Below, piece by piece: positions 1 to 64,000 of a DNA stretch of 64,000 nucleotides. This DNA comes from Spirochaetota bacterium. GTDB lineage: Bacteria; Spirochaetota; UBA6919; CBDBPB01. Every line of letters starts with the position of its first letter. Positions within the stretch are counted from its first letter, which is position 1. The notes under the pieces were generated by a model. It was given only the letters and a program-made list of their open reading frames with translations. It did no database searches and had not been told where the DNA came from. A program made the translations under genes and the position numbers. Location of the stretch: contig CBDBPB010000007.1 of the NCBI GenBank assembly GCA_965208615.1, positions 288,001-352,000 on the forward strand, given 5' to 3'.

Positions 1-32
1 AAAAGGCTGGACTTCCAGTGGAAAAGGAGTAA
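1..32 (+). CDS. dsrM: DsrM, C-terminal fragment (window starts inside the gene)
   Basis: Frame 3 reads KAGLPVEKE-stop just before dsrK; resembles the DsrM C-terminus and fits dsrMKJOP order. Confidence 0.7.
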   Translation, partial: KAGLPVEKE

Positions 33-35
33 TAT

Positions 36-1658
36 ATGTCAAAACTACCTAAGCCGGATGAGTTATCTAATGTAGATTATACCCTACCTAAGACTGAGTG
101 GATAAATACTCCAACTGAGCTTAAGGAAACTATGATTTGTTATGGTGCTAAGGAAGATAAGCTAAAAGCCGTTGACTTTCCAAATGCAAGAAGTTGGGAT
201 CCTAAATTGGATGACTGGAAGCTCCCTGATAATTGGAAGGAGATTATATTAGAGGGTATTAGTGAGCGTTTGGAGAAGTACAGGTCATTTAGGCTATTTA
301 TGGATATATGTGTACGTTGTGGTGCTTGTGCGGATAAGTGTCATTTTTTTATTGGTACTGGCGATCCTAAGAATATGCCTGTTTTACGTGCTGAGCTTTT
401 GAGATCGGTTTATAGAAGAGATTTTACTACTGCGGGTAAGGTTTTTGGTTCATTAGTTGGTGCAAGGGATCTTACTATTGATGTACTAAAGGAATGGTGG
501 TATTATTTCTTTCAGTGTACTGAATGCCGTCGTTGTTCTGTATTTTGTCCTTATGGCATTGATCAGGCTGAGATTACTATTATAGGTAGGGAGCTTTTAA
601 ATTTATTAGGTCTTAACACTGACTGGATCGCTGGTCCTGTAGCTAATTGTTATAAAAAGGGTAATCATATTGGTCTTGAGCCTAAGGTTATTGTTGATAC
701 CATAAAGTTTTTGTGTGAGGATATTGAAGAGATTACTGGTATTAAGATTGAGCCTCCTATTAACAAAAAAGGTGCTGATATATTATTTGTTGCTCCATCG
801 GGTGATCTTTTTGCTGAACCCGGTATTTATACCTGTATGGGCTATCTTATGCTATTCCATGAGCTTGGTTTGAATTATACATGGAGTACTTATGCGTCTG
901 AGGGTGGTAACTTTGGTTTTTTTACTAGTAATGAGATGGCAAAGAGATTAAATGCTAAAATATATGCTGAGGCTAAGAGATTAGGGGTAAAATGGATTAT
1001 AGGCGGTGAATGTGGACATATGTGGCGTGTTATTCATCAATATATGAATACATGGAATGGTCCTGCTGATTTTTTAGAAGAGCCTGTTTCTCCTGTAACG
1101 GGTACTAAGTTTACAAATAGTACTTCTACTAAGATGGTTCATATTGCCGAGTTTACTGCTGATCTTATTAAAAACGGTAAGATTAAGTTAGACCCTAGTA
1201 GGAATGATCATTTAGCTATTACTTTTCATGATTCATGTAATACAGCTCGGGCATTAGGTATGTTTGAGGAGCCACGTTATATTATTAATAATATTTCTAA
1301 TAGCTTTTATGATATGCCTGAAAATACTATTAAAGAAGTAACTTTTTGTTGTGGTAGTGGTGCAGGGTTAAACGCTTCTGAGAACATGGAGCTTAGAATG
1401 AAAGGTGGTTTTCCAAGGGCTAATGCGGTTAAGTATGTTGCAAATAAATATGGGGTTAATATGCTTGCCAATATTTGTGCTGTAGACAGGGTTACATTAC
1501 CTCCTCTAATGGATTATTGGGTTCCTGATGTAGGGGTAGCGGGATTACATGAACTTATTGGAAATGCTCTTGTTATGACTGGTGAAACTGAAAGAGAAAC
1601 TGATTTAAGGGGTGAACCGTTACCAGATAATGATCACAAGGAGAAAGAAGATGTATGA
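36..1658 (+). CDS. dsrK: DsrK, Fe-S/CCG-domain subunit of DsrMKJOP
   Basis: CVRCGACADKC, CTECRRCSVFCP, GECGH, HDSC, FCCG motifs; context. Confidence 0.97.
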   Translation: MSKLPKPDELSNVDYTLPKTEWINTPTELKETMICYGAKEDKLKAVDFPNARSWDPKLDDWKLPDNWKEIILEGISERLEKYRSFRLFMDICVRCGACADKCHFFIGTGDPKNMPVLRAELLRSVYRRDFTTAGKVFGSLVGARDLTIDVLKEWWYYFFQCTECRRCSVFCPYGIDQAEITIIGRELLNLLGLNTDWIAGPVANCYKKGNHIGLEPKVIVDTIKFLCEDIEEITGIKIEPPINKKGADILFVAPSGDLFAEPGIYTCMGYLMLFHELGLNYTWSTYASEGGNFGFFTSNEMAKRLNAKIYAEAKRLGVKWIIGGECGHMWRVIHQYMNTWNGPADFLEEPVSPVTGTKFTNSTSTKMVHIAEFTADLIKNGKIKLDPSRNDHLAITFHDSCNTARALGMFEEPRYIINNISNSFYDMPENTIKEVTFCCGSGAGLNASENMELRMKGGFPRANAVKYVANKYGVNMLANICAVDRVTLPPLMDYWVPDVGVAGLHELIGNALVMTGETERETDLRGEPLPDNDHKEKEDV

Positions 1659-2088
1659 TAGGTCTAAAATTATTATTGGTATAGTTATATTTTTAGGGGT
1701 TATTGCTTTTCCTTTTTATTATAACAATGTTTTAGGAAAGAGTTCTGATGTTAAGGCTAAGGGTAAAAGTAATGTTTTAGCTGGAAAAAAGGATGTGGAT
1801 GCCTTACACTTTCATATTGGAGGCGAGAAAAAACAAAGAACCCTTAAGGATATGAGAGCTAATCACATGAAGATATTGGATAGCTGGCGAAATGAAGTTG
1901 TTAGAGATGGTATTCGTAAGCCTGGAAGGAGCTTACAAAATGGATGTCTTAGTTGTCATGCTAAAGAGAAAAAGAATGCTATGAAAATTGGGGATAAGGA
2001 GGCTACTGCTTGTGAAGACTGCCATGTTAAGACTGGAACGCAGTTGTACTGCTGGGAATGCCATTTTGATCCGAAGGAGAGTAAGTAA
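1651..2088 (+). CDS. dsrJ: DsrJ, triheme cytochrome c
   Basis: ATG 1651 after AAGGAG; N-terminal hydrophobic helix, MRANHM, three CxxCH. Confidence 0.92.
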   Translation: MYDRSKIIIGIVIFLGVIAFPFYYNNVLGKSSDVKAKGKSNVLAGKKDVDALHFHIGGEKKQRTLKDMRANHMKILDSWRNEVVRDGIRKPGRSLQNGCLSCHAKEKKNAMKIGDKEATACEDCHVKTGTQLYCWECHFDPKESK

Positions 2089-2939
2089 TGGATAAAAATG
2101 ATAATAAAACTGAGGTTCAATCTATTGAAGAGAAAATTGGCAGAAGACAGTTTATAAAGATAGCTGGTATATCTACTTTATTTGGAGCTGCTGGTATATC
2201 TGCCTTACAGATTCTTAAGCCTGGCTCACTGGATGCTTTTCATACATATACTAATAAAATACAATGGGCTATGGTGGTTGATATTAGAAAGTTTAATTCT
2301 GATGAAGACTTTAAAATTCTTATTGACGCTTGTCATATAAATCATAATGTACCTCTTATACCTAATAATGAGGATGGTTCTGAGAATAAGGACGTGGTAA
2401 AGTGGATTTGGAGGGATAGTTATGAGCATGTTTTTGTAGAAAGTGGTCATCGTTTTTTATCCAATAGAGTTAGTAATAAGAATGTTTTAGCATTATGCAA
2501 TCATTGTACTGAACCACCATGTATTAGGGTATGCCCTACTAATGCTACTTTTAAGAGGGTTAATGATGGGATTGTTATGATGGATCAGCATAGGTGTATT
2601 GGTTGTAGGTTTTGTATGGCGGCTTGTCCTTATGGAGCAAGGAGTTTTAATTTTAGGGATCCAAAACCTTATATTAAAATGCGTAATCCTTCTTATCCTG
2701 CTCGTAGTAGGGGAGTTGTTGAGAAGTGTACTTTTTGTGCTGATATCATTCATATTGAGGATACTAAGCCTTATTGCGTAGAAGCATGTGATAGTAAAGA
2801 GGAACTTAAAGGTGGTCTTACTTTTGGCAACGTTAATGATAAAAATTCTAAGGTTAGACAGCTTCTTAAAGAGTACTATACGGTAGTTCGTAGGCCTGAA
2901 ATTGGTACTAAACCAAATGTGTATTATATAATATCCTAA
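2088..2939 (+). CDS. dsrO: DsrO, periplasmic Fe-S protein
   Basis: Tat signal GRRQFIK; CNHCTEPPCIRVCP, CIGCRFCMAACP, CTFC. Confidence 0.95.
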   Translation: MDKNDNKTEVQSIEEKIGRRQFIKIAGISTLFGAAGISALQILKPGSLDAFHTYTNKIQWAMVVDIRKFNSDEDFKILIDACHINHNVPLIPNNEDGSENKDVVKWIWRDSYEHVFVESGHRFLSNRVSNKNVLALCNHCTEPPCIRVCPTNATFKRVNDGIVMMDQHRCIGCRFCMAACPYGARSFNFRDPKPYIKMRNPSYPARSRGVVEKCTFCADIIHIEDTKPYCVEACDSKEELKGGLTFGNVNDKNSKVRQLLKEYYTVVRRPEIGTKPNVYYIIS

Positions 2940-2952
2940 GGAGTAATTGGTC

Positions 2953-4104
2953 ATGTTGGAAAAAGTGATTTCTGGAAGTCGGATATATTGGGGCTGGATT
3001 TTATTTTTATTAGTGGTAATAGCTATTGGTTCTGCCGCTTATGCTTATCAGTTTATTAATGGACTTACTGTTACTAATATGGGCAGGGATGTTTCATGGG
3101 GATTATATATAGGTCAGTTTACTTTTTTTGTAGGGGTTGCGGCCTCGGCTGTTATGTTGGTTATTCCATATTATTTACATAATGCAAAGGTATTTGGTAG
3201 GTTGGTTATATTTGGAGAGTTTTTAGCTATACCTGCGGTTATAATGTGCCTATTATTTGTTATTGCTGATATGGGAAAGCCTATGAGGATGCTAAACGTT
3301 GTTATTTACATGAGGACTAATTCTATATTATTTTGGGATTTTTTAGCATTAAATGGATATTTACTCTTAAACATTATTATTGGTTGGTTTGCTTTAGGAG
3401 CAGAGAGAAAGGGTATTAGTTATCCAAAGTTTGTTAGGCCGCTAATATATTTATCAGTTCCGGTGGCATTTAGCATTCACACGGTAACAGCTTTTATTTA
3501 TGCTGGTTTACCTGTTAGGCATTTATGGCTTACAGCTATTATGGCGGCAAGGTTTTTGGCATCTGCATTTGCGGCTGGACCTGCACTTTTAGTTTTACTT
3601 CTTTTTATAACACAAAAGCTTAGCAAGTGTGATTTAAAGTTAGAGCCTATTAAGGCTATGGGTAAGATTGTTACTTATGCTATGATTGCTAATGTATTTT
3701 TTTTAGGATTAGAGTTATTTACGGCTTTTTATAGTGGTATTGAGTCTCATCAGCATCCATTTGAGTATTTATATGTTCACGCTAGTTTAATTTCGCCTCT
3801 TATGTGGGTTTCGGCCGTATTGGGGCTTGGATCTTTGGTATTATTAATTACGCCATCTTTTAATAGTAACTTTAATTTAGTTAGAATAGCATGTTTAATG
3901 GTTTTTATATCCCTGTGGATAGATAAAGGTTTTGGATTAGTAATAGGTGGGTTTAATCCTAGTCCTGCGGGTAAGTTTGTTGATTATTGGCCTACATTAG
4001 TTGAGGTTTTAGTTAGTCTTGGTATTTGGGGAATTGGTGCATTGGTGTTGACTATTTTGTATAAGGTGATTTTATCTGTGAGAAAAGAGATTAGAGGGTT
4101 TTAA
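2953..4104 (+). CDS. dsrP: DsrP, NrfD/PsrC-family membrane subunit
   Basis: MLEK start, VSWGLYI, ADMGKP, multiple TM helices; follows dsrO. Confidence 0.95.
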   Translation: MLEKVISGSRIYWGWILFLLVVIAIGSAAYAYQFINGLTVTNMGRDVSWGLYIGQFTFFVGVAASAVMLVIPYYLHNAKVFGRLVIFGEFLAIPAVIMCLLFVIADMGKPMRMLNVVIYMRTNSILFWDFLALNGYLLLNIIIGWFALGAERKGISYPKFVRPLIYLSVPVAFSIHTVTAFIYAGLPVRHLWLTAIMAARFLASAFAAGPALLVLLLFITQKLSKCDLKLEPIKAMGKIVTYAMIANVFFLGLELFTAFYSGIESHQHPFEYLYVHASLISPLMWVSAVLGLGSLVLLITPSFNSNFNLVRIACLMVFISLWIDKGFGLVIGGFNPSPAGKFVDYWPTLVEVLVSLGIWGIGALVLTILYKVILSVRKEIRGF

Positions 4105-5494
4105 GTTTTTAATTTTGATTAAGTGCTATTCAAAAGTATAGGCTGTTTTATTGTATTATTTAAAGTTAGTCTAGTTATAGATTAGGCTATTTTATGATAG
4201 ATTTTAGTGGGTATTATTGTAAAAGGTTTTTAAGTTTTTAAGTTTTTAATTTTGATTAAGTGCTATTCAAAAGTATAGGACGTTTTATTGTATTATTTAA
4301 AGTTAGTCTAGTTATAGATTAGGCTATTTTATGATAGATTTTAGTGGGTATTATTGTAAAAGGGTTTATAGTTTTTAATTTTGATTAAGTGCTATTCAAA
4401 AGTATAGGACGTTTTATTGTATTATTTAAAGTTAGTCTAGTTATAGATTAGGCTATTTTATGATAGATTTTAGTGGGTATTATTGTAAAAGGTTTTTAAG
4501 TTTTTAAGTTTTTAATTTTGATTAAGTGCTATTCAAAAGTATAGGACGTTTTATTGTATTATTTAAAGTTAGTCTAGTTATAGATTAGGCTATTTTATGA
4601 TAGATTTTAGTGGGTATTATTGTAAAAGGGTTTATAGTTTTTAAGTTTTTAATTTTGATTAAGTGCTATTCAAAAGTATAGGACGTTTTATTGTATTATT
4701 TAAAGTTAGTCTAGTTATAGATTAGGCTATTTTATGATAGATTTTAGTGGGTATTATTGTAAAAGGGTTTATAGTTTTTAATTTTGATTAAGTGCTATTC
4801 AAAAGTATAGGCTGTTTTATTGTATTATTTAAAGTTAGTCTAGTTATAGATTAGGCTATTTTATGATAGATTTTAGTGGGTATTATTGTAAAAGGTTTTT
4901 AAGTTTTTAAGTTTTTAATTTTGATTAAGTGCTATTCAAAAGTATAGGACGTTTTATTGTATTATTTAAAGTTAGTCTAGTTATAGATTAGGCTATTTTA
5001 TGATAGATTTTAGTGGGTATTATTGTAAAAGGGTTTATAGTTTTTAATTTTGATTAAGTGCTATTCAAAAGTATAGGACGTTTTATTGTATTATTTAAAG
5101 TTAGTCTAGTTATAGATTAGGCTATTTTATGATAGATTTTAGTGGGTATTATTGTAAAAGGTTTTTAAGTTTTTAAGTTTTTAATTTTGATTAAGTGCTA
5201 TTCAAAAGTATAGGACGTTTTATTGTATTATTTAAAGTTAGTCTAGTTATAGATTAGGCTATTTTATGATAGATTTTAGTGGGTATTATTGTAAAAGGGT
5301 TTATAGTTTTTAATTTTGATTAAGTGCTATTCAAAAGTATAGGCTGTTTTATTGTATTATTTAAAGTTAGTCTAGTTATAGATTAGGCTATTTTATGATA
5401 GATTTTAGTGGGTATTATTGTAAAAGGTTTTTAAGTTTTTAAGTTTTTAATTTTGATTAAGTGCTATTCAAAAGTATAGGCTGTTTTATTGTAT
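4098..5494. repeat. Tandem array 1: 10 full units plus a partial 11th, 129 or 137 bp each
   Basis: AATTTTGATTAAGTGC recurs at 4111, 4248, 4377, 4514, 4651, 4780, 4917, 5046, 5183, 5312, 5449; no unique spacers, no ORF >=60 aa in the track. Confidence 0.98.
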
Positions 5495-5571
5495 AGGTAA
5501 ATATATTAAGATGACGTTTTATGATAATTTAGTTATGACTTTATAACAAGGTATAGAACGTAAAACGCAAG

Positions 5572-5875
5572 ACATATAACGTAAAGGCAAGTGAATTTTA
5601 GATTTCTTTATGGAACAGGAAAGTTAAGATATTCATGAAAAAGTTATATTCTTGTTCTACAGGGCTAAACTTTCTATGCTCTTTAAGTACTGTTTAAATG
5701 CCTTAGCAATGAACACAAAATATCACTTTTTATGCAAGTAGTCATCACTACGAGAGCTATTAAGAATCCCTTACTGAGACTAAGAATTATACACCTTTAT
5801 TAAGTGATAACGGATTTGCCTTTCCATAAAGGGATAGAGCGGATTCTTTAAATATTATATATTGACGTTATGTGT
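5572..5875 (+). ncRNA. Putative 304-nt structured RNA / dispersed element, copy 1 (family unknown)
   Basis: About 88% identical to 47171-47474; ends pair (ACATATAACGT/ACGTTATGTGT); inner helices CTTTATGGAA/TTCCATAAAG and TATCACTT/AAGTGATA; hairpin GTAGT-catc-ACTAC. Confidence 0.65.
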
Positions 5876-5910
5876 AAAGCTTAGGCGAATTAACTATAAT
5901 TCTTTATATG

Positions 5911-6000
5911 TTAAAACACTTAAACTAACTAATATAAAAACTAATCCACTAAGAACCTCTTTACAACAGCATAACTAAAACACTCCATAACAAATAGCTA
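5911..6000 (-). repeat. Degenerate inverted copy of the array-1 unit (right arm of element copy 1)
   Basis: Reverse complement aligns collinearly with the unit: GCTATTT..TATG..TTTTAGT..TTGTAAA..AGGTT..AGTTTTTA..TTAAGTG. Confidence 0.55.
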
Positions 6001-6186
6001 TTCCCCATCTTGCGAACTCTAAAACCATTTAATAATCCTTTGCAATAGATTTTAAATACGTTTCTGCTTGACTTTTCATAGAAATTTATTATATTATAAC
6101 AGCTTTATTTTTAAATGATATAGCTATATAGATGCCGATCACTTGTAGACTGTCATATTAAGCTAAAATGTATAATAGGGGGAATT

Positions 6187-7236
6187 ATGAAAAAAATATT
6201 TTTTATATTACTATCTCTATCTCTATTAATAGGATGCGAACAGGATAGTGTTAGTAAACTTGCTATGGATAATGGTGGAGGCACTGGTGGTACTGGTGGT
6301 ACTGGTGGTACTGGTGGTACTGGTGGAGGCTCTGGTGGAGGTACTGGTGGAAATGGTGGAAATGGTGGAAATAATGATGGAGGTACTGGTAACTCTACTG
6401 GTAAAGTTTTTGTAAAACTAGGTGTTAGTAATGGAAATGGAAGATCTTGGTCTACTGCTTATAGTGATTTACAAAAAGCTATTGAGGAAGCTCATAAAGA
6501 ATCAAAAGCAACCGGAAAAACGGTTAAAGTCTATGTAGCCGCTGGAACCTATACTCCATCAGGTTGGCCTAATAAAGGTGGAGTTGTTACTAATAAGGGT
6601 AAACACTTTTCTTTGCGTAATAATGTAGAGGTATACGGTGGTTATCCTCGATCTGGTGGTAACTATAGTAACTATAGGGTTAATAAGACTATTTTAAGTG
6701 GTGATCTTGGTGGAGAGAAGGTATACCACGTTTTTTATCATCCAAATGGAGTGATAAATACTACAGCAAAGCTACAAGGAGTTACCATTACTAATGGTTA
6801 TAATGAAGGTCAATATGGGGGAGGCATGCATAATGGTAGAGGCTCCAGCATAACATTACTAGACTGTACTTTTAAGGATAATACTGCACATTATGGTGGT
6901 GGAATGTATAATGGTCCTGATTCTAATGTAAAATTAGAAAACTGTATCTTTAAAAATAATACAGCTCTTAATGGTAATGGAGGCGGAATACATAATGGTG
7001 ATGGTTCTAGGGTAGAATTGAAAAACTGCACCTTTGAAAATAACACTGCTAGATATTATGGTGGTGGAGTATATATTAGCTATGGTACTACTACTACGTT
7101 TACAGGCTGTACCATTAAAAGTAATACTGCTCACTATGGTGGTGGTGGAATATATAGTTTTAATTCCGAACTAAATTATGTAAACAAAGGTAATACAATT
7201 GAAGATAATGACCCTGACAATGTAAAGTCTTTATAA
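6187..7236 (+). CDS. Lipoprotein with Gly-rich linker and right-handed beta-helix (Pmp-like) repeats
   Basis: Lipobox LLIGC; (GGT)n tract; repeated FxxNTAxYGGG; VYVAAGTY and TILSGD motifs. Confidence 0.85.
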   Translation: MKKIFFILLSLSLLIGCEQDSVSKLAMDNGGGTGGTGGTGGTGGTGGGSGGGTGGNGGNGGNNDGGTGNSTGKVFVKLGVSNGNGRSWSTAYSDLQKAIEEAHKESKATGKTVKVYVAAGTYTPSGWPNKGGVVTNKGKHFSLRNNVEVYGGYPRSGGNYSNYRVNKTILSGDLGGEKVYHVFYHPNGVINTTAKLQGVTITNGYNEGQYGGGMHNGRGSSITLLDCTFKDNTAHYGGGMYNGPDSNVKLENCIFKNNTALNGNGGGIHNGDGSRVELKNCTFENNTARYYGGGVYISYGTTTTFTGCTIKSNTAHYGGGGIYSFNSELNYVNKGNTIEDNDPDNVKSL

Positions 7237-7285
7237 AAGGGTTATTAGCTAAAACTACTATCAATATTAATAATTGATAATGTTA

Positions 7286-7303
7286 ACCCCCTTTTTAAGG
7301 GGG
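7286..7303. terminator. Probable intrinsic terminator hairpin
   Basis: CCCCCTT...AAGGGGG inverted repeat after the lipoprotein stop. Confidence 0.6.
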
Positions 7304-7600
7304 CTAATACATTTAGGGTATTACGCTATAGCATCCTATAGGCTATTGTAAATATTATAAGATATCCAGTTTTAGCAGATAATGTCAATATAATTATTCT
7401 TAAAATGCTTTTTATTATGTTTAATAGAGCAATAAATAACAGCTTACCATAAATATACTATTAAAATATCCCCCTATTTCATTTTTAATATAAGATAAGG
7501 AACTTTCTTTAAAAGCCATTTGTTATAATATATAATCTTATAGATATCTTTTTAATGCTAATTATTATAGTTAGATAGAAACTTATTGTTAGGAGGAATA

Positions 7601-7957
7601 ATGAAGATAGGGGTATTGATATATGAGGGTCCTTATAACCACCAGGCGTCTGATAGTGCATATAACTTTATAAAAGCCGCTATGGATAAGGGACATGAGA
7701 TTATTAGAGTATTTTTCTATCACGATGGAGTTATAAACGTTACAAAGCTTATGGAACCACCATCTGACGATAGACATATTGCAAAGCGGTGGTCTGAGAT
7801 TGGTGAAAAGGGAGTTGATGTTATTGCATGTATAGCGGCGGCTAAGCGTAGGGGTATGGTTGATGATATTTTAACTCCTAATACCAGAATATCTGGTTTG
7901 GGTCAGTTGGTTGAGATGGGGGTTGATGCTGATAAAGTTGTAGTTTTTGGTGATTAA
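7601..7957 (+). CDS. dsrE: DsrE sulfurtransferase subunit
   Basis: AGGAGG then ATG 7601; VFFYHDGV, ACIAAAKRRG (active Cys), ISGLGQL. Confidence 0.93.
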   Translation: MKIGVLIYEGPYNHQASDSAYNFIKAAMDKGHEIIRVFFYHDGVINVTKLMEPPSDDRHIAKRWSEIGEKGVDVIACIAAAKRRGMVDDILTPNTRISGLGQLVEMGVDADKVVVFGD

Positions 7958-7975
7958 CATATAAAAGGAGATTTT

Positions 7976-8386
7976 ATGAGCGGAAAGAAGTTTATGTTTG
8001 TTATGAGAAAGGCTCCTCATGGTACTATTTACTCTTATGAGGGTTTAGAGGTTGTATTAATTACTGCAAGTTATGATCAGGACATATCCATGGCATTTAT
8101 TGATGATGGTGTTTTTGCACTTAAAAAGGGCCAGGATACTAGTGGGATTGGTATAAAGGGTTTTTTACCTACTTATGATGTTCTTGGGGATTATGATGTA
8201 CATAAGCTCTATGTAGATGTTGATTCAATGAATGACAGGGGGCTTACTAAGGATGATCTTGTTGATCTTGTTTATGAGGACGATGAAGATGAGGATAATC
8301 CAAAAGAAATTAAGCTTATTCAGTTTTTGAGCCGCAAAGAGATTATGGCTAAGATGAGTGAGCAGGATGTTTTACTACCTTATTAG
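7976..8386 (+). CDS. dsrF: DsrF
   Basis: RKAPHGTIY, FIDDGVFAL; lies between dsrE and dsrH. Confidence 0.92.
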   Translation: MSGKKFMFVMRKAPHGTIYSYEGLEVVLITASYDQDISMAFIDDGVFALKKGQDTSGIGIKGFLPTYDVLGDYDVHKLYVDVDSMNDRGLTKDDLVDLVYEDDEDEDNPKEIKLIQFLSRKEIMAKMSEQDVLLPY

Positions 8387-8413
8387 AACTGCTAATTAAA
8401 AGGAGGATTGGTT

Positions 8414-8707
8414 TTGTTACATACAATTAATAAGTCACCTTATACAAATACCAGTTTAGAGAGTTGTTTAGGCTTTATAAATGAGGGGGATAGTGTATTA
8501 CTTTATGAGGATGGTGTGCTTGGTGCTCAGGCTGGTAGTAGTGTTGAGCCTATATTAAAGGATTTTAGTAAAAAGTGTAAGATTTATGTTTTATCTGAGG
8601 ACTTAAAAGCTAGGGGTATATCTAATACTTTGGATTTTGTAGAGTTGACCGACTACTCAGGTTTTGTAGACTTAGTTGAAAAGGATAAGATTCTTGCGTG
8701 GCTCTAA
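8414..8707 (+). CDS. dsrH: DsrH
   Basis: TTG 8414 gives MLHTINKSP; LYEDGV, DLKARGI, DYSGFVDL. Confidence 0.92.
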   Translation: MLHTINKSPYTNTSLESCLGFINEGDSVLLYEDGVLGAQAGSSVEPILKDFSKKCKIYVLSEDLKARGISNTLDFVELTDYSGFVDLVEKDKILAWL

Positions 8708-9396
8708 GTAAAGAAGGTATAAATAAAAGTAAGTTACGGTTTTTATTGTTAGAAAACAATATTGAGGCGATAAAAGAACTTTCTTTTGTAAATGGAAACG
8801 CTCTAATAAAAATACTTTCTAGGCTATTGTATGATAGGGATTATCTGGTAAGATGGAGGGTGGTAAGTGCTTTTGGTGAGCTAAGTGTTATTAGTCCTGA
8901 TTTAGTTAGGCGGACTGTTAGTCGTTTGGCATGGACTCTTAATGATGAGGCTGGATGTAGGAATTGGGGTGCTCCTGTTGTATTAGCTGAGATTGGTTAT
9001 CATGACTTATCCCTTGTGGATGAGGTTATAAGGATAGTTCTTCATTATATTGATGATCCCGAAACGTCATTACCTCCAAATCGTAATGTGGATATTGTAG
9101 TGGGAGTGCTTTGGTCTATTGCTAGATTTGCTAAAAGCCATCCTAACATAGCCAAAGAGGTTGTTGGACTGGTTATACCCTTTTTAGCTGATGAGAATAG
9201 TAATATTAGAGGTCATGCACTGTGGGCATTAGAGTCCCTTAGCCAATTTATAAAGGCAAGTGATAATAAGGATATTTTAAACATTCTTTTGCTTTTGAAA
9301 AAAGATTGTACTAAATTTAATCTCTATTTAGATAGACAGATTATTTCTTTAGAGATAAATAAATTAGCTATTAATATTTTAGCAAAGTTAAAATAA
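8698..9396 (+). CDS. HEAT-repeat protein (DVU0298-like)
   Basis: RWRVVSAFG, LAWTLNDEAG..WGAP, IRGHALWAL; overlaps the dsrH stop. Confidence 0.7.
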   Translation: MALSKEGINKSKLRFLLLENNIEAIKELSFVNGNALIKILSRLLYDRDYLVRWRVVSAFGELSVISPDLVRRTVSRLAWTLNDEAGCRNWGAPVVLAEIGYHDLSLVDEVIRIVLHYIDDPETSLPPNRNVDIVVGVLWSIARFAKSHPNIAKEVVGLVIPFLADENSNIRGHALWALESLSQFIKASDNKDILNILLLLKKDCTKFNLYLDRQIISLEINKLAINILAKLK

Positions 9397-9419
9397 CTAT
9401 TTTAAGGAGAAGTGATAAT

Positions 9420-10628
9420 ATGGCAGATGATTTAAAAACACCGCTTTTAGATGAGTTATTAGATGGGCGATGGCCTAGCTTTGTCAAGGATCTTAAAAGT
9501 GTTTCTGATAAGCAACCTATGGTAAAAGATTTATTGGGTCAGCTTGAATTATCCTATAGTGATAATGTTGGGCATTGGAAGCATGGTGGACTTGTTGGAG
9601 TCATGGGTTATGGTTCTGGTGTTATTGGCAGGTATTCTGATGTACCTGATAAATTCCCTAATGTAGCTCATTTTCACACTTTAAGGATTAATCAACCATC
9701 GGGGTGGTTTTATACTACTGAGGCTCTTACTAAGCTGTGTGATATTTGGGATAAATATGGTTCTGGTATGACAAACATGCACGGGACTACTGGTGACGTT
9801 ATTTTTCTTGGAACTAAAACTGAGCATTTAGAAAACTGTTTTACTGAGTTAACAGAAAATGGATGGGACTTAGGTGGTTCTGGTTCTGCTACAAGAACTC
9901 CATCTTGTTGTGTGGGACCTGCTAAGTGTCAGTTTTCTTTATTTGATACATTAAATGTTACTTATGAGTTAACACAGAACTATCAAGATGAGATTCACAG
10001 ACCTGTATGGCCATATAAGTTTAAATTTAAGTTTTCTGGTTGTCCTAATGATTGCGTTGCCGCTGCTGCACGGTCTGACCTTACTGTTATTGGTACATGG
10101 AGAGATAGTATCCGCATTGACCAAGCTGAGGTGGCTAATTATATAGATGGCGGGATGGATGTTGTTAGTGATGTACTTATGCTTTGTCCTACAAAATGTA
10201 TTACTCTAAAGGGCAAGGAAATGATCATTGATAATTCTGATTGTGTTAAGTGTATGCATTGTTTAAATGTAATGCCAAAGGCTCTTAGACCTGGTACTGA
10301 TACTGGGGCATCTATATTGGTAGGGGCTAAGGCTCCAATTGTAGAGGGTGCATTATTGTCATCTATGATAATACCTTTTATGAAGATTGAGCCGCCTTAT
10401 GAGGAGCTTATTGACTTAATTGACAAAATACAAGAGTTTTGGGAAGAACATGGTATGAATAGAGAGCGTATTGGGGAGTTTATTCAAAGAATTGGTCTTG
10501 GTAGCTTCCTTGAGGAAATTGGGGTTGAGCCTATACCAGAGCAGATTACAGCTCCAAGGGACAATCCATATATATTTTATGAGGAGTATTTTGAAGAGGG
10601 TGATGAAGACGAAGAAGATGAAGAATAA
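9420..10628 (+). CDS. dsrA: Dissimilatory sulfite reductase alpha subunit, reductive bacterial type
   Basis: HWKHGG..GYGSGVIGRY, siroheme motif GCPNDC, CVKCMHC. Confidence 0.98.
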   Translation: MADDLKTPLLDELLDGRWPSFVKDLKSVSDKQPMVKDLLGQLELSYSDNVGHWKHGGLVGVMGYGSGVIGRYSDVPDKFPNVAHFHTLRINQPSGWFYTTEALTKLCDIWDKYGSGMTNMHGTTGDVIFLGTKTEHLENCFTELTENGWDLGGSGSATRTPSCCVGPAKCQFSLFDTLNVTYELTQNYQDEIHRPVWPYKFKFKFSGCPNDCVAAAARSDLTVIGTWRDSIRIDQAEVANYIDGGMDVVSDVLMLCPTKCITLKGKEMIIDNSDCVKCMHCLNVMPKALRPGTDTGASILVGAKAPIVEGALLSSMIIPFMKIEPPYEELIDLIDKIQEFWEEHGMNRERIGEFIQRIGLGSFLEEIGVEPIPEQITAPRDNPYIFYEEYFEEGDEDEEDEE

Positions 10629-10751
10629 TATATTTTAGTTTTTAATTTATGATGTTAATAATGATTTACAATATAAATCTATTTTATGGTAGATAAAAAG
10701 TTATTTACTATAAGCTAAAAATTATACTAACTGATTTAGGAGGAATAGATT

Positions 10752-11828
10752 ATGGCTATGCCAAAAAGAGAAACTGATATAGGACCACCAAGTTATGAGA
10801 AGTTTCTTCATCCTGTTATAAAGAATAATTATGGTAAGTGGAAGTATCATGAGATTTTAAAGCCTGGAGTTTTAGTACACGTTGCTGAAAATGGCGACTC
10901 TATCTATACAGTAAGGGTTGGCTCACCTAGGCTAATAACTACTGATAAGATTCGTAAGCTTTGTCAGACTGCTAATAAATATTGTGATGGGTATTTAAGG
11001 TTTACCAGTAGAAGTAATGTTGAGTTTATGACTGATAAAAAAGAGAATATAGACCTTATAATAAAGGATGCTAGTTCTTATGATTTTCCAGCTGGTGGAA
11101 CTGGTAATTCTGTGTCTAGTATTGTACATACTCAAGGTTGGGTACATTGTCATACTGCGGCTACAGATGCCTCTGGGGTTGTCAAGTCTGTTATGGATGA
11201 GATTTATGACTATTTTGTTACTATGACCTTGCCTCACAGGGTAAAAATAGCTCTTGCATGTTGTTTAAATATGTGTGGAGCTGTTCATTGTTCTGATATA
11301 GCTATTCTTGGTATACACAGACGCCCTCCTACTATTAATCATGGGGATTTAAAGAACAAATGTGAAATACCTACTACTGTAGCATCATGTCCTACTGCGG
11401 CTATTAGGCCTACATCTGTGGATGGCAAGCCTTCTGTAGAGGTAATTGAGGAAAAGTGTATGTATTGTGGTAATTGTTATACAACTTGTCCGTCTATGCC
11501 TATTGCTAACTCGCTTAATGATGGAGTATCAATTTGGGTTGGTGGAAAGGTCTCTAATGCAAGGTCTGCACCTAAGTTTTCTAAGTTAGCTGTTGCATAT
11601 ATTGAAAATGAGCCTCCAAGGTGGCCTGGGGTATCTGCGGCTGTTAAAAAGATTATTGAGGTTTATGCTGAGAATGCCAGAAATTGGGAGCGTATTGGTG
11701 AGTGGATAGAGCGAGTTGGTTGGTCTAAGTTTTTCAAACTAACTGGATTTGAGTTTACAAAATATCATATTGATGATTTTAAAGGACCTATTAGGAGTTA
11801 TAATAACTCGACTCACGTTAGATTTTAG
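10752..11828 (+). CDS. dsrB: Dissimilatory sulfite reductase beta subunit
   Basis: [31 protein letters not shown]. Confidence 0.98.
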
Positions 11829-11839
11829 TTGGAGGTGTT

Positions 11840-12082
11840 ATGAGTGTTTCTATTGAACAGATAGCTGATGATATGTATAAGCTTGTGTCTGACGCTGCTG
11901 GAAAGAAAAAGTTAAAGCCTGGCGATTTAACCAAGTCTATTATTAAGCAGTACGGTGATCAGGTATCAAAAAAGGATTGCAAAGCTGCTCTTAAGACCCT
12001 TATTGACGGCGGAAAGTGTATATATGGTTATTTTGGTGGTAGTTCGGTAGAGCTTCCACGAAAAGAAGGGGCTGAGAATTAG
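11840..12082 (+). CDS. dsrD: DsrD
   Basis: 80-aa basic protein directly after dsrB, with C-terminal Y-x-Y-F-G-G-S-S motif. Confidence 0.8.
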   Translation: MSVSIEQIADDMYKLVSDAAGKKKLKPGDLTKSIIKQYGDQVSKKDCKAALKTLIDGGKCIYGYFGGSSVELPRKEGAEN

Positions 12083-12092
12083 TTTATTAATT

Positions 12093-12120
12093 AGGCATCC
12101 TTTTTATTGGGTGCCTTTTT
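12093..12120 (+). terminator. Intrinsic terminator after dsrD
   Basis: AGGCATCC...GGGTGCCT followed by a T run. Confidence 0.7.
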
Positions 12121-12315
12121 AATATGTTATATTAGTTTTTATTGTTTTGTTTAGACTGTGGTTTATTTGTATATTATTTACTGAGCAATTATTTAATAAT
12201 AGTATTAAGGTATTTTGAATGGCTTAGGGTCAAAGTTTGGATATTATAAATAGATTAAATTTTAAAAGGCGATTTACGTCAATTTTAAATAGACAATACT
12301 AAGTTAGGAGGATAA

Positions 12316-13995
12316 ATGGCTATTAAGAAAAAGAAAAAGGTAGCTAAGAAAGCTAAAAGGAGTTTTGCTGCATCGGGTGCAGGGTCTACTCAGGTCTCTA
12401 GTTTAAGACCAAAGTATACTAAGAAAATACCACCGTGTAATGTTGCTTGTCCTAGTAGTGAGACAATTAGGAGTTATTTAACTACTGTTGCACAGAAGGA
12501 TGAGTATGGGCTAACCTTAGATCAGGCTACTAAAGATGCTTGGCATATTTTAACTGCTAAAAACCCATTTCCTTCAGTTTGTGGTAGGGTATGTCCTCAT
12601 CCTTGTGAGACTGGTTGTAATAGGGCTCAATTTGACACACCAGTGGCTATTAACAATGTTGAGCGTTATATTGGTGATTTTGGAATTAAAAACAATTTAG
12701 AATATACAAAGCCTAATGAAAAGTATTCAGAGAAGGTAGCTGTTATTGGCTCTGGTCCTGGTGGTATGAGTTGTGCCTATCAGTTGGCTAAAATGGGATA
12801 TTCTGTAACTGTGTTTGAGCAGTTTGCTGAGTCTGGGGGTATGCTTAGGTATGGGATACCGTCATATAGGTTGCCTCGGGATGTTTTGGATGCTGAGGTT
12901 CAAAAGATAGTTGATCTTGGTGTAGAGATGCGGTATAACACTAAGATTGGTAAGGATATAAGTATAGATGAGCTTAAGAAAGAGTATAAGGCATTTTTTC
13001 TTGGTATTGGTGCTCATGTTGGCTATGAGTTAGGCGTAGAGGGTGAGGATGCCCCTAATGTATACTCTGGTGCAGACTTTTTAAATAGGTTTAATGCTGG
13101 GGAGACCATTGAGGTTGGTGATAAGGTTTTGATAGTGGGAGGTGGTGATAGTGCCATTGACTGTGCCAGAACTTGTAGGCGGCTAGGTGCTGATGTTAGT
13201 ATTGTTTATCGGCGTGGTAAGGCTGAAATGCCTGCTATAGCTCATGAGATAGATGAGGCTGAGAAAGAAGGTGTTAAGCTTGAACTTTTGACTGCTCCTA
13301 TTTCTTTTGTTAAAGAGGGTGATAAAGCTACTGGTATGAATTGTTTACGTATGGAGCTTGGTGAGCCTGACTCATCTGGTCGTAGACGTCCTGTACCTAT
13401 TAAGGGGTCTGAGTTTGTTATTGAGGCTAGTACTGTTATTGCGGCTATTAGTCAGGAGCCTGATTTTACTGGATTTGAGCAGTTTAAGCATGGAAAAGAT
13501 TGGGTTAGGGTTAATGATCAGCGTATGACTAATGTGGATAGTGTTTTTGCTGGGGGTGATGTTATTGAGTTAATGTTAGTTACCACTGCTATTGGTCATG
13601 GTAGAATGGCGGCTGAGAACATTCATCATTATATTAGGGGTACTAAACCATCAGATGATAATAAGATGGAGGTTGTAAGCTATGATAAGCTTAATACCCG
13701 CTACTATAGTGAAAAACCACGTCATGAATATAATAGTATATCTTTAGAAGATAGGCTGGGTACTTTTAATGAGGTTAACTTTACTCTAAGTCCTGATGAG
13801 TTTTTAGAAGAGACTAAGCGATGTTTTAGTTGTGGAATGTGTTTTGACTGCGATAACTGTTGGAGTTATTGTCAGGATGGGGTTATTGAGAAGTTGCCTA
13901 AGGGTCAGCACTACGATTTTTATAAGATGGAGCAGTGTATTGGTTGTAAGAAGTGTGCTGAAGAGTGTCCATGCGGCTATATTGATATGATATAG
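12316..13995 (+). CDS. dsrL: DsrL, Fe-S flavoprotein (probably the NADP(H)-preferring DsrL-2 type)
   Basis: GltD-like core (CGRVCPHPCE, GSGPGG, GGGDSA, YRR) plus C-terminal RCFSCGMCFDCDNC and CIGCKKCAEECPCG; follows dsrABD. Confidence 0.92.
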   Translation: MAIKKKKKVAKKAKRSFAASGAGSTQVSSLRPKYTKKIPPCNVACPSSETIRSYLTTVAQKDEYGLTLDQATKDAWHILTAKNPFPSVCGRVCPHPCETGCNRAQFDTPVAINNVERYIGDFGIKNNLEYTKPNEKYSEKVAVIGSGPGGMSCAYQLAKMGYSVTVFEQFAESGGMLRYGIPSYRLPRDVLDAEVQKIVDLGVEMRYNTKIGKDISIDELKKEYKAFFLGIGAHVGYELGVEGEDAPNVYSGADFLNRFNAGETIEVGDKVLIVGGGDSAIDCARTCRRLGADVSIVYRRGKAEMPAIAHEIDEAEKEGVKLELLTAPISFVKEGDKATGMNCLRMELGEPDSSGRRRPVPIKGSEFVIEASTVIAAISQEPDFTGFEQFKHGKDWVRVNDQRMTNVDSVFAGGDVIELMLVTTAIGHGRMAAENIHHYIRGTKPSDDNKMEVVSYDKLNTRYYSEKPRHEYNSISLEDRLGTFNEVNFTLSPDEFLEETKRCFSCGMCFDCDNCWSYCQDGVIEKLPKGQHYDFYKMEQCIGCKKCAEECPCGYIDMI

Positions 13996-14247
13996 CTTTT
14001 AAGGTATTATTTTTATAAGATTAAATAGGTCTTTTAGTTTTTGTTTATGGTTTATAACTTTTTAAACATTAGCTAATAAGGCCTATTTTATTATGCTTTT
14101 TTTATGTTTTTTAAAAAAGAATTTGGTTAAGACATAAATTATTATCATATTTAATATGTTATATTTTAGGATTTAATAACTTTTTTAATAAGTAGTAGAA
14201 AGTATATTATATTTTAGCTATCTTTGTAGAGGTTTTTAAGGGTTGTA

Positions 14248-14430
14248 GTGATGAAAAGTGCTAAAAAGAAGGTTCTTAAGAAAAAAGTACGAAAAATAGG
14301 CGTTACTACTCAGTGTTGTGAGAATTATTGTAGGGATTGTAGGAATATTTTACTTAAGGGTACTAATGAGATACCCAATATTGCTTATCGGAACCCTGAA
14401 AGACCAGGCTATAAAGATTTTGAAAGCTAA
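14248..14430 (+). CDS. Small hypothetical protein, Lys-rich N-terminus, CCxxxCxxC
   Basis: ORF track; apparently paired with the next ORF. Confidence 0.55.
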   Translation: MMKSAKKKVLKKKVRKIGVTTQCCENYCRDCRNILLKGTNEIPNIAYRNPERPGYKDFES

Positions 14431-14443
14431 TTAGGAGTTTTAT

Positions 14444-14680
14444 ATGGCAGATAGTTGCTTATATTATAAACCAATTGTTAATCAGACTGATAAACAAGAT
14501 AGTTTTGCTTTAAAGATGTCTTTTTTAAGTGGAGATGGCCTTTGCCCTGTGTGCAAGCGAGAAGGAAAAGAGGTAAAGATTGAAGAGCGTCTTGGGGATA
14601 CTACTTGTGAGAGGGATGGTACTTATGCTGTTTGTATAGACAATAACGGCGTTATGAAGCATGGCACATCTCTTGACTGA
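14444..14680 (+). CDS. Small Cys-containing hypothetical protein
   Basis: AGGAG RBS; CPVC plus three further Cys. Confidence 0.7.
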   Translation: MADSCLYYKPIVNQTDKQDSFALKMSFLSGDGLCPVCKREGKEVKIEERLGDTTCERDGTYAVCIDNNGVMKHGTSLD

Positions 14681-14828
14681 TTCTTGATAATAGAAAAGTT
14701 AAGTCTTACTTTTATATATTTTACTTAACAAAAAATACAATATATTTTCTTTCTTATTTGGACTTTTAAATTTAGAGTAAGTTATTATATAAAACAAGGT
14801 TTAAGAGTTTTTGTTTAGGGGTTAGTAA

Positions 14829-15476
14829 ATGAAACTATTTTTAGATACGGCTAATATAGACGAAATTAGAGAGATAAATGATCTTGGGATAATTGATGGA
14901 GTTACTACTAACCCATCCCTTATAGCAAAAGAAAATAGGGACTTTAAACTCGTAGTAAAAGAAATAGTAAGAATAGTTGATGGTCCTATTAGTGCTGAGG
15001 TTATAAGCAGTGATTCTGAGGGTATGATAAAAGAGGCTTATGACCTAGCTAGTATCCATGAGAATATAGTTGTTAAGGTGCCTCTTACTGAGCAAGGGAT
15101 TAAGGCTACTTCTAAGTTAAGTAAAGATAATATTAAAACTAATGTTACCTTATGTTTTTCGGTTAGTCAGGCTTTATTGGCGGCTAAAGTTGGGGCTAGT
15201 TTTGTTAGTCCATTTATTGGACGTATAGATGACCTTAGTTATTATGGAATCCAGCTTATTAGAGATATTGTAGATGTTTATCATAATTATTCTTTTAGTA
15301 CAAAGGTTATTGCCGCAAGCATAAGGCATCCTCTTCATGTATATGAATCTGCCATTAGTGGTTGTCATATTGCAACCGTTCCATATAAAGTTATAAAGCA
15401 GTTATTTAGTCATCCTCTTACTGATATTGGCATTGATAAGTTTCTTAAGGATTGGGAAGGTTTAAAGACCAGATAA
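14829..15476 (+). CDS. fsa: Transaldolase / fructose-6-phosphate aldolase (short type)
   Basis: [28 protein letters not shown]. Confidence 0.92.
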
Positions 15477-15478
15477 TT

Positions 15479-16543
15479 ATGCTATCATTTATTTTATTTC
15501 TCCATGTATTGCCGTTTATGTCGGTTTTGGATACAGGAAAATATAGTTATAACTTTCCTTATGATCATAATGCACATCCACAATATCAGACTGAATGGTG
15601 GTATTATACTGGACATTTAAAAACCGTTAATGGGCATAGATATGGATATGAGTTAACTTTTTTTAAAGTAGAGTGGCCAGAGTCTTTAGTTAAACACCCA
15701 AAAGGCTGGAAGGCTAAACCTATTTACTTAGCTCATTTTGCAATTTCTGATATTACAAAAAAGCGTTTTTATTATGATGAAAAGATAAATAGGCCTATTG
15801 GTGATATTGCAGGTGTAGATAAGATTAATAGCTCTTATACTATTTGGAATGAAGACTGGAAAACTGTTATCACTAATAAGCGGCATAAGTTATTTGCCAA
15901 TAGTAAAGGCTTTAAGCTTAACCTTAGCCTATACCCTCTGAAAGAGCCTGTAGTTCATGGTATTGATGGGGTTAGTAAAAAGGGGAAAGAGCCAGATAAC
16001 TTTTCTTATTACTACTCTATATCCCGCTTAAAAACTATTGGTGAGATTATAATTGATGGTAAGGCTTTTAGTTGCTCTGGTCTTAGCTGGATGGATCATG
16101 AGTGGATGAATAATAGAAAGTATTTTGCTTTTGCTAAGTTAGGTTGGGATTGGTTTAGTATTCAGCTTAGTAATGGTATGGATATAATGATCTATAAGAT
16201 TAGGGATAAGGAGAACAAAGGGACTTTAAGTGGTACAATTGTTTATAGTGATGGTCGTAAAAGGCATTTAGGCTTTAGTGATATATATATAAAGGAATTA
16301 GAATATTGGCAGAGTCCATCTACTAAGGCTGTATACCCTATTAAGTGGGAGCTATCTATTTTAGGCTCTAAGATTAAGCTAAATATTAGTCCATATTTTA
16401 AAAATCAGGAGCTTAACACTTATAGGAGTACTAGGGTTATTTATTGGGAAGGTGCAACGAATATTTTTGGTAAAGTTGGGGCTAAGCAAGTAAGTGGACA
16501 AGGTTATGTTGAGATGACTGGATACACTTCAAATAGAGAGTAA
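15479..16543 (+). CDS. Secreted AttH/CrtC-like lipocalin-fold protein
   Basis: FPYDH..H..TEWWY, WMDHEW, GWDWF, YWEG, GYVEMTGY. Confidence 0.85.
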   Translation: MLSFILFLHVLPFMSVLDTGKYSYNFPYDHNAHPQYQTEWWYYTGHLKTVNGHRYGYELTFFKVEWPESLVKHPKGWKAKPIYLAHFAISDITKKRFYYDEKINRPIGDIAGVDKINSSYTIWNEDWKTVITNKRHKLFANSKGFKLNLSLYPLKEPVVHGIDGVSKKGKEPDNFSYYYSISRLKTIGEIIIDGKAFSCSGLSWMDHEWMNNRKYFAFAKLGWDWFSIQLSNGMDIMIYKIRDKENKGTLSGTIVYSDGRKRHLGFSDIYIKELEYWQSPSTKAVYPIKWELSILGSKIKLNISPYFKNQELNTYRSTRVIYWEGATNIFGKVGAKQVSGQGYVEMTGYTSNRE

Positions 16544-16555
16544 TGGTAAGACTTT

Positions 16556-18121
16556 ATGTTTGATAAAAAGGATAAGGCTATTAATAACATTGAACTTTTA
16601 CAGTTATCTAATAACCTTACTAGTATTTATGGTATTGATAGTATTTTAAAGACTATTAGCAATGAGACAATTTCTTTGTTAAATGCTGATAGGTGTAGTA
16701 TTTTTATATATGATCCAATTAAGCAGTTGTTGTGGTCTAAGGTTGCCCATGGACTTGAGATAGATATTATTCGTCTTAAGCTAGGAGAGGGTATAGCTGG
16801 GTTAGTGGCTAAGAATAAATCTATTATGAACATTAGGGATGCCTATGATAATGAGCATTTTAGCTCTCATATTGATGAGTCAACTGGATATAAAACTAAA
16901 ACATTATTAGCTTGTCCTCTTTTGAACATAAGCCATGATTTAGTTGGTGTTATTGAGGTTCTGAACAAAAAGGACGGCAAGTTTAATAAAAGGGATGAGA
17001 ACTTTTTAGAAATTATATCAAAGTTATCTGCTATTGCTGTTGAACAAGCACAGCTTTATGAGTGGAATAGGTTATTAAGGCAATATAACGAAAACATTAT
17101 AAAAAATATATCCTCTGGGCTTATTGTTCTTGATGGTAATTTTAGAGTTACTATGATGAACAGGGTTGCTGAGACTATTCTTAATCCATTTACTAAGGGG
17201 CTAAATGGTAAGATAATTATTGACGAGGTATTATTTTTTAGTGAGCTTGAATCTTTTTTAGAAGACCTTAAAAATAATGGTAGTGCTAAAATAGATAATG
17301 TTGAGATTTCTTATAATAATGAGACTCGTTTTTTTAATATAAGAGCATCAGAGCTTAAATCTAAAACAGAAGAGGATTATGGCTATAACATATTAATTGA
17401 TGATATTAGTGAAAAGGTGCTTTTAGAACGAGAAAATAAACAAAAAGAAAATCTATCTTTAATTGGGAATATGACTAGTTCTATTATACACGATATAAAA
17501 AATCCTATCTCTATTATTACTGCATACTTACAGATTATGAATAAGAGGTCTGATGATGATAGATTTAAGCATTATTTTTCAATTATTGACAGAGAAATTA
17601 ATAGGCTGATTAAGATGACTGAAGAGGTTCTTCACTTTGCAAGAGGCGAATACAAAATTAATTTAGAGACTTGTAGAATAGGTGATTTTATAGAGGAAAT
17701 AACCCCTCTTATTAAACAGTTATTTCAGAAAAAGCAAATTAACCTTAAAATTGACATACAAAATGAAGATATTGTTACTTTTGATAGGGATAAGATAAGA
17801 CGTCTAATTTATAATATTGCATCCAATGCAGATGTTGCCATGGACAAAGGTGGACTTTTTGAGATTCGTATGTATAAAACTCTTAATAGTTTTAGGATGC
17901 ACTTTAAGGATAATGGATATGGTATTTCTAAACATATTTATGATAAAGTTATGATTCCTTTTTCTACTTATGGTAAGGCTGATGGTATTGGTCTTGGCAT
18001 GGCTATAGTCAAAAAGATAGTAGATGAGCATAAAGGGGATATAAAAATTAATAGCGAGGAAGGCGTTGGAACAGAAATAATTATTACTTTATCCCTTGAT
18101 CCTTACAAAACAGAGAAATAG
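16556..18121 (+). CDS. GAF-PAS sensor histidine kinase
   Basis: GAF (GEGIAG, TGYKT, LNKK); H-box HDIKNP; DNGYG; GIGLGM. Confidence 0.9.
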   Translation: MFDKKDKAINNIELLQLSNNLTSIYGIDSILKTISNETISLLNADRCSIFIYDPIKQLLWSKVAHGLEIDIIRLKLGEGIAGLVAKNKSIMNIRDAYDNEHFSSHIDESTGYKTKTLLACPLLNISHDLVGVIEVLNKKDGKFNKRDENFLEIISKLSAIAVEQAQLYEWNRLLRQYNENIIKNISSGLIVLDGNFRVTMMNRVAETILNPFTKGLNGKIIIDEVLFFSELESFLEDLKNNGSAKIDNVEISYNNETRFFNIRASELKSKTEEDYGYNILIDDISEKVLLERENKQKENLSLIGNMTSSIIHDIKNPISIITAYLQIMNKRSDDDRFKHYFSIIDREINRLIKMTEEVLHFARGEYKINLETCRIGDFIEEITPLIKQLFQKKQINLKIDIQNEDIVTFDRDKIRRLIYNIASNADVAMDKGGLFEIRMYKTLNSFRMHFKDNGYGISKHIYDKVMIPFSTYGKADGIGLGMAIVKKIVDEHKGDIKINSEEGVGTEIIITLSLDPYKTEK

Positions 18122-18131
18122 TCTAGTAGTT

Positions 18132-19421
18132 TTAGTTTTTTAAAGAAGGCTGTCCGTTGCTTTCAAGAATACTCTGCCATAATGCACCTTTTGGATCTAC
18201 CTGTTTTCGTTTAGAGGTAACAAGGGGTATTGGTAAATGGACAAACATATTATTCCATACGCCTACTATCATATTAGTTTTACCAGCCATTGCGGCGTGT
18301 ACTGCATTTTGAGCAAGGAAGCCGCAAAAAGCACTATCATTAGGATTAGCTGGAACAGAACGTATTATATAACTAGGGTCAATATACTTAAGGTTTATCT
18401 CATAATTTATAGACTTAAAATAATTAGTAATTTCTTTTTTTAAATATAGTCCAATATCACCGAGTTTTATATTACCAGATGGATCACTGCCCATTGACCT
18501 ATCCTCTACATATTTTTGTCCAGCACCTTCAGCAACAACGATAACAGCATGATCTTTTTCATCCAAGCGTTTTTTTATAGTTGTTAATAGTCCGTTATTT
18601 CCTTCAATATCAAAGTCTACCTCTGGTATTAGTACATAATTAACCTCTTTTAATGCAAGAGCCGCATTAGAGGCAATAAATCCAGAGTGTCTTCCCATGA
18701 GTTTTACCAGTCCAATTCCATTAGGGGCACCAATGGCCTCAGCATGGGCACTTGCAATAGACTCAGCAGCAGCAGAAAAGGCAGTCTCAAAGCCAAAACT
18801 TCTAGCTACATAGGATATATCATTATCTATAGTTTTTGGTATACCAATTACACTAATGTTTAAGTTTCTTTTTTTTACTTCATTTGCGATAGAGCTAGCT
18901 CCTCTAAGGGTTCCATCGCCACCAATGGTAAATAGACAGCCTATTTTTAACTCTTCTAAATAGTCTACTATTATGTTAATAGGCTGTTTACCCCTTGATG
19001 AGCCTAAGAATGAGCCTCCAAGTTTATTAATATCTTTTACTATGTTAGGAACGAGTTTTAAAGGCTTATGTCCATATTTTGGATTAAGTCCTTGATAGCC
19101 ATAACGAAAGCCTAATATATTTTTAACTCCATAGACATAATATAATTGTATTACCAGAGTTCTGATAACATTGTTAATCCCCGGACAAAGCCCACCACAG
19201 CTTACTATAGCGGCTTTAGTTTTACTGGCATTATAAAGTATTTTTTGTCTAGCACCAGCTTTTTCGAAAGAAGGAATATCTTTTCCTTGTTTAACTAAGG
19301 CTATTATGTCTTTGGCAAATATATTGTATAATATTCTCTCCCCATCGTCTGTAAATAATTGACTTTCAATGGGTGAATCAACATTAGGAGTACCAACACA
19401 CTCAATTTTAGTATCTATCAT
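18132..19421 (-). CDS. pfkA: ATP-dependent 6-phosphofructokinase (GGDG, group X type)
   Basis: CGGLCPG, GGDGT, PKTIDND, MGR; start chosen at MIDTK. Confidence 0.9.
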   Translation of the reverse strand: MIDTKIECVGTPNVDSPIESQLFTDDGERILYNIFAKDIIALVKQGKDIPSFEKAGARQKILYNASKTKAAIVSCGGLCPGINNVIRTLVIQLYYVYGVKNILGFRYGYQGLNPKYGHKPLKLVPNIVKDINKLGGSFLGSSRGKQPINIIVDYLEELKIGCLFTIGGDGTLRGASSIANEVKKRNLNISVIGIPKTIDNDISYVARSFGFETAFSAAAESIASAHAEAIGAPNGIGLVKLMGRHSGFIASNAALALKEVNYVLIPEVDFDIEGNNGLLTTIKKRLDEKDHAVIVVAEGAGQKYVEDRSMGSDPSGNIKLGDIGLYLKKEITNYFKSINYEINLKYIDPSYIIRSVPANPNDSAFCGFLAQNAVHAAMAGKTNMIVGVWNNMFVHLPIPLVTSKRKQVDPKGALWQSILESNGQPSLKN

Positions 19422-19513
19422 ATTTAGGTTAACCCATAAGATTACTATAAGTTCCAATTTAATAGCTGTAATTACAAAAAAGAGTAACAGTAAGAGTTTT
19501 TTTATACTAAATA

Positions 19514-20716
19514 TTATTTTTCAATATGCCTATATGTTAAGGCTTTTTTTAAGTGATAAAAGTCTCCATCTTTAGGCACAGGACGTACTCTTGCCTTAAG
19601 AGTAGTAGGATTAATTAGTTCTTCAAAAGGTATTCCAATAACATTTAAGTTATCCTCTACGCTTACCATGTGACCTATTTTATTGTTATCCATAAGTTTA
19701 AATGCACCGTAACCTAAAACACTACCCAATAAAACATCATAACTTATAGGAGGTGCGGTTCTAGTTTCATATCCCACTTGTTTCGAGATAACCTTAAGAG
19801 GATTACCAGTTTTTTCTTGATAAAAACGAGTTATACCATTAGCAATAACTTTTCCTATTTCTGCCTTAGCTAAAATAGTGTGTCCAAATGGATCCTTTTC
19901 TTGAGGACGTAAATAATCAGGGAGTCTATCAACTAGACCCTCAGCTATACAAATGACCCCATATTTTAGTCCATCTTTTTCTCTTTTAATAATGCTGTCA
20001 ACAATATCATTGCAAATATTATCTATATTTATATCCCCGTTACCCTCGGGTAAATCTTCAAGGGCTATCATTTTAATAGCTTCTCCAGCAATACCAGCCG
20101 CATAAGTTAGCCATCCAGCTTTACGCCCCATGACCTCAGCCACAAAATAAGAACCTGTTGCCTCTGCATCAGACTTTAAATTAAGAATAATTTTTTGAGC
20201 AACATTAACACTAGTCCAAAATCCGAATGTCCAGGGTATACCATAATAATCGTTGTCAATGGTTTTTGGTATGTGTATTACCGGCATACCTAAGTTATAA
20301 AGTAGATTAGCAGTTCTTAGGGTATCATCACCGCCAATGGATATTAAAAGTCCGACATTCAAGAATTTTAAAGCTTTTATAACGTTATTAAGTTTTTTTG
20401 TTTTATTATTGTCTTTTAGGTCATCAGGATTTTTAATGTCCTTACCTGGATTAACTCTTGCAGTACCGATTATAATACCTTGTTTATTCCTATAGCTGCC
20501 AATAGCTCTAGTTAGCTCTACATAGTGTTTATCTTTGATTAGTGCAGGGTTATCTTTATCAAAGCCTTCTAAGTGCTTGTAGCCGTTATAAAGACCAAAG
20601 ACCTTAAATCCGTTATCCAAAAAGCTAAGGGCAACTGATGATATAACAGCATTAGCGGCAGGAGCAGGACCCCCTGAGAATATAATACCAATATTAGTTT
20701 TTTCTTTTTCAGACAT
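19514..20716 (-). CDS. Phosphofructokinase, probably PPi-dependent (GGDD)
   Basis: SGGPAP, GGDDT, PKTIDND, MGR; RBS before MSEK. Confidence 0.85.
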   Translation of the reverse strand: MSEKEKTNIGIIFSGGPAPAANAVISSVALSFLDNGFKVFGLYNGYKHLEGFDKDNPALIKDKHYVELTRAIGSYRNKQGIIIGTARVNPGKDIKNPDDLKDNNKTKKLNNVIKALKFLNVGLLISIGGDDTLRTANLLYNLGMPVIHIPKTIDNDYYGIPWTFGFWTSVNVAQKIILNLKSDAEATGSYFVAEVMGRKAGWLTYAAGIAGEAIKMIALEDLPEGNGDINIDNICNDIVDSIIKREKDGLKYGVICIAEGLVDRLPDYLRPQEKDPFGHTILAKAEIGKVIANGITRFYQEKTGNPLKVISKQVGYETRTAPPISYDVLLGSVLGYGAFKLMDNNKIGHMVSVEDNLNVIGIPFEELINPTTLKARVRPVPKDGDFYHLKKALTYRHIEK

Positions 20717-20848
20717 TAGTCTCTCCCTATTAGTTTGTTTAGTTTGCTTAAAAGGCATATTTAGGTTTGCCTTTTTAAGGCTATAAATTGTTAATATTTG
20801 TATTTATAAAGTTTTTTAATATTAGTCAATGTTAAGTATAGTTTATAT

Positions 20849-22006
20849 TTAAGAATATAGCAAATACTTTTTTCTTATTTCTAAAAAGTTATTTAATTTT
20901 GTTTGCCATTTAGCCTCAATGGATTTAATACTTAAGTTTGAGCTTAAGGCCTTTCTAATATCCTTATCGCCTATTAGCAGGTCAATGGGCAGTTTTTCAT
21001 ATTCATATTCGTATGGAGGGTTTTTCCATAAATCTTTTTTGGGATAGAGGTTTTTAACAGCTTTAATTATTGATAATCCAGTTAGGTATGGTTTAAAGGT
21101 ATCTCTATTTGTAATGTGGAGCTGTATACCACCACATACCTCATTAGAGAACTTATGGAAGCATGGTTCAAAATAAACGGGTCTAAAATATACTCCCAAA
21201 AGACCGTATGAGTCCAAAAGAGCTTTTAGTTTATATGGATTTATATATGGTGCACCAATAAGCTCAAAGGGCATAGTGGTACCTCTGCCTTCGGATATTT
21301 TTGTACCTTCTATTAAGACTGTACCTGGGTATACTAATGCACTATCTAGTTTTGGTATATTTGGTGATGGATATATCCAAGGTAAGTCGGTATTATCAAA
21401 CCACATAGCTCTATCATAGTTAGTCATTTTAATCACTTTTAATTTACAGTTAATGTTGGACTCGTGATTAAACATTAATGCAAGTTCAGCAATGGTCATT
21501 CCGTGTCTCATAGGTATGGTGTGTATGCCAACGAAAGACATAAGGTTAGGGTTTAGAACGTTGCCTTCTACGGATATAGCATTAATGGGGTTAGGCCTGT
21601 CTAAAACAATAACTTCTTTGTTATACTTTTTACAAGCCTTCATAGACAGTGCCATAGTGGATATAAATGTATATACCCTTGTTCCAATATCCTGGAGGTC
21701 TATAACAAGGACGTCAATATTATCAAGCATATACTGCATAGGTGTTCTGGTTTCACTATACAGGCTATAAACTGCTAGTTTAGTAATGGGATCTATATGG
21801 TGGGGAGATTCTATCATATTATCCTGTTTTTCACCTTTAAGGCCGTGTTGTGGGGATAGTATAGTAGTTAGTTTTGTATTATGTTTTAGTAGTATATCAA
21901 CGGTATGGATATAATCTTTATTTATGGAGGCGGGATGGCATAATAGTCCAATTCTTTTGTTATTTTTAGTATTAGTTATTAGTTTAGTTAGTCCGATTTC
22001 TATCAT
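20849..22006 (-). CDS. Exo-beta-N-acetylmuramidase, NamZ family (DUF1343)
   Basis: PQHG, DLQDIGTRVYT, LDRPNP, RHGMT, SEGRGT. Confidence 0.9.
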   Translation of the reverse strand: MIEIGLTKLITNTKNNKRIGLLCHPASINKDYIHTVDILLKHNTKLTTILSPQHGLKGEKQDNMIESPHHIDPITKLAVYSLYSETRTPMQYMLDNIDVLVIDLQDIGTRVYTFISTMALSMKACKKYNKEVIVLDRPNPINAISVEGNVLNPNLMSFVGIHTIPMRHGMTIAELALMFNHESNINCKLKVIKMTNYDRAMWFDNTDLPWIYPSPNIPKLDSALVYPGTVLIEGTKISEGRGTTMPFELIGAPYINPYKLKALLDSYGLLGVYFRPVYFEPCFHKFSNEVCGGIQLHITNRDTFKPYLTGLSIIKAVKNLYPKKDLWKNPPYEYEYEKLPIDLLIGDKDIRKALSSNLSIKSIEAKWQTKLNNFLEIRKKYLLYS

Positions 22007-22098
22007 AATGTTATCAAGCGTTCTAATAAATATAATAAAAAGCTTTTTGAGTATTAGGATTTATATTAGATAGTTAAAAAGTGAATAGTATTTTGTTA

Positions 22099-22371
22099 TC
22101 AATTAATATCTTTTTTTTTATACTGACTATTAAGTAATTCCTCGATTTCGGGATCAAGTTTATTGGATGAGGTTTTATTATTAGTGGAGTTATTTATAGG
22201 CTTATCTTTATGAAGGTTATTGTTAAGGAGTTTCTCTATCTCAGGATCAAGTTTATTAGACGGCTTTAGGCTGTTAAATAAATCAAGATTTGGACGAGGG
22301 TCGAAGCCTTCAAATCCTACGTTGATTAATAAATCATAAAGCTTTTTTTTGTCTAGTTCAGAAAGAGACAT
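22099..22371 (-). CDS. Hypothetical protein with duplicated SNKLDPEIExLLN motif
   Basis: ORF track; internal repeat. Confidence 0.6.
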   Translation of the reverse strand: MSLSELDKKKLYDLLINVGFEGFDPRPNLDLFNSLKPSNKLDPEIEKLLNNNLHKDKPINNSTNNKTSSNKLDPEIEELLNSQYKKKDIN

Positions 22372-22549
22372 AAATAAAATCCTTAACTCATTTTATTGGC
22401 TTATGGATTTAGCATTTTGCTCTATTTATTATATTAATAATAATTAATAAAAAATCAACTAGATAAAATATTAGTTTAGTAATATATAGTTTACCAGCTA
22501 ATATACTTTTATATTAACTGGTATTATTAAGTAACAGTTAAGCCTGATT

Positions 22550-23449
22550 TCAGGCCGCCATAAAAGTCTTTAGATGATGGTTGACAGATGGTTGTTTTAG
22601 CTTTTTAATAGCTCTTTTTTCAATTTGTCTTATCCTTTCTTTTGTTACGTTAAACTTTCTACCTATTTCGCTAAGGGATAAAAGTTCTGCACCATTTAGT
22701 CCAAAGCGATGTCTAATAATTATTCTTTCTTTATCGGATAAGATTTTTAGAGTATTATTAATAGTTTCTTTTAAATGTTTGTCTAAAACTTCATCTTCTG
22801 GCAACTTATTTTTAGTATCGAGTAGAACATCTTCTAGGAATATAGTTTTTCTATCACTAGTATCATTGTTTACGGGGGCATCAATGGATACGTATTTTTT
22901 AGTAGCGGTAATTATTGTATCCACCTCATCTTTTTTCATATCCAATTTAGAAGCAATATCAGTATTGCTTAAACCTTCCTGATTATTATAGTCATTGTCA
23001 TTAATAAGATTTTTAATCTTAAAATGCTGTAGTGCTCTATTCATAGGCAGTCTAATTAAGCCAACCTGTTCAGCAAATGCTTTAGCAATATATTGTCTAA
23101 TCCACCATACAGCATAGGATATAAACCTATAACCTTTAGTATAGTCAAATTTATCACAGGCTAAAATTAGTCCCATATTACCTTCGTTTATCAGGTCTAA
23201 AAACGGTATACCTTTGTTTAAGTAATTTTTAGCGATGCTAACAACGAATCGAAGGTTTGAAGCAATTAGTTTTTCTCTAGCTTCTTGATCGTTATTACTA
23301 GCCATTCTTTTAGCCAGTTTATCTTCTTCTTCTTTAGTAAGAACCTTATATTGATCTATTTCTTGAATATATGTTTTTAGCGAATTAGATTCGAGAAAGT
23401 TCTCCCACTTTTTTGGTTTTTTGTTATTAACTTCTTTTTTCATCATCAC
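22550..23449 (-). CDS. Sigma-70 family factor lacking region 1.1 (RpoS-like)
   Basis: NLRFVVSIAK, DLINEGNMGL, SYAVWWIRQ, ERIRQIE. Confidence 0.9.
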   Translation of the reverse strand: MMMKKEVNNKKPKKWENFLESNSLKTYIQEIDQYKVLTKEEEDKLAKRMASNNDQEAREKLIASNLRFVVSIAKNYLNKGIPFLDLINEGNMGLILACDKFDYTKGYRFISYAVWWIRQYIAKAFAEQVGLIRLPMNRALQHFKIKNLINDNDYNNQEGLSNTDIASKLDMKKDEVDTIITATKKYVSIDAPVNNDTSDRKTIFLEDVLLDTKNKLPEDEVLDKHLKETINNTLKILSDKERIIIRHRFGLNGAELLSLSEIGRKFNVTKERIRQIEKRAIKKLKQPSVNHHLKTFMAA

Positions 23450-23532
23450 ACCTTTTATCTACTCTATATTAATTTTTTTTAAAATTGCAATTCCTCATGA
23501 TAATAAACACATAATCAATAAAAATGTTCTAT

Positions 23533-23549
23533 AGCAATATATATGCCAA
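23533..23549 (-). promoter_or_regulatory. Sigma-54 (-24/-12) promoter upstream of the RpoS-like gene
   Basis: Minus strand TTGGCA-TATATA-TTGCT; exact GG-N10-GC spacing, about 85 bp upstream of the start. Confidence 0.7.
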
Positions 23550-23724
23550 AGTTTAAATTTATTATTTTTATACGGCATTTACTTTTATTGTAATGAGTTA
23601 GTAGTTTTTTAATAAAAACTAAATGAGTTAAACTAAATTAAGAAGTGGGCAAAAATGAGCCTTTTTATTAAAAAAATAAATATTTTTAAATAGATAGGGT
23701 CATTATGAAACATTTATTAAAAGT

Positions 23725-24831
23725 TTAGATCATTTTTTTATGTTTTAGGTAGTGATCGCATATTACCAAAGCCATCATACTCTCTATCACAGGTATAATT
23801 CTTGGTACAATACAAGGGTCATGTCTTCCTTTTGTAGAAAGCATAATTTTTTCTCCTTTAAGGTTTACGCTATGCTGTTCTATGCCAATAGATGGAGTAG
23901 GCTTTATAGCGGCTCTTATTATAATGGGCATACCATTAGATATTCCCCCTAACACACCTCCACAGCGATTAGTATTAGTAACTATCCTACCACCTACATT
24001 AAAAAAGCAATCATTAGATTCCTCGCCTCTAAGTTTGGATAGGTTAAAGCCGTCCCCTATTTCAATACCTTTTACTGATCCAATACTCATTATTGCTTTG
24101 GCAATATCTGCATCGAGTTTATCAAACACGGGTTCTCCGATTCCTGGAGGGACATTTAAGGCTAAAGCCTCTACAATACCCCCAATAGAGGTATTATCTT
24201 TTTTTACATTAAGAATAAGGTTTTCCATTTTTTTAGCTGTATTTATATCATTGGTTCTAACAGGATTGCTATCAATAAAGTTAATTTGATTATAATCGAT
24301 ATTAATATTAGCTTTTGAGTCAATATTTATAGGATTTTTATTTGATTTAACATTCCCAATTGACTTTGTATATGCAATAATTTTAATGCCTATATTGTCC
24401 AAAACCTTTTTAGCAACGGCACCCCCTGCTACTCTTGCGATAGTCTCTCTTCCAGAAGATCGACCGCCACCTCTGTAATCCCTAATACCATATTTTATAA
24501 AATAAGTAAAGTCGGCATGGCCTGGCCTGAATACGTTTTTAATATGATCGTAGTTTTTAGGACGTTGATCTTTATTAAATACCATCATAGAAATGGGAGT
24601 TCCTGTAGTTTTGCCGTTAAAAACCCCTGATAGTATTTCTACTTTATCGTCTTCTTTTCTTGGAGTGCTAATATTACTTTGCCCTGGTTTTCTTTTATCT
24701 AATTCAGTTTGTATATCTTTTTCTGATAAAGATATTTTAGGAGGACATCCATCAACAATTACTCCAACGCCTTTACCATGAGACTCACCCCATGTAGTTA
24801 TTTTAAATATATCCCCAAAAGAACTACTCAT
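23725..24831 (-). CDS. aroC: Chorismate synthase
   Basis: GESHG, RPGHAD, GGRSSGRET, GRHDPC. Confidence 0.97.
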   Translation of the reverse strand: MSSSFGDIFKITTWGESHGKGVGVIVDGCPPKISLSEKDIQTELDKRKPGQSNISTPRKEDDKVEILSGVFNGKTTGTPISMMVFNKDQRPKNYDHIKNVFRPGHADFTYFIKYGIRDYRGGGRSSGRETIARVAGGAVAKKVLDNIGIKIIAYTKSIGNVKSNKNPINIDSKANINIDYNQINFIDSNPVRTNDINTAKKMENLILNVKKDNTSIGGIVEALALNVPPGIGEPVFDKLDADIAKAIMSIGSVKGIEIGDGFNLSKLRGEESNDCFFNVGGRIVTNTNRCGGVLGGISNGMPIIIRAAIKPTPSIGIEQHSVNLKGEKIMLSTKGRHDPCIVPRIIPVIESMMALVICDHYLKHKKMI

Positions 24832-25214
24832 TTTTACCGCAAATAAAGTTTATTTAATTTAAAATAAGTTATGCTAAATATTGTTATTTTATTAGCATAA
24901 TTAAGCTAGTTTATACTATAAAAATATAAAATATATTATAACTTGGCAATAGTATTATAATGTGCCATAATATACCAGAATAAATATGACAGGCAAATAA
25001 GTATAAAGTTATTTTATTATTTACTATAATAAAGCTATTTGGCTAATTTTTATGGATAGGTGATTGACAAATCTAGAAATATTAGTTAGTATATGCTAAT
25101 AATGTTCGGTTAGATATGTAGTAATATTTAAGCCTTTTGTTTAACAATAAGGTATAGAGTTATTTAAAAGTTTATATTTAAGGTAATACTTTGAAGTTAT
25201 TTAATAAAACAAAT

Positions 25215-25240
25215 GGAACAATTCCTCTTTTCATGTGTTA
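25215..25240 (+). promoter_or_regulatory. Possible ECF-sigma autoregulatory promoter
   Basis: GGAAC-N17-GTTA just upstream of the ECF sigma gene. Confidence 0.45.
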
Positions 25241-25843
25241 TTCAACTTGTATAAGAGGGCTGACTTGAACCAGAACTTGAAAGAAGAAAGTGATGAATTT
25301 CTAATGCTTTCGTTTAGAGAAGGCAATGAAGAGGCCTTTACTGAAATAATAAACAGGTATAATATAAGGCTTTTTAACTATGTATATAAGTATATACACG
25401 ATAAAGAAAGAAGCGAAGAGATAACCCAAGAAGTATTTATTAGGGTTTATAGGAGCAGAGAAAGGTATAAAATAAAAGCTAAGTTTTCTACTTATATATA
25501 TAGAATTGCACTAAACCTTTCATATAATGAGGTTAGGAACAGAAATAGAAGAAAAACGGACTTGAAGAATGAATTTGATGATAAGTCTTTTAAGGATAAA
25601 ATAAAAGAAACTAATACTCCTGAAAAGATATTTGAAAAAAAAGAAGTAAAGGAGATTGTTAATCAAGAGATTAATAACTTGTCTACTAAGTATAAAGATG
25701 TTATACTATTATGTGATATAGAGGAATTGTCATATAAAGATGTAGCTAAGGTGCTTAATATTTCTATTGGAACAGTTCAATCAAGGCTGAGTAGAGGGAG
25801 AATAAAGTTAAAACAGCGTTTGGAGGGATTATTAAATTTTTAA
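25235..25843 (+). CDS. ECF sigma factor (true start may be TTG 25265)
   Basis: QEVFIRVY, FSTYIYRIALN, GTVQSRLSRGR. Confidence 0.92.
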   Translation: MLFNLYKRADLNQNLKEESDEFLMLSFREGNEEAFTEIINRYNIRLFNYVYKYIHDKERSEEITQEVFIRVYRSRERYKIKAKFSTYIYRIALNLSYNEVRNRNRRKTDLKNEFDDKSFKDKIKETNTPEKIFEKKEVKEIVNQEINNLSTKYKDVILLCDIEELSYKDVAKVLNISIGTVQSRLSRGRIKLKQRLEGLLNF

Positions 25844-25904
25844 AAAAAAATGTGAACTATGTTATATAAAGAAAAACATAATTTACTAAATCAAGGTGAT
25901 AGTT

Positions 25905-26621
25905 ATGAAAAAAAATAAGTACTACAAATTATTATCAGGTCTATTAGATAATGAATTATCCACAAAAGAAAGACTTAAAGCTATTAAACTATTAGAAAAA
26001 AACTCATGGTTTAAAGAGCAATATCAAAAGCTTAAGGAGTTAAAAGAAATAACTAACTCAACTAAATCTAATAGTTTACTTTCTCCAAACTTTACTAACG
26101 ATCTAAAGAATAAGATTTATGATTACCAGAATAAAGAAAACTGGTTTAGTAGACTAGTTGATAGAGGCTTTTTTACAAAGTTGTCCTATGCAATGGTAAG
26201 TGCTTCTGCTATGTTTATTATTTTTCTTGGAGTTAAATTATATTTTTATGAATATAATGAAAAGGATATTGCTAGTAAAAATACAGATAGTATTAAAGAG
26301 TCTCCAGTCGTATTAGGTAACAACTTTTCTAAGGCTAAAAGTACAATAGGAGGCTATAGTACGGTTTCACCATTAAATCAAGGTGCCTCTTCTCACGCTA
26401 ATAGTATAACCGTACTTGTTAAAGGGTCTAACATAACTTTGTATAGGGGTAATGAGTTCATTAAGGTTAATATTGATACAGGGCAGTTAGTAAGCAAAGT
26501 TGATGAAAAGAAAAAAGAAATGTTTAAAGTCTTTTTTAATAATAATAACAGTTTAAAAAATATATGGTTATTTCCCATGAAAAGATTTAAAAAGTCAATA
26601 GAGCAGTCTAATAAAAAATAG
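25905..26621 (+). CDS. Putative transmembrane anti-sigma factor
   Basis: LLSGLLDNEL N-terminus, one TM helix, follows the ECF sigma. Confidence 0.75.
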   Translation: MKKNKYYKLLSGLLDNELSTKERLKAIKLLEKNSWFKEQYQKLKELKEITNSTKSNSLLSPNFTNDLKNKIYDYQNKENWFSRLVDRGFFTKLSYAMVSASAMFIIFLGVKLYFYEYNEKDIASKNTDSIKESPVVLGNNFSKAKSTIGGYSTVSPLNQGASSHANSITVLVKGSNITLYRGNEFIKVNIDTGQLVSKVDEKKKEMFKVFFNNNNSLKNIWLFPMKRFKKSIEQSNKK

Positions 26622-26629
26622 ATATAATT

Positions 26630-27187
26630 TTATGTTGTATCAAGCTTTATAAAGTCTATTCCTATACATTTTACATTGTTTAGTGCATCTTTAATATCTT
26701 CTGATAGAATTACTGCAACACCAAGACTCTTATCAAAAGTAAATACCTTGCTATTTGCAATATTAGCTTGTTTAAGATGGGGTTTAATAACAATATTTTT
26801 TGCTTTACCAGCAAACCTTGTTTTAGCCTCATCTAGTATGTTAAGTTGCTTAACAAGGTGGAGGGCATAATAATCCTTATTATCGCCGTAGCTGTTAAAT
26901 AGCTTTACACTAAGCCATTGAATATCATCATCTTTATGTTTTAGGCTGTCTATAATGGATTTCATCTTATTAGAACAAAGATGCCAATATTCTATATTTG
27001 CTTGATAATCAACAAAACTACCTTTGTCAATAATAAAATCTACCGTATTCCAGTTGTCAAACCTGCCACCACTAATAATTTTCTTATAATCAGGATTATC
27101 AGGAGTATTAATCTCATTTTTTGTAGTTGCAAGATCAATAAACTCCTCTTCTTTAAAAACTAGTTGATAATAATTCACATTATTCAC
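26630..27187 (-). CDS. Imm11-like (DUF1629) protein
   Basis: DY..N...LCSNKMK..I, IQWLSV, YYALH, LDEAKT, ILSEDIK pattern. Confidence 0.55.
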   Translation of the reverse strand: MNNVNYYQLVFKEEEFIDLATTKNEINTPDNPDYKKIISGGRFDNWNTVDFIIDKGSFVDYQANIEYWHLCSNKMKSIIDSLKHKDDDIQWLSVKLFNSYGDNKDYYALHLVKQLNILDEAKTRFAGKAKNIVIKPHLKQANIANSKVFTFDKSLGVAVILSEDIKDALNNVKCIGIDFIKLDTT

Positions 27188-27193
27188 CGTAAG

Positions 27194-27991
27194 TTAGTAG
27201 CTCTCTGAAGAAGATGGAAACTTACCTAAGGTAATATCCTCTGCATAGCAGTTTATTGCATCGGTTATTGTTTTTTGTAAGTTAGCATATTTTCTTAAGA
27301 ACTTTGGATTAAAGTCTGTCATACCAAGAACATCGTAACATACAATTATTTGTCCATCACAATTTACTCCCGCACCAATGCCTATAGTTGGTATTTTTAT
27401 AGAGTTGGTTATGTTTTTAGCAACGTCGGATTTAATTAACTCCAATACTATAGCAAATGCACCAGCTTGTTCAAGGATTTTAGCTTCTTTAATTAATTTT
27501 TCATGTTGTTCATTTTTTCGTCCTTGGACTATGTGTCCACCAAGCTGATGTTCTGACTGGGGGGTAAAGCCAATATGCCCTAAAACTGGTATGCCAATTT
27601 GAGTAAGCCTATAAACCGTATCAGCTATAAGTTCACCACCTTCTAACTTAACACCTTCTACTTGGCTTTCCTTCATCATTCGTCCTACATTATCAATAGC
27701 CTTATCGGTGCTAATCTGGTAGGACAAAAAAGGCATATCACCGATTAAAAGAGAACGATTAACACCACGTCTTACAGACCTACAGTGATAAATCATCTCA
27801 TCAAGGGTTATTGGTAAAGTAGTTCTATAACCAGCAACCACATTGGATAAAGAATCACCAACTAAAATAATATCTACATTACACTGATCAATAATACGAG
27901 CAAAGGTGTAGTCATAGGCAGTTATTGATATAATTTTTTCATTATTTAGCTTTTTATTAGTGATGGTTTTTATAGATGTTTTTTTAAACAT
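27194..27991 (-). CDS. panB: 3-methyl-2-oxobutanoate hydroxymethyltransferase
   Basis: TAYD, LVGDS, DMPF, VKLEGG, GIGAG..CDGQ. Confidence 0.97.
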   Translation of the reverse strand: MFKKTSIKTITNKKLNNEKIISITAYDYTFARIIDQCNVDIILVGDSLSNVVAGYRTTLPITLDEMIYHCRSVRRGVNRSLLIGDMPFLSYQISTDKAIDNVGRMMKESQVEGVKLEGGELIADTVYRLTQIGIPVLGHIGFTPQSEHQLGGHIVQGRKNEQHEKLIKEAKILEQAGAFAIVLELIKSDVAKNITNSIKIPTIGIGAGVNCDGQIIVCYDVLGMTDFNPKFLRKYANLQKTITDAINCYAEDITLGKFPSSSESY

Positions 27992-28003
27992 ATTAACCTA
28001 AAG

Positions 28004-28252
28004 CTATTGATGTTTTTTTATATACTGCCTAACCTTCTTAGCTCCAACGAGTTGACCTAAAATAGATACTATTATAAGTATGGGTACAACATAATAATCG
28101 AATCCTAAAGCTCGTCTTAAAAGGAATATAATGGGGATTGAGGCATGTAATATAGCAAACCACTGCCATGACATCTTTTTATAATTTTCTCTAAAATATC
28201 CACAAGGTATATTAACTATAAAAGTAATAACAAGTAATAGCGTTAATAACAT
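28004..28252 (-). CDS. Small membrane protein
   Basis: NIPCGYFR..WF..LHASIP; three hydrophobic segments. Confidence 0.7.
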   Translation of the reverse strand: MLLTLLLVITFIVNIPCGYFRENYKKMSWQWFAILHASIPIIFLLRRALGFDYYVVPILIIVSILGQLVGAKKVRQYIKKHQ

Positions 28253-28323
28253 AATATATTGCCTTAGGGTTAATGTAAGTTTTTTTGTAAATATACTTTT
28301 TAATTAACTTATTAAATAATAGT

Positions 28324-29718
28324 CTATTTTATAAACAAGTCCATCTTTTTTACTAGTTCATAGGAGTTTTTTATACAATCGTTTATTCCAACTCCGTTAA
28401 TATAGCTACTATTAATAAAAATAGACGGATGTTCATTAATAATATTAAATATATTTTTAACCAGCTTAATATGCCCGACATTATATTGGGGAATGCCTTT
28501 GTCATACCTAATAATATGTATTATATCTGGTTTATCTTTTATATTCATGGTTAGTTTAATTGTATTTTGAGCGTTATTGATTAGTTGTTCATCTGTCCAG
28601 TTTTTAGTTTCTGGATGACATGCTCCACCATAGATTGCGGTTAAGTTAACGCCATTTTTTGGAGCCAACGTTGGGAAGACCATATCATTCCATATACAGC
28701 CTAGCATACTAAGTTTTTCTTTTTGAGGGCTTAAAAAGCCAAAGCCCTTATAGGGATTAACTTTTTTATTATAGCCCAAGCATAAAACCTGTATAGGAGC
28801 ATATTCAACTTTATTAAGTAGGCTATATAGCTCACTGGATAACGGATTTATCAAATTAGCAGTATGGTAAGCTGGAGTTGCAAAGATAATATAATCGGCA
28901 TTAATTTTTTGTTTAGCTCCGTCATATTCGCAATGTATAATATTATCCCTAAAGGATATTTCATTAATTTTTACATTTGTTTTGATAATGGTATTTAGGT
29001 TTTCACCTAAGGCCTTGATTAGAACTTCCATTCCACTATCAAAAGCGACCAATTTTCTTTTATTGATAGCCATAACATCGTCTGGGAACTGATTTTTAAC
29101 ACTATTCTTTTTAGCTTTTAAGAATCCGAGTATAATAGAGCCGTATTTATGTTCTAATTCTGTTAGTTTGGGGAAAATAGCTTTTGCACTAAGGGTTTTA
29201 GTATTACCAGCGTATATACCCGTTACAAGGAGTTCAAATAAGTTGTTTAGCATATCCTCTGAGAACCGTCTAGTAAAGAACTGGGCTACTGATTCATCAT
29301 CAGATATAGGCATATTTCTTTTAAAGATTTCTGCAATAACGGTTTTAACTTCTTTAAGCCCTATAACATCGGATCTTATTAAGTCAATAATGCCGTTGGG
29401 CAGGGGATTTAGTTTATTATTAGTCCATATATACCTAATTCTTGCATTATCGTTACTAACTTGTATTTTATTCCAAATGCCAATATCTTTGCATAGTGAT
29501 AATGTTCTCCTTCCTTCGGCTAAAAAGCCTCTTGGGCCTGTATCAAATATAAACCCGCTATCACGGATGGATTGGATATTACCACCTATTTTTGACTCTT
29601 GTTCTAAGAGGATAATTTCATGGTTAGAGTTTAGTTTAGTTATTTTTTCTTTTAGAAAATAAGCGGTAGTAAGGCCTGATATACCGCCTCCAAATATGAC
29701 AAAGCGTTTTTTAGACAA
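28324..29718 (-). CDS. hemY: HemY-type FAD protoporphyrinogen oxidase
   Basis: GGGISGL, DTGP, GIYAG, GFGFL, IPQY; hem operon. Confidence 0.9.
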   Translation of the reverse strand: MSKKRFVIFGGGISGLTTAYFLKEKITKLNSNHEIILLEQESKIGGNIQSIRDSGFIFDTGPRGFLAEGRRTLSLCKDIGIWNKIQVSNDNARIRYIWTNNKLNPLPNGIIDLIRSDVIGLKEVKTVIAEIFKRNMPISDDESVAQFFTRRFSEDMLNNLFELLVTGIYAGNTKTLSAKAIFPKLTELEHKYGSIILGFLKAKKNSVKNQFPDDVMAINKRKLVAFDSGMEVLIKALGENLNTIIKTNVKINEISFRDNIIHCEYDGAKQKINADYIIFATPAYHTANLINPLSSELYSLLNKVEYAPIQVLCLGYNKKVNPYKGFGFLSPQKEKLSMLGCIWNDMVFPTLAPKNGVNLTAIYGGACHPETKNWTDEQLINNAQNTIKLTMNIKDKPDIIHIIRYDKGIPQYNVGHIKLVKNIFNIINEHPSIFINSSYINGVGINDCIKNSYELVKKMDLFIK

Positions 29719-29722
29719 TGTT

Positions 29723-30688
29723 TTAATCCTTAATATTATTTAGTATTATGGTGGATAGGGCTTTTATAAACAGATTATGATCATTTAGAGAGTTTATCCT
29801 ATCAAAGTGTTTTATACCAGCTTGTTTAGCTTGATTGGCATAGAGTATATCTATTTCATAATTAGTCTCATAGTGGTCTGACACAAAGCTTATGGGTACT
29901 ACTAATATACTTTGATTTTTTCTTTCAGCTATATTATTGATAACGGACTTAGTAGATGGTTCAAGCCATTTTATAGGTCCTATCTTACTCTGAAAGCAAA
30001 TGTGATGCGGATTAGTACAGTTTAGGCTGTTTATTATATGTTCTACGCATATATTTATATGGTTGGGATACGGATCACCTTTATTGACTAGGCTTAAGGG
30101 TATGCTGTGTGCCGAGAACACTATGTGAACATCATTTTTATTATTATATACATTTAGTTTATCTTTAATTAACAAAGAGAGAGCCTTAATATAGTCAGGG
30201 CAGTCGTACCAGTGGTATATAATTTTAATTTGCATATTATTAAGTTGTTTAGCTTTGATTATTCTATTAAATTCGTTTATGCTTGATAGGCTTGTACTAT
30301 TTGAGAAGTGGGGATATAATGGTAATACAATTAGTTTGTTATGATTATCGTTAATTATATTATTTACGGCATCATTTATAGTGGGTTTGGTATAGCGCAT
30401 ACCTATATATACTTTTGAGTTAACAGTTTTATTTAGTTCTTTATTTAGTTTATTAGCTTGTTTAGTGGTTAGTTCTAGTATTGGGGACTTGCCACCTATT
30501 TTTTGATAATGTTTTTTTACGTATGGAGTTCTTAAAGAGCTTATGATTTTTGCGAATAGGTTTTGTAAAAAGGGGATGTTAATAATCTCTTTATCGGAGA
30601 ATAGCCTATATAAGAAGTTTTTAATATCGGACAGTGAGGATGGGCCTCCCATATTTAATAATAGTACGGCAAATGAGTTATTTTTCAT
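29723..30688 (-). CDS. hemH: Ferrochelatase
   Basis: LLNMGGP, GGKSP, SAHSIP, FQS, WLEP, FVSDHYET. Confidence 0.95.
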   Translation of the reverse strand: MKNNSFAVLLLNMGGPSSLSDIKNFLYRLFSDKEIINIPFLQNLFAKIISSLRTPYVKKHYQKIGGKSPILELTTKQANKLNKELNKTVNSKVYIGMRYTKPTINDAVNNIINDNHNKLIVLPLYPHFSNSTSLSSINEFNRIIKAKQLNNMQIKIIYHWYDCPDYIKALSLLIKDKLNVYNNKNDVHIVFSAHSIPLSLVNKGDPYPNHINICVEHIINSLNCTNPHHICFQSKIGPIKWLEPSTKSVINNIAERKNQSILVVPISFVSDHYETNYEIDILYANQAKQAGIKHFDRINSLNDHNLFIKALSTIILNNIKD

Positions 30689-30698
30689 ATAGATTCCG

Positions 30699-32069
30699 TT
30701 ATATGGTTTTGGAGAACTGTCTTTCTTTACTTTTTAGGTAGCTGTCGAATACCATACAGATATTTCGTATAAATATAGTACCTTTTTCTTTAATTTTTAT
30801 TTTATTATTGCTTATGCTTATCAAGTCATCTTTTATAAACTGGTTAAGGTTATTAATCTCGTCGTTAAAGTATTTGCTAAAAGATGTATTAAACTTTTTA
30901 TAAAAGTCTGCATAGTCAAGCTCAAACTGACACATAAGGGTGGATATTACCCATTGACGTATTAGATCATCGTTATTTAGTTTAAGGCCTCTATCTATTG
31001 GGAACTTGTTATTATCTATGGTATTATAATAGTCTTTTAGTGACTTTAGGTTTTGGACAAATGTTTTATTTACGTATCCGATTGAGCTTATACCAAAGCC
31101 TATAAAGTGTTCTGTGGACTTTATAGTATAGCCCATGAAGTTACGGTGTAGGGATTTATTTTTAAGGGCTATGGATAGTTCATCATTGGGTTTAGCGAAG
31201 TGATCCATTCCTATTGGACAATAATTATTTTTTAGCAGTAGTTCTCTTGCTTTTAAGAATATGGAGAGCTTTTCGTTTACTGATGGACAATCTTTATCAT
31301 TAATCTTTTTTTGATGGGGTTTAAGCCATGGTATTTTGGCATAGCTAAATAGGGCTATTCTATCCGGCGATATACTTAGTATTTTTTCTATTGTATTAGT
31401 AAAGGATTCGACGGTTTGCATTGGTAGGCCGTATATTAGGTCAATATTAACGCTTATGAAGTTATTATTTCTTGAGTAGTTAATTAGGTTTATCAAGTTA
31501 TTTTCGTCTTGCATTCTATTTACGGCTTTTTGCACTATGGGATTAAGGTCTTGTACTCCCATACTAATTCTGTTAAAGCCTAATTGTTTTAAGAGTTTAA
31601 CTTGTTGTTTTGATGTAATATTTGGGTCTATTTCTATGGCTATTTCGGCGTTTTTGTCTATGGAGAAGTTTTTAGTTATGGAGTTAAACAATTTTTCTAT
31701 CTGACCTTCGTTTAGGAAGGTTGGAGTACCTCCTCCCCAGTGTAGCTGGCTTATAGGCATGTTATTCTTTAGCGTATTTTTGAATAGTGAGAACTCTTTA
31801 TCAAGATAATCTATATACTTATTTACATAGAGTCTATTTTTGTCTATTATGCTATGACAGCCGCAATACAAACATCTTTCTTCACAGAATGGTATGTGAA
31901 CGTACAAAGAGAAAGGTGATTTATCCATAATGTTGATGGACTCTAATTGTTTAACATAGTCGTCGTACGAAAATGAGTCTGACCACTCAGGTGCAGTGGG
32001 ATAGCTTGTATATCTTGGACCAGGTTTATTATACTTTTTTAGAAAGTCTATATTAATATTATTATTCAT
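30699..32069 (-). CDS. hemN: Oxygen-independent coproporphyrinogen III oxidase
   Basis: GPRYTSYP, CxxxCxxC, GGGTP, HRNFMGY. Confidence 0.95.
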   Translation of the reverse strand: MNNNINIDFLKKYNKPGPRYTSYPTAPEWSDSFSYDDYVKQLESINIMDKSPFSLYVHIPFCEERCLYCGCHSIIDKNRLYVNKYIDYLDKEFSLFKNTLKNNMPISQLHWGGGTPTFLNEGQIEKLFNSITKNFSIDKNAEIAIEIDPNITSKQQVKLLKQLGFNRISMGVQDLNPIVQKAVNRMQDENNLINLINYSRNNNFISVNIDLIYGLPMQTVESFTNTIEKILSISPDRIALFSYAKIPWLKPHQKKINDKDCPSVNEKLSIFLKARELLLKNNYCPIGMDHFAKPNDELSIALKNKSLHRNFMGYTIKSTEHFIGFGISSIGYVNKTFVQNLKSLKDYYNTIDNNKFPIDRGLKLNNDDLIRQWVISTLMCQFELDYADFYKKFNTSFSKYFNDEINNLNQFIKDDLISISNNKIKIKEKGTIFIRNICMVFDSYLKSKERQFSKTI

Positions 32070-33093
32070 TTTTCATGCCTATTTGTTTAACGTAGTCGAC
32101 TAAAAACTTAACGTTATCGAAGGGTATATCTGGTAATATGCCGTGTCCGAGGTTAAATATATATCCATCGAATGCACTCATGGAGTCTATTAGTTCTTTT
32201 GTATATTTGGCTATAGTATTTTTATCGGCATATAATATATATGGATCAAGGTTACCCTGTAGAGCGGCTTTATCGCCAATGTTATTTTTTATATTACTTA
32301 GTTTAGCGTTCCAGTCTATGCTAATGACGTCTGCATTAGTGTTTAGTAGTTCATTATAGAATATGCTACTACCTTTGGCAAACACTATTATGGGGATATT
32401 TTGTCTATTTAGTTTAGATATTACTTTTTTAATATATTTTATAGAGTACTCTAGAAAGTGGTTATGGGGTAATAGTCCTGCCCATGTATCGAATATTTGT
32501 ATTGCCTGTGCTCCAGCGGATATTTGTGCGTTTAGATATAATATAGTGGTATCAGTGATTTTATTTAGTAGTTGTTTAGCCAGTTCTGGTTTGCTGTATA
32601 TTAATTGTTTAGTTAATTTTAGGTCTTTGCTTGTACCCCCTTCTACCATATAGCTCATTAGGGTGAATGGTGCGCCTGAGAAGCCTATTAGGGGTACTTT
32701 ATTATTTAGTTCTTGTTTAACTAGTTTTATGCTATTTAGTACGAAAGAGAGTTTTTCTTCTGGATGAGGTATGATTAGTGAGTCTATATCTTTTTTAGTT
32801 TTTATAGGTTTGCTAAACTTTGGACCTTCATCTGTGAAGTTTAGATTTAGTCCCATAGCCTCTATTGGTATTAATATATCAGAGAATAATATAGCGGCAT
32901 CCACGTCTAATAGGTCTATTGGTAATAGTGTTACTTTACAGGCTTGTTCTGGATTCTTACATAGTTCTAAGAAAGAGTATTTTGCTCTAAGGGCTTGGTA
33001 TTCTTTCATATATCGTCCAGCTTGTCTCATTATCCAAATTGGTATTCTATTTACTTTTTTACCAAAGGCGGCTTTTATAAATATATGGTTCAC
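32062..33093 (-). CDS. hemE: Uroporphyrinogen decarboxylase
   Basis: MRQAGRY, FSDIL, QGNLDP, NLGHG. Confidence 0.97.
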   Translation of the reverse strand: MNHIFIKAAFGKKVNRIPIWIMRQAGRYMKEYQALRAKYSFLELCKNPEQACKVTLLPIDLLDVDAAILFSDILIPIEAMGLNLNFTDEGPKFSKPIKTKKDIDSLIIPHPEEKLSFVLNSIKLVKQELNNKVPLIGFSGAPFTLMSYMVEGGTSKDLKLTKQLIYSKPELAKQLLNKITDTTILYLNAQISAGAQAIQIFDTWAGLLPHNHFLEYSIKYIKKVISKLNRQNIPIIVFAKGSSIFYNELLNTNADVISIDWNAKLSNIKNNIGDKAALQGNLDPYILYADKNTIAKYTKELIDSMSAFDGYIFNLGHGILPDIPFDNVKFLVDYVKQIGMKNE

Positions 33094-33377
33094 GGTATTC
33101 TCTCTTTAATTGGTATTTGTTTGTGGAAACTATTTACATTAGAATATAATGGTAATTTTTGCTTATAATAAAACGTATTTGAAAGATAACAATTCATTAT
33201 AGGCAAGTCAAATTAGCAGAATATTATATTAATGTCAAAATATATTGTTGTGTAGGTGAGCTAAGGGGAGGTTTATGTTGTTATGGGTTTTAAAAAATGC
33301 TAAATTATGAATGTTGTTTATAATTTAAAATATTAAGATATGTTTGATAATGTCTATTGTGAATTAGGTGGGGATGT

Positions 33378-34568
33378 ATGGCTAACAAAAGGATATGGCT
33401 TATTACGGTTTTTATGGTTATTGTTATTATTGTTTATAGTGGGTGGTCTTATGATAGTGTTAGTTCAGAGGCTAATGTTGATGATGTTATAGGTATATAT
33501 AATGTTGTTAGCTTGGCTATAGATTTACCTAGTTTTTTTAGTTCTACTAATACTCTTAGAAAAAGGGATAGTTTAGAGCCTATAAACAATAGATTGACTT
33601 ATTATGCTAAAACTATAAATAGGTTATCTAGTGATGAGCTAATTAATAATGAGGATATTCCATCTTGGTTTATTACTTTATTTTTTTTGCATGATGAATT
33701 GGCTAATATATCTGTTCCAAAGGCCTTACTTGACTATCCATTATTACGTAAGGCGAGGGGGTTTATACCTAAGGAGTTGCGAAAAGATGAAAAACCTGTT
33801 AAGGAAAGTGATTATTATAAAGTCTTTTTGACTAAGGACTCTATTAACAAGGGTAAGGTGTTTATAAATAATAACTTATCTCTTTTAAATAAGATAGAAA
33901 AGCGTTATGAGGTTTTAAAGGAGTATTTGGTAGCCATTTTATTTATTGAGACTCGTCTTGGAAAGGTTACTGGTGATTATTCTGTTGTTGGAGTATATAA
34001 TTCTCTTTATCACATTGACAGAAAGGACTTTTTAAAGATATTTTATCATAGGTTAGCCAAGGATCATAAGTTTTTTGCTGTGGTATTGGCTGATTTCTTG
34101 GATAATACTTCTTATACGGTGGATGATAGGGCTAAATATTTTAACGTAAATAGTGATATTCACTCTTATAAAGATTTTGATATATATGCCTTATTTAATG
34201 AGCTAGATGATTATATTTATAGAAGGCAAAAGTGGGCGTATAAACAACTACGGAGTCTTATAATTATTAGTTATAAAGACTATATGGATGTTCATAGTTT
34301 AAGGGGTTCTTGGGCTGGAGCTTTTGGCATGTCTCAATTTTTACCTTCGAGTTATTTGGCTTGGGCCGCTGATTCAAATGAGGATGGCAAAATAGACCTT
34401 TATAACCTTGAGGATGCACTAGCTAGCACAGCAAATTATTTAAAGGGTCATAATTTTAATGTTAAGAGTAGTAAATTAATTAGCCAGGCTATATATAAAT
34501 ATAATCATTCAAATGTTTATGTAGATACGGTAGTTAGCTATGCTAGGAAGTTAAAAAGTGTTAGATAA
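33378..34568 (+). CDS. MltB-family lytic murein transglycosylase
   Basis: IETRLG, GSWAGAFGMSQFLPSSY, STANYL, YNHS. Confidence 0.88.
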   Translation: MANKRIWLITVFMVIVIIVYSGWSYDSVSSEANVDDVIGIYNVVSLAIDLPSFFSSTNTLRKRDSLEPINNRLTYYAKTINRLSSDELINNEDIPSWFITLFFLHDELANISVPKALLDYPLLRKARGFIPKELRKDEKPVKESDYYKVFLTKDSINKGKVFINNNLSLLNKIEKRYEVLKEYLVAILFIETRLGKVTGDYSVVGVYNSLYHIDRKDFLKIFYHRLAKDHKFFAVVLADFLDNTSYTVDDRAKYFNVNSDIHSYKDFDIYALFNELDDYIYRRQKWAYKQLRSLIIISYKDYMDVHSLRGSWAGAFGMSQFLPSSYLAWAADSNEDGKIDLYNLEDALASTANYLKGHNFNVKSSKLISQAIYKYNHSNVYVDTVVSYARKLKSVR

Positions 34569-35430
34569 GTTAGTTAATAGGCGGGGTTTAATAGTTTATA
34601 TTATTTTTAGCATTGTATACGGTTATATTTTCATATTTAACTATGTTTTAACTTACGACTATACATTTACTAGGATAGAGTTTGACAATAATTATAGTTT
34701 ATTTTTGAAGTTATCTTTGATGGGGGGATTATTTTTATCTTTTCATGTACTATTTTTATTTAAGCCTGTGGGTCGTTTTTTGGGGATATTGTCATTAGTT
34801 TTTGTAATTTTCATCCATATTTATCAATTGTTTATTGCTTATTATGTTACGTTGGCTATTATTTTTATTATTATCGATTTATTCCTGATTTATATACTGA
34901 GTACACCTTTTATAGAGGGATATTTATTATCTAGTAGTTTTGTTAATTTAATATGGTCCAAAAAGGCACAGGGCATTTATAGTAAAAATAGCGAGGTTTA
35001 TCTTAACATATTGGTATACCTACTTATTATATTGGCTATTATTAATATTATTTTGGCTATTTTTTATAAAGTTATTTTTGTATTAGATAGTATAGTTATA
35101 TTAATATTTCCTTTGCTTTTATGTTTCACCTATCTTTCAATATCTTTATTTTTGTATAGTAGAGAGGCTAGAGTTATACCTTATAGCCTATACTTTTTTA
35201 TTTTTTTATTATTCTTAGTATTCTATAGATATTTCCTATTACCAGAGCCTTATTATAGGTTTTATAATTTGGAGTCTTTTATTAGAACTGCCTCTTTTAG
35301 TGTATTGATCTTTGCTGTTTTTGACATGTTATTTGTTATACTTAATTTTATAGTTGGCTTTTTGGGACTAATAATATTTTTAGCTAATAGAAGAGTTATT
35401 TCTTTATTCAAAAATGACGAGATTTATTAA
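34558..35430 (+). CDS. Hypothetical multi-pass membrane protein
   Basis: Several hydrophobic segments; overlaps the previous stop. Confidence 0.7.
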   Translation: MLDKLVNRRGLIVYIIFSIVYGYIFIFNYVLTYDYTFTRIEFDNNYSLFLKLSLMGGLFLSFHVLFLFKPVGRFLGILSLVFVIFIHIYQLFIAYYVTLAIIFIIIDLFLIYILSTPFIEGYLLSSSFVNLIWSKKAQGIYSKNSEVYLNILVYLLIILAIINIILAIFYKVIFVLDSIVILIFPLLLCFTYLSISLFLYSREARVIPYSLYFFIFLLFLVFYRYFLLPEPYYRFYNLESFIRTASFSVLIFAVFDMLFVILNFIVGFLGLIIFLANRRVISLFKNDEIY

Positions 35431-35501
35431 ATAATTTGACATTGTTAAATAAGTTGATTACTTTTTAATATAGGTATACGCTTAAAAAAAGGAGGCCTTT
35501 A

Positions 35502-35987
35502 ATGAGTACGTCAATTTCTCTTAATAACATTCTCTGCCCCATAGACTTCTCAGACTACTCATTGCATGCCTTAGACTATGCAATAGGTTTATCTGAACAG
35601 TATAAGTCAGTTATTCACGTTCTTCATGTTGTACCAGTTTTACCATTAAGCCATACTCCCTATCACTATCATGAAAATGCTAATCTTGTTGTTGAAAGTG
35701 CAGAGAAATGTGCTAAGGAAGAGTTGGATAAAGTATGCAAAGACAAAATACCAAAAGGAATATCATACAAAACTATTCTTCTTTTAGAAGAGGCTCCTGC
35801 AATAGCTATATCCACTTATGCAAAAGATAATGAGATTGATTTAATCGTTATTGCTACTCATGGTTATGGTGAAATAAAGCATTTTTTTCTTGGTAGTATA
35901 ACAGAAAGAGTTATACGAAAGGCTAATTGTCCTGTTTTAACTGTTAAGGACAAAGAACATGAATTTATTACTGTTATAAAAGATTAA
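35502..35987 (+). CDS. Universal stress protein
   Basis: ILCPIDFS, DLIVIATHG, LGSITERV. Confidence 0.93.
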   Translation: MSTSISLNNILCPIDFSDYSLHALDYAIGLSEQYKSVIHVLHVVPVLPLSHTPYHYHENANLVVESAEKCAKEELDKVCKDKIPKGISYKTILLLEEAPAIAISTYAKDNEIDLIVIATHGYGEIKHFFLGSITERVIRKANCPVLTVKDKEHEFITVIKD

Positions 35988-36132
35988 ATAAAATATAGTA
36001 ATTTTTAAGATAATTTATAAGAAATTAAAATAAAATACTATCATAGTATTTTATTTACAGGCAGGGGCGTTATAGCGGTGTATTATATTTTGTTAATAGT
36101 TTATATTTTAACTATGAATTAGGTTTTTTATT

Positions 36133-36972
36133 TTGGATATGATTATTTATAGAATAATTAGATTTTTGGGTTATTTTACTATATTTATAGTGTTTGGTAT
36201 TTTGTCTTGTAAAAGTACTTATGAGTTGACTTTTGACAAGTTAGACTCAACTTTAATAATGTATAGTAGGTATAGGGTTATTTCTAATAATTTGATTGCT
36301 TTTAAAAAGAAGGATCAAATATCTAAGGAGAAGACAGCAAGTATAGACAAGTATTATAAGGTTTTTTATAACCCTGATGGTGTTATAGCTGTAATAGAGA
36401 CTTATCATAATAATATTATAGTTAAGAGAAGATATTTAAATAGGCTATCCCTTTCTGTGAAGATTGAATTATTTAAAAAAGGGATAATGGATAAATATTA
36501 TATATTAGTTTATGAAAAGAGTTTTCTTGAAGATTTGGATAACCTTAGGAATGATAATAAAAATATTTTTGCCGAAAGATATCTAACGTATAACCTGGAT
36601 AGAGTAAAGAAATATGATAAACATTATAAGCTAAAATGGGTAAAGTGGTATGGCTATGGTAGCATAGAAGAAATGGATTATTATTTAAATGGTAAAAAAT
36701 ATAAAACTGAAACCTATGTTGCCGGAAAAGTAGACATGACAAGGCTTTTTAATGATAAAGGTAATGTTTTTTTAGAGAAGGGTACTTATGAAAATGGTAA
36801 ACATCCATTTAGTCTTAAGTATTTTTATAAAAAGGATATTCTTTTAAAAATTGAGGATTACAGAAAAGGTAGACTCTATGCTATATTTTATTATAATGAG
36901 AATAGAGTAAATATTAAAGAAGAGCGTTATAAGCTAGGAAAGCTTGTTAAGACTATTAAATATAATAATTGA
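36133..36972 (+). CDS. Hypothetical lipoprotein with YwqK/MORN-like beta repeats
   Basis: ILSC lipobox; repeated YxxG/YK units. Confidence 0.6.
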   Translation: MDMIIYRIIRFLGYFTIFIVFGILSCKSTYELTFDKLDSTLIMYSRYRVISNNLIAFKKKDQISKEKTASIDKYYKVFYNPDGVIAVIETYHNNIIVKRRYLNRLSLSVKIELFKKGIMDKYYILVYEKSFLEDLDNLRNDNKNIFAERYLTYNLDRVKKYDKHYKLKWVKWYGYGSIEEMDYYLNGKKYKTETYVAGKVDMTRLFNDKGNVFLEKGTYENGKHPFSLKYFYKKDILLKIEDYRKGRLYAIFYYNENRVNIKEERYKLGKLVKTIKYNN

Positions 36973-37094
36973 TTGTTAGTTAATATATATAATGTTTATA
37001 GCTCATTTTATTTTTGCTAAAAGACTATTTGTCTTTTGTATAAAGTGAGTATTGGTTTGCATAAGCAAATAATATAAATCTGGAGGAAGAACAA

Positions 37095-37697
37095 ATGAAA
37101 AATATTACGTTAGTATTAGCCATTGTTTTAGGCTCTATAACCTTTTTTTCATTGGATGGATTTTCTGTTCGTAGTGCAAAGGTAATATACAAAAAGGGGA
37201 AGGTAGAGGTTCAAAAGCGGAGTAGGGGAGCATGGAAGGTATTTAATCCTACTATGAGGCTTACTCAGCGTGATAGGATTAGAACTGGAGCTAATTCTAA
37301 GGTTGAGATTCGTTTAGATGATGGTTCTAGAATACAATTGCTAAGTAACTCTAGTGCTTATTTGAAAAAGTATTCTAAATCTAGATTAAGTAGACGATCT
37401 AATGTTATGTTGACAAAAGGCTCTATTTTCGCCAATGTGAAAAAGCTAAAACGAAGGGGATACTTTAGAATTTCCACTGTGACTGGGGTAGCGGGAGTAC
37501 GAGGAACAGAGTTTTATGTTAATATAGACAAAACTAATAAAATGGCTGTTGAGGTTTATGAAGGTAAAGTTAATGTTGGTTCAAAAAAGGGCAGGATTCT
37601 TGTGAAGAAAGGTTATGAAAGTGCCATTGAACCTAATATGGCTCCTAAAAAGCCAAAAGTGATTAAGGTTAAAAGAAAAATAGAGTGGAAACGATAA
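37095..37697 (+). CDS. FecR-domain secreted protein
   Basis: DRIRTG..S, AGVRGTEF, VYEGKV. Confidence 0.85.
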   Translation: MKNITLVLAIVLGSITFFSLDGFSVRSAKVIYKKGKVEVQKRSRGAWKVFNPTMRLTQRDRIRTGANSKVEIRLDDGSRIQLLSNSSAYLKKYSKSRLSRRSNVMLTKGSIFANVKKLKRRGYFRISTVTGVAGVRGTEFYVNIDKTNKMAVEVYEGKVNVGSKKGRILVKKGYESAIEPNMAPKKPKVIKVKRKIEWKR

Positions 37698-37912
37698 CTT
37701 AGTTTTTATTAAATTGTGATATTTGTCTAAGATATAAGAAATTGTAACTTAAAGTAAGATATTCATAGTATACTAATTAGGTAATATTATAAACTCTAAG
37801 ATGTCCTAACAGATTAGTTTTTTTATAAAAGTAACTATTAGTTATTTTTATAACAGGTTTTATAGTTATTGCCTTAGGTGTACTATGTTATAATGTTCTG
37901 GGATAGGGGGAA

Positions 37913-38602
37913 ATGGAGCAGGGGATTGTTTTGAATGAATATTCTTTATTCGATTATCTTAAAAGTCAAAATATGCCGGTTTTAGAGACTAGTCTTCTTA
38001 GAAGGTTTTTTACGGATGCTAAGTCTTTTAGAGAGATAGATTTTAATGTAGTTCAAATGCATTTTATATTATATCATAATCTTTATAAGCTGGCTCATTC
38101 TTTAAGAGATAGTTATTACTTACTTTATATTAACTATATTTATATATATTTGTTAGAGAAGCCAAAGAATAACTATTGTCCTTATTTTTACGAGGGAACT
38201 CTAAGTTTTTGTTTTTCTAAAAAGGATAAAAGACAAAGATATTGTTCATACCACTTAGAAAAAGAAAAAAGTTTAAGGAAGAAGGGATGGTTGAGAGCAA
38301 AAGGTGTTGAGGAATACTATCTCGACTTTAGTAACTTTGATAATTTGGGTACAGAATACAAATCTATTAAGAATAAGGCAAAGAAAATAAAAAAGTATTC
38401 TCTTGTATATGGAGAGATAAAAAAAAGCTATAGTACTCTTGGAGTTAGGTATAGCGATTCTATTGACTTGATTAAGCTTCGTTATAAAAAGTTAGCTAAG
38501 GAATATCATCCTGATATTAATCAATGTAGTAAGGGCTATTACAAGTTTGTGGATATAACTAAGGCATACCACAATATTAAGGACTTTTTGGATAGCAGAT
38601 AA
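37913..38602 (+). CDS. Protein with C-terminal J domain
   Basis: YKKLAKEYHPD..ITKAY. Confidence 0.8.
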   Translation: MEQGIVLNEYSLFDYLKSQNMPVLETSLLRRFFTDAKSFREIDFNVVQMHFILYHNLYKLAHSLRDSYYLLYINYIYIYLLEKPKNNYCPYFYEGTLSFCFSKKDKRQRYCSYHLEKEKSLRKKGWLRAKGVEEYYLDFSNFDNLGTEYKSIKNKAKKIKKYSLVYGEIKKSYSTLGVRYSDSIDLIKLRYKKLAKEYHPDINQCSKGYYKFVDITKAYHNIKDFLDSR

Positions 38603-38605
38603 TCT

Positions 38606-40033
38606 TTATGGAGTTCTTAGAACTAGTAATTTAATTTCGGTCATATCCTCCATAGCGAATCTGACACCTTCTCTACCAATACCGCTATTTTTAACACCGC
38701 CATAGGGCATATGATCAACCCTCCATGATGGAGAATCACCTATTACAACGCCTCCTACGTCGAGTTTATCCCATGCTTTATGTGCTTTATATATATTTTT
38801 GGTGAATATACCGGCTTGTAGTCCGTATATACTATCGTTTATGGCATTTAGAGCCTCATCAAAGTCTGAGAACTTCGATAGTACAACAACTGGACCAAAG
38901 ACTTCTAGAGAACATATTTTTTCAGTTTTTGGTACATTTTCTAGTATAGTAGGTTCAATCATGGATTCATGTCTTTTACCGCCGCAAAGTACTTTAGCAC
39001 CTTTATTAACAGCACTATTAATCCAAGATTCGATTCTTTTGGCCTCTGACTCAGATATAATAGGCCCTATAAATGTGGATTCATCTTTTGGATCACCGAT
39101 TTTTAGTTTTTTGCTGGCACTAACAAGTTTATCCACAAACTCACTGTAAATATTTTCGTGTATAATAATTCGTTGTACGCTAATACAACTTTGTCCGGAC
39201 TGATAAAACGCACCAATTACAATTCTATTTATGGCATCATCTATATCGCTGTCTTCATCGACGATACAACCGGCATTCCCTCCTAATTCCAGGACTACTT
39301 TTTTCATACCGGCTTTTGCTTTTAGGTTCCACCCTACGTCTGGGGAGCCTGTAAAGCTTAATAATTTTAGGCGATTATCTGTGGTAAAAAGTTCTGCACC
39401 ATCTCTTGAGCAGGGTAATATAGAAAAGGCTCCATCAGGAAGGTCAGTTTCGGCTAGTATTTCACCTATGATTAGGGCTCCAATTGGCGTATTACTAGCA
39501 GGTTTTAGTATAAAAGGGTTACCTACAGCAATACACGGAGCAACTTTATGAGCAACTAGGTTTAATGGAAAGTTAAAAGGTGTTATAAAGGAGCATATAC
39601 CGATAGCAGTTCTTTTCCACATACCGCTGTAGTTGCAAGCTCTGGGAGTAATATCCATTGGTATAACTTCACCAGTCATTCTTACGGATTCTTCAGAGGC
39701 TATTCTAAAGGTATCAATTAGTCGGCTTACCTCTCCCCTACTATCTTTAATGGGTTTACCAGCCTCTATACAAAGGGACATTGCCAATTCTTCATATTTC
39801 TCAGTAAATCTTTTTACACAATGGTTTAGTATATCCTGTAGTTTATAAGCGGGCATATTTTTCATTATACTTTCTGCTTTAAGTGCTTTATTTATGGCTT
39901 CATCAATATGCTTTGGGTTAGCCAGAGATACTTTTGTCGCAAGTTTTTTTGTATACTTATCCTTAACCTCGAGATAGTTGTCTGACATAACTGGTTTATT
40001 ACCAAGATAAAATGGATAAATATTTTTTAACAT
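38606..40033 (-). CDS. Aldehyde dehydrogenase family protein
   Basis: PFNFP, FTGS, LELGGN, GQSC, EVFGP. Confidence 0.93.
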   Translation of the reverse strand: MLKNIYPFYLGNKPVMSDNYLEVKDKYTKKLATKVSLANPKHIDEAINKALKAESIMKNMPAYKLQDILNHCVKRFTEKYEELAMSLCIEAGKPIKDSRGEVSRLIDTFRIASEESVRMTGEVIPMDITPRACNYSGMWKRTAIGICSFITPFNFPLNLVAHKVAPCIAVGNPFILKPASNTPIGALIIGEILAETDLPDGAFSILPCSRDGAELFTTDNRLKLLSFTGSPDVGWNLKAKAGMKKVVLELGGNAGCIVDEDSDIDDAINRIVIGAFYQSGQSCISVQRIIIHENIYSEFVDKLVSASKKLKIGDPKDESTFIGPIISESEAKRIESWINSAVNKGAKVLCGGKRHESMIEPTILENVPKTEKICSLEVFGPVVVLSKFSDFDEALNAINDSIYGLQAGIFTKNIYKAHKAWDKLDVGGVVIGDSPSWRVDHMPYGGVKNSGIGREGVRFAMEDMTEIKLLVLRTP

Positions 40034-40503
40034 ATTAGGCCTCTTTTTTGGGTTAGGGCATTTAGGATAAACATTACTACACTATATTTTTGTTTTATGG
40101 TATAAGTTTAACAATAGATATAAAAAGAAGCAACAATAAAAATATAAATTAGTTTACGTGAGTTGTGTTACCAAACACTCTAAGCTAGCTTTTATATCTA
40201 AAAGTGTCTTGGAATAATAAAAGCTGGAATAATTAGTAACACCTTTATAACAATAAAACTCTAAACTAATAATATAGTGTATAAAATAACTTAATTGTGT
40301 GTAAAAAAGTACACTAATCATAACAAAAATATAAAAAAAATTATTATTAGTAAATAGTGCATTATATCTTATAGTTAGATGTTTATATAATTGATAGCTT
40401 TATAAATAAAGTTAGATGCTAATCATATATGTTGGCATAGTATTTGAGTAGCTATATTGTATAGCTTTATAAAAAGTTAATCTTTATATATGAGAACAAT
40501 AAT

Positions 40504-40890
40504 ATGAAAAACTTAATTTTTATATTCGCCTTTATTATAGCAATAATATTGACTGACACTAGTCTAGCTTTATCAGTAAGCCAGAATGACCTCTATGGAG
40601 CCTGGAAGGTTAGTAGAATTACTAGAAAAAATAAGCCTATAACAAAAAAAGATCCACTATATTTATTTTTGGGCGTTAAAATGGAGTTTTATAAAAATAA
40701 TATGGCTAAATTAATCGCTGAAAAAGGCTCATCCATGAGAGGTAGGTGGAAGTATACAAAAGGAACTCTTATATTTTTCGGTATAAAACAAGGTAAGGGA
40801 CTTAAAGTTTATTTTCCAATTAGATCAAGAAAAATATTATTGGTTAGTTCTCTAAAGGATAAAGTAAATATTTATCTAAAAAAACAATAA
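40504..40890 (+). CDS. Secreted lipocalin-like protein
   Basis: Signal peptide; LYGAWK; GRWKY. Confidence 0.55.
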   Translation: MKNLIFIFAFIIAIILTDTSLALSVSQNDLYGAWKVSRITRKNKPITKKDPLYLFLGVKMEFYKNNMAKLIAEKGSSMRGRWKYTKGTLIFFGIKQGKGLKVYFPIRSRKILLVSSLKDKVNIYLKKQ

Positions 40891-41064
40891 TTTATTATGA
40901 CTAAGTTTGTTAAGTGCATTTACTTTGTCAGTCATGAAGAATAAAAATTACCATTGTTTAGCAAGTATGCTTTATTGTTAATTTTTTATAAAAAGTATTT
41001 GCATTTGTTGATATTTACTATATATTTAGCTCATTAGAAAATTCATTTAAAGAGAGTATTTATA

Positions 41065-41361
41065 ATGACAAGAGCCGATATCGTAAATCAAATCAGTGAA
41101 GAAGTGGGCCATGCAAAAAAAGATATCGATTTTGTTGTCACTGCTTTGCTTAAAGGAGTATTTGATAGCATAGTAAAAGGTGAGACTGTCTATTTTAGAG
41201 GGTTTGGTACATTTGGCTCAAAGATTAGAAAACAAAGGGTAGCTCGTAATCTGAAGACTAATGAAAGGCTTATAGTGCCTGAACACTATGTTCCTTATTT
41301 TCAACCAGGGAAGGACCTCAAAAAAATTAAAGAAATAAGTAAAATGAATAATACTATATAA
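41065..41361 (+). CDS. HU/IHF family DNA-binding protein
   Basis: FRGFGTF, RVARN, FQPGK. Confidence 0.9.
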   Translation: MTRADIVNQISEEVGHAKKDIDFVVTALLKGVFDSIVKGETVYFRGFGTFGSKIRKQRVARNLKTNERLIVPEHYVPYFQPGKDLKKIKEISKMNNTI

Positions 41362-41484
41362 CCCTTTAGTTCCTTTTCTAATAAGACTTATAATGCCTTA
41401 GCCCATTAGTATGTGGTTTTGCTATATTCTAACCGTATTGTTATAATTGATCCATAATTTATAAAAAAGTTAAAAGCTGTCTTT

Positions 41485-42254
41485 ATGAGGTGTTATTTGC
41501 CTTTATTAAAGGATATATTATCATTTACAAATGAATATTTAGATATTAAAAGTTTTAAAGATTATTGTCCTAACGGTCTTCAGGTAGAAGGAAGCAATAA
41601 TGTGGAATATATTTCTAGTGGTGTTAGTTCGTCTTTAGAGCTTTTTGAAAAGGCATCTTATTTAGGCTCTAATTTAGTTTTAACCCATCATGGTCTATTG
41701 TGGGGTAGTGTAGCACAGATAATTTCAGGTCCATTTAAAAAAAGAATAGAGTTTTTGTTGAAAAACGGCATATCTTTATTGGCTTACCATCTTCCGTTGG
41801 ACGCTCATAAAATAGTAGGGAATAACTCACTAATAGCAAGTTCCCTTGAGCTTAAGGATATAAAGCCTTTTGCTGAGTATTATGGTAATAATATTGGTTA
41901 TATAGGTAATTTGGATTATAGTATACCTTTTTATGTATTTTTAAAAAAGGTTAATAAGCTTTTTAATAGTGAGTCAATATATTATCCTTTGGAAAGTCAG
42001 AGGTTAAAAGAATTGGAATTGTTTCAGGGGGAGCGGCTGATCGTCTTAGTGATGCAGTTTATAATGGTTGCGACGTATTTATAACTGGTGAGGCTAAAGA
42101 GTCGACCATGTATTTAGCAAAAGAAGAACAAATTAATTTTATTGCCTCAGGGCATTATAATACAGAAAAGTTTGGAGTAAAGGCATTTGGTAGTATAATA
42201 GCTAAAGAATTTAATATTAGCCATAGTTTTATAGATATACCAAATCCCGTATAG
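41485..42254 (+). pseudogene. Nif3-like (YbgI) metal-binding protein with a 1-bp frameshift near 41990
   Basis: DYCPNGLQVEG, THHG, YHLPLDAH in one frame; GIVSGG, ITGE, GHYNTE, DIPNPV-stop in another from 41991. Confidence 0.8.
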
Positions 42255-42258
42255 AGTT

Positions 42259-43083
42259 ATGATATTTTTATTAAAATTGATACCCAAAAGATTAATTAGT
42301 TTATTAGTCGGCATACTATCGGATATAGCATTGCCAAAATGGTTTTTGAAGGTATTTATTGATTTTTTTATCAAAAAGTATAATATAAACAAAAAAGAAA
42401 TGATATACCCTGTTTCTTACTATAAAACCTTTAATGACTTCTTTACAAGACCCATAAATTTAGACCTTAGACCCATTGATAAAGGGTTGAATAGTATTGT
42501 ATACCCTGTGGATAGCAGGATAATTGAGTTTGGCAGTATAAAAAAGGATAGGGCTATTCAGGCTAAGGGGATAGACTATTCTATTTTTTCTTTAATTAGT
42601 AATTATGATTATGCAAAGCTTTTTATAGACGGCTTTTTTATAACATTATATTTGAGTCCTAAAGATTATCATAGGATTCATAGCCCTTTGGATGGTGAGG
42701 TAAGTGCAGTGGAGTATAATAGGGGTATGCTTTATCCTGTTAATAGTTTGGGGCTTAAAATCCCTAGTTTATTTGCTATAAACGAGCGACTAACAACATT
42801 TTTAAAAACCGATTTTGGTTTATGTGCTATTATAAAGGTTGGAGCTTTGAATGTTGGGAGGATTAGTGTAAACTATGCTATCCCGGATTCGATTGTCAAA
42901 AAGCAGTCATTTTTTTGTACTATAAAAAATACCCTATACAAGAAGGGTGAAGAGTTTGCCAAGTTTGAAATGGGTTCTACTGTAGTACTATTATTTGAAA
43001 ATAATAGAATAGCTTTTGATGATAATATAAAAAAAGATGATGCTGTTAAGATTGGTAAAGCTTTTGCCTATGGCATAAGTTAG
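42259..43083 (+). CDS. psd: Phosphatidylserine decarboxylase
   Basis: FNDFFTR, YLSPKDYHRIH, NER, MGST. Confidence 0.93.
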   Translation: MIFLLKLIPKRLISLLVGILSDIALPKWFLKVFIDFFIKKYNINKKEMIYPVSYYKTFNDFFTRPINLDLRPIDKGLNSIVYPVDSRIIEFGSIKKDRAIQAKGIDYSIFSLISNYDYAKLFIDGFFITLYLSPKDYHRIHSPLDGEVSAVEYNRGMLYPVNSLGLKIPSLFAINERLTTFLKTDFGLCAIIKVGALNVGRISVNYAIPDSIVKKQSFFCTIKNTLYKKGEEFAKFEMGSTVVLLFENNRIAFDDNIKKDDAVKIGKAFAYGIS

Positions 43084-43337
43084 TTTTTATATTTAACTCC
43101 ACTAACACCTTAGAACTAAAATATTAATTTGTCAATACTAGTTGTTATAATATAGAATGTTTTGTGTTATTATACATTATTCAGTGGTATAGTTTGCATG
43201 TAGAGCTGGGAACATTATAAAAATATTAATAATTTGTTATGATCTAATTAAGGTTTTTATTATATTTGGATTTTATTAAATTGGGGCTTTATTATTTTAA
43301 CTGTGCTGTATTTAATATTATAAGGGGAATCTTGTGA

Positions 43338-43733
43338 ATGAAGACATTAGGAAAGCATCTTTTAGCTGAGTTTATGGGTTGTAAGATAGACTTAGATTGT
43401 GTTAATGTTATACAGCAAGAAATGGAGAATGCCGCTATTTATTCTAATGCTAGTATTGTTCAATCTGTATTTCATCATTTTAGTCCATGGGGAGTTAGTG
43501 GAGTGGTGGTTATAGCGGAATCTCATTTAGCTATTCATACCTGGCCTGAGTATGATTATGCGGCGGTTGATGTTTTTACTTGTGGGGATACTGTTAATCC
43601 ATGGGATGCCTTTAATTTTTTAAAAAAGGTATTTGGAGCTGAGAGTACTATTATTAAAGAGGTACAGCGGGGTAATTTTGATTTAATTAAGGGATTTATT
43701 AGGTCTAAGGATCATATTTTTCAGGATACTTAG
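43338..43733 (+). CDS. speD: S-adenosylmethionine decarboxylase proenzyme
   Basis: [26 protein letters not shown]. Confidence 0.92.
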
Positions 43734-43832
43734 CTTGTGTTTAAAATCACTAATTTCGCAGACTTACAAAGCTTTATTTGTAGATCAGCGATATTGGTGG
43801 TTCATAGATTATTATATTAGGGGTGAACCATC

Positions 43833-44300
43833 GTGATATTTGGACTTCCTAGTAAGTATTTTCTTGTTGCTGGAACATCTGATAACTTTATGCCGTTAAA
43901 CGCTTTTGACGGAGCTTTAATAGATGCTGGTATTGCTAATGTTAATATAGTTAAGATGAGTAGTATAATTCCTCCTGGTTGTCTTAGGGTTGATCCTATT
44001 GAGTTGCCTTATGGATCTATAGTTCCTGTTGCTTATGCTTATATAATGAGTCCTATACCTGGTGAGATTATTTCTGCCGCTATAGCTTGTGCTATTCCTG
44101 TAAATAATAATAAACCGGGCTTAATTATGGAGTATTCATCATCCGGCCATAAAAAAGAGGTTGAGGATATTTCTATTAAAATGGCTAAAGAGGGTATGAG
44201 ATTAAGAAATGAGAAGATTAGGGATATTGAGTGTATATCGGTTAGTCATAAGGTTAATTATAAGGGTGCCGCTTTTGCTGGTGTAGTTTTGTGGTATTGA
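43833..44300 (+). CDS. pdaD: Pyruvoyl-dependent arginine decarboxylase
   Basis: LNAFDGALIDAGI, VKMSSIIP. Confidence 0.88.
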   Translation: MIFGLPSKYFLVAGTSDNFMPLNAFDGALIDAGIANVNIVKMSSIIPPGCLRVDPIELPYGSIVPVAYAYIMSPIPGEIISAAIACAIPVNNNKPGLIMEYSSSGHKKEVEDISIKMAKEGMRLRNEKIRDIECISVSHKVNYKGAAFAGVVLWY

Positions 44301-44307
44301 GGATTAT

Positions 44308-45165
44308 ATGCTTAAGTGGTTTTCAGAGAGTCAGACTAATAATATTACCCTTAGCTTAAGGATAAAGGCTATTTTGTATGAGGGTGAGAGCAACTATCAA
44401 AAGATTGCTATTTATGACACTTATGATTATGGTAGGCTTTTGGCATTGGATGATAAAATCATGCTTACTGAGAGGGATGAGTTTATTTATCATGAGATGA
44501 TTAGTCATGTTTCTTTGTATAGTCATCCATTACCTACTAAGGTATTAGTTATTGGAGGTGGGGATGGAGGTACTGTTAGAGAGGTACTTAAGCATAATAG
44601 TGTAATAGAGGTTCATTTATGCGAGATTGATGAGCTTGTGGTCAGTAAGTCAAGGGAGTTTTTTAGTTTTTATAGTGATATTCCTGAGGATTATAGGCTT
44701 AAAATACTTTATGAAGATGGTTTTAAGTTTTTAGAGGGTTGTTCTAATTTATATGATGTTATACTTATAGATTCTACTGATCCTATTGGTGAGGCTGTTA
44801 AGTTATTTAGCTTAGAGTTTATTTATTTGTGCAAGTCTGCTCTTAAGAAAGATGGTATACTAACTTTTCAGAGTGAGTCTCCATTTTATAATATTGATTT
44901 TATTTCTAAGCTAAGGTATAGTTTAAATAGGGTTTTTAAGATAACTAAGTTATATACTGTTAATATACCTAGTTATCCAAGTGGGTTTTGGAGTTTTATG
45001 ATTAGTTCTGATATATATGATCCTACTATGGGTTTTAGAGAGGCTGAATCGGATAAGTTTAGATATTATAATAGTGATATTCATAAGGGAGCTTTTATTT
45101 TACCTAGTTACGTAAAGAATATGTTAATTAACCATGGTAAAAGGGATATTCTTACAAAGAATTGA
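44308..45165 (+). CDS. speE: Polyamine aminopropyltransferase
   Basis: DEFIYHEM, GGGDGG, DSTDP. Confidence 0.93.
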   Translation: MLKWFSESQTNNITLSLRIKAILYEGESNYQKIAIYDTYDYGRLLALDDKIMLTERDEFIYHEMISHVSLYSHPLPTKVLVIGGGDGGTVREVLKHNSVIEVHLCEIDELVVSKSREFFSFYSDIPEDYRLKILYEDGFKFLEGCSNLYDVILIDSTDPIGEAVKLFSLEFIYLCKSALKKDGILTFQSESPFYNIDFISKLRYSLNRVFKITKLYTVNIPSYPSGFWSFMISSDIYDPTMGFREAESDKFRYYNSDIHKGAFILPSYVKNMLINHGKRDILTKN

Positions 45166-45378
45166 CTTTTTTTATCTTATTTTTTATTTTCAAATATATA
45201 ACTATATTAAATATTATGATATTTTAACATTGTTGTATATTATTTTATAGGTTGTATAGGCGGTTATTTTGGTATTATGTATTTAAACATAATAACTTTT
45301 GTATGTTGGTTTTAGACTTTGCTATGCATTAAAAATCATAAAATACACTGATTTTAGTTAAGATTAAGGATATAATTT

Positions 45379-45732
45379 ATGCAGTTCTTTATGTGCAAGT
45401 CAAAAATACATAGGGTTACTGTTACTGATAGTAATCTACATTACGAAGGCAGTTTAACTATTGACAAAAACCTTATGGAGCTTGCTAATATTTTTACTTA
45501 TGAGAAGGTACATGTAGTTAATATTAATAATGGGAATAGATTTGAAACATATACTATTGAGGGTAAAAGAGGGAGTGGGGAGATATGTTTAAATGGTGCA
45601 GCAGCAAGGCTTGGTCAGGTAGGTGATAAAGTTATAATCATTACCTATGGTGCTTATAACGAAGAGGAAGCTAAAAATCATAGACCTATTGTTGTTAAGG
45701 TTGACGATAAAAATAAGCCTATTACCAGTTAG
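45379..45732 (+). CDS. panD: Aspartate 1-decarboxylase
   Basis: [20 protein letters not shown]. Confidence 0.96.
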
Positions 45733-45852
45733 TTTTATTATTAATAGTATATTTTTCTATGATAGCCTGGTGTTATAAACTTTACTAATAGTCCATCCAC
45801 ATAAAACGCTTACTTTTGCATACTATCATATTGACTAGTCTAAATAAATAAG

Positions 45853-47100
45853 TTAGGGTTGTTTATTCTGTTTAGTTTATCTATTTAAAGCTTAAAAAAC
45901 ACAGATTATGAAGTTATAGAAAGTGTTTTGATGAAGGTAAAAAGGCAGTGAAATAGGTTGTTGACAATGGGGATAGATATAAACATGTAGGTTTAGGTTT
46001 TGAGTCAGACGGAGTAAGTATATTTATTTTTTTATTTAAGGTTAAGGGTTGTTTATTCTGTTGGCAAGAGGTATTAGTCTTTTGTGAGAGAGGTGTTACT
46101 AATTGTTTTAGTAGTGTAGATAAAAAGTATCTAGTTAGTTTATCTATTTAAAGCTTAAAAAACACAGATTATGAAGTTATAGAAAGTGTTTTGATGAAGG
46201 TAAAAAGGTTATGAAATAGGTTGTTGACAATGGGGATAGATATAAACATGTAGGTTTAGGTTTTGAGTCAGACGGAGTAAGTATATTTATTTTTTTATTT
46301 AAGGTTAAGGGTTGTTTATTCTGTTGGCAAGAGGTATTAGTCTTTTGTGAGAGAGGTGTTACTAATTGTTTTAGTAGTGTAGATAAAAAGTATCTAGTTA
46401 GTTTATCTATTTAAAGCTTAAAAAACACAGATTATGAAGTTATAGAAAGTGTTTTGATGAAGGTAAAAAGGTTATGAAATAGGTTGTTGACAATGGGGAT
46501 AGATATAAACATGTAGGTTTAGGTTTTGAGTCAGACGGAGTAAGTATATTTATTTTTTTATTTAAGGTTAAGGGTTGTTTATTCTGTTGGCAAGAGGTAT
46601 TAGTCTTTTGTGAGAGAGGTGTTACTAATTGTTTTAGTAGTGTAGATAAAAAGTATCTAGTTAGTTTATCTATTTAAAGCTTAAAAAACACAGATTATGA
46701 AGTTATAGAAAGTGTTCTGATGAAGGTAAAAAGGCAGTGAAATAGGTTGTTGACAATGGGGATAGATATAAACATGTAGGTTTAGGTTTTGAGTCAGACG
46801 GAGTAAGTATATTTATTTTTTTATTTAAGGTTAAGGGTTGTTTATTCTGTTGGCAAGAGGTATTAGTCTTTTGTGAGAGAGGTGTTACTAATTGTTTTAG
46901 TAGTGTAGATAAAAAGTATCTAGTTAGTTTATCTATTTAAAGCTTAAAAAACACAGATTATGAAGTTATAGAAAGTGTTTTGATGAAAGTAAAAAGGTAG
47001 TGAAATAGGTTGTTGACAATGGGGATAGATATAAACATGTAGGTTTAGGTTTTGAGTCAGACGGAGTAAGTATATTTATTTTTTTATTTAAGGTTAAGGG
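45853..47100. repeat. Tandem array 2: about 4.7 units of 263 bp
   Basis: TTAGTTTATCTATTTAAAGC recurs at 45872, 46135, 46398, 46661, 46924. Confidence 0.98.
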
Positions 47101-47170
47101 GATATTATTTAATAATTCAGTTATCATTTTATGATAGATTTATGAAAAAGTCTACAAGGTAAAAAGTAAG

Positions 47171-47474
47171 ACATATAACGTAAAGGCAGATAGATTCCAG
47201 ATTTCTTTATGGAACAGGAAAGTTAAGATATTCATGGAAAAGTTATTTTCTTGTGTCATACAGGTTATCCCACTATGCTTTTTAAGTACTGCTTAAATGC
47301 CTTAGCAATGAACACAAAATATCACTTTTTATGCAGGTAGTCATCACTACGAGAGCTATTAAGAATCTCTTTCTGAGACTAAGAATTATAGACCTTTATT
47401 AAGTGATGACGGATTTGCTTTTCCATAAAGGCTTAGAGCAGATTATTGGAATATTCTATATTGACTTTATGTGT
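47171..47474 (+). ncRNA. Putative 304-nt structured RNA / dispersed element, copy 2
   Basis: Same length as 5572-5875 with about 37 differences; same helices retained. Confidence 0.65.
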
Positions 47475-47489
47475 AATTTTCTATGGGGA

Positions 47490-47667
47490 TTAAAAATAAT
47501 AGAACAGCTTATACCTATAAAAATTGATTAACTTAGAACGTTTTTACAATAAACTACTAAAACATTTGATAACAATATTTGCTAAAACGTTTGTTCATCT
47601 CAACTTATTTCTGAAGTGACCGCAATTAATGAAAAGCTTTTTACTAGTTTAACTTAGATAAACTAAA
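47490..47667 (-). repeat. Degenerate inverted copy of array-unit sequence (right arm of element copy 2)
   Basis: Reverse-complement matches: 47655-47667 to 45871-45883 (13/13), 47553-47564 to 46104-46115 (12/12), 47601-47611 to 45950-45960 (10/11). Confidence 0.65.
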
Positions 47668-47687
47668 GTAAAAGTAGATAAGAGCCA

Positions 47688-48227
47688 TTAATTTTTTAAC
47701 TGTTTAACGAAGTTGTAAGCATAGATTAGACTGGACAATAAAAAAAGTACTATAGATAGATATAGTGTTGGGTTTATGAGTATTTTTATATTTAGTATAT
47801 AACAGCAGACTAGTATTGCCAATACTGTTGTTGTTAGTTTACCCCAGGTGCTTGCAGTTGTTATTATCTTTTTTTTGTTATAGAAGTATGCACCTCCTAT
47901 AAATATTATACTATCTCTGGCGATTAGTGCTAATAGGTACCAAAGGGGAAAACCTTTATATAGATATAGTATGCTTGCTATTACGGCAATGGCTATTTTA
48001 TCTGCTAGTGGGTCTAGTATTTTACCTAGTTTAGTTACTTGTTTAAGGCTACGGCTTAAAAGTCCGTCTAGGAAGTCGGATAATACAATTAAGCCAAATA
48101 TTATAATTGACCAAGTGGCATTGTCATTTATTATGTAGTAGACAAAAACAGGTAATAATAATATTCGACTAAGGCTTATGAGGTTTGGTATTAAGTAGAT
48201 GTCTTTCCAGTTTAGCGGGTTTAACAA
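47688..48227 (-). CDS. CDP-alcohol phosphatidyltransferase (PgsA-like)
   Basis: PNLISLSR, SDFLDG..R, GKILDPLADK. Confidence 0.9.
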   Translation of the reverse strand: MLNPLNWKDIYLIPNLISLSRILLLPVFVYYIINDNATWSIIIFGLIVLSDFLDGLLSRSLKQVTKLGKILDPLADKIAIAVIASILYLYKGFPLWYLLALIARDSIIFIGGAYFYNKKKIITTASTWGKLTTTVLAILVCCYILNIKILINPTLYLSIVLFLLSSLIYAYNFVKQLKN

Positions 48228-48698
48228 GTTATTCTCCTTGTTATTTTACTAGTTTTTCTAATAGTATAGGTCAAAAGTATTTTAAGATAGCATATATATC
48301 TAACTTTTTTAAAAGGTAGATAAAATATACCTAAAATTATTTTAGAATAGTTTTTTATCTCTAGAATAATTAGTAACCTAATTATAATAGTTAATAACGT
48401 ATACTTTTTATTTATAGAGGCAGTATTATAGTTTAGAGGTTTTGGTAAATTATTAATGTTCGATTAGTTAATTTATATATTGCTAAAAAACTATGTCGAA
48501 TTAGGAAATTATTATATTTCATTTTTAATTATACTATTACATATAATTTTTGATACTTTTTTAGGTATAAAAGCCAGACAGATTAAATTTAGGGTCTTTT
48601 AGTGTCGATTTAATTAACAAGTCTCATAGAGAGTATTATTTATTTATTTATTTATGAGATATTGTAAAAAAAAATTTGGATATAAGGAGATGTACCTT

Positions 48699-49784
48699 AT
48701 GAGAAAAGTATTGATATTTGGAGTTTGTACATTTCTTTTGTTATGGATATCGGCTACTATGTTTTCTCAGGAAGGCGGTGCTGGAGATACTGGTACTGCG
48801 AGTCAGAATCCTAATAATGAAGGAGAGGTGCTCATTGACTTTACCGCATTTGAAGACCGAATTGATAAGTCAGGACTTTATGAAGAGGATATCGCTAGGA
48901 ATAAACCTATTGCAGAACTAGACAATAAAGATCCTAAACAAATTGATCCTAAAACTTTGGCTCCTGCTTATCGTATTCAGGCTTCTGATCTGAAGTATGC
49001 CCGCTGGATGGTACAATTAAACTCTTCTGCTAACACTGTAGAAAATAGACGGTGGAGTTATAGTAAAAAAGTTCAGCTTAAAAATGGAAAAAGTAGCGTA
49101 TTGGGAGTACGTATACATTTTCCTAAGCATAGGTATAATGCTTATGCTAAAATTGCTCCTCCCTATGAGTTAAGAGCCTATAACAATGATGGTTCTATTG
49201 TATCTAGGAACGATAATGGAAAGTTTATAGGGGTTATTGATAACGTTGGGGATATTAAAAAACTAGCTATCGATGTTAGTGGTAGAAATTATAAGTATGG
49301 TCTGTCTATTAGGCTTAGGGATAACTATGATGAAGTAAAAGAATACTTTATGGGTTATTTATACTATGTGAACTGGAGAATATTAACATGGGAGAATCCA
49401 AACTACTTGCCGCATGTTGATTTTAGAGAGCTTTATAGAATACCACTTTATCCTAGAGAGGTGCCTTATAAAAAGTTTGACTCTATTATTGTTTATCGTC
49501 CGGGTGAGGTAGACGGTGGGGATTTTATAGCATATTTTAAGAAAATAAATATGTGGTTTGATTTTGCTATTCCACCTGAGACACTTAAGGATATTGATAT
49601 TGATGATGAAGCTCAATGGGGAATTATTGCTGAGATAGCAAGAAAGAAAAGAAAAATTGAAACCATTAGAGCAAGAGAAAGAATTGAGCTAATGAGACAA
49701 GAAAAAAGAAAGCTAGGTAAAAATGAAGAACCTAAAGATCCTTTGGCCGCTAAACCAGAAGATAAAACAGCAGATAAACAATAA
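48699..49784 (+). CDS. flaA: Spirochaete periplasmic flagellar sheath protein FlaA
   Basis: Signal peptide; LNSSA, VLGVRIHFP, GVIDNVGDIK, LTWENPNY; AAGGAG before ATG 48699. Confidence 0.88.
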   Translation: MRKVLIFGVCTFLLLWISATMFSQEGGAGDTGTASQNPNNEGEVLIDFTAFEDRIDKSGLYEEDIARNKPIAELDNKDPKQIDPKTLAPAYRIQASDLKYARWMVQLNSSANTVENRRWSYSKKVQLKNGKSSVLGVRIHFPKHRYNAYAKIAPPYELRAYNNDGSIVSRNDNGKFIGVIDNVGDIKKLAIDVSGRNYKYGLSIRLRDNYDEVKEYFMGYLYYVNWRILTWENPNYLPHVDFRELYRIPLYPREVPYKKFDSIIVYRPGEVDGGDFIAYFKKINMWFDFAIPPETLKDIDIDDEAQWGIIAEIARKKRKIETIRARERIELMRQEKRKLGKNEEPKDPLAAKPEDKTADKQ

Positions 49785-49800
49785 ATAAAATCTAAAACTT

Positions 49801-49827
49801 AAAAAGGGGTTAATAAACCCCTTTTTT
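49801..49827. terminator. Bidirectional terminator between flaA and uvrA
   Basis: AAAAAGGGGTT-aata-AACCCCTTTTT. Confidence 0.8.
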
Positions 49828-49854
49828 ATAAGGCTAACCCTTCTTTCTTTTGAA

Positions 49855-52680
49855 TTACGAATCTAAATATTTACCAGTATATGATGACTTATTAGTAGCT
49901 ATATCTTTAGGACTCCCAGTAGCAACTATATATCCACCTTCATCGCCTCCTTCTGGCCCTAGGTCTATAATGTGATCAGCGATTTTAATTACATCCAAGT
50001 TGTGTTCTATAACCAATACAGTATTACCCTTTTCTACAAACTGATTTAGCACTTTAACTAACTTATTAACATCATCAGCATGCAATCCGGTAGTAGGCTC
50101 GTCTAATAAGTAGAATGTTTTTCCAGTACTACGTTTTGATAGTTCAGTAGCCAGTTTAACACGTTGAGCTTCTCCACCACTTAGAGTTATGGCGCTCTGA
50201 CCAAGTTTAATATATCCTAATCCAACATCGTATAAGGTTTTTAGCTTTTTAGTAATATTAGGTATGTTGTCGAAAAAGTTTATAGCTTGTTCAATGGTAA
50301 GATTAAGAACATCAGATATATTTTTATTTTTGTAATGTATTTCCAAAGTTTCAAGGTTATAGCGTTTTCCTTTGCATATATCACAGGTAACATAAACGTC
50401 GGGTAGAAAGTGCATTTCGATTTTGATAGTTCCATCACCCTGACATGCCTCACATCTACCGCCTTTTATGTTAAAGCTAAATCGTCCTGGTTTATACCCC
50501 TTAACTTTAGAATCAGACAGTCCGGAAAAAAGCTCTCTTATAGGGGTAAACAGACCAGTATAGGTAGCGGGATTACTACGAGGAGTTCTTCCAATAGGGG
50601 ATTGATCAATACTTATCACTTTATCTATATTATTATATCCAGTTATATCTAAATATCCGTCAGACTTTTTCCTTGACCTGCTAAGTTTTTGAATGAGTGC
50701 GGGTGTTAGGATTTCATTAATCAAAGAACTTTTACCTGATCCAGATACCCCAGTTATCACAATGAACTTAGATAAAGGAAAATCTACGTTTATATGTTTT
50801 AAATTATTTTTATGGCAACCTTTTAGTGATATAAACTTATCATTTTCCATTCTTTTTTTAGAGGGAATATTTATAGTAAGCTCCCTATTTAAATATTTCC
50901 CTGTAAGAGAGGCAGTATTTTTTTTTATCTCATCAGGGGAGCCTAATGCAATAACATTACCACCATGAATACCCGCTCCTGGACCAAGATCTACTATGTA
51001 GTCGGCTGAGTGTATTGTTTGTTCATCGTGTTCCACAACAATTAGAGTGTTACCTAGGTGTTTTAGCTGAATGAGAGTATTAATAAGCTGTTGATTATCC
51101 CTTTGATGCAGGCCAATTGTTGGTTCATCAAGTACATATAATACACCAACTAACTGAGAGCCAATTTGAGTTGCAAGACGAATTCTTTGCATTTCGCCTC
51201 CTGATAGCGTACCAGCTTTACGATTTAGTGATATATAGCCTAATCCAACATTGTTTAGAAAGGTTAATCTGTCTATAATCTCCTTTAGTATTTTTTCTGA
51301 TATCGCTTTATGGCTATCTGGAAAAGCAAGAGACTTAAAAAAATTAAGAGCCTTTTTAACAGAAAAAATAGTAATATCAATAATAGACTTATTAGAAATA
51401 GTAACAGCTATAGCTTCACTACGTAGCCTTGTACCATTACAGGCTGTGCAAAAAACGCTTTTCATAAACTTTTGATAATGATCTTTGGCATAATTACTAT
51501 CAGTCTCTCTATGGCGTCTTGCTACCATAGGTATAACTCCTTCAAACTTGGTTCTACCTTTATAAGCGGTTTTTCCATCCTTGCTATTATAAGAGATATA
51601 TAGTTCTTTATTACCTGATCCGTATAATATAATGTCGAGTATTTTTTTATCCAGATTTTTTATAGGTGTATCAAGGTCAAAGTTATATGCCCTAGCTAGA
51701 GCAGTGAATTGAGTCATATACCACTTAGAGCCACTTATAGAGCCAATAGATTTAATAGCACCCTCAGCAATAGATAGGGAGTGGTCTGGTATTATAAGAT
51801 CAGGGTCAAGTTCAATCTTATCCCCTATTCCATGGCATTCAGGACAAGCTCCATGGGGTGAATTAAAAGAGAAAAAGTTTGGTTGTATTTCTGGTATACT
51901 AATATCACACTTTAGGCATGCCATATGTTCGGAAAAGAGTTTTTCTTTTTCGGTTTTATCATTGGTATATACAATACTAACCAGGCCGTCAGATAGGGAT
52001 AGGGCAGTTTCTAATGAGTCTGCAAGTCTTTCACGAATACCGTCTTTTATAATTAACCTATCAACAACCACTTCAAGATTATGCTTTTTATTTTTGTCAA
52101 TGGTAATAGGCTTATCAATGGAGTGGATAACGTTATCCAGCCTAATTCTAATGAAGCCATCCCTTTTGATTTTATCTATATCTTTTTTAAACTCGCCTTT
52201 TCTGCCTTTGACTATCGGACTCAAAACTTGGATTTTTGTACCCTCTTTGAGAGAGGTAATAACATGGATTATTTGGTCTATGGATTGTGGTTTAACAACG
52301 TCACCGCATTTTGGACAATGTGGAGTTCCACAACGGGCAAAGAGGAGTCTTAAATAATCATATATTTCTGTTATTGTTCCCACAGTACTTCTTGGATTAC
52401 GATGGCTAGCCTTTTGTTCTATGGATATTGCAGGGGAAAGACCAGAAATATAGTCTATATCTGGTTTTTCCATTTGTCCTAAGAATTGTCTGGCATAGGC
52501 ACTTAGCGATTCGACATATCGTCTTTGTCCTTCGGCATATATAGTATCAAAGGCTAAAGAGGACTTCCCAGAGCCAGATGGACCAGTTATTACAATAAAG
52601 TTATTCCGCGGTAATTTAAGGTTAATATTTTTTAGATTATGCTCTCTTGCTCCTTTTATGATAATGTGGTTTGAAGACAA
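49855..52680 (-). CDS. uvrA: Excinuclease ABC subunit A
   Basis: Two GxSGSGKS P-loops, zinc fingers, LSGGE. Confidence 0.98.
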   Translation of the reverse strand: MSSNHIIIKGAREHNLKNINLKLPRNNFIVITGPSGSGKSSLAFDTIYAEGQRRYVESLSAYARQFLGQMEKPDIDYISGLSPAISIEQKASHRNPRSTVGTITEIYDYLRLLFARCGTPHCPKCGDVVKPQSIDQIIHVITSLKEGTKIQVLSPIVKGRKGEFKKDIDKIKRDGFIRIRLDNVIHSIDKPITIDKNKKHNLEVVVDRLIIKDGIRERLADSLETALSLSDGLVSIVYTNDKTEKEKLFSEHMACLKCDISIPEIQPNFFSFNSPHGACPECHGIGDKIELDPDLIIPDHSLSIAEGAIKSIGSISGSKWYMTQFTALARAYNFDLDTPIKNLDKKILDIILYGSGNKELYISYNSKDGKTAYKGRTKFEGVIPMVARRHRETDSNYAKDHYQKFMKSVFCTACNGTRLRSEAIAVTISNKSIIDITIFSVKKALNFFKSLAFPDSHKAISEKILKEIIDRLTFLNNVGLGYISLNRKAGTLSGGEMQRIRLATQIGSQLVGVLYVLDEPTIGLHQRDNQQLINTLIQLKHLGNTLIVVEHDEQTIHSADYIVDLGPGAGIHGGNVIALGSPDEIKKNTASLTGKYLNRELTINIPSKKRMENDKFISLKGCHKNNLKHINVDFPLSKFIVITGVSGSGKSSLINEILTPALIQKLSRSRKKSDGYLDITGYNNIDKVISIDQSPIGRTPRSNPATYTGLFTPIRELFSGLSDSKVKGYKPGRFSFNIKGGRCEACQGDGTIKIEMHFLPDVYVTCDICKGKRYNLETLEIHYKNKNISDVLNLTIEQAINFFDNIPNITKKLKTLYDVGLGYIKLGQSAITLSGGEAQRVKLATELSKRSTGKTFYLLDEPTTGLHADDVNKLVKVLNQFVEKGNTVLVIEHNLDVIKIADHIIDLGPEGGDEGGYIVATGSPKDIATNKSSYTGKYLDS

Positions 52681-52943
52681 TAGTTATACCTCTAATTTAT
52701 GCTAAATTAATAATAATTAAAACCGATATAAAGTCAATAGTTTAGTTGTCATATATCTTTGTATAGTTTGGAGTAAAGCCATTTATTAATGGCATTTAAC
52801 AGTATTATTTATGTTAGTTATTATTGACTAGTTATGATTTATGGATTTATATATTCCATCTTCATAAAAAATTGTTATGCTTCGGTAAAAAAAAGTATTA
52901 AATTAGTTAAGAATTTCCATATTTTAATTGTTATTATAATATA

Positions 52944-53981
52944 ATGAATAATCAAATTGATTTGCCATATTATCTTTATCTAAGCAGAATAAAAGGGCTG
53001 GGGCCTATAAAGTTTAACCGTATTTTAAAGGACAATAAAGCTCTTGAAATAGATATTAAAACTTTTTGTAAAATGATGGCTAATGGTAACGCTAAGGGAT
53101 ATAGCTATTTAAGCGAAGGTATAAAAAAGGATATAGCTAAATATGATAGCTATCTTTATGAAGAACAACAAGTAATAGATAATCTTAATAAAGAGTCAGT
53201 TTTTATAATTACTATTTTGGATAAACGTTATCCTAATTATCTTAGGATTAGTTTAGGATTATCAGCTCCGCCTATCCTTTATGTAAAAGGGAATATATCA
53301 CTATTGAAGAGAAAACAGATAGCTATTGTGGGGAGTAGAAAACATTCCAAGCTGGGAGGTGAGATATCATCTTTTGCCAGTAGGATTTTTACTTCATATA
53401 AATTTGTTATAACCAGCGGTAATGCTGATGGAATAGATAAACTTGCCCATTATTCTTGTTTAGAACACGGTGGATCAACTATTTTTGTTATTGGAAGTGG
53501 TATTCTACAATACTTAGAAGAGTTATACCTAAATGCTTTGTCTAAGAACATCCTTATAATATCTGAATTTTATCCTACTGCCAAATGTTATAAAGGTTAT
53601 CTTATGGCGAGGAATAAAACTATTTGTGGATTATCAAAGGCAGTTTTAGTTGTTGAAGCCTATGCTAATGGGGGAGCTTTTTATACAGGTAGCTATTCTC
53701 TTATGATGAATAAGCCAACTTTTGTAGTTGATTATTATAAGCGAGATATTTGTTATATGGGCAATAAAAGCCTTATTGACAAAGGAGCAACTTCTATAAC
53801 TTATAATAACATAAGTCAGATTTCAAATCAGCTCCATAGTGTAATCCAGGGTATTGTTAGTCTTAAGAAGTCTATAGAGCAGTATGAGTTTTTTACTGGG
53901 ATTAGTGATATAATTAAGTGGTATTTTAAAAATGATAGGCCTTTTCCTGTATTATCCTATGACATATTAAATAAGCTATAG
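52944..53981 (+). CDS. dprA: DNA-processing protein DprA
   Basis: PPILYVKG, AIVGSR, SGNADGID, ARNKTICGLS. Confidence 0.88.
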   Translation: MNNQIDLPYYLYLSRIKGLGPIKFNRILKDNKALEIDIKTFCKMMANGNAKGYSYLSEGIKKDIAKYDSYLYEEQQVIDNLNKESVFIITILDKRYPNYLRISLGLSAPPILYVKGNISLLKRKQIAIVGSRKHSKLGGEISSFASRIFTSYKFVITSGNADGIDKLAHYSCLEHGGSTIFVIGSGILQYLEELYLNALSKNILIISEFYPTAKCYKGYLMARNKTICGLSKAVLVVEAYANGGAFYTGSYSLMMNKPTFVVDYYKRDICYMGNKSLIDKGATSITYNNISQISNQLHSVIQGIVSLKKSIEQYEFFTGISDIIKWYFKNDRPFPVLSYDILNKL

Positions 53982-53985
53982 CAAT

Positions 53986-55050
53986 ATGAGGATTGTTCAA
54001 GTTATTACGCCCACTAGGGTATCTGGAGCAGAACGTTATATTCTTTTTTTATGTGAAGAGCTTATTAAAAGGGGTCATGACGTTACTGTGGTAGTAGAAA
54101 AGGGACAAAGGCTAATTGACTATTTAAAAAACCGTTTAAAAGTAGTTCCTCTTAGGATAGAGGGTAAGGCTAATGTTTTAGGTTATTTGAGGTTAAAAAA
54201 GCTTATTCATGTTTTAAGTCCTTCGATTATCCATACTCATTTAACAACTGCATCTTTTTTTGGAGGCTTAGTAGGTAAGGGTTTAAACATACCTGTGATA
54301 TCCACTGTTCATGCGATTAACTCTAAATGGCCTTATATTATGGCTGATAGGATGATTGCAGTATCAAATGCTGTGGGAAGGGATCTACTTAATCAAGGTA
54401 TTCCGGCTTATAAGCTGAGGATAAATCTTAATGGTATTCCTTTATCTCTTAAAAAGCTTAGCAGTGTTAGCAAGGATAAGCTAAAAGGCCTTTGGAACAT
54501 TCCTATAAGCAATTTTGTAATTGGGGTAGTAGCTCATTTTAGTCATAAGAAGGGTCATATTTATCTTTTTAGGGCATTATCCCTTTTGAAAAATAAGAAC
54601 ATAACTCTTTTTTTATTGGGAGAGGGTAGTCTTAAAAGCTCTCTTAAAAAGGTATGCCATAAACTATCTATAACAGAGCAGGTTATATTTGCTGATTTTC
54701 AGGATGATGTTAATAAGTTTTATAATCTATTTGACATAGTTGTTTTACCATCTATAAAGGGTGAGGGATTACCTTTATCAATTTTAGAGGCTCAAAATAA
54801 CGGTATTCCTGTAATATCGTCTTCTATTTCTGGTATATCTGAGGTTATTACATCTGGTAAGAATGGATATCTTGTTCCTCCTAAGGATGTTAGGAGTCTT
54901 AGTCATAGGATTAATAGTTTAATACATAATAACTCGACTAGAGAAAAGATGGGTCAAATAGGGCATAAAATAGTTTATGATAAGTTTGCTATTAATAGAA
55001 ATACAGATACTGTATTAGATATTTATAGGGAACTGGCTAAGGATATATAA
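53986..55050 (+). CDS. GT4 glycosyltransferase
   Basis: SGAER, KGH, EGLPLSILEA. Confidence 0.9.
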   Translation: MRIVQVITPTRVSGAERYILFLCEELIKRGHDVTVVVEKGQRLIDYLKNRLKVVPLRIEGKANVLGYLRLKKLIHVLSPSIIHTHLTTASFFGGLVGKGLNIPVISTVHAINSKWPYIMADRMIAVSNAVGRDLLNQGIPAYKLRINLNGIPLSLKKLSSVSKDKLKGLWNIPISNFVIGVVAHFSHKKGHIYLFRALSLLKNKNITLFLLGEGSLKSSLKKVCHKLSITEQVIFADFQDDVNKFYNLFDIVVLPSIKGEGLPLSILEAQNNGIPVISSSISGISEVITSGKNGYLVPPKDVRSLSHRINSLIHNNSTREKMGQIGHKIVYDKFAINRNTDTVLDIYRELAKDI

Positions 55051-55059
55051 AAGGCTGTA

Positions 55060-56145
55060 CTATTTAACCTTAGATGGGATAAACGGGAGTTTAGTAGTTT
55101 TAGCACTATACATTTTTCCCCTAACGTTTATGTATATATCATTATCTATTTTAGCCTGTTCTTTATTTATTATACATAATCCTATACCTTTGTTTAGAGG
55201 AGGAGAAAAGCCTCCACTGGTTACTTTTCCAATAACCTTATCATTTTTTAATATTTCATATCCCCTTCGCGGTATGCCTATAGAACTCATAATAAAAGCA
55301 TAGGATTTCTTATTTATACCGGTTTCTTTTTGTTTTATTAGTATATCTTTTCCTATAAAGTCTTTGTCAAAGGATACACACCAAGTTTTACCCAATTCAA
55401 TAGGGCTATATCCATTTAGCTCATTGCTATATAGAGGGTATCCCATTTCTAGTCTTAGTATATCTCTGGAGGCTAGTCCACAGGGCATTATACCTAGTTC
55501 GGCACCTTCTAATAATATTCTATCCCAAATTATATTATTTAGTTTGCTGTCAAAGAGTAGTTCAACGCCTTTTTCTCCTGTATACCCTGTTCTGGATAGG
55601 ATAAGTTCACTATCCTTAAAATCTGTTTTTATGAAGGAGTAGTATTTAATATTTTTAATATTGTTTGGGAATAGTTTTTGACATAGATCAAAAGATTTGG
55701 GTCCTTGTAGTGCCAGAAAGCCTAATTTATTTGATATATCTTCAACCTGAATGTTATAATTTTGCTTGTGATTATTTATATGTTCTATTAGCTTGTCTGA
55801 CTGACCAGCATTCACTATTAATATGATTTTGTCTTTTAATAGATATACTAAAAGATCGTCTAGTATATAGCCTTTATTATCGCAGATAAAGGTATATAAT
55901 ATATCCCCGAAGTTTATTTTATTTAGGTTATTAGTAATTAGGTAGTCTGTAAATATTTTTTTATCTTGCCCGGTTATTATTATTTGTCCCATATGGTTAA
56001 TATCGAAAAGTCCGAGTCTTTCTCGTACAGCAGTATATTCTTCCATAATGCTTTTATACCATAAGGGCATTTTAAAGTCGGCAAATTCAGTCATTTTTGC
56101 GTTAAGATTTTTATGTTTTTTATATAAGGGAGTTTCTTTTGACAT
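55060..56145 (-). CDS. gcvT: Glycine cleavage aminomethyltransferase T
   Basis: FDINHMG, ALQGP, RTGYTGE, LRLEMG. Confidence 0.95.
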   Translation of the reverse strand: MSKETPLYKKHKNLNAKMTEFADFKMPLWYKSIMEEYTAVRERLGLFDINHMGQIIITGQDKKIFTDYLITNNLNKINFGDILYTFICDNKGYILDDLLVYLLKDKIILIVNAGQSDKLIEHINNHKQNYNIQVEDISNKLGFLALQGPKSFDLCQKLFPNNIKNIKYYSFIKTDFKDSELILSRTGYTGEKGVELLFDSKLNNIIWDRILLEGAELGIMPCGLASRDILRLEMGYPLYSNELNGYSPIELGKTWCVSFDKDFIGKDILIKQKETGINKKSYAFIMSSIGIPRRGYEILKNDKVIGKVTSGGFSPPLNKGIGLCIINKEQAKIDNDIYINVRGKMYSAKTTKLPFIPSKVK

Positions 56146-56177
56146 ATATTAGTTCTCCTATTGGTGTTGGCAAAAAG

Positions 56178-57254
56178 TTATTTTTTATCATATACTGTAT
56201 CACCTTCAATATTTGTATAGCCCCATAAATAATCTCTATTATTCATAGGATCATACTCTTTTTGTGATAATAAAAATGTCATATATAGGTTTTCGTAGTG
56301 AGTTCCTTTGGGAGGTTTTATGTTGAACATTTTAATCATTTTTTTAAAGGTTAATTTAACTGCATTATACTCCGGAGGTTTACCGGAGAATACAAACTTA
56401 AAGTTTTTTATTTTACCCTTTGGACTAACATCAAACCTAACCCTTACTGGAATTGAACCAGGTTTATAGCTACCTGAGAAAATAGACTTAATCGGATGCT
56501 GACCGTATGTATAGAACCAAGTAGTAGATATTTCATAAAACAGTTTGCTTATGTATTCGTAGCTAGTGAACTTATCAAAACTTTTTAATAGTAGATTTTG
56601 TTGATTTTCTGTATTAAGTTTTTGTTTAAAGTTAAAGTATTCACGTTTTTTACTGTGTAGATGGTTTTCAGAGCCTTTTTTATGTAGCATTTTCAGGTTG
56701 GTATTATCATTAATTCCTTTTAGTTTTTTAAAGTTTTCAAAGGTATTAGGTGGTTTGTCAATTAGCTTTGTTATAGGGTCATTTAGTATATTATTAGTTA
56801 TTTCATTATTAGGGATTTTAGTATTTTTTTTATTGACGGGGTATTTTTTAGTATTACTTTTAGGGTTTATGTTCTTTGTATTTTTAGGTTTAGTTGGGGG
56901 ATCTATTTTCTTTAGTCTTTTGTTATTGGGATTACTATGTATTTTTGTATTGTTTTGTTGTTTGGAATATAGTTTAGCTATATTATTATACTCTAGATCA
57001 TCTATGGTATTAACAACTATAGGGGTATTTGTTATATATTTTATTGGTATATTAGGGTTTATATAGGCAAAGAAAAAAAGGTGAATTACAACGGATAGGC
57101 CGGCATAAAATCTAAACTTTTTATTTTCTTTGAATAAAGATATAAGCCATATAAATATTAATATAAGCAGGACTAATACTATTACAACAAGGCTACTAAA
57201 TACTATATAATTAGTTAGGCTTAGTAACAGATTTTCTAAATAGTTCACTAACAA
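56178..57254 (-). CDS. Hypothetical membrane-anchored protein, TonB/TolA-like layout
   Basis: TM helices with SVVIH, K/N/P-rich linker, C-terminal VRFDVSPKGKI. Confidence 0.5.
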   Translation of the reverse strand: MLVNYLENLLLSLTNYIVFSSLVVIVLVLLILIFIWLISLFKENKKFRFYAGLSVVIHLFFFAYINPNIPIKYITNTPIVVNTIDDLEYNNIAKLYSKQQNNTKIHSNPNNKRLKKIDPPTKPKNTKNINPKSNTKKYPVNKKNTKIPNNEITNNILNDPITKLIDKPPNTFENFKKLKGINDNTNLKMLHKKGSENHLHSKKREYFNFKQKLNTENQQNLLLKSFDKFTSYEYISKLFYEISTTWFYTYGQHPIKSIFSGSYKPGSIPVRVRFDVSPKGKIKNFKFVFSGKPPEYNAVKLTFKKMIKMFNIKPPKGTHYENLYMTFLLSQKEYDPMNNRDYLWGYTNIEGDTVYDKK

Positions 57255-57378
57255 GGTTCCGATAAATAGGGTTAATATATAAGTTAAAAATAAAAGTTGT
57301 TTTTATAAAATATAGTGTTATTTGTTGGTTAATCAAGTACATTTACTATTTGTAAAGCGGATTTAATAAAGGGGATAT

Positions 57379-58005
57379 ATGAAAAAAACAGCTATAATAC
57401 TGATCACAATAGTTTTAATAATTAGTTATTATACTATTACAAGTTCCTCTAAGACTAAAGATCAAATGTATAAAAAAAATATAATAAACATATTAGAGTT
57501 AGCTAATAAGCATGTGGGGAAAAAGTTTAAGAGGTTCAAGCATAAAAATAGGTATTTTAGAAGTGATTGTTCTGGATTTATACAGTTTCTTTTTGGCACA
57601 CAAAATATTATAATAAGTGATTCTAGTATACCTTTAAAGTTTGGAAGCCAGACTGAGGGTATTTATTTATTTTCTAAGGCCTATTATCGTATACATAAAA
57701 ATAAGATTCCTAAAAAAGGTGATTTAATTTTCTTTCATAATACTTTTGACAGAAATAATGATAATAAGGTTAATGATTTGTTCACTCATATTGCCATTGT
57801 AGACTATATTAATTCTGATGGGACAATATATTATATACATAACATTAACAAAAGGATAGGGGTAAAAAGGGATAGGATGAACTTAATCTACCCCAATAGC
57901 AGGGCTAAAAACAGTTATATTAGGAATAGGAAGGCATATCCACATTATGCTGGTAAATATCTTAGTGGACAGTTATTTGCATTATTTGCTACTGTAAGGC
58001 CTTAA
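57379..58005 (+). CDS. NlpC/P60-family peptidase
   Basis: DCSGF, GDLIFF, THIAI. Confidence 0.85.
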   Translation: MKKTAIILITIVLIISYYTITSSSKTKDQMYKKNIINILELANKHVGKKFKRFKHKNRYFRSDCSGFIQFLFGTQNIIISDSSIPLKFGSQTEGIYLFSKAYYRIHKNKIPKKGDLIFFHNTFDRNNDNKVNDLFTHIAIVDYINSDGTIYYIHNINKRIGVKRDRMNLIYPNSRAKNSYIRNRKAYPHYAGKYLSGQLFALFATVRP

Positions 58006-58014
58006 ACTAATGTA

Positions 58015-59190
58015 TTAGGTAGTTTTATGTATTTTATATTCCGTTATAATTTTTAGGTATAGTTCTTTTAGTGGTATTTTATTAGCCTTTGATAACACTT
58101 TTAACTCTTCATATTCGGGTTTATAGTTTACTATACTATTATTAAAATAGCTTTCTTTTATTGTTATTTGTCCAAAGGAGCTGTTAAATATTATATTTTC
58201 ACGTTTAAGTTCGTTTCTTTCAACGTGGATTTTTTTAAGTCCTATGCTAGACGTTTCAGTGTATAGTATTTCTATAACTTTATCCTCTAGATAAGGCTCA
58301 AGCAAAACAGAAAGTTTAATACCGCTTCTACCTTTTTTCATTGTAATGGGGTTAGTAAAGAATTCAAGAACGCCAATCTCAGTAAGCTTATCAGAGGTAA
58401 ATCCTATAACCTCAGGGCTCATATCATCAATATTACTTTCTATTAGCAGGAGGTTTTTTTTTATATTGGATTTATAATATTTTTCTCCTAGTACTATTCT
58501 TAGGATGTTAGCCAGCTCTCTTTTGATAGACCCTGCACCATAGCCTATTTTTTTAACTTTTATAGACGGATAATCTCCAACATTATTAACCCATGATTTA
58601 AGTATAGCCGCGGCAGTAGGAGTAATAAGCTCACCTTCTATATTAACCCCATAACACGGAAAGTCTTTTAGTATTTCAAGGCTTGCTGGAGCAGGTAAAG
58701 GAAGTTTACCATGACTAGAGTTTATAAAACCTCTGGAAAGGGGTAGGGGAGAGCATATAATTTTGGATAAGTTTAATGAATATAGGGCTAAAGTGGAGCC
58801 TACTATATCAATGATGGAGTCTATGGCTCCTACTTCGTGGAAGTGTATGTTATTTTTAGTGGTACCGTGTATTTTAGCTTCTGCTGATGCAAGTATGTTA
58901 AAAATATCGCTAGACTTATTTTTTACAAAGGGATTTAAATTCGATTTGTTAATAATGTTCAAAATGGAAGATAAATTTCTGTTATGACAATTGGTTTTGT
59001 ATGTTATATTAATCTTCCCGCTTTCGATGGTATTAACTTTTATAAGGGAGTAGTTAATTTTATAGTCATCAAGAGATAGTTTTTTTAATTCTTTTTTTAT
59101 CCAGTCGATATCTACTCCAAGGTGTATGAGTCCGCTTAGAATCATATCACCGCCTGCACCAGAAAAGGCATCAAAATATATAATAGACAT
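58015..59190 (-). CDS. larC: Nickel pincer cofactor Ni-insertase LarC
   Basis: SGAGGDM, HFHEVG, NIDD, MKKGR, PEYE. Confidence 0.92.
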   Translation of the reverse strand: MSIIYFDAFSGAGGDMILSGLIHLGVDIDWIKKELKKLSLDDYKINYSLIKVNTIESGKINITYKTNCHNRNLSSILNIINKSNLNPFVKNKSSDIFNILASAEAKIHGTTKNNIHFHEVGAIDSIIDIVGSTLALYSLNLSKIICSPLPLSRGFINSSHGKLPLPAPASLEILKDFPCYGVNIEGELITPTAAAILKSWVNNVGDYPSIKVKKIGYGAGSIKRELANILRIVLGEKYYKSNIKKNLLLIESNIDDMSPEVIGFTSDKLTEIGVLEFFTNPITMKKGRSGIKLSVLLEPYLEDKVIEILYTETSSIGLKKIHVERNELKRENIIFNSSFGQITIKESYFNNSIVNYKPEYEELKVLSKANKIPLKELYLKIITEYKIHKTT

Positions 59191-59373
59191 ATTGCACCAG
59201 TTTAGATTTCTTTATTTTTTTGATTAAGTTTATTTATAAGAGATAGAACGAAAGTTAACAAATTATATATTTATTAAAAAGGCTTATTTGTTTTATTATT
59301 TATAGTATCTATTTCAAATTGACAAAATTTATCATTTTCAATTTTTTAATATTTAGCCCAATATTATAGTAAT

Positions 59374-60126
59374 CTATCCCATACCTTTGCAAATGGCAGA
59401 AGCCGAATATGCCGCACCAAAACCATTATCAATATTCACAGTGAGAACTGTAGGACTACAACTATTTAGCATGGTCAGTAGTGCAGATAATCCACCAAAG
59501 TTAGCCCCATAACCTATGCTGGTAGGAACAGCTATAACAGGTTTATTTACTAATCCTGCGACTACACTGGCTAAGGCACCTTCCATACCGGCTACTACAA
59601 TTATAACACTTGCCTTATCCAAAAGCTTTTTTTTGTCTAATAGTCTATGTATTCCGGCAACTCCAACGTCAATAAGCTTGGTAACAGTATTCCCAAGGAT
59701 ATTGGCGGTAACAAAAGCCTCTTCCACTACGGGTAAGTCAGCAGTTCCAGCGGATACAATGAGAATCATAGCTTTATTTTTTTTAATGGGATTTAGCTCT
59801 AGAGTACACATTTTAGCTGTTTCATGGTGGATAAATCGTGAATCTAATTGGATTAGACTTTTAGCAGTCTTTTTTGTAATTCTCGTTGCAATTATATTAC
59901 TGGATTTTTGCAAAAAAGTTTTTGCAATATTGACTACTTGCTCATCTTTTTTACCTTTACAGTAAATAACCTCTGGTAGGCCTGTTCTTAATTCTCTATG
60001 ATGGTCGATTTTTGCATAGCCAATATCCTCATACGGCAGGTTCTTTAAAAGGCTAACTCCCGCTTCAACAGACAGAGACTTAGAACTAATAGAGTTTAGG
60101 ATATCTCTTAGCCGAGATTCATTCAT
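59374..60126 (-). CDS. larB: Nickel pincer cofactor biosynthesis protein LarB
   Basis: DHHR..RTG.PEV, AGTAD, DVGVAG, AGMEG, PTSIGYG, VNIDNGFGA. Confidence 0.93.
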   Translation of the reverse strand: MNESRLRDILNSISSKSLSVEAGVSLLKNLPYEDIGYAKIDHHRELRTGLPEVIYCKGKKDEQVVNIAKTFLQKSSNIIATRITKKTAKSLIQLDSRFIHHETAKMCTLELNPIKKNKAMILIVSAGTADLPVVEEAFVTANILGNTVTKLIDVGVAGIHRLLDKKKLLDKASVIIVVAGMEGALASVVAGLVNKPVIAVPTSIGYGANFGGLSALLTMLNSCSPTVLTVNIDNGFGAAYSASAICKGMG

Positions 60127-60129
60127 AAT

Positions 60130-61287
60130 TTAGAATGCAGTATTTAAAATATTATATAGATCATCCTTGGATACAGGTCTTGGTAAGTTTTGCATAAAGC
60201 CATATCCTTTTGCAATTTTTGCTACTTGCATAAAGTTATCTTTTTCAATATTTAATTCACTTAATCTATTTGGAGTCCTTAACTCAGAAAGAAGTTTACG
60301 TATTATTTCTATTGCCTTAATAGCGGCTTCTACAACTGTAATAGAGGTAACCTCTTCTCCAAAAGATTTTGCAATGTTAACATATTTAGTAGCACAAGAC
60401 GTTAAATTAAACTCTAATACATGGGGTAAAAGGATACTAGAGGATAAACCTTGATATAGCCCATAAACAGAGTTTAAAGCAGATGTTAAACTATAGGTAG
60501 CACCAAAACCGCTATTATTAACAGCTATAGATGTAATAATACTACTAGTACAAATGGGACTTTTAAAGCTTACGTTTTCAGGATCTTGTATAGACTTAAT
60601 TAGATTGGCATTTAATAGTTCCACTGCCTTAAGAGCAAGGGCCTCTGCTATTACTGTAACAGACTTGGATATTAATGCCTCTACAGCTAAAGAGAGCAGT
60701 TTAATGCCCATATAGGCACTTACCTTGCCAGATACAAATATTGTTAATCTAGGGTCAAATAAAACAAGGTCTGCGTAGTTATAGGGAGTTTCTACTGATT
60801 TTTTAATGAGATCAAATTTATCAAGAACATAAAATGAATTAGTTAGACCAGGTACAAAACCATAACTAGTAGGGACTTCAATATATGCAATGTTCTTTTT
60901 TGTAGCTTTACGACCTAAAAAATATTCTTCTAATTTACCGCCGTTAGATACAATAAATGATATAGCCTTTGCAATTTCTAGAGTAGTTGTTCCTCCGAAG
61001 CCAACAATGACATCACACTTAGCGTGTCTTGCTTGATCTGCGCCTCTATTGACTATATCGCTATTGGAACTGGTTTGTGAAGTGGAATATACCTGATTAT
61101 ATAATAATACACCATAAGTTTCTTCTTCAATGAGTTTTTTAATTCGTCCGAGATAGCCGGTTTCTTGGCCTACCTGAGCATCAGATACTAAAAAAACTCT
61201 TGATCCATATTTTTTGGTTATTTCTCCAATTCGTTCAATAACCCCTTCACCGAAAACTACTTTAGTTGATACAGAGAATTCAAACAT
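60130..61287 (-). CDS. Iron-containing alcohol dehydrogenase-fold protein (metal ligands degenerate)
   Basis: VVFGEG, GFGGTT..IAKA, VPTS, LFDP, LLPHVLEFN. Confidence 0.75.
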   Translation of the reverse strand: MFEFSVSTKVVFGEGVIERIGEITKKYGSRVFLVSDAQVGQETGYLGRIKKLIEEETYGVLLYNQVYSTSQTSSNSDIVNRGADQARHAKCDVIVGFGGTTTLEIAKAISFIVSNGGKLEEYFLGRKATKKNIAYIEVPTSYGFVPGLTNSFYVLDKFDLIKKSVETPYNYADLVLFDPRLTIFVSGKVSAYMGIKLLSLAVEALISKSVTVIAEALALKAVELLNANLIKSIQDPENVSFKSPICTSSIITSIAVNNSGFGATYSLTSALNSVYGLYQGLSSSILLPHVLEFNLTSCATKYVNIAKSFGEEVTSITVVEAAIKAIEIIRKLLSELRTPNRLSELNIEKDNFMQVAKIAKGYGFMQNLPRPVSKDDLYNILNTAF

Positions 61288-61326
61288 TAAATATTCCCTT
61301 ATTTTTTAGCAATTATGATTAATAAT

Positions 61327-61638
61327 TTAGATAGATTTAATTTTAACGCCAAATGGAGGCTTTAATAGTTTTTCTGCTAACTCATCATAGTTAACATTTT
61401 TTAGATAACTATTATCTTTAAGTTTTTCTTTTACTTCTTTTACTTTATTAAGTCGAACGTCTGGAATATTTTCAAATATTTGTTTGATGCGTTCATCAGC
61501 ACCTTCTCTAGACTTTCTAAGAGCTAATTTAGATAAGCTAACCTGATCATTATTTGTAATTTGTGAAGTTTGCTTTATATTAAAGTTTTTTTTAGGTTTA
61601 AATATTCTCTCGATGAGTCCTATTTTTGCTATATTCAT
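61327..61638 (-). CDS. flgM: Anti-sigma-28 factor FlgM
   Basis: DQVSLS, PDVR..KV..VK.KL...Y..LAEKL; sigma-28 promoter upstream. Confidence 0.75.
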   Translation of the reverse strand: MNIAKIGLIERIFKPKKNFNIKQTSQITNNDQVSLSKLALRKSREGADERIKQIFENIPDVRLNKVKEVKEKLKDNSYLKNVNYDELAEKLLKPPFGVKIKSI

Positions 61639-61786
61639 TTTTTACCCTCTATTACATACTAGTAATGAATTAAAATTGATATATAATTCAAAACAAAAAG
61701 CAAACAAATAAAACTAGTATAATTTTAATATATTTAAAACTATACTCTTAAATAACATTTTACATTTTTTATTATAGTAGTATAAT

Positions 61787-61813
61787 TTATCGACTTTATA
61801 TAAATATTCTTTA
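61787..61813 (-). promoter_or_regulatory. Sigma-28 promoter upstream of flgM
   Basis: Minus strand TAAA-N15-GTCGATAA; one mismatch to TAAA-N15-GCCGATAA. Confidence 0.75.
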
Positions 61814-61819
61814 CTAACT

Positions 61820-62494
61820 TTAAAGAGTATTATCAATTAAAATGGTATATTCTCCTTTTATTTTTATTGTATTTTTTTGTTCATAGAGCTCTATAGCTGT
61901 TCCACGATATATTTCTTCGAATTGTTTTGTTAACTCTCTGGCGATTACAATATTATTTTTTGGATAAATTTTTGCAATTTCTTCTATTAATTTTAGCATT
62001 CTATGTGGTGATTCGTATAAAATAATTACTCCTTCATAAGTTAAGAGGCTGGATAACTTCTTTAGTCTTTTATTTTTTTTTGTAGAAAGAAACCCTATAA
62101 ACTGAAAAGAGTTACTAGGCGTACCACCAATAGATAATAGTGTTAATAATGCTGATGGACCTGGGATTGGAATTACTTTAATTCCCTCACTAACCGCATG
62201 GGATATCAATAAACTTCCAGGATCAGATATACACGGTGTTCCTCTATCGCTTACCAGGGCTAATTCTTTATTATTTTTTAGCATATTTATAATTTTTACA
62301 ACTACTCTTTTTTCGTTATAGGAGTGATAAGAAAATAGTGGTTTTTTTATATTATAATGGTTTAGCAATTTTATAGTATTTCTTTTATCCTCGCATAAGA
62401 TTACATCAACCTCGGATAGGGTTTTAACAGCCCTATAAGTTATATCCTCTAAATTACCTATTGGAGTAGCTACTACATATAGATTACCAGCCAT
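61820..62494 (-). CDS. rsmI: 16S rRNA C1402 2'-O-methyltransferase
   Basis: VATPIGNLEDIT, GTPCISDPG, YESPHR, ARELTK. Confidence 0.95.
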   Translation of the reverse strand: MAGNLYVVATPIGNLEDITYRAVKTLSEVDVILCEDKRNTIKLLNHYNIKKPLFSYHSYNEKRVVVKIINMLKNNKELALVSDRGTPCISDPGSLLISHAVSEGIKVIPIPGPSALLTLLSIGGTPSNSFQFIGFLSTKKNKRLKKLSSLLTYEGVIILYESPHRMLKLIEEIAKIYPKNNIVIARELTKQFEEIYRGTAIELYEQKNTIKIKGEYTILIDNTL

Positions 62495-62509
62495 ATATTT
62501 TACCATTTT

Positions 62510-63262
62510 TTATTTTTTTTTAATTAGTTGCCATTTAACGGCCTTAGCAAAGTCAGTCTTTTCTAGGATAGTGTTATACTTGTCTACTATAATTTTGCCG
62601 TTATATTTTTTAGTATAATTTGAGGTTTCAAATATTCGTATAGGCATTTTTTTTTTATTTAAGCTATAGGAGCTTTTTTTTTCAAATACTATTCTTTCTT
62701 CTTCTACGCCCAAGGTTATGATATTAAAAAACTTATAAGAGGCGGCATCACCTATTTCTTTAAGGTAATGTCTTATTAGGTATTGTTCAACCAAATATGA
62801 GTATATACCATTAGGAGCCCTTATTCTGGACTTTACATCATTTTCTTTAATATAAAAGTATGGGGCATTATAAAAGCCAGAACGAATGGATAGCTTTGGA
62901 GTATCAGATTTATCAGTGAGTTTGTTTATGGTGCTATTAAATGTATACAGTTTAAATTGGCTGTTTGTTACTGAGCTAGTCTTAATTTTCAAAAACTCTA
63001 TTTTGTTATAATTTTTAGATTTCCATTCCATATTTAAAATTGACTCTTTATGATAAAGAATTACATTATTTTTTTTATAACTGTGAACGTTAATCTCTAC
63101 GGTGCCGATTTGTTTTTTATTTTCTTGATTTATTAAAGCATATACGTTATGGAAAGACGGTATAAGGTTAATATTAGTTGATTTAATCTTAATATTTATA
63201 CTTTCTTTTGTGCAGGAGAATAGCAGAATAAATGAGAGAACGACTATAATTATTTGATGCAT
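62510..63262 (-). CDS. Hypothetical lipoprotein
   Basis: Spirochaete-like lipobox LFSC. Confidence 0.65.
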   Translation of the reverse strand: MHQIIIVVLSFILLFSCTKESINIKIKSTNINLIPSFHNVYALINQENKKQIGTVEINVHSYKKNNVILYHKESILNMEWKSKNYNKIEFLKIKTSSVTNSQFKLYTFNSTINKLTDKSDTPKLSIRSGFYNAPYFYIKENDVKSRIRAPNGIYSYLVEQYLIRHYLKEIGDAASYKFFNIITLGVEEERIVFEKKSSYSLNKKKMPIRIFETSNYTKKYNGKIIVDKYNTILEKTDFAKAVKWQLIKKK

Positions 63263-63333
63263 GACATCCTTATCCCTTATAGCTAATTTATTATATTAGG
63301 CTATTATAAAAAGTCTTTTTTACGTAAAACACT

Positions 63334-64000
63334 TTATGAGTTAGATAGTTCAATTAGCTTATCTAGAGTTTTTTTAGCTTTACCAGAGTCAATAACTTTT
63401 TCAGCTTTTGCTATTCCATCCTTTATTGACTCTGAGAATTGGGATATATAAAAGGTAGCGGCTGTATTTAGAACTACAATATCTCTTTTTGGATTCTTTT
63501 TACCGTTTAGAATATCTTTAATTATTTCTGCATTATGTTTTGGACTATTTCCTTTAATATCATTTATATTGCAATAGTTTATTCCATAGTCAGCTGGATC
63601 TAATGTATATGTTTTTATTTTACCGTCAATTAGTTCGGCAACGTTAGTGGTAGTGGTAGTGGTAATTTCATCAAGGCCATCTTTTCCGTGTACTACCATT
63701 GCTCTTTTAGAGTTCATTTTATTAAGGGCGCTAGCAATTGGAACTAAAAGAGAACTGTCATAGACTCCGATTAGATGATGTTTAGCGCCAGCGGGATTAG
63801 TAAGAGGACCAAGGGAGTTAAATATAGTTCTAATAGCTATTTCTTTTCTAGGGGCCATAGCATACTTCATAGCCTTATGGAGGATAGGAGCAAAAAGAAA
63901 TCCTATATTACAGTTAGTAATGCACTTAGTAATAGTGCTAATATTATTTTCTACATTAACTCCGAGTTCTTTTAGTACATCAGCACTACCGCATAAACTA
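63334..64000 (-). CDS. trpD: Anthranilate phosphoribosyltransferase, 5'-truncated by the window
   Basis: Frame stays open to the window edge (CGSADVL..FLFAP.LH.AMK); RTIFN.LGPLTNP, DGLDE. Confidence 0.95.
   Translation of the reverse strand, partial: SLCGSADVLKELGVNVENNISTITKCITNCNIGFLFAPILHKAMKYAMAPRKEIAIRTIFNSLGPLTNPAGAKHHLIGVYDSSLLVPIASALNKMNSKRAMVVHGKDGLDEITTTTTTNVAELIDGKIKTYTLDPADYGINYCNINDIKGNSPKHNAEIIKDILNGKKNPKRDIVVLNTAATFYISQFSESIKDGIAKAEKVIDSGKAKKTLDKLIELSNS

Follow-up and report, generated by a model that had tools for sequence, protein, structure and literature searches.

What kind of element leaves two long tandem arrays of unlike units in the same genome, each followed at nearly the same distance by the same short sequence? 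The question is raised by a window of 64,000 nt (the whole stretch of DNA that was analysed) on one contig of a Spirochaetota bacterium, in which two intergenic loci, A and B, share one layout: a tandem array, a linker, a sharply bounded core and a 3' tail (Table 1). An earlier note on this DNA had described this recurring layout from the letters alone, and array, core and linker motifs were all found again. Segment 5560-5880 of the window aligns over ~318 nt with C7:335159-335476 (window 47159-47476) at 89% identity, the array ends 66-73 nt before the core at both loci, and TTTTATGATA and ACAAGGTA are common to the two linkers. The inverted 3' arm proposed in the same note holds at locus B, where 46883-46907 is the inverted partner of 47550-47574 (25 nt, 84% complementary). 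At locus A only weak matches occur, 5289-5307 with 5948-5966 (19 nt, 79%) and 5418-5449 with 5935-5966 (32 nt, 72%), inverted matches of 70-80% being frequent in the AT-rich DNA of this genome.

Table 1. Features of the two loci and of a neighbouring short element, in window coordinates. Unit numbers of the arrays are those of the assembly.
Feature	Position	Strand	Basis and content
Locus A tandem array	4099..5494	+	TRF (period 137, 10.4 copies, 93% matches; alternative periods 266, 403) and unit listing; 129/137-nt units forming 266- and 403-nt higher-order repeats
Locus A linker	5495..5571	+	Diverged copy of the family 15-nt palindrome region (TTTTATGATA), plus ACAAGGTA
Locus A core, 304 nt	5572..5875	+	Bracketed by ACATATAACGT...ACGTTATGTGT
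Locus A 3' tail	5876..5993	+	Two right-terminal-repeat-like motifs: 5948-5966, 5972-5993
Locus B tandem array	45872..47100	+	TRF; 4.7 units of 263 nt (period 263), 98% matches
Locus B linker	47101..47170	+	Palindrome TATCATTTTATGATA and ACAAGGTA
Locus B core, 304 nt	47171..47474	+	89% identity to locus A core
Locus B 3' tail	47475..47599	+	Right terminal inverted repeat 47550-47574; second right-end motif 47582-47599
Solo ~140-nt mini-MITE, same terminal-repeat family	48241..48380	+	Between pgsA and flaA; left repeat from ~48250, inverted right repeat ~48358-48377

The two loci belong to a family. BLASTN (matches of at least 250 nt) finds 41 full-length copies, loci A and B among them, on 6 of the 9 contigs of the host genome (2.46 Mb, 31% GC, 99.4% completeness), and together with ~15 fragments the family is spread over 8 contigs. 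All 41 copies are intergenic, dispersed among unrelated neighbours on either strand. Without its array a long member measures about 700-750 nt, contains no coding frame and consists, in this order, of a left terminal inverted repeat (GTTACTAATTGTTCTAG...), a gene-tail relic, the linker, the 304-nt core and a tail that terminates in one or two right terminal repeats. The relic is the decayed 42-codon tail of a PMP-like lipoprotein gene, stop and T-run included, while the linker carries a 15-nt palindrome that is present within 2 mismatches in 36 of the 41 copies. The left ~70 nt are also found in a ~140-nt mini form with the same ends, which occupies ~17 loci, 10 of them not beside a full core, and whose ends are 15/16 identical across the first 16 nt.

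The terminal inverted repeats lie at the limits of conservation. They are 20 nt long and 80% complementary in the reference copy, score at least 14/20 in 16 of 24 long copies versus 2% of random controls, and reach a mean of 12.7/20 in an ungapped test against 9.65 in controls; the right repeat is more diverged in long copies than in the mini form. Target-site duplications were sought in the flanks of ~12 well-bounded copies, three of which show 6/8 matching bases, and no consistent duplication was established; one copy (C7_2707) is flanked on both sides by AGCTCT. Size, lack of coding capacity, ends and dispersal are those of a MITE, and the earlier proposal of a non-autonomous mobile element is supported by this TIR-bounded family of 41 copies plus mini form. 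The core is not a separate mobile unit, since the seemingly core-only copies still bear a diverged linker and tail. Physical neighbours are the most similar copies: C4:83-201 kb holds eight, seven of them mutually 94-98% identical, and recent spread would therefore have been mostly local. Element parts are mosaic between copies.

Outside this genome the family was not encountered. BLAST found no element in 40 relatives, a sequence-only covariance model no core in 150 other genomes sampled from the phylum, and neither the genome of the closest FlaA relative nor plasmid and phage collections gave an element match; an exact 26-mer was likewise without match in genome and metagenome collections. 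The nearest genomes searched share only the order with the host, lack the element and offer no empty sites for comparison. Keyword searches of the literature returned no description of it.

An autonomous partner was sought with 11 transposase, reverse transcriptase (RT) and recombinase Pfam families across the assembly. PF01548, PF07282, PF01797 and PF00078 have no match in this 99.4% complete assembly, although named control genomes did match, and the sole hits of the 11 families are two Xer-sized tyrosine recombinases and one broken IS1595-type gene. The earlier note had proposed looking for a copy next to an RT, HUH/Y1, TnpB/IscB or IS110 gene; no RT, HUH, TnpB or IS110 gene was found in the assembly, and the cognate enzyme expected of an RNA-guided or ssDNA transposon relic (IS110 bridge RNA, IS200/IS605 omega RNA, PATE) or of a retroelement is missing as well. 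The same 11 families disclosed no autonomous IS with the terminal repeats of the element, multi-copy ORFs and genome self-BLAST no multi-copy IS, and inspection beside solo ends and diverged copies no partner; the terminal-repeat pattern, as one degenerate 20-mer, gave single chance-level matches in two public collections. The IS1595-type relic (C3:157399-158328, Zn-ribbon_IS1595 and DDE_Tnp_IS1595, stop-split) is the sole DDE transposase relic in the assembly. With one gap permitted, the 16 nt right after its stop (L059:2027-2042) resemble the left repeat of the MITE, in direct, outward orientation. However, this locus contains no ungapped match to the MITE terminal repeat within 3 mismatches, no inverted pair surrounds the gene, and it could not be linked to the element. 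IS1595 elements characteristically generate an 8-bp target duplication, which is not seen at the MITE copies.

The arrays are strongly tied to the family and to one of its sides. Long-period arrays (74-318 nt) lie 5' of 18 of the 41 copies and 3' of three, and 19 of the 25 long-period arrays in the genome with at least 90% unit identity adjoin an element, which upholds the view that amplification occurred independently and on the same side beyond chance. The earlier note had made its reading depend on arrays accompanying most copies; numerically a narrow majority has none (22 of 41 at the TRF threshold used), yet the enrichment is overwhelming. Units within an array are 84-100% identical, at least 93% in 16 of the 18, compared with ~81% between the arms of different loci. 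At locus A they comprise a diverged left-terminal-repeat-like stretch and a linker copy with TTTTATGATAG. The locus B unit is the left end of the element (the terminal repeat followed by ~220 nt of arm, in which the gene-tail relic lies) together with 45 nt of non-element flank, and the terminal repeat starts anew at 46095, 46358, 46621 and 46884. Non-element flank is also built into the arrays of C1_406367 (GGT) and C2_151186 (a 3' gene tail). In units with periods of 74, 110, 169 and 201 the first base coincides with that of the left terminal repeat or lies only a few bases from it; other types (reference positions 129-224 and 157-258) contain no terminal repeat.

Array junctions show microhomologies of 2-8 nt and breakpoints specific to each locus. 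Together with the flanking DNA caught in the units, these features fit illegitimate duplication followed by unequal exchange and not rolling-circle or RT copying. The RNA-based, rolling-circle or template-jumping copying invoked earlier finds no footing either in these junctions or in the assembly, which has no RVT_1, Y1_Tnp, TnpB or IS110 match. We favour, with a probability of roughly 0.6, the reading that the loci belong to a lineage-specific, non-autonomous, MITE-like DNA family, that the arrays arose secondarily by duplication and unequal exchange, and that the core is under selection. The element would have spread through intergenic DNA by means of a transposase no longer recognisable in the assembly. 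The arrays are probably secondary: an initial duplication may have occurred between short imperfect direct repeats in or beside the 5' arm, after which the repeat would lengthen and shorten in place through unequal exchange or replication slippage. Since each array would grow in place from its own first duplication, each locus would come to have its own unit.

The alternative that survives best, though we consider it unlikely, is that a trans-acting enzyme, from an unknown family or with its gene elsewhere, has its recognition site in the terminal repeat, the linker palindrome or the core, nicks the DNA or stalls replication there and so provokes repeated tandem re-copying of the DNA next to it, which would make the arrays a product of the element's own biochemistry rather than of passive slippage. 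The bias of 18 arrays against three and the 19 of 25 high-identity arrays of the genome would be accounted for, as would the four unit types that begin at or near the left terminal repeat, the uptake of neighbouring non-element DNA and a core of constrained length, as expected of a nucleoprotein platform. Against this stand the units devoid of terminal repeat, junctions that resemble ordinary microhomology events and the failure to find a candidate enzyme in the assembly. Nor is there an effect of orientation relative to the replication strand: arrays occur in 11 of 27 versus 7 of 14 copies, so that the idea of a polar replication barrier, in which array presence would depend on orientation to GC skew, was dropped. 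The corresponding role for the 304-nt core, a cis-acting nucleoprotein or RNA module at which a trans-acting factor binds or nicks the core, the palindrome or a terminal repeat and thereby provokes re-copying of the arm, is equally doubtful.

Under the preferred reading of a MITE-like family with secondary arrays, the core still demands a reason of its own. Its length is exactly 304 nt in 33 of the 41 copies, with an average substitution divergence of ~10% among the copies compared. Copies are 0.90-0.92 identical over the core, compared with 0.81 over the arms and 0.68 over the tail; the substitution rate of the core is about half that of the arms, and its alignment contains 1 gap run per 86 variable columns, where the arms have 0.12-0.25 for each such column. 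Slow substitution combined with the near absence of indels shows that the core is under purifying selection. Ordinary MITEs keep their ends best and not their middle, hence this constraint calls for an additional function. A protein-coding one finds little room. Stop-to-stop frames within the core, sought in all six reading frames, reach 38 aa at most, and no 3-base periodicity was found in its variation. One frame of 20 codons (MKKLFSC...), which begins in a lipobox-like manner, was rejected because locus A does not conserve its amino-acid sequence.

The core could instead be a multi-copy non-coding RNA gene or a regulatory leader, whose arms and arrays would be promoter-side or processing-side baggage. 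Fixed length and slow substitution would suit such a gene, as would a nested inverted pair, CTTTATGGAAC/GTTCCATAAAG, which lies 192 nt apart inside the locus A core, keeps this spacing in both window copies and has changed from G-C to A-U in its pairing in two copies. However, neither RNAalifold (40 and 30 cores, both strands) nor a mutual-information scan, a systematic stem search, shuffled pair counts or single-sequence fold z-scores gave support for a structured RNA. The consensus fold of -31.3 kcal/mol carries a covariation term of -2.29 with two-sided changes in 3 of 72 predicted pairs, the z-scores of core folds are -1.87, -0.34, -1.10 and -1.30, and the observed values of five structure measures were reached by 67, 32, 174, 355 and 61 of 500 shuffles. 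The description of the core as structured, used in the earlier note, is not supported, and the conserved structure with compensatory changes that marks structured non-coding RNA families was not found. Rfam gave nothing relevant, whether at the gathering threshold or with E relaxed to 1, and scans for promoters and terminators, run on the reference copy as well as on loci A and B, produced shuffle-level counts and no conserved signal. We hold an RNA gene or leader to be improbable, a shade more so than enzyme-driven amplification. Our best guess within the MITE-like reading is that the core acts at the DNA level as a putative protein-binding platform, which may also account for the instability of the adjoining DNA.

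The gene-tail relic invites a further explanation, in which the repeats are not transposable elements at all and serve as recombination or expression modules of a variable family of PMP-like surface lipoproteins, analogous to the upstream and downstream homology sequences of relapsing-fever Borrelia. The arm DNA matches 7 genes of the PMP-like family at their 3' ends, with the peptide pattern KKxVK...YKxV...ES in common. Of the neighbouring genes that have their start towards the element, 12 or more encode lipoproteins or secreted proteins, in several cases PMP-like, and the mosaic make-up of the copies also speaks for this explanation. This explanation nevertheless appears quite improbable, as most copies flank housekeeping genes, including dsrP, panD and pgsA and what we take from their N-termini to be dnaK, flgG and thioredoxin, and the mini form with its inverted ends is scattered independently. 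Moreover, the 5' regions of the 17 family genes, compared in matching orientation, do not resemble the core, and the idea that the core is itself the region upstream of the following PMP-like gene was discarded for this reason. That the arrays are mere assembly artefacts of a repetitive family is very unlikely: although units of 74-318 nt at 93-100% identity are beyond short-read resolution, the 18 loci have differing units, unique flanks and internal variant patterns (such as the alternation of 129 and 137 nt at locus A) in a genome of just 9 contigs and 99.4% completeness.

Dispersed, satellite-like long tandem repeats are common in eukaryotes and often transposon-born; MITEs, foldback elements and Helitron-type elements have given rise to satellites there, and alternative Ac/Ds transposition to tandem duplications. 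The arrays described here resemble these cases in deriving from a subterminal part of a non-autonomous DNA transposon and in expanding independently at each insertion, whereas the transposases of the eukaryotic elements are known. We know of nothing in bacteria in which transposon-born satellites reach such a scale.

The closest bacterial parallel is the BrickBuilt MITE of Porphyromonas gingivalis, whose 19 copies account for 0.44% of a genome of 2.3 Mb (PMC4596501). It is similarly non-coding, always intergenic and species-restricted, and has a conserved leader and tail and small inverted-repeat ends around a tandem repeat that varies between loci, from 1 to 22.8 units (PMC4596501). However, a single 23-nt unit is used in all BrickBuilt copies, whereas units here are 74-318 nt long with locus-specific content and breakpoints and no one short unit is shared by all copies between leader and tail; the arrays here sit at one arm rather than in the middle, sometimes with flanking host DNA, and the indel-free 304-nt core has no counterpart in BrickBuilt (PMC4596501). 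According to the accessible part of a survey of 261 reference genomes, dispersed non-coding long-repeat satellites are rare, being found only in Leptospira interrogans and Methanocella conradii (PMC6749651). The Leptospira families share with ours a spirochete host and non-coding tandem repeats at several sites. Their units are 37-69 nt long, with 3-6 arrays per family sharing one unit, and that part of the survey describes no conserved core or terminal repeats associated with them, unlike the family found here (PMC6749651).

Satellite DNA that originates from a mobile element is rare in bacteria, and this family is a case of it. Its 18 independent array births and expansions, on the same arm of one family in one small genome, form a natural series in which the seeding of bacterial satellites by a mobile element can be studied. 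The puzzle at its centre is a core that keeps a constant length despite ~10% divergence and has neither a frame nor a supported fold nor a known relative. Should the core neither bind a protein nor be transcribed, the family would still be a practical warning for the assembly and annotation of such genomes. If a self-amplifying core were true, this would be a mobile element that makes copy-number-variable satellites beside genes, often surface-lipoprotein genes, and these satellites might tune their neighbours. Protein binding or transcription of the core, if either occurs, could make it a novel device for regulation or genome structuring in an uncultured lineage of spirochetes.

Two intergenic loci of the window had been described in the earlier note as sharing one layout, an array followed by a common 304-nt core, and this description was borne out by TRF and by an 89 % match between the sequences downstream of the two arrays (see the table). 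The genes already named around them were found again: locus A is flanked by NrfD/DsrP-like and DsrE genes, with a beta-helix/PMP-like lipoprotein gene as the next gene after it, and locus B by the genes for PanD and a CDP-alcohol phosphatidyltransferase. Both linkers also contain TTTTATGATA and ACAAGGTA, as had been claimed. The postulated inverted arm is clear at locus B and only weak at locus A. The dsr-type genes lie within window positions 1-9400; such a gene set in a spirochete-like genome is unusual for the phylum.

Coordinates of the two window loci and of other features (C1-C8, contigs)
Feature	Position	Details
Locus A, tandem array	window 4099-5494	TRF; period 137, 10.4 copies, 93 % matches; alternative readings 266, 403
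Locus A, core	window 5572-5875	304 nt, sharp borders
Locus A, inverted arm		weak; 19 nt at 79 %, 32 nt at 72 %
Locus B, tandem array	window 45872-47100	TRF; period 263, 4.7 copies, 98 % matches
Locus B, core	window 47171-47474	304 nt, sharp borders
Locus B, inverted arm	window 46883-46907 vs 47550-47574	25 nt, 84 % complementarity
Match between loci	window 5560-5880 vs 47159-47476	89 % identity
NrfD/DsrP-like membrane protein gene	window 2947-4104
DsrE gene	window 7586-7957
PMP-repeat lipoprotein gene	window 6187-7236	
Paralogues, examples	C2:88749-90524; C2:115736-118189; C8:87569-89587
Mini-MITE not beside a full core	window 48241-48380
Mini-MITE at truncated core	C1:261866-262007
Cluster of copies	C4:83,000-201,000	eight copies in ~120 kb
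Xer-sized tyrosine recombinase gene	C4:85925-86446	~2 kb from one copy of the cluster
IS1595-type gene	C3:157399-158328	L059:1090-2019 (L059, the locus around it)
Core fragment	C7:424637-424829	193 nt
Duplicated segment	C3:10639-15823 vs C7:425841-431041	5.2 kb, ~six ORFs, 98.5 % identical, inverted orientation
Tandem small paralogous genes	C7:162651-165087	106-132 aa, 358-nt period, 97 % identity

The genome to which the window belongs (as C7:288001-352000) has 2.46 Mb in 9 contigs, 31 % GC and a rated completeness of 99.4 %. A FlaA gene of the window, taken together with its relatives, puts the organism in uncultured Spirochaetia, close to Brevinematales. BLASTN with the core yields 56 matches, and the 41 of at least 250 nt, spread over six of the nine contigs (C4 18, C7 7, C1 7, C2 5, C3 2, C8 2), not only confirm the recurring module but generalise it to the genome; one of them, C4_514678 (69 % identity), was omitted from core alignments. 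A shorter core fragment adjoins the C7 copy of a duplicated segment. All copies are intergenic, the upstream neighbour being divergent in about 28 of 40 and the downstream one co-directional in 25 of 41. Lipoproteins or secreted proteins account for at least 12 of the neighbours whose start faces the element, the others being housekeeping genes. The closest copies in sequence are physical neighbours along the contigs, which fits local hopping or local conversion: C1_42771 and C1_84355 are 98.5 % identical, C7_2707 and C7_24161 97 %, and in the C4 cluster, which is the youngest of the family, seven copies are mutually 94-98 % identical while the eighth, C4_172087, is most like the single-copy reference C4_388540.

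Alignment of array-free copies and tiling of all loci onto C4_388540+ (760 nt extracted) define a single element, some 700 nt long, with the repeat (TT)GTTACTAATTGTTCTAGTAGTGTAG as its left end. This repeat is present once in each type-I array unit and was matched 89 times in a fuzzy scan of the genome, mostly within arrays. The first ~70 nt are common to a mini-MITE of ~140 nt, whose ends are inverted copies of one another (GTTACTAATTGTTCTA... versus ...CTATAGTAATTAGTAAC); some 17 loci carry this mini form, ten of which do not adjoin a full core. On C1, a mini-MITE abuts a truncated core, its right flank running straight into mid-core sequence, a junction that suggests insertion into, or deletion beside, an older copy. 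The ~130 nt that come next make up, in many of the long copies, a 42-codon stop-to-stop frame, ending in ...DNGDRYKHVGLGFESDE and the stop, with a DNA match of about 75-80 % to the 3' ends of 7 genes and a peptide pattern that matches the C-termini of a 17-member PMP-repeat lipoprotein family; the arm holds a fossilised C-terminal tail of this family, and the 144-nt units on contig C2 are decayed gene tails as well. The PMP-repeat/beta-helix lipoprotein genes themselves, one in the window and 17 paralogues elsewhere, carry degenerate coding repeats of 75-81 nt, and several divergently adjoin element copies. The arm is followed by a linker, the core and a tail. The linker bears the palindrome TATCATTTTATGATA, which 21 of 41 copies have unaltered and 36 with at most 2 mismatches. 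In the tail, the left repeat recurs in inverted form as one or two right-end motifs (CTACTAAAAC...TAACAA, CTAAAACGTTTGTTAAC). The ends match each other at 14 or more of 20 positions in 16 of 24 long copies, versus 2 % of random controls; since the copies are related, the result demonstrates inverted ends for the family as such and does not amount to 24 independent confirmations.

TRF on the flanks finds a 5' array at 18 of the 41 copies, ending -209 to +18 of the core anchor with periods from 74 to 318, and a 3' array at three, two of which have a 5' array too. Genome-wide (TRF score at least 200, period at least 60) there are 58 arrays, 25 of them with at least 90 % unit identity; of these 25, 16 lie 5' of a core, 3 lie 3' of one and 6 are elsewhere. 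The remaining ones are mostly coding repeats of 74-85 % identity. One set of tandem small paralogous genes on C7 is unrelated to the element. The 5'-arm arrays total 14.7 kb. Their units either begin with the left repeat and end at an inner point that varies (periods 74, 110, 169, 201, 203, 208, 263), or comprise the gene-tail segment alone plus ~50 nt (144-146), gene tail and linker (158-165), or composites (222, 318). The locus A unit is diverged, about 133 nt of left-end repeat and linker without gene tail, and its 129/137-nt variants alternate, giving higher-order periods. Array junctions are short imperfect direct repeats (the left repeat's TTGTTA versus TTTGTTAATG within the arm; elsewhere GGGA-TAT, GGT and TA), and three arrays have taken in non-element DNA, namely those of locus B (45 nt), C1_406367 (GGT) and C2_151186 (the tail of an adjacent gene). 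Units are 84-100 % identical within an array (at least 93 % in 16 of 18), and the arms of different loci about 81 %. The duplication events can be read directly from the DNA. As to mechanism, the arrays would stem from many illegitimate duplications, arising independently in the 5' arm of each locus, after which the duplicated units would grow in place via unequal exchange or slippage.

In 14 copies contiguous from left repeat to tail, identity counted on substitutions only drops from 0.90-0.92 in the core to 0.81 in the arm and 0.68 in the tail. The core shows a single gap run over 86 variable columns; outside it, in arm, linker and tail, each variable column corresponds to 0.12-0.25 gap runs. 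The core is exactly 304 nt long in 33 of the 41 copies, with four more at 303 nt, and its central 156-nt block has a mean column identity of 95 % (30 copies). There is good evidence for a core under constraint; gene conversion could also contribute to its sameness. Two nested inverted pairs are present, ACATATAACGT/ACGTTATGTGT at the core ends and CTTTATGGAAC/GTTCCATAAAG with a spacing of 192 nt in each window copy; a few of the changes seen there would preserve pairing and several would not. The idea of a conserved structured core found no support: fold z-scores are -1.87, -0.34, -1.10 and -1.30, the RNAalifold consensus (-31.3 kcal/mol) has two-sided change in 3 of 72 pairs, none of five covariation measures exceeds shuffles, and an Rfam search gave no match. 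As for coding, the longest frame of the core is 38 aa and its variation lacks 3-base periodicity.

The mobile element of the first interpretation was upheld, while its RNA, rolling-circle and template-jumping parts were not. Profiles for RVT_1, Y1_Tnp, TnpB, IS110, DDE_Tnp_1, rve, DDE_3, Transposase_mut and ISL3 have no match in the assembly, in searches that gave matches in named control genomes. That the element itself directs the amplification of its arrays is improbable. No target duplication was established at the copies, and the genome contains no multi-copy IS. The Phage_integrase profile identifies two Xer-sized genes, one of which lies near a copy of the C4 cluster. The only DDE transposase relic found is one DDE_Tnp_IS1595 gene with Zn ribbon and DDE, split by a TAA into frames of 199 and 101 codons; its 3' end overlaps the end of an opposite-strand type I R-M methylase/specificity fusion gene. 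At this locus the MITE repeat has no ungapped match within 3 mismatches and no inverted pair flanks the gene; a 16-nt gapped resemblance immediately after the stop is a lead only.

The element was not found in the 40 relatives searched, in 150 other genomes of the phylum (sequence profile), in the closest FlaA relative's genome, in public genome and metagenome collections (exact 26-mer), or in plasmid and phage collections. Searches with a degenerate 20-mer taken from the left repeat produced 26 and 47 single matches in unrelated taxa of public collections, by a rough estimate about as many as chance would give, with no convincing inverted partner among them.

Satellites born of transposons occur in eukaryotes. 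The closest bacterial precedent found is BrickBuilt of P. gingivalis, as outlined in PMC4596501: a MITE, present in 19 intergenic copies, whose leader, tail and small inverted ends surround a minisatellite with a 23-nt unit repeated 1-22.8 times. In the account of a survey of 261 reference genomes, dispersed non-coding long-repeat satellites are given only for Leptospira interrogans and Methanocella conradii (PMC6749651). In contrast to these systems, as far as those accounts describe them, the present units are long and locus-specific and derive from one arm, sometimes with flanking DNA, and the core is length-locked. The most likely reading, with a probability of about 0.6, is that of an orphan family of MITE-like elements, in which the 5' arm would be a hotspot of microhomology-mediated duplication and of unequal exchange and the core would be under an unexplained constraint.
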